DNA of 64,000 nucleotides, from the NCBI GenBank assembly GCA_964016885.1, contig OZ024740.1, positions 288,734,001-288,798,000 on the forward strand, written 5' to 3'. Origin of the DNA: Eledone cirrhosa. Lineage: Eukaryota. A program made the translations under genes and the position numbers. Every line of letters starts with the position of its first letter. Positions within the stretch are counted from its first letter, which is position 1. Shown here piece by piece: positions 1-64,000 of this stretch. The notes beneath the pieces were generated by a model, which had not been told where the DNA came from, made no database searches, and saw only the letters and a list, made by a program, of their open reading frames with translations.

Positions 1-32875: not shown

Positions 32876-33871
32876 GTTGTTGTTATTATTATTATTATCA
32901 TTATTTAACTATAGATAACAAATTGCATTGTAAGTTTGAATTTTTTTGCATAATTTACTGCTCTAACTTATTTTTATTTGAGGGGTTTTTTTTTCTAACA
33001 ACCAATATAATATTGAAGATGATAATGACAATTTTAAAAATAATAATGTTAACAAAGTTTTCTTTGGCTTCTAATTTTTTTTTTTTTTTTTTTATGTGTG
33101 TGTGCTCTAAGCTAATTTTCTACTAAAAACAAGTTTTTTGTTTGTTTGTTTTTTTTTTCAATGAAAATTTACTATTAAGATATAAAAAGAACAACAAAAA
33201 CCAAACTTTTTCCCAAAACCTGGGGTGGTCATCAACAACTATATTTTCAAGCTGCTAACACTCACCATCTTTAGAGATGTGGCCGTTATTTTTTTTATTT
33301 ATTTATTTTTATTATTTGTTTTTTTTTTGGCATTTTGGCATGTCTAATTGACCTAGCTATTCCATATGCAGAAAAAAATCCAGTAAATAAATACATATAA
33401 ATTTTTAAAAGGTGCAAAAAAAGAAAACAAAGAACTCCTTACTCATGGTGCTTGTAATGTTTCTCTGTTATTTCTCTCTCTCTTTCTCTCTCTCTTTGAG
33501 GGACATTAAGGTTCTTAGCTTTAGGAGCATTAAGTTTTTGTTGTTTTTTTTTCTCTTTAAAAGGATATATATAATTATTGGAATTTTGATATTTTAAGAA
33601 AAGACTACAGTAGTTTTGAAATGATATCTTAGTAGAGTAGTATTTATAGCTTTAACATGTTAGCCAGGGACACTTGTAGCTAGGACTGAAATAACCTAAG
33701 AGAAGACATAGCTAGCGATAGATTTTTACCATTCTATTGGGGAAACTAATAACTCTGGTTCCAGTAATCCACTATAATATCTGTTGCTCTGATAGAGTAA
33801 GAGGACATTCAGCAATCGTAGCTTTAACATTCTAATTCTTAAGTGGCTCCAAGTATATTCATTATTGTGGT

Positions 33872-34054
33872 TTGGCAGTATCGGTAGAGCGTCAGACACC
33901 ATGCTTTGCAGCATAGGAGTTATGGCCCTTTACGATCTGAATTCAAATCCCACCAAGGTTAACTTTGCCTTTCATCCTTACGGGGTTTGATAAAATAAAG
34001 CACCAGTAATGCACTGGGGTAATTGCTGGCATTGTGCCAAAAGTAGAAACATTA

Positions 34055-34085
<31 letters not shown>
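33872..34085 (+). mobile_element. SINE family B
   Basis: Same head, central segment and (ATT)n tail as the 32650 copy. Confidence 0.75.
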
Positions 34086-34549
34086 AGGTCACTTATGTGT
34101 ATGTATATGTGTGGATGTGTGTAAAATGTTGAAAAAAAAAAAAAGAAATTATTATAAAGTTGTGGAGCCTCCCACTGCCTCTTGGTCTGGTGTATAAAAC
34201 AGTATCCCATCTGAGATACATATCTTCCATATTGTTTACTCTAGGGATTCATTCACTCTAGAGATCCTAGATCCATTTTGAGGTATTTTTGTAACAAAAC
34301 CACCATTTAATTTATTTCAACGTCATGGATCCATGTTTTGATGCATTTCACCAAATTCTTCAGGCAGCAGACCATAGTTTATAAATCCCTCACACAAGTG
34401 TGTTTAATATTACATGGGGGAAACCAAGAATGCATTCAGTATTATATGTTATGATATATTATATAATCTTTATATAACAATAAGTCGAATAGGTGTTGAT
34501 CTATTTTTGAATGATATTAAAAAAAAACATTTTTAATATATATACACAT

Positions 34550-34595
<46 letters not shown>

Positions 34596-35022
34596 ATATA
34601 TGTTTGTGTGCGTTTGAATTTCTTTCATTTTCTTCCCTCAATCACTAATTATCTATCTATTATCAAATAAACTGCTACATATTTGGAGCCCAAAAGGTTA
34701 AATGATAAATACCTGTGCAATTTTTTTAATCAGTTTGACATTCTCACCTGACTGAAGAGTTCTTATCTAACATTGTTATATTTTATCGTTTCAAGCATAA
34801 ATTGCCTTTTTACTAATCTCAAAGACTGTATGGACAAACTTTTCTCTGCCTACTCCTCACTTTATTTCCATTTTTTTTTCTTTCTCTCCTTCTTTCTCTT
34901 CCTTTCTTCCTCTTTTTGTGTGTGACTTTCTCTATATCTCTTAATCTATCTTTCTGTATGTATATATATAAATATTTATATACATATATGTGTGTGTATG
35001 TATGTGTGTGTGTGTGTATGTA

Positions 35023-35064
<42 letters not shown>

Positions 35065-36072
35065 CACACACACACACACTTTATCTCTATCTGTATCTCC
35101 TATCTCTTAGACTTTTTTCCTGTCCTGCTAGGCAGCTTGGCTTAGCTTTGCCAAGTTCCACTGCAATGTTGCCTCATAATGCTGCATGCTTAACTATTGT
35201 TTGATTTCTTTGACATTTTTCCTCCTTCTCCTTGTGTCTTTCCTTCTTCCATATACATGTTGTCATTTCATGTGTATTATGAATAAATTTTATGTGCCTT
35301 TTTGTATTGCTCTTAATATTATGTTTGTTTATTCTTAACATTAAACAAAGCAAAAAAAAATTGAACGAAAAGCAAAATCTTCCTGTTTAAGTTGATGATG
35401 TTGTAAGTTATTGTCTTGATATATATATATATATATATTCTATAATGTGTAATATATATATATATATAAATATATATACATATTTACTTTGGTTTACACC
35501 AACAGCATCCATCATAGATTAATAATGATAGCCATATTGTTAGATCTATTTCTTTAAAAGATAGATATTTAATTTAGCTACATACTTAAATGTATTAAAT
35601 GTTTCTAATTTTCTTGTGTATTTATTGAACTCCTAGGGAAGGGATTGCTTTATAACATTGGCTTCCTTTACTTAATATATCTCATCACTTAAAATTTTTC
35701 CATTCTTTTTAAAATGAAATTCAAAAATGAACCAGTTAAAGAAAGTAAAAAATGAGAGAACACTAACGATTCATAATATATACTAACATTTTCTCATCTC
35801 TCACATTCTGAATCTCATGCACCATTTATATTTCCATATTTTTAAAATTCTCTTTCCATTTTAAATCTAATGAGCCAAAAGTCATCTCTCAAGCTATTAA
35901 CATTTAAAGTGCATCTTCGTTAACTCCATTAATTCTTTAAAAATTGCTTCCTTGATTGTTGCTTTGGTGTGAACCAATTTACATGCATATATCATATCCG
36001 ATTGATACTGGGTAAACACTAAACACAGATAATATCATCATGGGTAAAACTCATTTCATACAAAATTTAATT

Positions 36073-37243
<1,171 letters not shown>

Positions 37244-37616
37244 CTGTATGTATATTAGTAATTTCTTAATAATACTAAACAAAAGGTGAATATTACTGCA
37301 TGAAAAATACCAAACTGATAAATTGCCATATAAGGATCCAAGAATTATGAGCTACTTAAACGCATGAAAATTTACCAATTGTTCACTCACTATATAACAA
37401 ATATCAGAAGAATGATACTGATGCCTGGTCTCATGGACAAGAATTAACTGAAGATTAATATATATATAATTAGCCTCAAACAGTTCCATTTCAAGGCTGC
37501 AAGAATGCATGCTGCCACTTTGGTCATCAACCAAGCTGTGTGGGATGGATTTCAATCAAACCTTAATGCTCTCTGTAGAAATTAACTAAGTTATTTGTGA
37601 ATGTGTGATTTTCCAG

Positions 37617-40600
37617 AGGCAGACAATGCAGATGGACAAATGATAATTCATGGCTACACACTTGAAAGATCCTTTGAAAATAATCTGATGTCTGATCGCA
37701 CTGAACTACAGAGTGTTGAAGTAGATGAAATCCATCATAAGCATTCCTTAACTCCATCTGATGAAGTCATGTGGATAAATGAATGCCAGCAAAGTGATAG
37801 GAAGAATTCAAATATCTGTGAGCGCTTTCAGGAAGTTGACAGTACATCCAGCAAGTCTTATCTCACAGAGTTGAAGCATTTTCAAGGAGATATGGATCAA
37901 TATGCCTCTAATGAATCCATGATAATTGATTTGAAGTTAAAAGAAAATCCTTTCAACCTAAATTCACACATCCATGATGAGTGCTTACATAAAGAAGAAT
38001 CTATTGCTTCAAACATGAAGACCTTACAATCTGATTCATGGAACACATCTGCTGATTATGATAACAGTTCTACATCATCTTGTATTACTGTTGTTGCTTT
38101 TGATACACAATCTATCCAAAGTTCCTCACCTGAACAACCTGACCCTGTATTAGGTTTATATGAAAAGCATTTATTTAAGTGTTCTGAAGTTGAAACCAGT
38201 TCCAACGATATACATACTTATTCCAAAGCACCATCTTCACAGAAACTGGACAATTTCAAACTTCCACCTTTTTCCTTTCCTTTTCATCCAATGTATTTTG
38301 AATCATATGACCATGGTGGAATGCCATGGCATATGTTTGGTGCTGGTAGAAACTTTCCTAATATGTATAACCATGAGAGCTTTCCAGATATGTATGGCCC
38401 TAACAGAATGTCTTTCCACAAGCATTACTCAAACAGAGATGCTCGAGACAGCTGTGATTACGACAGTATGTCTGAGTACCCATGTGACGTAAATAACAAG
38501 GCTGAGTATTTACACTGTGACAGAAAGTTTATGGATTCACAAGATGATATAGACATAAATACAGGATCTGTGTACTCATCTGACCATGACCAATCCGTAG
38601 GTAGTTCTGACACAGAAAGTTCTTTAGACACTAGCCATGACAACATAGCTCAACATACCCTTGACCATGACCCTGTATATGAGGAGACCTTTGCTTCTAA
38701 GCAACATGCTCCAGATACATTCACTTATAGCAGTGACTCACTAAATATTTACAAAGATGATAACATGATGCCCCTCGATACAGATGACCTTGAGGATTTG
38801 TCTCCAGACTTGTATAATTGCTACAGGTTGCCTTCTGACTTATACAAATATGACATGTTAACCAATGCATATGATATTGGGGAAATGAACTCTAGTAGAC
38901 TGACCATTAATTCACAGTACTGTAACACATTACCATCAATACAATCAGAGGCATACGACTCTGGTAGAATGCTAGCTGATGCATATGACCCACATAGAAT
39001 GACAGCTAATGCATATGACCCACGTAGAATGACAGCTAAGGCATATGATCCATGTAGAATGACAGCTGATGCATATGACCCGCGTAGAAGGACAGCTGAT
39101 GCATATGACCCGCGTAGAAAGACAGCTGATGCATATGACTCACATAAAATGAGAGCTAATACATATGACTCATATAGAATGACCTTTGATACTTATGACC
39201 CACCTAAAATGACAGCTAATAAAAATGACTCGCATAAAATGAAAGCTAATACATATGATTCACGTAGAATGACTTTTGATACTGCTGACTCCCATAGAAC
39301 AACAGATACATACGATTCTCATAGACTGAAAGCTAATACATTTGATTCTCGTAGAATGACAGATGATACTGCTGACTCCTGTAGAACAACAGATACATAC
39401 GATTCTCATAGACTGAGAGCTAATACATTTGATTCTCGTAGAATGACAGATGATACTGCTGACTCCTGTAGAACAACAGATACATACGATTCTCATAGAC
39501 TGAGAGCTAATATATATGATTCTCATAGAATGACAGATGGTACATATGATCCCCATAGAATGAGAGCTCATACATATGATCCCCATAGAATGAGAGCTCA
39601 TACATATGATCCCCATAGAATGAGAGCTCATACATATGATCCCCATAGAATGAGAGCTCATACATATGATCCCCATAGAATGAGCGCTAATACATGTGAT
39701 GTCCCTAGAGTGACCACTGATACATATGACTCAAATAGAATGAGCATTGATTCATTTGACTGTAATACCGTATTACATGATTCCTATGATTCTGGTAGAC
39801 TATCACCAGATATGTATGACTGTTATGCTTTATCACCATATATGTATAACTGTGACAGACATTCACCAGATACATTCAGCTTAGATCAAATGTCTGCTGA
39901 TTCATGCAATGAAGAATATGATGAAATGTTTTCTTCGAGGAATAGTCAGTCATCTGCAAATATTGATCAAAACTTTTACTCTACTAGAACTTACCCTGAA
40001 ACATTTAAAGAAAACTCTGCAATTTCTTTGAATAATATCTACAAACCAAGGAGTTTCTTTAAAAGGTGTGATAACCAGCAGCAACCTGTTAAAAATATAA
40101 GTAATATGTTCCCCCTTAGGGGATATCCTATGTCTAATATTTCTGACAGAGGTTTGATGTCCTACAGAAGATTTGATGCAGGGAGCTGTTGTGATGACAG
40201 TGATGAAAGTGATGTTTTGTCACTTGAAAGTTTAATTAATGATGACCTCAATGACATGAATAGTGAGGTCAATGGCACTGATAATCTGTTTGCAGAAGGC
40301 TATGATTTAGGGTTATTTTCTGACCTGCAGCATAGAATGAACCAAACACAGGATAAACATATATTTAACTGTGATGACTTTATATACTCACCAAATGCTA
40401 GAAATGGACAGTCTTCTGGCCAAAATGCTTTCAATGTCAGTAGACCAATGTCTAGTAAGTTCTCTGTTGATCAGAATGCACACTGGAATAGATGTAATAT
40501 TCCATTATACAGCAGCTTTAGTAACAACAATTATAATTATAACAGTTTTGATAATAACAGGGACAAGATGTACCAGCAGACAGAAGGTTCTAATTTCAAG

Positions 40601-42203
40601 AAAGACCACTTGAACAACACAAAGAAGATGGTGTCAAACAACCAATGCCAAGTGTATTCTCAGCCTGGAAGCTCTTTACAAAGTTTACAAAGCATTGACA
40701 ATTATGGCCCTGTGTTACTTCCTCCTCGCTACAAAGATTATGATAGACAATATCCTTATTCTGACAGGTTTAACAGCCATTACCCCTATATATTTGATCA
40801 ATGCTACCCAACACTACCAAATTATAATAGTGAAGATGGTGACTATATGTCTTTTGATAGTCCTAACAAAAAGAGTCTGAATAATCAAACATTTTCTCAG
40901 TTAAATGATCCTAACTTCACTCATGAAAATTTTCGTGATTTCTCAGAGAACAAGTCACTATTAGATTTTGAGAACAGAAGTATGAGTTTTCCTAAACGTT
41001 CTACTGGAGCAGGAAATTTTAATTCCCATCAGTCTTTAGATATGCACCCTAGATATGAAAGCAATCCCCAAGCTTCAAATGAAAAATTATCCAAACCCCT
41101 TCAAATGAGGAAACCAGAATACAATTGTTCCAGTCATTCTTCGTCTCTACCAAGATATCCCAGTAATATTACCCAAATGTCTAATTCTAACACTCCATTT
41201 CCTAATGCCATCAATAGTTACAACGGTGGTTTCAGATATAACAATGGGCCTTATGTAGACTTCCCACATGGTCCGAATTGGTTTGGCCAGCAAGAAATTC
41301 CTTTCCCTTTCCAAAGCTATCCTTTTGGTACCTGCACTTCCAGATCTGGTCTTAATCATTTCGGTAAGAACCAAATTCTTTCTGACTTCACTAAACCATT
41401 TTCTAACCATATTTTCTCTCCTGGAATGATATCAAATATGGTGAATGAAAGTTCTTTGAAGACCAAAGAATTACTGAGTGGACCATTAAAGGGTTCAGAT
41501 AGCCTATACTATCATGAAATTCCCAAACTGGGTGACCATTCTTGTTATAAATTTACACCTGGTAATTCTTTGGGCAGGTATGAAGGCTATTTAAAGAAAA
41601 TATCTTCTGATATATCATTAGAAGATGTACCTGCTCAAATTCCATCAAGACAAGAGGTGTCCAAGTCATCTATAGCACCTGAGGATGGTAAGCACTGCTA
41701 TGCAGTGATGCAGCAGATAAATCCTGACCAAACTTTCCCACTGACATATTCTATTGATTCTTTGTTTCTATTGGATTTTGAAATATCAAGAGTGGAAGAA
41801 AAGCTAACTTACGAAAGATCCAAATTGGAAAACCAGTCTATTGTAAGAGATAAGAAAACCCATTCTTTCACTGATATGTCTAGTGGTTTTGATGCCCTTG
41901 ATGGTCATGTGAGCACCTATTCTGGTAGAAGCATCTGTGATGTTCCTATGGTAGATGTTCAGTCACCTGCAGTGCCACCGTACACAATGCATGGTGTATC
42001 CTCCCCATGTCTTTGTGATAAGGTTAACATTAATAATACAACAGCATCTGAAGACAAGGAGATATCTTTAGAAGAATCAGGTTTGTTCACACAAGAATTT
42101 GAGATAGCTCCACCCAAAGACGAGTATATGTTCATCCTACATGGTTATGCTGCCAAGTTCAATCAAGATGTTTTTCTACACGAAGCTCTAAGTGACAGCA
42201 AAG
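37617..42203 (+). CDS. Giant exon 1 (4587 nt, 1529 codons, phase 1-1): low-complexity S/D/N/Y-rich, probably disordered insert, tentatively of a giant ankyrin gene
   Basis: The 1539-aa ORF 37601-42220 has an acceptor ttttccag|ag 16 nt after its ATG and a donor aaag|gtaatt just before its stop. Both are phase 1, matching the flanking exons. Confidence 0.85.
38951..39750 (+). repeat. Coding 30-bp (10-aa) tandem repeat [A/T]YD[P/S][H/R]RM[T/R]A[D/N/H], with an 87-bp higher-order unit
   Basis: TACATATGATCCCCATAGAATGAGAGCTCA x4 at 39541-39660. TYDSHRL(K/R)ANTFDSRRMTDDTADSCRTTD is repeated at ~39307-39480. Degenerate 10-aa periodicity extends from ~38800 to ~39900. Confidence 0.95.
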
Positions 42204-42832
42204 GTAATTATGGGTTTTAATCTACCATGCCAAACCATTAACAGAATCCATAAAACATTTCAAAGAACATCCAAGCTACTTATCAAAAAACACCCATAAT
42301 TATACAAAAGTTACTCACTTAAGAATTATTGTCAAGAAATTTATGAAATTTCTTGTTCTTCTTGTGCAAGTACAATGTATCTGATCTTTAGATCATGCAT
42401 AGTAGGGAACATAGTATTATGATATTTTGGCTAACTATTTACGATGTGGGTATTAATTCCAGTCTGCGTTGGTCATCACATCTAACAGTTTTATTGGCAT
42501 CCATTTCCTTTTTATTGTTACTTCCTGTTTTTGGATTGCAAAAGCATACTCTTCAAAGTGAAAGCTTTGATCCAAGATAGGCTCCTCTGGTTATCTATGT
42601 TACTGTCACTCTGGTGGTTTCTGGAAACAGCTGTGTATGACCCACTGATAAACAAAGCCTTTCATCTGCTGTTTTGTAACAGTAAAGTTGTGCAACTTCT
42701 CTGGGTGTGTGTCCTTTTTCATCAGTCATAGGAGACTTTGGAAATTTCTGATGGTGGTTAATCGTTTTCAAGTTTCAACATCAACGGCATAGATGTCATT
42801 TAGAATCCAATTAAGTATTTTAAATGTTAATG

Positions 42833-43105
42833 AGTCATGGTGAGACCTAGTGATAAGGGTGTTGGACTTACGATCATAATGTCATGGGTCCAATTCCTGG
42901 ACTGGGTTGTGTGTTATGTTCTTGAGCAAAACACTTTGTTACACATTGTGCGAGTTTACTCACCTGAAAATAAGTACCAGCAATAGCTGGGGGTTTAACC
43001 CTGCAATGAATGGACTAGCATCTTGTCCAAGGAAAGTTTACTTCATGCCATGGAAACCAGGATAAGAACCGGCCTGATGAGCCTCAAGGCTCAATACAGA
43101 CATTG
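42833..43105 (+). mobile_element. Older SINE with family-A-like head and centre but a different tail
   Basis: Degenerate tRNA head plus TTCTTGAGCAAAACACTTT…AGTTTACTCA. A similar head lies at ~50800-50935. Confidence 0.6.
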
Positions 43106-43342
43106 AGTAATAGTACAGTAAGCATACTATGAATCACTGATTTATTGTATGCAAAGATCTATAAAGAACATATTTCTTTTTTTGGGGGGTGGGGGTATAT
43201 TCCCTGTTTTTTAGTTCCTTGTCAATGATGCTATCATAAGATATATTTTCTTTCACCCCTATATTGTTTGAGAATATTGTAACCTGATCAAGGCTCTTCA
43301 TATTTTTAAGTTATGTGTGTATGGGTACTCTTATGTAATATA

Positions 43343-43374
<32 letters not shown>

Positions 43375-43392
43375 AAGAGAAAGATGCATGCA

Positions 43393-43466
<74 letters not shown>

Positions 43467-43523
43467 TATGAAAGATGCATGTGTGTGTATATATATATAG
43501 GGAGAGAGAGAGAGAAAGATGCA

Positions 43524-43572
<49 letters not shown>

Positions 43573-46174
43573 AGAAAGATGCATATATGTGTGTGTGTGT
43601 ATAGAGAGAGAGATGCATGTATGTGATTATATGTATATATGAGTATACTTATATATGTACAAATGTACTGGGTTTAGCTCACTCCAAGTTCTTATTTAAC
43701 CCCAAATCAGCCTTAATAGAGCAGACCCATAACTAAGAGAATTCAACCATGACCAGCCAGTTTTTTATGTCAATTACTACATTGTCTTATTCAACATACA
43801 ATGAATTAAACCTAATTTATGTCAGAGTGGGATTTGAAGGATATTTGGCTGCTTTTTCTCACAATTGAATATTTCATCAAGTTCAGCAGCTGCAGATTTA
43901 AAAGATAAGTCATGTGTATGAATATGATTTCCTGAATCTATCATTTAGAGAATATTTCTACTTTGTTTTAAAAATTACTCAGCTATGTCCCTCTCTTAAT
44001 GTACTTTACAAATGCATTTCCACCTCCCACATTGCTGTAAAATATCTGTTTACCTGTAAATATGTTAGTGTGTGTGTATGTGCTGTTGTTTTGCCTAGGG
44101 TCAGCGCTAATTGATCTGACCTATGGTCAAATGTGTTTTAACCATAACCTTTTACTATCTTTAGGACCATATTGCCTAATGTATACTTCTAGCATAGCTG
44201 TTAAGGCTTCTGCAGTGGATAGGAATTGCCTAGGTTGAAAAACTTTCACTTTTAAAGTGGTTAGATGCAACCTGGAGGAGATTTGACTGCTGTTTCTAAC
44301 AAGTTCAATGAAAATAGTATTCTATTCTTGTCATTTCTCTTGAATCAGCTTCAGAAAGAATGCCATATCATTGGAACCTATTCAAGAGGAAATTGCTTTG
44401 CAATTCAAATAATATGCTGTGTTCTTTATTAATGATGATTAGCATTCTGGAGAGTATGATTCTGGTGTGAATTTTACCAACTGTGGATAGGAGTATTACA
44501 TTACAATTGCTTCTGCAATCAGATCTGCCTTCCTTTTTGTGCAGTACAGTGAAATCCTGAAGTAAAATTTCTACTGTCCATATTATATTGACAAGAGTTG
44601 TTAAAGCCCTGGTGATTTCATCACCACATTTATTTTTACTAGTTCAGCTGGGTAGTTGTCAGATCTTACTGCATGGTTGTTTTTGAGTTCACTGTTCTAG
44701 TTGATCAATGATTTTGTGTCTTCCCCACACCTATCTGATATCAAACAGCCTGAAACCAACCCTGCTTCTACGTAAAAATAAAAATAAAATATTTTCTAAA
44801 AACCTTCAATCATTATTTTATGTAAGAACCTTTATGTTCCAAAAACCAACTTAGTAATTAGAAAGATACATCACTAAATCCCTCCAAACTCTTCATTATT
44901 TTCAAAATTATTTGAAAATCATAGGTGCTGTCTTTCATTAGAAATAGGATAACAAAAGGGTTAAAGTACCCTAGCATCATAAACACCTACTAACTCTCTG
45001 TACTCTGAAATCATAGACTACTTACTTATTGAAAACTATTCGCTGTACCCCTATCTTTATAAATGCACTTTAATATCATAAAATCTTATTGAAATGTACT
45101 TTATCACCACCTCATTAAAGGTGCCTCAATATCAGAAACTACTCACTCTTTTCTACTCCAACAGGTCTACCTTATTATCATAGATACATTGTTCAACAAC
45201 CATATCTGTATAGTGTTCTACCTTCAAAGTTATATCCCTATTTCATACATGTACTCTACTAATACAGTACTATTCAATCCAACCTCAGTTTTAAGTATAA
45301 TGTTGTATGTTTGTGCATGTGTGTGTGATGGGATTGCTTTGTATTCGTGTGTGGGTGTGTGTAAGAGAGAGGAAGAGAGGGGAAACATTGCAGTGTTTTG
45401 TTGTGTCTGTATGTTTGTGTCCTTGTTGAAGGTATGGCATGGCCAACTCTGGCAAGACTTGCCTCCCGGCTTGGAAGACTCATCTAACCCATGCAAGCAG
45501 GAAAAAATGGACGCTAAACAGTGATGATGATATAATCAACATCATTTAACATGTTTTCCTTGCTAGCAAGTGTTGGTTAAGTGATCACAAATCAAGTCAG
45601 TACATAATCAGAGCCACTGTGCTCTCAGATGGGCCCAGGCCACAACTTGCTTACATATATTCCAGCACTCTACGTGGCACTGGCATTAAATAAGTCATCA
45701 AGCCCTGTATACCTTTTGTTTGGCAAATTTTCTAAGGTTCGATGCCCTTTCTATCATCAACCATCTCTCAACATATACTGCATGTTATATCATGGCACCA
45801 GCACTATAGAGGTTGTTGGTCATTCACTCGAGTGAAGAGCCCTGTCTTTATATAGAGTCTATATTTCTACTCCATGCTATACTGCTTGTATGGTTCCAGT
45901 AGCATATCAATTTTTCTATAAAAATGTACTTGCCCATCACTTATCTATTCATCTTTTGGGGGAAAAGGGAAGCTGTGAGTGGCCTCCCATATGCCTTATC
46001 ACAGCACAGCATTGCTGATGATATAAGTGAAAGTGAAAAAAAAAGAATCAGCCAAATTACTTAATTGGTGTTTTATTTATTGAGCTAGGAAGGAGGTATG
46101 TGAAACTTGACCCCCATGAGATTTGAACTCTGAATATGGAGAGTCAAAGCATATACTTCAAGTCATCAACTCTG

Positions 46175-46215
<41 letters not shown>

Positions 46216-46258
46216 ACGTATTTGTCATCAGTAACATCTGTGAATCTTTGTGTTTGTT

Positions 46259-46307
<49 letters not shown>

Positions 46308-47159
46308 TCAGCATCATTTAATGCCACTTCCCTGCTAGCAAAGGGTTGGACAGGTCTATGTAGGCCAGATCAGTACTGAAGTGGGCTCACTAACCTCCCA
46401 GACAGGCTGAGGGGGCTTATCGAGTGTAGAGAAGTTTTCTTCTGACACAAACTGAAGGGTCTTCTTAAACCCTTGTTTGGCAAGCTTTCTATTGCTGGAT
46501 ACCTTTTTTAACACCAACTACTTTACAGCATGTACTGTTTGCATTTATCGTGTAGATCACCAACACTAGAGAGGTTGTTGTCTTTGACACAACAAAAGGG
46601 TCCTCTCAACCCTTTTAGACATGGTTTCTACAGTTATGTGCCCTTCCTCTCGCCAACTACCCATACAGTGTATTAGGTGCATTTTCGTGGCACCATCACT
46701 AGAGAGGTTGTTGGTCATAGACCCAACTACAGCCCTCACAGCTCTGGGTAAAGGGACAATAGAAGATAGGTATGAAGTTATAGGTGTATGTGGGGATTTG
46801 GCAAGGCAATGAGTAAAGGTTAGGGGTGGCTGATTAGTGTATGGAGATGTAGTGACGTGAGGGATATGGTCAATATGGTGGCAGTGAGGGTGTGATGAAC
46901 GGATAAGTAGGTGGTAAGTTAAGGGTAGCTTGTTAGTATATGGAGAAAATAGTGTGGGGGTGTGCTTGATATAGAGGGGGGATTGAATGGAGAGATAGGT
47001 GAGGAGGTAATGGGAGGTGAACAAGGGGTAGAAGGAGTACCTTCTAGTATGCAATGGTGAGAATATGTAAGGTTTTTAGAGGGGAGTAGTAGTTAAGGAG
47101 TGGTTGTAGAGGGGGCACGGGTGGGGAGTGCTAGAGGGCTCATGGATGGGTCAGGTCAT

Positions 47160-48130
47160 ATTGTATACTTCTGGCCAGGTCTTTGTCATCAAAGTTATGA
47201 GGCTTAGTTTCTTAAGGGCCTCTTCACTACCTCATCCCATGTCTTCTTAGGTCTGCCTTTTCCTTGGGTTCAAGCCACTGGGATTGCTCTGTATTTCTTT
47301 ATGCAGCTGCTATCCTCCCTACACATCACATGTGCATACCAGTGCAGTCTTCTCTTTTGTACATTACATCCAATTCCTCTGATGCCAAGTTTTCCTCTCA
47401 GTTCACTTATGCTACGTCATTCATGCACCCTAACATTACACATCCATCAGAGCATACTCATTTCATTTCTCTCCAGCCTTCACAGGTCTGCTGCGATTAA
47501 GACCCATCTTTTACTGCGATGTAGCATAGCAGTTTGCATGAAGGCATCATACACTTTGAGTGAGAAATCTTTTGTTGTCAGCAGAGGCATCAGCTCTCTA
47601 AACTTCTTCCAGTCTGTTCTGATCCTGGCTATCACACTTTCAGTGCATCCTCCTCCACTGCTAAGTAATAAAGGCTGTTGACAACTTCTAAGGAACCTCC
47701 CCGGCAGCTGAAGGGATCTACTACTTCACGCAACTTCAGTACTTACTTCTACTGTACATCTGCCTCATACAGAGTCTATCTTTTCCATTAATCTGCCTAC
47801 AATCCAACTATATCTCTTGTAACTGTGTGCACCTTATAGAATTTCTACCCACCCCTTTCTGACTTATCGAACAAGGCTATTTCCCTGATGGTATCACCCT
47901 CCTGTCCTCTTTCCTACTTAGCACTTTTTCTAAGTTTAGTTTTAGGCCTTTCAACTCTAGGTTCTTCTTCCATATTTGAAATTTTGTCTCCAACTCTTCT
48001 ATGGATTCAGCTAAGGACTGGGTCATCAGCATATACGAGCTCTCACAGAGTGCCAGTTTTAAACTCCTCAGTGAAGGCCTGAAGAACAATGATAAAAATG
48101 AATGGACTGAGGGCAGAGACCTGAGTTGAT
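47160..48130 (-). mobile_element. Decayed RTE-clade LINE ORF2 fragment
   Basis: Minus strand gives ELVYADD (~48020-48042) and …WKKNLELKGLKLNLEK…, with frameshifts. Confidence 0.7.
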
Positions 48131-48329
48131 AATACAACCATATAAAAGCAAAGCATATTTCAAAGCTCAAATGTGATTTTATGGTCCACAGCAAGATAGC
48201 TAAGACAGTTCAGGAGAGTTTAATCCAATCAGTAGTTTTACAATATCACAGAGCATATATATATATAAATGAATAAAAATAACCAATAAATCACCAATCA
48301 ATTAAATTATCTCAATGATTTGACATAAC

Positions 48330-49400
48330 CTTTCACCGCCTCTACCCAGGTCTTCCTTTGTCTACCTCTACTGCAGCTTCCTTCCACTAGGATTTCCTGG
48401 CACTTCTTCACCCAGCAATCATCAACCATGCGCATCACATGTCTGTACCAACAGTCATCTCTCTTGAACACCACTTCAGATTCCTCTTAAACCCAGTTTC
48501 TCCCTTAGTTCATCAAAGCTCATTTACATTGCACATCCAACAAAGCATGGTTGCTTCATTTCTCTGCAGTCACAGTCCATGTTTCACTACCATACAGCAT
48601 CGCACACAGGTGTCATATCGTTTTCCTTTTGTACGAAGGGAGAAACCTTTTGTTGTCAAAGTGGGAGTAGCTCTTTAAACATCTTCTATCCTATCATTAT
48701 TTTAGCTATTATGTCCTCCGAGCACCATCCTCTGCTATTAATTAAGTCACCTAGATAGCAGAAGCTATCAACCACTTCTAAAGATCCTTCATATGATTGG
48801 CAATAGTTTGTATCACTGACACTTTTCCCTCCAATTACCTCTGTGTGTCTTTTACATACAAAGTCTTCTCTTCCTGTTAGTCCATCTGATATCCCAATAT
48901 ATCTCTTGTGTATCCAAGTTTTACATTGTGTACATTGTACAGCATATATGCCTACTCCTTTTCTATATATTGAGCAGGGCCACTTCCCTGAGGAAATCAG
49001 GGTCCTATCTTCCTTTCTACTTACTAGCACTTTAGTTTTGCCTAAGTTTACTCTCAGACCTTTTGATTACAAATTTTGTATTTTCATGGAGTCAATTATT
49101 AGAACCAGCCAATCTGCATAGAGAAGTTCCCATAAACTCCTCTGTTATGTGGGCTGAGAACTGAGCCCTGATGCACTGCAACCTGTACTTTGATTTTCTC
49201 AGTAAACTCAATTCCTACTCTCATTTTACTGATAGCTCCTCTGTATATGGCTTGTACTACTCTCACAAGCCATTCTTCTACACCTAATTTCCTTAAGGAC
49301 TACCAGATAAAGTATCAAGGTTCTCTGTCAGCCATCTATTCTAGATCAACAAAAGCTAAATATAGCAGCTTATATGTATATATCTTCATTAAGACATCTC
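48330..49400 (-). mobile_element. Second decayed RTE-clade LINE ORF2 fragment, with a Cys-rich PHD-like segment
   Basis: VHQGS and WELLYAD reverse-transcriptase motifs (~49113-49188), followed by GKWPCSIYRKGVG…CTQCKTWIHKR…FVC…LEVVDSFCYLGDLI. Confidence 0.75.
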
Positions 49401-49696
49401 TCTAGGAGGAGGTCACTCTGATATAAAACCTGCAACTTCATTTGCATTCAATGATGTAGATCAGTTGTTCTTTTTGGGTAAATGCATTTGATGTTCAGAA
49501 AGTGGGATTGGCTCTGTGCAAAGCCTTTCCTCACTCAAAAAAGCTTCAAGCACAGGCACTGCTTAATATGTGACATGTTTGCGATGCATGGCATTGCTGG
49601 CCATAGGCATGCCCCTAAAAAGCCACGTCCGTGATGCTCATGCTTAAGTATCAAGCGATGGCATTACTCAAAATTGAGTTGCAACCATCATATATA

Positions 49697-50021
49697 TCAT
49701 CATCATCATCATCATCATCATCATTTTACGTTCGCTTTTCCCTGCTTGCAAGGGTAGGATGGGAACTGATTCTGGCTTGATTTCTACAGCTGGATGCCCT
49801 TCCTAACACCAACCTCATTTACAGTGAGTGCTGGGTGCTTTTTTGCAGTGGAATGATAGGGACCCCAGTCCCTATCATCTCATTTCTACAGCTGAGTAAA
49901 CTGGAGTAATGTGAAATAAAGTGTCTTGCTCAAGTAAACAACACATCACCCGGTCTGAGAATTGAACTCTCAACCTTTCGATTGCAAGGCCAATGCTCTA
50001 ACCACTAAGCCATGTGCCTCC
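49697..50021 (-). mobile_element. tRNA-derived SINE, family A, antisense copy
   Basis: Reverse complement of 2595-2929 with a ~25-bp internal deletion between GCAAA direct repeats. Confidence 0.9.
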
Positions 50022-50181
50022 ATATATATATATATGTGTGTGTGTGTATATATATATATGTGTGTGTATGTATGTATGTATGTATGTGTATATATATATA
50101 TGTGTGTGTATGTGTATATATGTGTGTGTATGTGTATATATATGTGTGTATGTGTATATATATATATATATTTGTGTATAT

Positions 50182-50213
<32 letters not shown>

Positions 50214-50331
50214 GAGGGGGCTTCAAAGGGTTCGTGGAAAAAAAACAGTTGGAAAAAACGGTGCAATTTTAAACCATGTCAAAGCAGTTTTCTTTTACAC
50301 CTTCAACTGATGGAAAATGGGTACCTTTGAG

Positions 50332-50369
<38 letters not shown>

Positions 50370-50383
50370 CAAGTTTGGAAACA

Positions 50384-50415
<32 letters not shown>

Positions 50416-50422
50416 GTGTGTG

Positions 50423-50460
<38 letters not shown>

Positions 50461-51413
50461 TAGGTTAGATGAGTTGTCCTATTGTGGGACATACAGAACT
50501 GATTTGGGCTTGGTTTCTACAGCTGGTTGCCCTTCCGAACACCAGCCTCATTTACAGTGAGTTCTGGGTGCTTTTTTGTTGTGTCACCAACACAACTACT
50601 TTATATTATATATATATATATATATGAGTTCAAATCCCGCCGAGGTTAACTTTACCTTTCATCCTTACGGGGTCGATAAAATAAAGTACCAGTAATGCAC
50701 TGGGATAATTGCTGGCCTTGTGCCAAAAGTAGAAACAATTATAAATATATATATATATATATATATTTATATGTGTGTGTGTGTATATATATATTATATG
50801 AAAGCACATGCTGAGAGCATTGGGCTTGCAATTGGGAGGTTGTGAGATCAATCCTTGAACTGGTTGATGCATTTTGTCCTTGAGCAAGACACTTTATTTC
50901 ATCTTCCTTCAATTTACTCAGTTGTAGAAATGAATTGTGACATCACATGGGTCAAACTGTATCAGTCTTTGCCTTTTCCTTCGACAACATCAGTGGCATG
51001 TCTTCCACAAACAACCTTGCCCAACCTTGTGCCTTAGAGGGGAACTTTCATGGCTGAAATCCCATAATCATTCATGACCAAAGGGCTCTTTACCCTTTTT
51101 ATATATAAATAATATATATTTATGTATATGTATAATATATGTATTTACATATGTTTGTGTGTGTGTGTATGTGTGTATATATATCATCATCATCATTGTT
51201 TAATTTCAACTTCTCACGCTTGCAGGGGTTAGACGAGTTGTCTCATGTGAGATAATTTAGGTCAGGTGACCGTGTCTTGCTTATACAGAACTTTTTCTGT
51301 CTTGGTTTCTATGTCTGGATGCCCTTCATATCGTCAACCACATTTACAGTGTGGACTGGGTGCTTTTTGTTGTGATGTATATATGCATTGTGTGCATATA
51401 TTATATATATATA

Positions 51414-51483
<70 letters not shown>

Positions 51484-51503
51484 ATATATATTATATATAT
51501 ATA

Positions 51504-51541
<38 letters not shown>

Positions 51542-51542
51542 T

Positions 51543-51574
<32 letters not shown>

Positions 51575-51575
51575 A

Positions 51576-51615
<40 letters not shown>

Positions 51616-51680
51616 TTATATATATATATATACAAAAGAAATAGGATTTCGCTTCAAGCATATCGTTATACAATATGTAT

Positions 51681-51906
51681 AAATATTTTGTATCTCCAAA
51701 GAAATACGCTTTTAGGAAGCCGTAGCTATGCAAACAATGGGGGGGGGGGCTAACGCCCTCTGGTGATGTCCAGCAAGGGAGACAACCGTCTATGCATTTC
51801 AGGCTTAACTGGCCTTCGTCAGGACGGTTCCTCCCACCGCTTGCGACTGGTGTTTGCATAGCTACGGCTTCCTAAAACCGTATTTCTTTGGAGATACGAA
51901 ATATTT
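51681..51906. mobile_element. Penelope-like pLTR remnant: ~56-bp inverted repeats enclosing a hammerhead ribozyme
   Basis: AAATATTTTGTATCTCCAAAGAAATACG…GCTATGCAAACA (51681-51736) is the reverse complement of 51851-51906. Confidence 0.65.
51784..51829 (-). ncRNA. Intact minimal type I hammerhead ribozyme
   Basis: Minus strand reads AACCGTC-CTGACGA-AGGC-CAGTTAA-GCCT-GAAA-TGCA-TA-GACGGTT: 7-bp stem I, full core, 4-bp stem II, minimal stem III within the palindrome ATGCAT. Confidence 0.85.
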
Positions 51907-52461
51907 GTTCATCATCATCATCATTTAACGTCCACCTTCCACGCTTGCATGGGTTTGAACGGGAGTTTTCCCACTTGAGGCAAGATTGGTTGTCTTGCTC
52001 GTATAGGACTGTCTGGCGGGTTTTCTACGGCTGGATGCCCTTCCTAACACCAACCACATTTACAGTGTGGAATTGGGAGGTTTTTACCGTGTTACCTACA
52101 CGGCCACATTACAGCGTGGACTGTGTGTTTTTTTTTTCGTGACACCTACACGACCTCATATATATATATATATATATATATACACGTGCATTTGTGCATT
52201 TACAGAGAGAGAGAGAGAGAGAGACTGACAGAGAGAATAGTTGATAATATATATTTTCGATCAAATATTGGTAATGTGTCAGGTGGTGCTATTAAGTTAG
52301 ATATGGCCTGGGCCAATACTGGCCGAAACCTATCAAAGTTATATATATACATATTATATATATATCGTTTCTGAATTTGTTTAGCAAGATTCTTTATCTG
52401 AAAACGTGTGTTGAAACCAATATTGTTATACTTTGGGAGGGTCATGTTGCCAATAAGAAAC

Positions 52462-53169
52462 ACAGGCCTTCGTCACTGTCCCCCGACTTAGGCCCCTAAA
52501 GGCACTTGTGATCCTGGCCTTCAGATCGTCTTTTGTATTGCAGCTAGATCTGTTGGCGTCTCATTCCACTGTGCTCCACACAAAGAAGTCGCGGGGGTTG
52601 CAGTCAGGCAAGCTGGGAGGCCAGATGTCAGGTGAAGTGTGGTCGACGAAGTTCTCTGACAGCCAGGCTTGGGTCTTTCGGCTGGTATGGCAGGGCGCTG
52701 AGTCTTGCTGCCACACGTACGGCCTACCTGCAGCTACCTGGTCGATCCAGGGCTTTACTACCTCGCTCAGAACGCGGATGTAGCTATTGGTGTTCAGCTT
52801 GAGGCCCTCAGGGAAGAAGTAAGGTGGCATGATGTCACCCTGATTGCTGACGACACACAAGACCGATGTTGTAGCTGAAAACTTTGTTTGCATGACTCTG
52901 GGCACATCTTTGGATTAGACAGCGAGCCACCTGTTGTTCTGGGACTTGATCTTCTGGTCTTATTTGTCTTCCCGGCGCGGACTCCAAGAAGAACTCCGTG
53001 TCTCTTCCACAAATTTGGAGGTTCAAAATTATTCATAATCAATTATTCTGAAAATAAATAATGGAAATATACTCACTGTTTTTATGAAGACAAGAGTGAC
53101 AACGGAAGTAAAAAAAATTTGCATAAAATTAGCAGTTGAAAATTGCGAACAAATATCTTCTGCACCCTG
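52462..53169 (-). mobile_element. maT (DD37D) transposon derivative, second copy, missing one end
   Basis: ORF 52561-52905 has WQQDSAPCH…WPPSLPDCNPRDFFVW, with 37 residues between the two catalytic Asp. TIR ends at 53169. Colinear with 4611-5289. Confidence 0.9.
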
Positions 53170-53174
53170 TGTAT

Positions 53175-53213
<39 letters not shown>

Positions 53214-53862
53214 AATGACACAAGAAATGCCAAGATCAGTGAATGATAATGATAGATAGATTTAAGTTTAATATACAGTAGAATAGAAATAACTTCCTGT
53301 CCTCAGTTCAGATGAGACAGAATGTGATGGAGTAGAACATTTTCTGATGATTCTTCAGTCTGAATAGGCAAACTGAAGTTACTTCTGTCTGACTCCAATA
53401 CAGCACTTCTTTTCACATATTTGCGTTGCTACTGTAACTCTTCATCCTCCTTTACCATGTAACCTAACACTTTCTTAATCATAATCACACCATATGCAAA
53501 CTAATGATTTCTTTATACTCTCAACTTTGGTCCTATTCTGTATATCCAAGCTCTTACTTAACAAATGTAGTCAAGTTGTATTTTTGTTTTGTTTACAGTT
53601 ACACATTATACATATATACGGATGCATTTACATTGGCATATTTTACATGTTCATATATGTGTGTATGCTTACACACACACATGCATACACAGTATACATA
53701 AATGAAGTATGTACTAGATATTCATATCTTTTATTGTCCCTCAATTCCAGTGCCTTTTTCACTTCATCTCTGATTAGCTTATCTCTCTGGTCTCTTTTGG
53801 TTTGGATTTTGGCTGATCATTTTTCAGCTATTAGTAACTTTTCAGTAATTTTTGCTTTACAG

Positions 53863-56800
53863 TCACTTGGAAACGTTCGAATGCTATGAAAAAAAGAAAA
53901 CACAAAAAAAAATCACCCAGTGATGCCCAGATAAAACAAGATAATGTGAGAGTAAAATTCCCTAGAGTGGAGATTAAGGTTGAAGGGGAAGCTGTTGTTG
54001 ACTCCCCTACAAATGAAATTGATGTGGAAGAATATGATAAGATTTTGGAGGATGGTACCCTGTACCATATTAAACGAGTCCGAAGATATTCACAGTCTCG
54101 TATCCACACAAAAATTGTTTCAGAAGATGGCACAGAAAGAGAGGTTGAGGAGAATATTAATATACCTGGAACAGAGGATATTGATACGATCGAGACTTTT
54201 GAGCAGCTGCCTCACTCTGAAAGTGTGGTGGAAAGTGTCTCGGAAACACTTCCTACTGGGAAGGTGGTTAAGCGAAAGGTGAAAAATATTCGAATGGTGC
54301 ACAAGGTCAAGACAAAGCATGAACACATCACGCCAGACCACACTAGCAAACGGGAAGAATATGAAATCAATGAGGTTATTCCTGGTACAGAAAATTCTTT
54401 TTACCTAGATGTTGATTCTACTCCGGTGAGTGATACCGAAAATGAAGATCAGCATCCTGCTCAGAAACCTCATATATTTGTTGACAAGAATATGTATCGT
54501 GTAGATTTACCATTTGAGCTGGAACGCTTTCATCATGTTCATCAAGATAACCAGGAAAAACTTCAAGTTGATGGTGAAGAAAGCAAACACGTTGTTCATC
54601 AACCTGTGGATCAAAATGCACAGCAAACTGTTCATAGACATAGTGATCAAGAAGGCTGGGAGGCAGATTATCTACCAGCAGATCAAGACTCACCAGAACT
54701 TGTGGAAAAGCCAATTGAGCAAGACTGTGTAAAGTCAGTGAACCTTTCTGCTACAGAAGGTCATCACTATATTTCTAATGAAGATGACTTGCATAATTTA
54801 CAACCTCTTGCCGAGGATAACCAAAACATTGATAAACATATTCCTGAAAATAGCCAACAGATTGGATTATCTGAGAGATTAGATTTCAAATGTCCAAAAA
54901 TTTCTGTAATCAAAGACGGTCAGCATGACATCATGCCCACCAATCAAGAGAGTACAAAGGTTCGACTATCAACTGGTCAAGGTGTCTATAATGTGGATCT
55001 ACCTTTAGCTTTGGAGAGTCTGCACCGACGTGACAAGAAGAACGAGCAGAGTGGTCTAAATCAAATTCAAGAAACTGAGTGTATAAGCATCCAACAAGGT
55101 ATTGAAGTTTATGCTGCACAAAGTTTTGAGCTGCCTACTGTTCAAAATACACAAGGAAGTGTTGAGCTATGCAATGGCCAAGACCCACTCCAAGATGTCA
55201 CTCCATCAAATGACATCACTATTGGACAAGATCTCCCTGAAGCTATTGAACAGTCTCTGAGAGAATATCATGTAAAACCAGTTGATCTGCCAGCAAGTGA
55301 ATATCATTTAACTGATGAACAAGATGGTCAAGAAATTAAACTGCCTTTTTTTCAAGATGTTCCATGTGTACAGATATCCAATCAAGATACTAAATCTGCT
55401 TATATTCCCAGTGAGCAATACAGTGATCCCATTGCCACACCCACAGCTCAAGAGAGACAAGATAACAGACAGTCCATTGGTGAAGGTGTCTATCATGTGG
55501 ATGTCCCTGTAGCTTTAGAGAGCCTTCATCGAATTGACCGATCTAAGGGACAAAAAACACGTGGCCACATTCATGAGCCTTCTGATCAGGGTGTCAAAAA
55601 AACTGACCATGATCTCAGAAAAAGTGTTGAGCTACACAGTGGCCAAGACCCACTCCAAGATATCACTCTGTCACCTGATCAAGATCAACAATTGCCAGAA
55701 GTGACATTGACCCATGAAAATGTTCAAACTGTTCAAATGAGCCCTGGTCAACTTCCTGGTAATTTGTCAACAGATCAAGATATTCCATGTGTACCTCCAC
55801 CTACTGGTCAAAGTAGCAGAAATTCCTTGGGTAGAGGTGTCTATCATGTTGATCAACCTGTCAGTCTGGAAACTTTATACAATGTTAAGAAACCTTCTAT
55901 TGAAGCAAGTGAGCATCCTGTTGACCATTCAGCTGATGTCATTGAGAACGATGATGTCAACATTTCTTATGCTCCACATATTCCATATGGTCAAGATTCT
56001 AATATTGAATGGAAATCTGGTCAAGATATTCCAAAAGTAAAAATGGCCAAAGGTGAAGATAATTTTCAATATGGTAGTCTACCTACAAGTGAACAGCTAC
56101 AGAAGTCAAATGTAACCACACCTACTGGTCAATATGGTGTCTACCATGTTGACCTTCCTGTGGATCTGGAACAACTACATCGTGTTGCCCAGCCTTCTCG
56201 TCCAGATGTCTCTGGATATGTAGATAAAACTATTGGTCAACCTGACATCACTGCTGGTCAAGATCTCCCTGAAGCTATTGAACAGTCTCTAGGCGAATAT
56301 CATGTAAAACCAGTTGATCTCCCAGCAGGTGAAGATCATTTAACTGATGAACAAGATGGTCAAGAAATTAAACTGCCTTCTTTTCAAGATGTTCCATGTG
56401 TACAGATATCCAATCAAGATACTAAATCGGCTTATATTCCCAGTGAGCAATACAGTGATCCCATTGCCACACCCGCAGCTCAAGAGAGACAAGATAACAG
56501 ACAGTCCATTGGTGAAGGTGTCTATCATGTGGATGTCCCTGTAGCTTTAGAGAGCCTTCATCGAATTGACCGATCTAAGGGACAAAAACCACGTGGCCAC
56601 ATTGATCAGCCTTCTGATCAGGGTATCAAAAAAACTGACCATGATCTCAGAAAAAGTGTTGAGCTACATGGTGGCCAAGACCCTCTCCAAGATATCACTC
56701 TGTCACCTGATCAAGATCGACAATTGCCAGAAGTGACATTGACCCATGAAAATGTTCAAACTGTTCAAATGAGCCCTGGTCAACTTCCTGGTAATTTGTC

Positions 56801-59800
56801 AACAGATCAAGATATTCCATGTGTACCTCTACCTACTGGTCAAAGTAGCAGAAATTCCTTGGGTAGAGGTGTCTATCATGTTGATCAACCTGTCAGTCTG
56901 GAAACTTTATACAATGTTAAGAAACCTTCTATTGAAGCAAGTGAGCATCCTGTTGACCATTCAGCTGATGTCATTGAGAACGATGATGTCAACATTTCTT
57001 ATGCTCCACATATTCCATATGGTCAAGATTCTAATATTGAATGGAAATCTGGTCAAGATATTCCAAAAGTAAAAATGGCCAAAGGTGAAGATAATTTTCA
57101 ATATGGTAGTCTACCTACAAGTGAACAGCTACAGAAGTCAAATGTAACCACACCTACTGGTCAATATGGTGTCTACCATGTTGACCTTCCTGTGGATCTG
57201 GAACAACTACATCGTGTTGCCCAGCCTTCTCGTCCAGATGTCTCTGGATATGTAGATAAAACTATTGGTCAACCTGACATCACTGCTGGTCAAGATCTCC
57301 CTGAAGCTATTGAACAGTCTCTAGGCGAATATCATGTAAAACCAGTTGATCTCCCAGCAGGTGAAGATCATTTAACTGATGAACAAGATGGTCAAGAAAT
57401 TAAACTGCCTTCTTTTCAAGATGTTCCATGTGTACAGATATCCAATCAAGATACTAAATCTGCTTATATTCCCAGTGAGCAATACAGTGATCCCATTGCC
57501 ACACCCACAGCTCAAGAGAGACAAGATAACAGACAGTCCATTGGTGAAGGTGTCTATCATGTGGATGTCCCTGTAGCTTTAGAGAGCCTTCATCGAATTG
57601 ACCGATCTAAGGGACAAAAACCACGTGGCCCCATTGATCAGCCTTCTGATCAGGGTGTCAAAAAAACTGACCATGATCTCAGAAAAAGTGTTGAGCTACA
57701 CGGTGGCCAAGACCCTCTCCAAGATATCACTCTGTCACCTGATCAAGATCAACAATTGCCAGAAGTGACATTGACCCATGAAAATGTTCAAATTGTTCAA
57801 ATGAGCCCTGGTCAACTTCCTGGTAATTTGTCAACAGATCAAGATATTCCATGTGTACCTCCACCTACTGGTCAAAGTAGCAGAAATTCGTTGGGTAGAG
57901 GTGTCTATCATGTTGATCAACCTGTCAGTCTGGAAACTTTATACAATGTTAAGAAACCTTCTATTGAAGCAAGTGAGTATCCTTCTGACCATTCAGCTGA
58001 TGTCATTGAGAACGCTGATGTTAACATTTCTTATGCTCCACATATTCCATATGGTCAAGATTCTAATATTGAATGGAAATCTGGTCAAGATATTCCAAAA
58101 GTAAAAATGGCCAAAAGTGAAGATAATTTTCAATATGGTGATCTACCTACAAGTGAACAGCTACAGAAGTCAAATGTAACCACACCTACTGGTCAATATG
58201 GTGTCTACCATGTTGACCATCCTGTGGATCTGGAACAACTACATCGTGTTGCCCAGCCTTCTCATCCAGATGTCTCTGGATATGTAGATAAAACTATTGG
58301 TCAACCTGACATCACTGCTGGTCAAGATCTCCCTGAAGCTATTGAACAGTCTCTAGGAGAATATCATGTAAAACCAGTTGATCTCCCAGCAGGTGAAGAT
58401 CATTTAACTGATGAACAAGATGGTCAAGAAATTAGACTGCCTTTTTTTCAAGATGTTCCATGTGTACAGATATCCAATCAAGATACTAAATCTGCTTATA
58501 TTCCCAGTGAGCAATACAGTGATACCATTGCCACACCCACAGCTCAAGAGAGACAAGATAACAGACAGTCCATTGGTGAAGGTGTCTATCATGTGGATGT
58601 CCCTATAGCTTTAGAGAGCCTTCATCGAATTGACCGATCTAAGGGACAAAAACCACGTAGCCATGTTCATCAGCCTTCTGATCAGGGTGTCAAAAATACT
58701 GACCATGATCTCAGAAAAAGTGTTGAGCTACACAGTGGCCAAGACCCTCTCCAAGATATCACTCTGTCACCTGATCAATATCAACAATTGCCAGAAGTGA
58801 TATTGACCCATGAAAATGTTCAAACTGTTCAAATGAGCCCTGGTCAACTTCCTGGTAATTTGTCAACAGATCAAGATATTCCATGTGTACCTCCACCTAC
58901 TGGTCAAAGTAGCAGAAATTCCTTGGGTAGAGGTGTCTATCATGTTGATCAACCTGTCAGTCTGGAAACTTTATACAATGTTAAGAAACCTTCTATTGAA
59001 GCAAGTGAGTATCCTGTTGACCATTCAGCTGATGTCAACATTTCTTATGCTCCACATATTCCATATGGTCAAGATTCTAATATTGAATGGAAATCTGGTC
59101 AAGATATTCCAAAAGTAAAAATGGCCAAAAGTGAAGATAATTTTCAATATGGTGATCTACCTACAAGTGAACAGCTACAGAAGTCAAATGTAACCACACC
59201 TACTGGTCAATATGGTGTCTACCATGTTGACCTTCCTGTGGATCTGGAACAACTACATTGTGTTGCCCAGCCTTCTCGTCCAGATGTCTCTGGATATGTA
59301 GATAAAACTATTGGTCAACCTGACATCACTGCTGGTCAAGATCTCCCTGAAGCTATTGAACAGTCTCAAGGAGAATATCATGTAAAACCAGTTGATCTCT
59401 CAGCAGGTGAAGATCATTTAACTGATGAACAAGATGGTCAAGAAATTAAACTGCCTTCTTTTCAAGATGTTCCATGTGTACAGATATCCAATCAAGATAC
59501 TAAATCTGCTTATATTCCCAGTGAGCAATACAGTGATCCCATTGCCACACCCACAGCTCAAGAGAGACAAGATAACAGACAGTCCATTGGTGAAGGTGTC
59601 TATCATGTGGATGTCCCTATAGCTTTAGAGAGCCTTCATCGAATTGACCGATCTAAGGGACAAAAACCACGTAGCCATGTTCATCAGCCTTCTGATCAGG
59701 GTGTCAAAAATACTGACCATGATCTCAGAAAAAGTGTTGAGCTACACAGTGGCCAAGACCCTCTCCAAGATATCACTCTGTCACCTGATCAATATCAACA

Positions 59801-62800
59801 ATTGCCAGAAGTGATATTGACCCATGAAAATGTTCAAACTGTTCAAATGAGCCCTGGTCAACTTCCTGGTAATTTGTCAACAGATCAAGATATTCCATGT
59901 GTACCTCCACCTACTGGTCAAAGTAGCAGAAATTCCTTGGGTAGAGGTGTCTATCATGTTGATCAACCTGTCAGTCTGGAAACTTTATACAATGTTAAGA
60001 AACCTTCTATTGAAGCAAGTGAGTATCCTGTTGACCATTCAGCTGATGTCATTGAGAACGCTGATGTCAACATTTCTTATGCTCCACATATTCCATATGG
60101 TCAAGATTCTAATATTGAATGGAAATCTGGTCAAGATATTCCAAAAGTAAAAATGGCCAAAAGTGAAGATAATTTTCAATATGGTGATCTACCTACAAGT
60201 GAACAGCTACAGAAGTCAAATGTAACCACACCTACTGGTCAATATGGTGTCTACCATGTTGACCTTCCTGTGGATCTGGAACAACTACATTGTGTTGCCC
60301 AGCCTTCTCGTCCAGATGTCTCTGGATATGTAGATAAAACTATTGGTCAACCTGACATCACTGCTGGTCAAGATCTCCCTGAAGCTATTGAACAATCTCA
60401 AGGAGAATATCATGTAAAACCAGTTGATCTCCCAGCAGGTGAAGATCATTTAACTGATGAACAAGATGGTCAAGAAATTAAACTGCCTTCTTTTCAAGAT
60501 GTTCCATGTGTACAGATATCCAATCAAGATACTAAATCTGCTTATATTCCCAGTGAGCAATACAGTGATCCCATTGCCACACCCACAGCTCAAGAGAGAC
60601 AAGATAACAGACAGTCCATTGGTGAAGGTGTCTATCATGTGGATGTCCCTATAGCTTTAGAGAGCCTTCATCGAATTGACCGATCTAAGGGACAAAAACC
60701 ACGTAGCCATGTTCATCAGCCTTCTGATCAGGGTGTCAAAAATACTGACCATGATCTCAGAAAAAGTGTTGAGCTACACAGTGGCCAAGACCCTCTCCAA
60801 GATATCACTCTGTCACCTGATCAATATCAACAATTGCCAGAAGTGATATTGACCCATGAAAATGTTCAAACTGTTCAAATGAGCCCTGGTCAACTTCCTG
60901 GTAATTTGTCAACAGATCAAGATATTCCATGTGTACCTCCACCTACTGGTCAAAGTAGCAGAAATTCCTTGGGTAGAGGTGTCTATCATGTTGATCAACC
61001 TGTCAGTCTGGAAACTTTATACAATGTTAAGAAACCTTCTATTGAAGCAAGTGAGTATCCTGTTGACCATTCAGCTGATGTCATTGAGAACGATGATGTC
61101 AACATTTCTTATGCTCCACATATTCCATATGGTCAAGATTCTAATATTGAATGGAAATCTGGTCAAGATATTCCAAAAGTAAAAATGGCCAAAAGTGAAG
61201 ATAATTTTCAATATGGTGATCTACCTACAAGTGAACAGCTACAGAAGTCAAATGTAACCACACCTACTGGTCAATATGGTGTCTACCATGTTGACCATCC
61301 TGTGGATCTGGAACAACTACATCGTGTTGCCCAGCCTTCTCATCCAGATGTCTCTGGATATGTAGATAAAACTATTGGTCAACCTGACATCACTGCTGGT
61401 CAAGATCTCCCTGAAGCTATTGAACAGTCTCTAGGAGAATATCATGTAAAACCAGTTGATCTCCCAGCAGGTGAAGATCATTTAACTGATGAACAAGATG
61501 GTCAAGAAATTAAACTGCCTTTTTTTCAAGATGTTCCATGTGTACAGATATCCAATCAAGATACTAAATCTGCTTATATTCCCAGTGAGCAATACAGTGA
61601 TCCCATTGCCACACCCACAGCTCAAGAGAGACAAGATAACAGACAGTCCATTGGTGAAGGTGTCTATCATGTGGATGTCCCTGTAGCTTTAGAGAGCCTT
61701 CATCGAATTGACCGATCTAAGGGACAAAAACCACGTGGCCACATTGATCAGCCTTCTGATCAGGGTATCAAAAAAACTGACCATGATCTCAGAAAAAGTG
61801 TTGAGCTACACGGTGGCCAAGACCCTCTCCAAGATATCACTCTGTCACCTGATCAAGATCGACAATTGCCAGAAGTGACATTGACCCATGAAAATGTTCA
61901 AACTGTTCAAATGAGCCCTGGTCAACTTCCTGGTAATTTGTCAACAGATCAAGATATTCCATGTGTACCTCTACCTACTGGTCAAAGTAGCAGAAATTCC
62001 TTGGGTAGAGGTGTCTATCATGTTGATCAACCTGTCAGTCTGGAAACTTTATACAATGTTAAGAAACCTTCTATTGAAGCAAGTGAGCATCCTGTTGACC
62101 ATTCAGCTGATGTCATTGAGAACGATGATGTCAACATTTCTTATGCTCCACATATTCCATATGGTCAAGATTCTAATATTGAATGGAAATCTGGTCAAGA
62201 TATTCCAAAAGTAAAAATGGCCAAAGGTGAAGATAATTTTCAATATGGTGATCTACCTACAAGTGAACAGCTACAGAAGTCAAATGTAACCACACCTACT
62301 GGTCAATATGGTGTCTACCATGTTGACCTTCCTGTGGATCTGGAACAACTACATCGTGTTGCCCAGCCTTCTCGTCCGGATGTCTCTGGATATGTTGATA
62401 AAACTATTGGTCAACCTGACATCACTGCTGGTCAAGATCTCCCTGAAGCTATTGAACAGTCTCTAGGAGAATATCATGTAAAACCAGTTTATCTCCCAGC
62501 AGGTGAAGATCATTTAACTGATGAACAAGATGGTCAAGAAATTAAACTGCCTTCTTTTCAAGATGTTCCATGTGTACAGATATCCAATCAAGATACTAAA
62601 TCTGCTTATATTCCCAGTGAGCAATACAGTGATCCCATTGCCACACCCACAGCTCAAGAGAGACAAGATAACAGACAGTCCATTGGTGAAGGTGTCTATC
62701 ATGTGGATGTCCCTATAGCTTTAGAGAGCCTTCATCGAATTGACCGATCTAAGGGACAAAAACCACGTGGCCACATTCATCAGCCTTCTGATCAGGGTGT

Positions 62801-64000
62801 CAAAAAAACTGACCATGATCTCAGAAAAAGTGTTGAGCTACACAGTGGCCAAGACCCTCTCCAAGATATCACTCTGTCACCTGATCAAGATCAACAATTG
62901 CCAGACGTGACATTGACCCATGAAAATGTTCAAACTGTTCAAATGAGCCCTGGTCAACTTCCTGGTAATTTGTCAACAGATCAAGATATTCCATGTTTAC
63001 CTCCACCTACTGGTCAAAGTAGCAGAAATTCCTTGGGTAGAGGTGTCTATCATGTTGATCAACCTGTCAGTCTGGAAACTTTATACAATGTTAAGAAACC
63101 TTCTATTGAAGCAAGTGAGTATCCTTCTGACCATTCAGCTGATGTCATTGAGAATGCTGATGTCAACATTTCTTATGCTCCACATATTCCATATGGTCAA
63201 GATTCTAATATTGAATGGAAATCTGGTCAAGATATTCCAAAAGTAAAAATGGCCAAAAGTGAAGATAATTTTCAATATGGTGGTCTACCTACAAGTGAAC
63301 AGCTACAGAAGTCAAATGTAACCACACCTACTGGTCAATATGGTGTCTACCATGTTGACCTTCCTGTGGATCTGGAACAACTACATCGTGTTGCCCAGCC
63401 TTCTCGTCCAGATGTCTCTGGATATGTAGATAAAACTATTGGTCAACCTGACATCACTACTGGTCAAGATCTCCCTGAAGCTATTGAACAGTCTCTAGGA
63501 GAATATCATTTAAAACCAGTTGATCTCCCAGCAGGTGAAGATCATTTAACTGATGAACAAGATGGTCAAGAAATTAAACTGCCTTCTTTTCAAGATGTTC
63601 CACGTGTACAGATATCCAATCAAGATACTAAATCTGCTTATATTCCCAGTGAGCAATACAGTGATCCCATTGCCACACCCACAGCTCAAGAGAGACAAGA
63701 TAACAGACAGTCCATTGGTGAAGGTGTCTATCATGTGGATGTCCCTGTAGCTTTAGAGAGCCTTCATCGAATTGACCGATCTAAGGGACAAAAACCACGT
63801 GGCCACATTCATCAGCCTTCTGATCAGGATGTCAAAAAAACTGACCATGATCTCAGAAAAAGTGTTGAGCTACACAGTGGCCAAGATATCACTCTGTCAC
63901 CTGATCAAGATCAACAATTGCCAGAAGTGACATTGACTCATAATCTCAGAAAAAGTGTCCAACCTATTGATCAGGATGTTGAAGAATATTGCTATTATGT
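53863..64000 (+). CDS. Giant exon 2 (>10,138 nt, open to window end): unique ~450-aa N-terminal part then ~8.5 x 344-aa repeats; tentatively a giant ankyrin long exon
   Basis: Acceptor tttttgctttacag|tc, phase 1. Frame +3 reads (V)TWKRSNAMKKRKHKKKSP…IDVEEYDKILEDGTLYHIKRVRR…EEYEINEVIPGTENSF… and is still in frame at the end (…VQPIDQDVEEYCYY). The in-frame ATG at 53886 is absent from the ORF track, as expected if no stop occurs. Confidence 0.92.
55212..63940 (+). repeat. Coding tandem array of 1032-bp units (8 full plus ~0.47)
   Basis: Unit starts (GACATCACT) at 55212, 56244, 57276, 58308, 59322, 60354, 61386, 62418 and 63450. Unit 4 is 1014 bp. The off-frame ORFs in the track recur with the same spacing. 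Confidence 0.98.

Follow-up and report, generated by a model that had tools for sequence, protein, structure and literature searches.

An octopod ankyrin gene almost certainly contains, as a real spliced exon, a single 12,570-bp coding block (hereafter G2) in which a 344-amino-acid (aa) unit is repeated in tandem eight and a half times. G2 lies on the forward strand of Eledone cirrhosa contig OZ024740.1 at positions 288787863–288800432. It begins at position 53863 of the window, the whole 64,000-nucleotide stretch of DNA that was analysed (contig positions 288,734,001–288,798,000), and ends at extended position 66432, where extended positions continue the window's numbering into the adjoining genome sequence. 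The exon comprises 4,189 whole codons with phase 1-1 borders. It is read in frame +3, which between 53838 and the end of the window contains zero stops, against 107 and 398 in the other two forward frames. An earlier note on this DNA had proposed an acceptor at 53863 and an unbroken frame to 64000; both are confirmed by the stop counts and by a spliced contig described below, and beyond the window the frame remains open to a first stop at extended position 66450, spanning 4,204 codons. The acceptor reads TTTACAG/TC. The donor, ACAAG/GTAATT after 66432, is 2.4 kb past the window and was placed from the sequence together with Octopus gene models.

The gene that hosts G2 is a canonical ankyrin gene, with ANK, ZU5, ZU5, UPA and death domains in this order on one strand. 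Upstream of the window, and on the strand that carries G2, Pfam matches over the cut-off mark a ZU5 domain at a distance of 40.6 kb and a death domain at 15 kb; in the ZU5 exon, identity to the ankyrin of Octopus bimaculoides is 100%. Core exons are collinear in 49 mapped proteins (48 O. bimaculoides isoforms and one from a bivalve); the O. bimaculoides isoforms of ANK-ZU5-UPA-Death architecture map collinearly from residue 130 on, their first 129 residues falling outside the mapped part. The tail exons examined after the death domain have phase-1 borders. On the forward strand of the window lie the 3′ end of an alternative tail exon that starts before it (1–33, in 25 of the 49 query proteins), a small alternative phase 1-1 exon (4143–4199, in 9 of the 49 at 95% identity) and the terminal exon of the short isoforms, which ends in a stop (30224–30319, in 48 of the 49 at 88% identity).

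Five long forward-strand frames, G1 to G5, stand downstream, all of them phase 1-1. G1 (37617–42203) is a candidate giant exon, an open frame of 4,587 bp encoding 1,528 aa with 10-aa repeats, for which no match was found among the fetched proteins searched. Beyond the window are the giant exons G3 (extended 82160–90274) and G5 (extended 110303–120220) and the shorter long open frame G4 (extended 95578–96423). Serine and glutamate make up 28.0% of G3 and 28.9% of G5, and the residues SETDKP 67.2% and 59.4%, respectively; G2 is Q/D/G-rich, with values of 14.7% and 42.0%.

Sequencing reads join G2 to the ankyrin gene. Seven public runs were found, none recorded as RNA, and four were examined over 53230–56243. 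Run X4 is RNA-like as judged from its coverage, with no depth in five of six purely intronic bins. One X4 contig, 1,424 nt long, follows the genome from 53861 to 55256, and its loose 5′ end falls at the AG acceptor with its polypyrimidine tract (53833–53862, +). These 28 loose letters have a single match, at the end of an ankyrin exon at contig position 288727995. This exon follows the death domain and sits about 59.9 kb upstream of the acceptor; the junction, which is carried by one contig of this one run, reads in frame and skips both G1 and the short-form terminal exon. X1, which may be the assembly's own sample, has contiguous intron coverage and no junction, and the RAD-seq runs X5 and X6 contribute just 11 and 13 reads. 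The comparison with the repeat exon of Drosophila Ank2-XL in the earlier note thus exceeds analogy, because G2 lies in an ankyrin gene itself.

G2 is organized as a series of distinct segments. A 145-aa module with two similar halves (53997–54431), predicted to be all-beta, is delimited by homology search and AlphaFold2. It is followed by a unique acidic linker (54432–55211), in which similarity to the repeat unit reveals two degenerate copies of the repeat motif (at 54492 and 54984), and then by eight full units and one half unit of 1032 bp (55212–63945). The earlier count of about 8.5 near-identical 344-aa units from 55212 holds, but the array stops at about 63945, inside the window, and a second array follows. 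X4 and X1 alike have loose-end letters that correspond to the array exit, where the post-array region starts (63946–64000). Outside the window the exon goes on with a 16-aa His/Cys/Gly/Gln repeat in 31 copies (extended 64521 to about 66000) and then a Ser/Lys tail. A Pfam scan of G1 and of three parts of G2 gave no match above the cut-off, and SxIP and extended-LIR patterns have zero matches in G2.

Units start at 55212, 56244, 57276, 58308, 59322, 60354, 61386, 62418 and 63450. Seven are 1032 bp long, one is shortened to 1014 bp by an 18-bp deletion, and the half unit carries a 12-bp deletion; both indels keep the frame, as had been noted. The eight full units are 97.3–99.5% identical in pairs (mean 98.1%). 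Shuffled units contain 20.9 stops on average and never fewer than 6 in 2000 shuffles. A genome DNA search with one unit returned at least nine matches, all inside the array, and an origin as a dispersed satellite or transposon was rejected on this ground. An alignment of 179 aa between the acidic linker and the unit has 33% identity (E 3e-18); because degenerate motif copies stand before the array, the unit must be composed of older sub-repeats.

Variants among the copies, 46 nonsynonymous and 15 synonymous, look neutral (ratio 0.87, P 0.64), with dN/dS of about 0.9–1.15 in this genome, and none of the 61 creates a stop (P about 0.08). In a four-gamete test, incompatibility affects 5 of the 94 pairs of sites less than 200 bp apart and 73 of the 182 distant pairs, the pattern expected under unequal crossing-over or conversion. 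The array has been recently amplified or homogenized, and its near-identical copies are mosaic; here unit identity, the four-gamete test and the comparison with Octopus given below all agree with the earlier note. The unit is likely to be disordered, as also predicted there. Its AlphaFold2 model has a pLDDT of 31 from a 6-row alignment, a value compatible with disorder but weak as an indicator of it.

A 17-aa motif, GVYHVDxPVxLExLHR, occurs three times in each unit at spacings of 117, 100 and 127 aa, giving 25 GVYHVD motifs in the array. For this motif, which was picked by eye, identity to O. bimaculoides is 82% (42 of 51 positions), against 42% (118 of 281) elsewhere (Fisher P 8e-8). Within the array, variants fall at 3 of 51 motif sites and at 39 of 293 other sites, an apparent depletion in the motif that involves few variants. 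The motif totals 27 copies here, at least 12 in Octopus sinensis and 7 in the O. bimaculoides model, and it is predicted to bind a partner.

Orthologues of G2 already stand in databases under a wrong name. A HMMER search with the first 793 aa of G2 against 1.84 billion representative sequences gave 37 hits, one of which extends over the repeat: O. bimaculoides LOC106881226 ‘titin-like’ (XP_014787059.1), a protein of 7,658 aa composed of G2, G3, G4, G5 and the same last exon, without the ankyrin core. A second search among proteins of 4,211–13,402 aa retained two of 2,431 candidates, this protein and O. sinensis ‘titin’ (XP_036357709.1). Both Octopus exons have the same motifs, 16-aa repeat and tail and are followed by G3–G5 and the same last exon, and the module is present in the O. 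bimaculoides model too; both models are annotated without the ankyrin core. Titin consists of arrays of Ig and Fn3 domains and a kinase. The three parts of G2 that were scanned have no such Pfam match, and the titin label was rejected for G2; the labelled orthologues themselves (P0121 and P0175) have no precomputed Pfam domains. The Octopus ‘titin’ models of 7,500–8,000 aa most likely represent the tail portion of a giant ankyrin, which corrects their annotation.

Between E. cirrhosa and O. bimaculoides, identity is 48% for the unit (160 of 332), 69% for the module and 88–93% for the non-repeat parts of G3–G5, so that among the giant exons G2 is conserved least. The O. bimaculoides model has about two units that are 54–68% alike, possibly through collapse of a short-read assembly. 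That of O. sinensis, which begins inside the array, has at least four units of 208 aa that are 93–97% alike. Segments within our window are 95–100% alike and only 52–57% identical to all Octopus copies; taken with the different unit lengths, this shows that the lineages amplified or homogenized their arrays separately.

The module at the start of the exon is the best-matching stretch in 36 of the 37 HMMER hits. ‘No known domain’, as the earlier note put it, is true of G2 for Pfam, but the exon starts with a conserved module that is predicted to fold as an all-beta domain and belongs to no Pfam family. The AlphaFold2 model built from 29 sequences has eight strands and a pLDDT of 93.4, and FoldIndex calls the module unfolded despite this confident model. 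Mytilus and Arion are named among the 19 module matches looked up. The protein from Arion, a gastropod, fits a death domain, the module and the shared terminal exon into 955 aa and lacks the giant inserts. This one protein suggests that an old, short molluscan tail exon may have ballooned in octopods. A second copy of the module is found on another contig, so the module is not confined to this locus.

A candidate relative of the module is the obscurin-binding C-terminal tail of the vertebrate ankyrins AnkB and AnkG. When scored on the C-terminal 350 aa of 69 fetched proteins, mostly vertebrate ankyrins, the module HMM had a best E of 0.21, and on the vertebrate ankyrin tails its best score was 3.6 bits, compared with 5.4 for shuffles. 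Foldseek against the PDB gave no module match at E ≤ 0.001, and the best match in a wide VIA comparison (Z 6.9, rmsd 5.6, 81 aligned) lies in a range common for unrelated sheets, which speaks for neither a known fold nor a new one. The ESM Atlas returned no usable match for module or unit, and in a word-indexed module search of proteins of 281–2000 aa none of 662 candidates scored.

Long repeat-array exons are already known in ankyrins. They stand after the death domain across protostomes, with two of them in 8 of 23 surveyed genes (PMC5135030). Listed examples include the Drosophila Ank2-XL exon of 27.8 kb with a 76-aa unit present 93 times (PMC5135030 section 8 and Table S4), Aplysia exons of 7,569 and 6,560 bp with 32- and 24-aa repeats, a Lottia exon of 6,818 bp and C. 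elegans unc-44 of 14,974 bp (PMC5135030 Table S4). In the sections and tables of that survey cited here, repeats are 12–76 aa long, serine plus glutamate is near 25% and SETDKP over 55%, at most two long exons occur per gene and no cephalopod is named (PMC5135030). G2 shares with the protostome giant exons its place after the death domain, its multi-kilobase length in a single exon and its variable repeat content. Its size and position are those of a long exon, and its composition is not, whereas G3 and G5 agree in composition as well; G2 is therefore a variant exon in a giant-ankyrin gene rather than a canonical long exon, and appears to be an additional type of ankyrin giant exon. Unlike the surveyed genes, this gene has G2, G3 and G5 (8–12.6 kb) plus the candidate G1. 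New here are the 344-aa unit, the atypical composition and the presence in one gene of three giant exons, or four with G1. The upper end of the surveyed repeat-unit range thereby moves from 76 to 344 aa, and the maximum of long exons in a gene rises from two to three or four. Literature listings, whose coverage mostly excludes subscription journals, held no relevant paper on cephalopod giant ankyrin exons.

As to function, we lean towards G2 being a disordered spacer that separates the ankyrin head from the conserved distal exons and carries copies of a binding motif along its length. With G2 included, the membrane- and spectrin-binding head and the distal giant exons would be parted by about 4,190 additional residues, and summed lengths would give an isoform of roughly 12,000–12,500 aa if splicing follows the Octopus gene models, from which, rather than from reads in this species, the joining of G2 to G3 is known. 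Once the lineages had separated, the array may have expanded through unequal crossing-over and gene conversion, the frame surviving because unit lengths are multiples of three. Selection would then preserve the beta module, the 17-aa motif and the unbroken reading frame, while placing little constraint on the linkers and the precise number of copies.

That G2 might space the cytoskeleton of axons is an idea borrowed from Drosophila, where Ank2-XL is tied to Futsch (MAP1B) and microtubules (PMC6703079). G2 and Ank2-XL are alike in belonging to an ankyrin gene, in following the death domain, in their homogenized tandem array and in the spacer function proposed for them. G2 differs in its 344-aa unit built from three older sub-repeats, its 8.5 copies, its Q/D/G-rich composition and the predicted folded module that comes first. 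Cephalopods conduct without myelin. A bolder and rather doubtful extension is that octopods evolved the extra giant exon as an evolvable ruler, with a binding motif every 100–127 residues and 208- or 344-aa blocks amplified independently; in unmyelinated cephalopod axons, copy number would adjust how the submembrane cytoskeleton is spaced, or its valency, with the molluscan beta-sheet domain as anchor. With a natural length series, a conserved motif and an unnamed domain, octopods make the idea of giant ankyrins as spacers testable.

The main rival to the spacer reading, less probable than it and still a serious competitor, is tolerated neutral expansion: the exon is translated, the array drifts by unequal crossing-over, the disordered region is dispensable and copy number has no effect. 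The neutral-looking dN/dS among copies, the low unit identity between species and the species-specific choice of amplified unit all fit such drift. So does the fly, in which axon diameter needs only a fraction of the XL array and arrays are not conserved over long distances (PMC5135030). Against it, the motif is kept in three sub-repeats and in three species at twice the background identity, and the same part of the exon was amplified repeatedly, both amplified units holding the motif. If copy number is indeed neutral, G2 would illustrate cleanly how a coding macrosatellite drifts within a giant exon.

It is quite unlikely that G2 instead marks a non-neural isoform, for example in muscle, with module and repeats anchoring it to a non-microtubule cytoskeleton. 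The departure of G2 from the canonical composition of G3 and G5 would suit this idea, as would the insert-free Arion protein and the second module copy, but G2 is spliced with G3–G5 in the Octopus models and the module HMM does no better on vertebrate ankyrin tails than on shuffles. Far less credible, and largely refuted, is the arrangement in RefSeq, in which G2 opens a separate ‘titin-like’ gene at its first methionine. Thirteen of the 15 listed O. bimaculoides models begin at that methionine and all 11 O. sinensis models begin inside the array, with the ankyrin core in none of the models of either species; the in-frame spliced junction in X4 and the linkage of death domain, module and same last exon in the Arion protein contradict this arrangement.

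The earlier note had warned that copy number may be mis-assembled. That one or two units were inflated to 8.5 by the assembly is the least credible account of all: it draws on the near-identity of the units (97–99.5%), on there being no single read seen to span the array and on the possible origin of X1 from the assembly's own sample, and it is contradicted by depth, by the tandem junction and by variant shares. Unit depth is 78.6–84.6 in X1 against 7.76 in the unique flank, and about 173 in X4 against 14.9. This ratio of about ten is not a copy number, and it makes one or two copies implausible; a small error in the exact number of units is possible. Both X1 and X4 contain the 1032-bp head-to-tail joint as well as the array exit, and at the two sites checked the X4 variant shares match the assembly (43% against 3 of 7 units, and 58% against 5 of 8).

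In the giant exon G2, which opens at the 53863 acceptor, a 16-aa His/Cys/Gly/Gln unit is repeated in 31 copies (64521 to about 66000, in window numbering carried on past base 64000, as below). The O. bimaculoides model has 21 copies, and the repeat also occurs in O. sinensis; conceivably it binds metal. The predicted all-beta module of G2 has a second copy in the genome, within a frame of approximately 280 aa on another contig (C25:16499900–16500750, + strand). This copy is 42% identical to that of G2 and lies nearer to unnamed homologues (53% to one such protein, P0124).

Two further giant exons lie distally. G3 (82160–90274) contains a Ser/Pro/Lys repeat array and, at residue 1337, a single match to an extended-LIR pattern, which resembles the motifs through which giant ankyrins of vertebrates bind Atg8. 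G5 (110303–120220) combines Thr-rich repeats with four SLxEFE motifs close to its end, and outside the repeats it shares 93% identity with O. bimaculoides. G5 is probably the canonical long exon of the gene.

Upstream, G1 (window 37617–42203, + strand) is a candidate giant exon, a phase 1-1 frame of 1,528 aa that is rich in S/D/N/Y and holds 10-aa repeats. Its translation matched none of the fetched ankyrin and ‘titin’ proteins, and the single splice junction seen, into the 53863 acceptor, bypasses it.

Neither the window nor the 100 kb that follow it contain a run of N; one of 200 bases lies in the 5′ part of the ankyrin gene (about OZ024740.1:288598397–288598596). The ankyrin introns hold two very long microsatellite tracts rich in TA (6.5 kb, window 11489–18051; 1.2 kb, 36073–37228), whose long ORFs are spurious products of the tracts. 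A GC-rich interspersed element has three intronic copies (window about 4500–5180 and 52450–53060; extended about 69320–69750). A 683-codon open frame in an intron of the ankyrin-repeat part (OZ024740.1:288611279–288613327, + strand) looks, by eye, like a LINE reverse transcriptase. In an intron near the gene end, a short tandem repeat of higher GC content runs for 3 kb and contains open frames (extended 128183–131368).

What the first reader, a model, noticed from the sequence alone, without database searches (positions are those of the whole stretch)
54492..63770. Periodic motif GVYHVDxPVxLExL(H/Y), ~27 copies, nested three per repeat
Seen: each unit has GVYHVDVPVALESLHR (55485), GVYHVDQPVSLETLYN (55836) and GVYHVDLPVDLEQLHR (56136), spaced 117/100/127 aa. 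Diverged copies lie in the unique region: MYRVDLPFELERFHH (54492) and GVYNVDLPLALESLHR (54981). The spacers between the three copies are barely alignable, yet the motif is kept. Inference: the 344-aa unit is a trimer of an older ~115-aa unit, and the motif is a selected, possibly undescribed binding motif displayed multivalently. The YHV(D)-hydrophobic part only loosely resembles a LIR.
Basis: partly seen in the sequence, partly recalled or inferred. Interest (0 to 1): 0.82.

Follow-up and report, generated by a model that had tools for sequence, protein, structure and literature searches.

The report
Repeated motif in octopus giant ankyrin
A 16-residue motif occurs 27 times in a huge exon of an octopus ankyrin gene and stays far more alike between copies and species than the sequence around it, so it is likely a docking site that would let this cell-skeleton scaffold bind many copies of a partner not yet identified.

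Summary
In detail: 27 copies, 25 of them in about 8.4 near-identical 344-aa units, three per unit. The ORF is a 12,570-nt cassette exon of an ankyrin gene, downstream of the death domain. One contig of a public run (kind not on record) joins it in frame to a post-death-domain exon. Octopus bimaculoides has the same exon with 7-8 copies.

Between species the motif is 42/48 identical and the spacers 122/292. Among the A/B/C copies synonymous sites are near saturation while the amino acids are kept, so the constraint is on protein. The motif is not a canonical LIR (Asp at +3 in 13/13). It had no significant match in Pfam or PDB sequences, no mention in the papers searched, and is absent from 36 other proteins carrying the exon's N-terminal domain.

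Best reading: a short docking motif shown many times on a disordered giant-ankyrin tail, like the repeat arrays of fly Ank2-XL and mammalian giant ankyrin-B, but unrelated in sequence. Binding and partner are untested; only two species are known; the recent eight units show no selection. New variant of a known kind.

The parts
53848..53862 (+). Splice acceptor (pyrimidine tract, AG) of the giant exon
   Evidence: Sequence. The X4 contig leaves the genome here; its 28 loose letters match the end of a post-death-domain exon about 6.0 kb before the window.
53863..64000 (+). Giant cassette exon of ankyrin. It runs 2432 nt past the window end; total 12,570 nt, phase 1 at both ends
   Evidence: The donor agrees with the O. 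bimaculoides model, which joins this end to downstream ankyrin exons. The donor was not checked with reads.
53988..54404 (+). N-terminal ~140-aa module shared with other proteins (named ones are molluscan); predicted all-beta domain with no family name
   Evidence: 37 hits; AlphaFold2 block pLDDT 95-98 over residues 11-140; no Pfam or PDB-sequence match; best fold match Z 6.7, none at 8 or more.
54489..54536 (+). Motif copy U0 (diverged)
   Evidence: 14/16 identical to the first O. bimaculoides copy against 32/77 in the flanks.
54981..55028 (+). Motif copy U1
55211..63886 (+). Tandem array of about 8.4 units of 1032 nt (344 aa), 25 motif copies
   Evidence: Units 96-99% identical in DNA.
55485..55532 (+). 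Motif type A, first copy (9 copies, last at 63723-63770)
55836..55883 (+). Motif type B, first copy (8 copies)
56136..56183 (+). Motif type C, first copy (8 copies)

Best explanation
The 27 copies lie in a giant cassette exon of an octopus ankyrin gene and are likely short docking motifs on a predicted disordered tail, which would bind many copies of one partner protein by avidity. Shown: the exon lies downstream of the ANK, ZU5, UPA and death-domain exons; it is joined in frame to a post-death-domain exon in one contig; the motif is conserved in amino acids, not codons, while the spacers drift. Inferred: when the exon is included, the ankyrin core anchors at the membrane-spectrin skeleton and the tail presents motifs about every 115 residues. 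The fixed Tyr, Val, Asp, Pro and the Leu-Glu-x-Leu/Phe block would insert into a groove of a folded partner, while the spacers give reach and solubility. By analogy with fly Ank2-XL and giant ankyrin-B the partner is most likely a microtubule-associated or cortical scaffold protein. The unit is acidic (pI 4.7), so docking on a protein is more likely than charge-driven binding to the microtubule lattice. Copy number would tune avidity or length (7-8 in O. bimaculoides, 27 here). The partner is not identified.
For: Gene context: ANK exons, ZU5, UPA, death domain, all upstream on the same strand. A slug death-domain protein maps in order to the death-domain exons, this exon's module and the last exon. 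Splice junction. Orthologue with 7 copies; an HMM built only from window copies finds all 7. Motif against spacer identity between species: 42/48 vs 122/292, P=1.5e-9, using each copy once; 82/96 vs 231/534 with both rounds, which uses the window copies twice. Within O. bimaculoides: 39/48 vs 135/249. Among A/B/C motifs pS 0.53-0.86, pN 0.13-0.27. Tyr3, Val5, Asp6, Pro8 fixed in 13/13 distinct copies, Leu11 and Glu12 in 12/13. No fold predicted for the array, pLDDT 24.5. Precedent for copy-number-dependent binding by giant-ankyrin repeats: PMC7401806 passages; PMC6703079 passages.
Against: No binding evidence of any kind. Only two species carry the motif in the data reached. Among the eight recent units pN 0.018 is not below pS 0.014, and 3 of 48 motif codons vary non-synonymously against 32 of 296 spacer codons (P=0.44): no selection per copy is visible there, at low power. 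One O. bimaculoides copy has lost Leu11-Glu12. Motif identity (42/48) equals that of the neighbouring giant exons (3925/4331, P=0.45), so the fast spacers are as unusual as the slow motif. The second half is no more amphipathic than spacer windows (0.19-0.54 against a 90th percentile of 0.42). The AlphaFold2 run had only 2 sequences, so low confidence is weak evidence of disorder. The junction rests on one contig of a run whose kind is not on record. The O. bimaculoides models start at a Met inside this exon and lack the ankyrin core.
Confidence: 0.55

Rival explanations
1. The exon is mainly a length spacer. The motif was constrained in the ancestral few-copy state, and the 25-copy array is a recent, nearly neutral expansion with no added function.
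For: pN is not below pS among recent units; copy number 7-8 against 27; the whole exon evolves faster (61-71% outside the array) than other giant exons (88-93%). Jegla 2016 reports that only part of the fly XL array is needed and that arrays are not conserved over long distances.
Against: The frame is open over 12.6 kb. The motif is kept in both lineages and among the older, about 54% identical O. bimaculoides duplicates. This rival explains the copy number, not why the motif is kept.
Confidence: 0.18
2. The motif binds ankyrin's own ANK-repeat groove, like the autoinhibitory tail segments of ankyrin-R, B and G, and so gates membrane-target binding or links many ankyrin heads to one tail.
For: Site-1 ligands have a hydrophobic stretch followed by an anchoring Glu (PMC4358367 passages; AI-a with 'PPIV', PMC5779224 passages). 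The motif has Pro-Val-x-Leu-Glu with Glu in 12/13 copies. AI-a lies in the tail after the death domain.
Against: The run of acidic residues that follows the Glu in site-1 ligands is missing (x-Leu-His-Arg follows). One ANK domain needs one inhibitor, not 27. The pattern is too loose to test by sequence.
Confidence: 0.12
3. The motif has a structural role of its own: copies associate with each other, bind a metal through His/Asp/Glu, or pack on the exon's N-terminal beta domain.
For: 21 of 48 motif residues are hydrophobic against 68 of 296 in spacers. His4, Asp6, Glu12 and His15 are common. The motif is two related half-sites 12 residues apart.
Against: His4 and His15 are each kept in only 10 of 13 copies. 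No packing in the seven-motif model or of U0 on the domain, both weak because the motif had little or no alignment depth. The domain occurs without the motif in 36 other proteins.
Confidence: 0.08
4. The motif is a non-canonical half-LIR that binds GABARAP/LC3 through Tyr in the first pocket and a helix behind it.
For: Tyr is fixed; position +7 is Asp or Glu in 7 of 13 copies. Half-LIRs exist and vertebrate giant ankyrins bind Atg8 proteins with a LIR plus helix (PMC7615515 passages).
Against: +3 is Asp in 13/13; -1 is Val/Met/Leu and -2 Gly/Asn, not acidic. Canonical LIR-pattern sites conserved in O. bimaculoides lie in another giant exon of the same gene.
Confidence: 0.05
5. The likeness is kept at DNA or RNA level (gene conversion between copies, a splicing or editing element), not by selection on protein.
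For: The array is plainly shaped by unequal exchange; units are 96-99% identical.
Against: Synonymous sites among A/B/C motifs are near saturation (pS 0.53-0.86); A and C share 13 residues but use different codons for 8 of them.
Confidence: 0.03

Closest known systems
Long exons of protostome giant ankyrins (Jegla et al. 2016, PMC5135030)
   Same: Multi-kilobase open exon downstream of the death domain of a canonical ankyrin; lineage-restricted repeat array.
   Different: Unit of 1032 bp against 36-228 bp in their set. Ser+Glu is 14.6% and S/E/T/D/K/P 41.9%, against about 25% and over 55%; two other giant exons of this gene do fit (28-29%, 59-67%). It looks like a short molluscan exon that grew by repeat gain. 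A short motif is conserved within drifting spacers. No cephalopod is in their S4 table.
Drosophila Ank2-XL 76-aa repeat array (via PMC5135030 and PMC6703079; Stephan 2015 itself not seen)
   Same: Large near-identical array in a post-death-domain giant exon; proposed spacer and microtubule/Futsch organiser.
   Different: No visible sequence likeness to the consensus in S4 Table (compared by eye). The fly unit is Lys/Glu/Pro-rich and has no reported nested hydrophobic motif.
Giant ankyrin-B 15 x 12-aa microtubule-binding repeats (PMC7401806)
   Same: Short motif repeated in a disordered giant-ankyrin insert; binding rises with copy number.
   Different: Those repeats are contiguous, basic (pI 10.6) and upstream of the death domain. 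These are spaced by about 100 residues, hydrophobic, in an acidic unit (pI 4.7).
LIR/AIM and the extended LIR-plus-helix of AnkB/AnkG (PMC7615515)
   Same: Aromatic residue followed by a possible short helix.
   Different: Asp at +3 and no acidic residues at -1 and -2.
ANK-repeat site-1 ligands and autoinhibitory segments (PMC4358367, PMC5779224)
   Same: Hydrophobic stretch with Pro, then a conserved Glu, in an ankyrin tail.
   Different: No acidic second half; many copies instead of one.
O. bimaculoides XP_014787059.1 / LOC106881226 ('titin-like' or uncharacterized)
   Same: Orthologous exon, same A/B/C types, 7 copies in the model and an eighth in two isoform models.
   Different: Units are about 54% identical to each other, not a fresh expansion. 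The record is not annotated as ankyrin and the motif is not described.

Membership tests
Canonical ankyrin gene | ANK repeats, ZU5-ZU5-UPA and death domain in order upstream on the same strand | tested here: met
   One ZU5 exon was matched here; the second ZU5 and a full count of 24 repeats were not mapped.
Giant ankyrin long exon (protostome type) | Multi-kb open exon downstream of the death domain | tested here: met
   12,570 nt, phase 1-1.
Giant ankyrin long exon (protostome type) | Spliced in frame to the ankyrin core | tested here: met
   5' junction in one contig. The link from that upstream exon to the death domain is inferred from in-frame GT-AG sites and the slug protein. The 3' junction rests on the O. 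bimaculoides model.
Giant ankyrin long exon (protostome type) | Ser/Glu-rich composition (about 25% S+E, over 55% S/E/T/D/K/P) | tested here: not met
   14.6% and 41.9%; definition from PMC5135030 section 9.
Giant ankyrin long exon (protostome type) | Neuronal expression and axonal localisation | not testable with these tools
   No RNA holder listed; tissue of X4 not on record.
Canonical LIR/AIM | W/F/Y at position 0 | tested here: met
   Tyr in 13/13.
Canonical LIR/AIM | L/I/V at +3 | tested here: not met
   Asp in 13/13. Only the 3' half of the U0 copies has an F-x-x-V.
Canonical LIR/AIM | Acidic or phosphorylatable residues at -1 to -3 | tested here: not met
   Val/Met/Leu at -1, Gly/Asn at -2, mixed at -3 with Glu in 1 of 13.
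Canonical LIR/AIM | Binds an Atg8 protein | not tested
   The genome's Atg8 genes were found only as separate exons; no complex prediction was available.
Giant ankyrin-B type microtubule-binding repeats | Contiguous basic short repeats | tested here: not met
   Unit pI 4.7, 55 D+E against 26 K+R.
ANK-repeat site-1 ligand | Hydrophobic stretch, anchoring Glu, acidic second half | tested here: inconclusive
   First two present, third absent.
Any Pfam repeat or domain family | Match at the curated cut-off | tested here: not met
   0 families for the unit; 6 weak rows, all under cut-off, best E 0.01.

The most novel reading that the evidence does not exclude
Octopuses turned a short, mollusc-wide ankyrin exon carrying an unnamed beta-sheet domain into a further giant exon by multiplying a new 16-residue docking motif. 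The motif recruits a specific cytoskeletal or scaffold partner, and copy number (7-8 to 27) acts as a species-specific dial on avidity or on the spacing of the cortical skeleton, possibly in unmyelinated axons.
Probability: 0.3. Interest if true: 0.75.

Novelty: new variant of a known kind. Interest (0 to 1): 0.47.

Why it matters
Giant-ankyrin tails organise axons, but their sequence changes too fast to show which parts work; Jegla 2016 found no homology between phyla. Here a defined 16-residue element stands out by selection inside a drifting array, giving a ready peptide bait for finding what an invertebrate giant-ankyrin tail binds. It also shows one way a long exon can arise, by repeat gain in an older short exon. 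If no partner exists, it remains a lineage-specific repeat of a kind already known.

Tried and rejected
Word-based homologue searches found nothing: 0 of 4597 candidates of 1550-4425 aa, 0 of 569 of 4376-5000 aa, 0 of 8000 of 30-397 aa. Lengths 398-1549 and over 5000 were not covered by that tool. The full HMMER scan gave 37 hits, one with the motif; relatives within 50% identity may be hidden behind one representative, so squid and cuttlefish remain open.

ESM Atlas: no usable hit for the unit or the module. PDB sequences with the motif profile: 6 rows, best E 0.29, taken as chance. A 34-aa motif query on the own genome gave 26 of 26 candidates inside this exon (a lower bound). The window-built motif HMM found nothing outside this ORF among plus-strand ORFs of 463 kb (best E 1.4).

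No RNA holder listed. Summed contig depth over the array is about 10-12 times that of the unique part in X1 and X4; the tool says this is no copy number and X1 may be the assembly's source, so it is not used as proof. The Foldseek PDB search did not run; only the wide VIA search did.

A UIM-like stretch in spacer C (pattern recalled) was dropped because its Ala is not kept in O. bimaculoides. The amphipathic-helix idea was not supported by hydrophobic moment. A likeness of the module to the SAS-4 TCP domain is weak (2 of 34 members at E 0.007; Z 5.3, rank 25) and is not claimed. Earlier scan notes: nothing. S2 Table of Jegla 2016 is cut at 400 characters per cell, so the Aplysia and Lottia tails could not be checked for the motif.
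Full report
Observation. Six-frame translation gives one long ORF on the + strand from 53838 that runs past the window end, 4204 codons in all. It holds 27 copies of the motif at the stated places. 25 lie in a 1032-nt array, about 55211-63886, three per unit at 117/100/127 aa; two diverged copies precede it. The eight full units are 96-99% identical in DNA, so the window holds five independent versions: U0, U1, A, B, C. The pattern did not arise in 2000 shuffles. Spacers of A, B and C align no better than 15-26 of 500 shuffles, while three pairs involving U0 and U1 (U0-U1, U0-A, U1-A) beat all 500.

Host gene. The window lies in a 3.0-Gb genome. Upstream on the same strand are ANK-repeat exons (about 132-80 kb before the window), a ZU5 exon, UPA exons and a death-domain exon 14.9 kb before the window. 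Downstream are two further giant ORFs of 2744 and 3320 aa. The motif ORF has an acceptor at 53862/3 and a donor 12,570 nt later, both phase 1. In run X4, whose kind is not on record, one contig of 1424 nt leaves the genome at the acceptor. Its 28 loose letters match once in the 10 kb before the window, at the end of a post-death-domain exon that is followed by GT. The joint skips about 60 kb and keeps the frame. A contig of run X1 runs through the intron instead. I infer that X4 is RNA and the exon is spliced into ankyrin mRNA; this is one contig and one junction. A slug death-domain protein maps in order to three death-domain-region exons, the start of this exon and the gene's last exon, so the exon belongs to ankyrin in gastropods too.

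Relatives. A full HMMER scan of 1.84 billion representatives gave 37 hits. One is the orthologue, O. bimaculoides XP_014787059.1, which joins this exon to the downstream giant exons but starts at a Met inside it and lacks the ankyrin core. It has 7 copies in the order U0-B-C-A-B-C-A; two of the 15 listed isoform models carry a further C-type copy in place of U0. The other 36 hits match only the first 140 or so residues; the two named ones of nine looked up are from Mytilus and Arion. None of the 36 has the motif (best 3.2 bits), whereas an HMM built from window copies alone finds all 7 O. bimaculoides copies. On these data the motif is confined to two octopuses, but squid and cuttlefish were not reached.

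Selection. The motif was defined from the window's own copies, so the second species is an independent test. Using each copy once, the motif is 42/48 identical and the spacers 122/292 (P=1.5e-9); within O. bimaculoides 39/48 against 135/249; around U0 14/16 against 32/77. Over both rounds, five of six motif windows score 13-16 of 16, above the best of 441 spacer windows (12); one scores 11. Among A, B and C the synonymous sites are near saturation (pS 0.53-0.86) while pN is 0.13-0.27; picking the window by likeness inflates this, but it rules out DNA-level homogenisation. Against: the eight recent units show pN 0.018 and pS 0.014, with no deficit of changes in the motif (3/48 vs 32/296, P=0.44). 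The motif's identity matches that of the other giant exons (3925/4331), and exceeds that of the exon's own N-terminal module (89/126, P=0.03).

History of the unit. B-type segments of both species group at 99/99 support; A and C groupings are weaker, so the trimer is older than the species split. Profile comparison of spacers alone gives weak residual likeness (A-B and C-U0 0 of 40 shuffles, A-C 1, B-C 3, A-U0 3, B-U0 21). The motif itself is two related half-sites 12 residues apart, and similar half-sites recur later in the exon. An older repeated unit is likely; a tidy 115-aa ancestor is not shown.

Anatomy. Of 13 distinct copies, Tyr3, Val5, Asp6 and Pro8 are fixed, Leu11 and Glu12 occur in 12, position 14 is always Leu or Phe. 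The unit is acidic and AlphaFold2 gives no fold (pLDDT 24.5, two sequences only). The N-terminal module, in contrast, is predicted with block pLDDT 95-98 as an all-beta domain, has no Pfam or PDB-sequence match and no fold match at Z 8 or more among 48,161 chains (best 6.7).

Mechanism. A short hydrophobic element kept in an otherwise drifting, probably disordered chain is the usual signature of a docking motif (established knowledge, inference here). I put multivalent docking on one protein partner at 0.55, most likely cytoskeletal by analogy with fly Ank2-XL and giant ankyrin-B. Rivals: neutral spacer expansion 0.18, binding to ankyrin's own ANK groove 0.12, a structural or metal role 0.08, half-LIR 0.05, nucleotide-level constraint 0.03. 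No binding was tested.

Comparison with what is known. Long exons after the death domain, with species-restricted repeat arrays, are described by Jegla 2016 (PMC5135030; seen: passages, section 8, first part of section 9, S4 Table whole, two cut rows of S2 Table). This exon meets position and size but fails the Ser/Glu composition, which the two downstream giant exons meet, and its unit is far longer than the 36-228 bp reported. It is not a canonical LIR (definition from PMC7615515 passages), nor a giant-ankyrin-B type basic repeat (PMC7401806 passages). PMC6703079, PMC4358367 and PMC5779224 were seen as passages only; Stephan 2015 was not seen. A search for two motif strings and two accessions found 0 papers. 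Searches on cephalopod ankyrin listed none that describes this exon, judged from listings only. Subscription journals and unseen supplements may hold more.

Verdict. A real, selected and apparently undescribed motif in an atypical giant exon of octopus ankyrin. The class of object is known; the motif, the nested design and the N-terminal domain were not found in the sources searched. Interest 0.47; new variant of a known kind.

Noticed in passing
window 53988-54404: About 140-aa module found in 37 proteins (named ones molluscan, one a death-domain protein), sometimes doubled. Predicted all-beta with long hairpins and two internal half-repeats; no Pfam, PDB-sequence, Atlas or clear fold match. 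Possibly an unnamed ankyrin tail domain.
   Followed up: partly
window 37601-42217: 1539-codon ORF with AG at about 37616 and a phase-1 donor at about 42203, holding 10-aa repeats. A further candidate long exon; skipped by the junction seen in X4 and not matched by the O. bimaculoides model.
   Followed up: partly
L010:1524-2964 (same exon, past the window end): Second array of 31 His/Cys/Gly-rich 16-aa repeats; O. bimaculoides has about 21 related copies. No Pfam match. Could bind metal; untested.
   Followed up: partly
L011:9150 to L012:7381 and L014:7275 to L015:7234: Two Ser/Glu-rich giant exons (2744 and 3320 codons), 88-93% identical to O. bimaculoides outside their repeats. The first has canonical LIR-pattern sites conserved in both species.
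   Followed up: partly
L016:5183-8368: 1062-codon ORF of Gly/Asp/Ala/Thr/Tyr-rich 8-aa repeats inside the ankyrin gene, open in several frames and on both strands; not in the O. bimaculoides model. Exon or minisatellite, unexplained.
   Followed up: no
L011:2925-3041: Small exon, 97% identical to O. bimaculoides, containing a stretch like the calcineurin PxIxIT docking motif (pattern recalled).
   Followed up: no
window 53863-64000: The whole exon evolves faster than the gene's other giant exons: 61-71% identity outside the array and about 42% in spacers, against 88-93%.
   Followed up: partly
window 11489-18051 and 36073-37228: Very long TA-rich microsatellite tracts in the intron; they give false ORFs in all frames.
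   Followed up: no
window 1-35 and L034:9770-10000: End of a further phase-1 candidate exon of ankyrin, skipped by the junction seen in X4.
   Followed up: no
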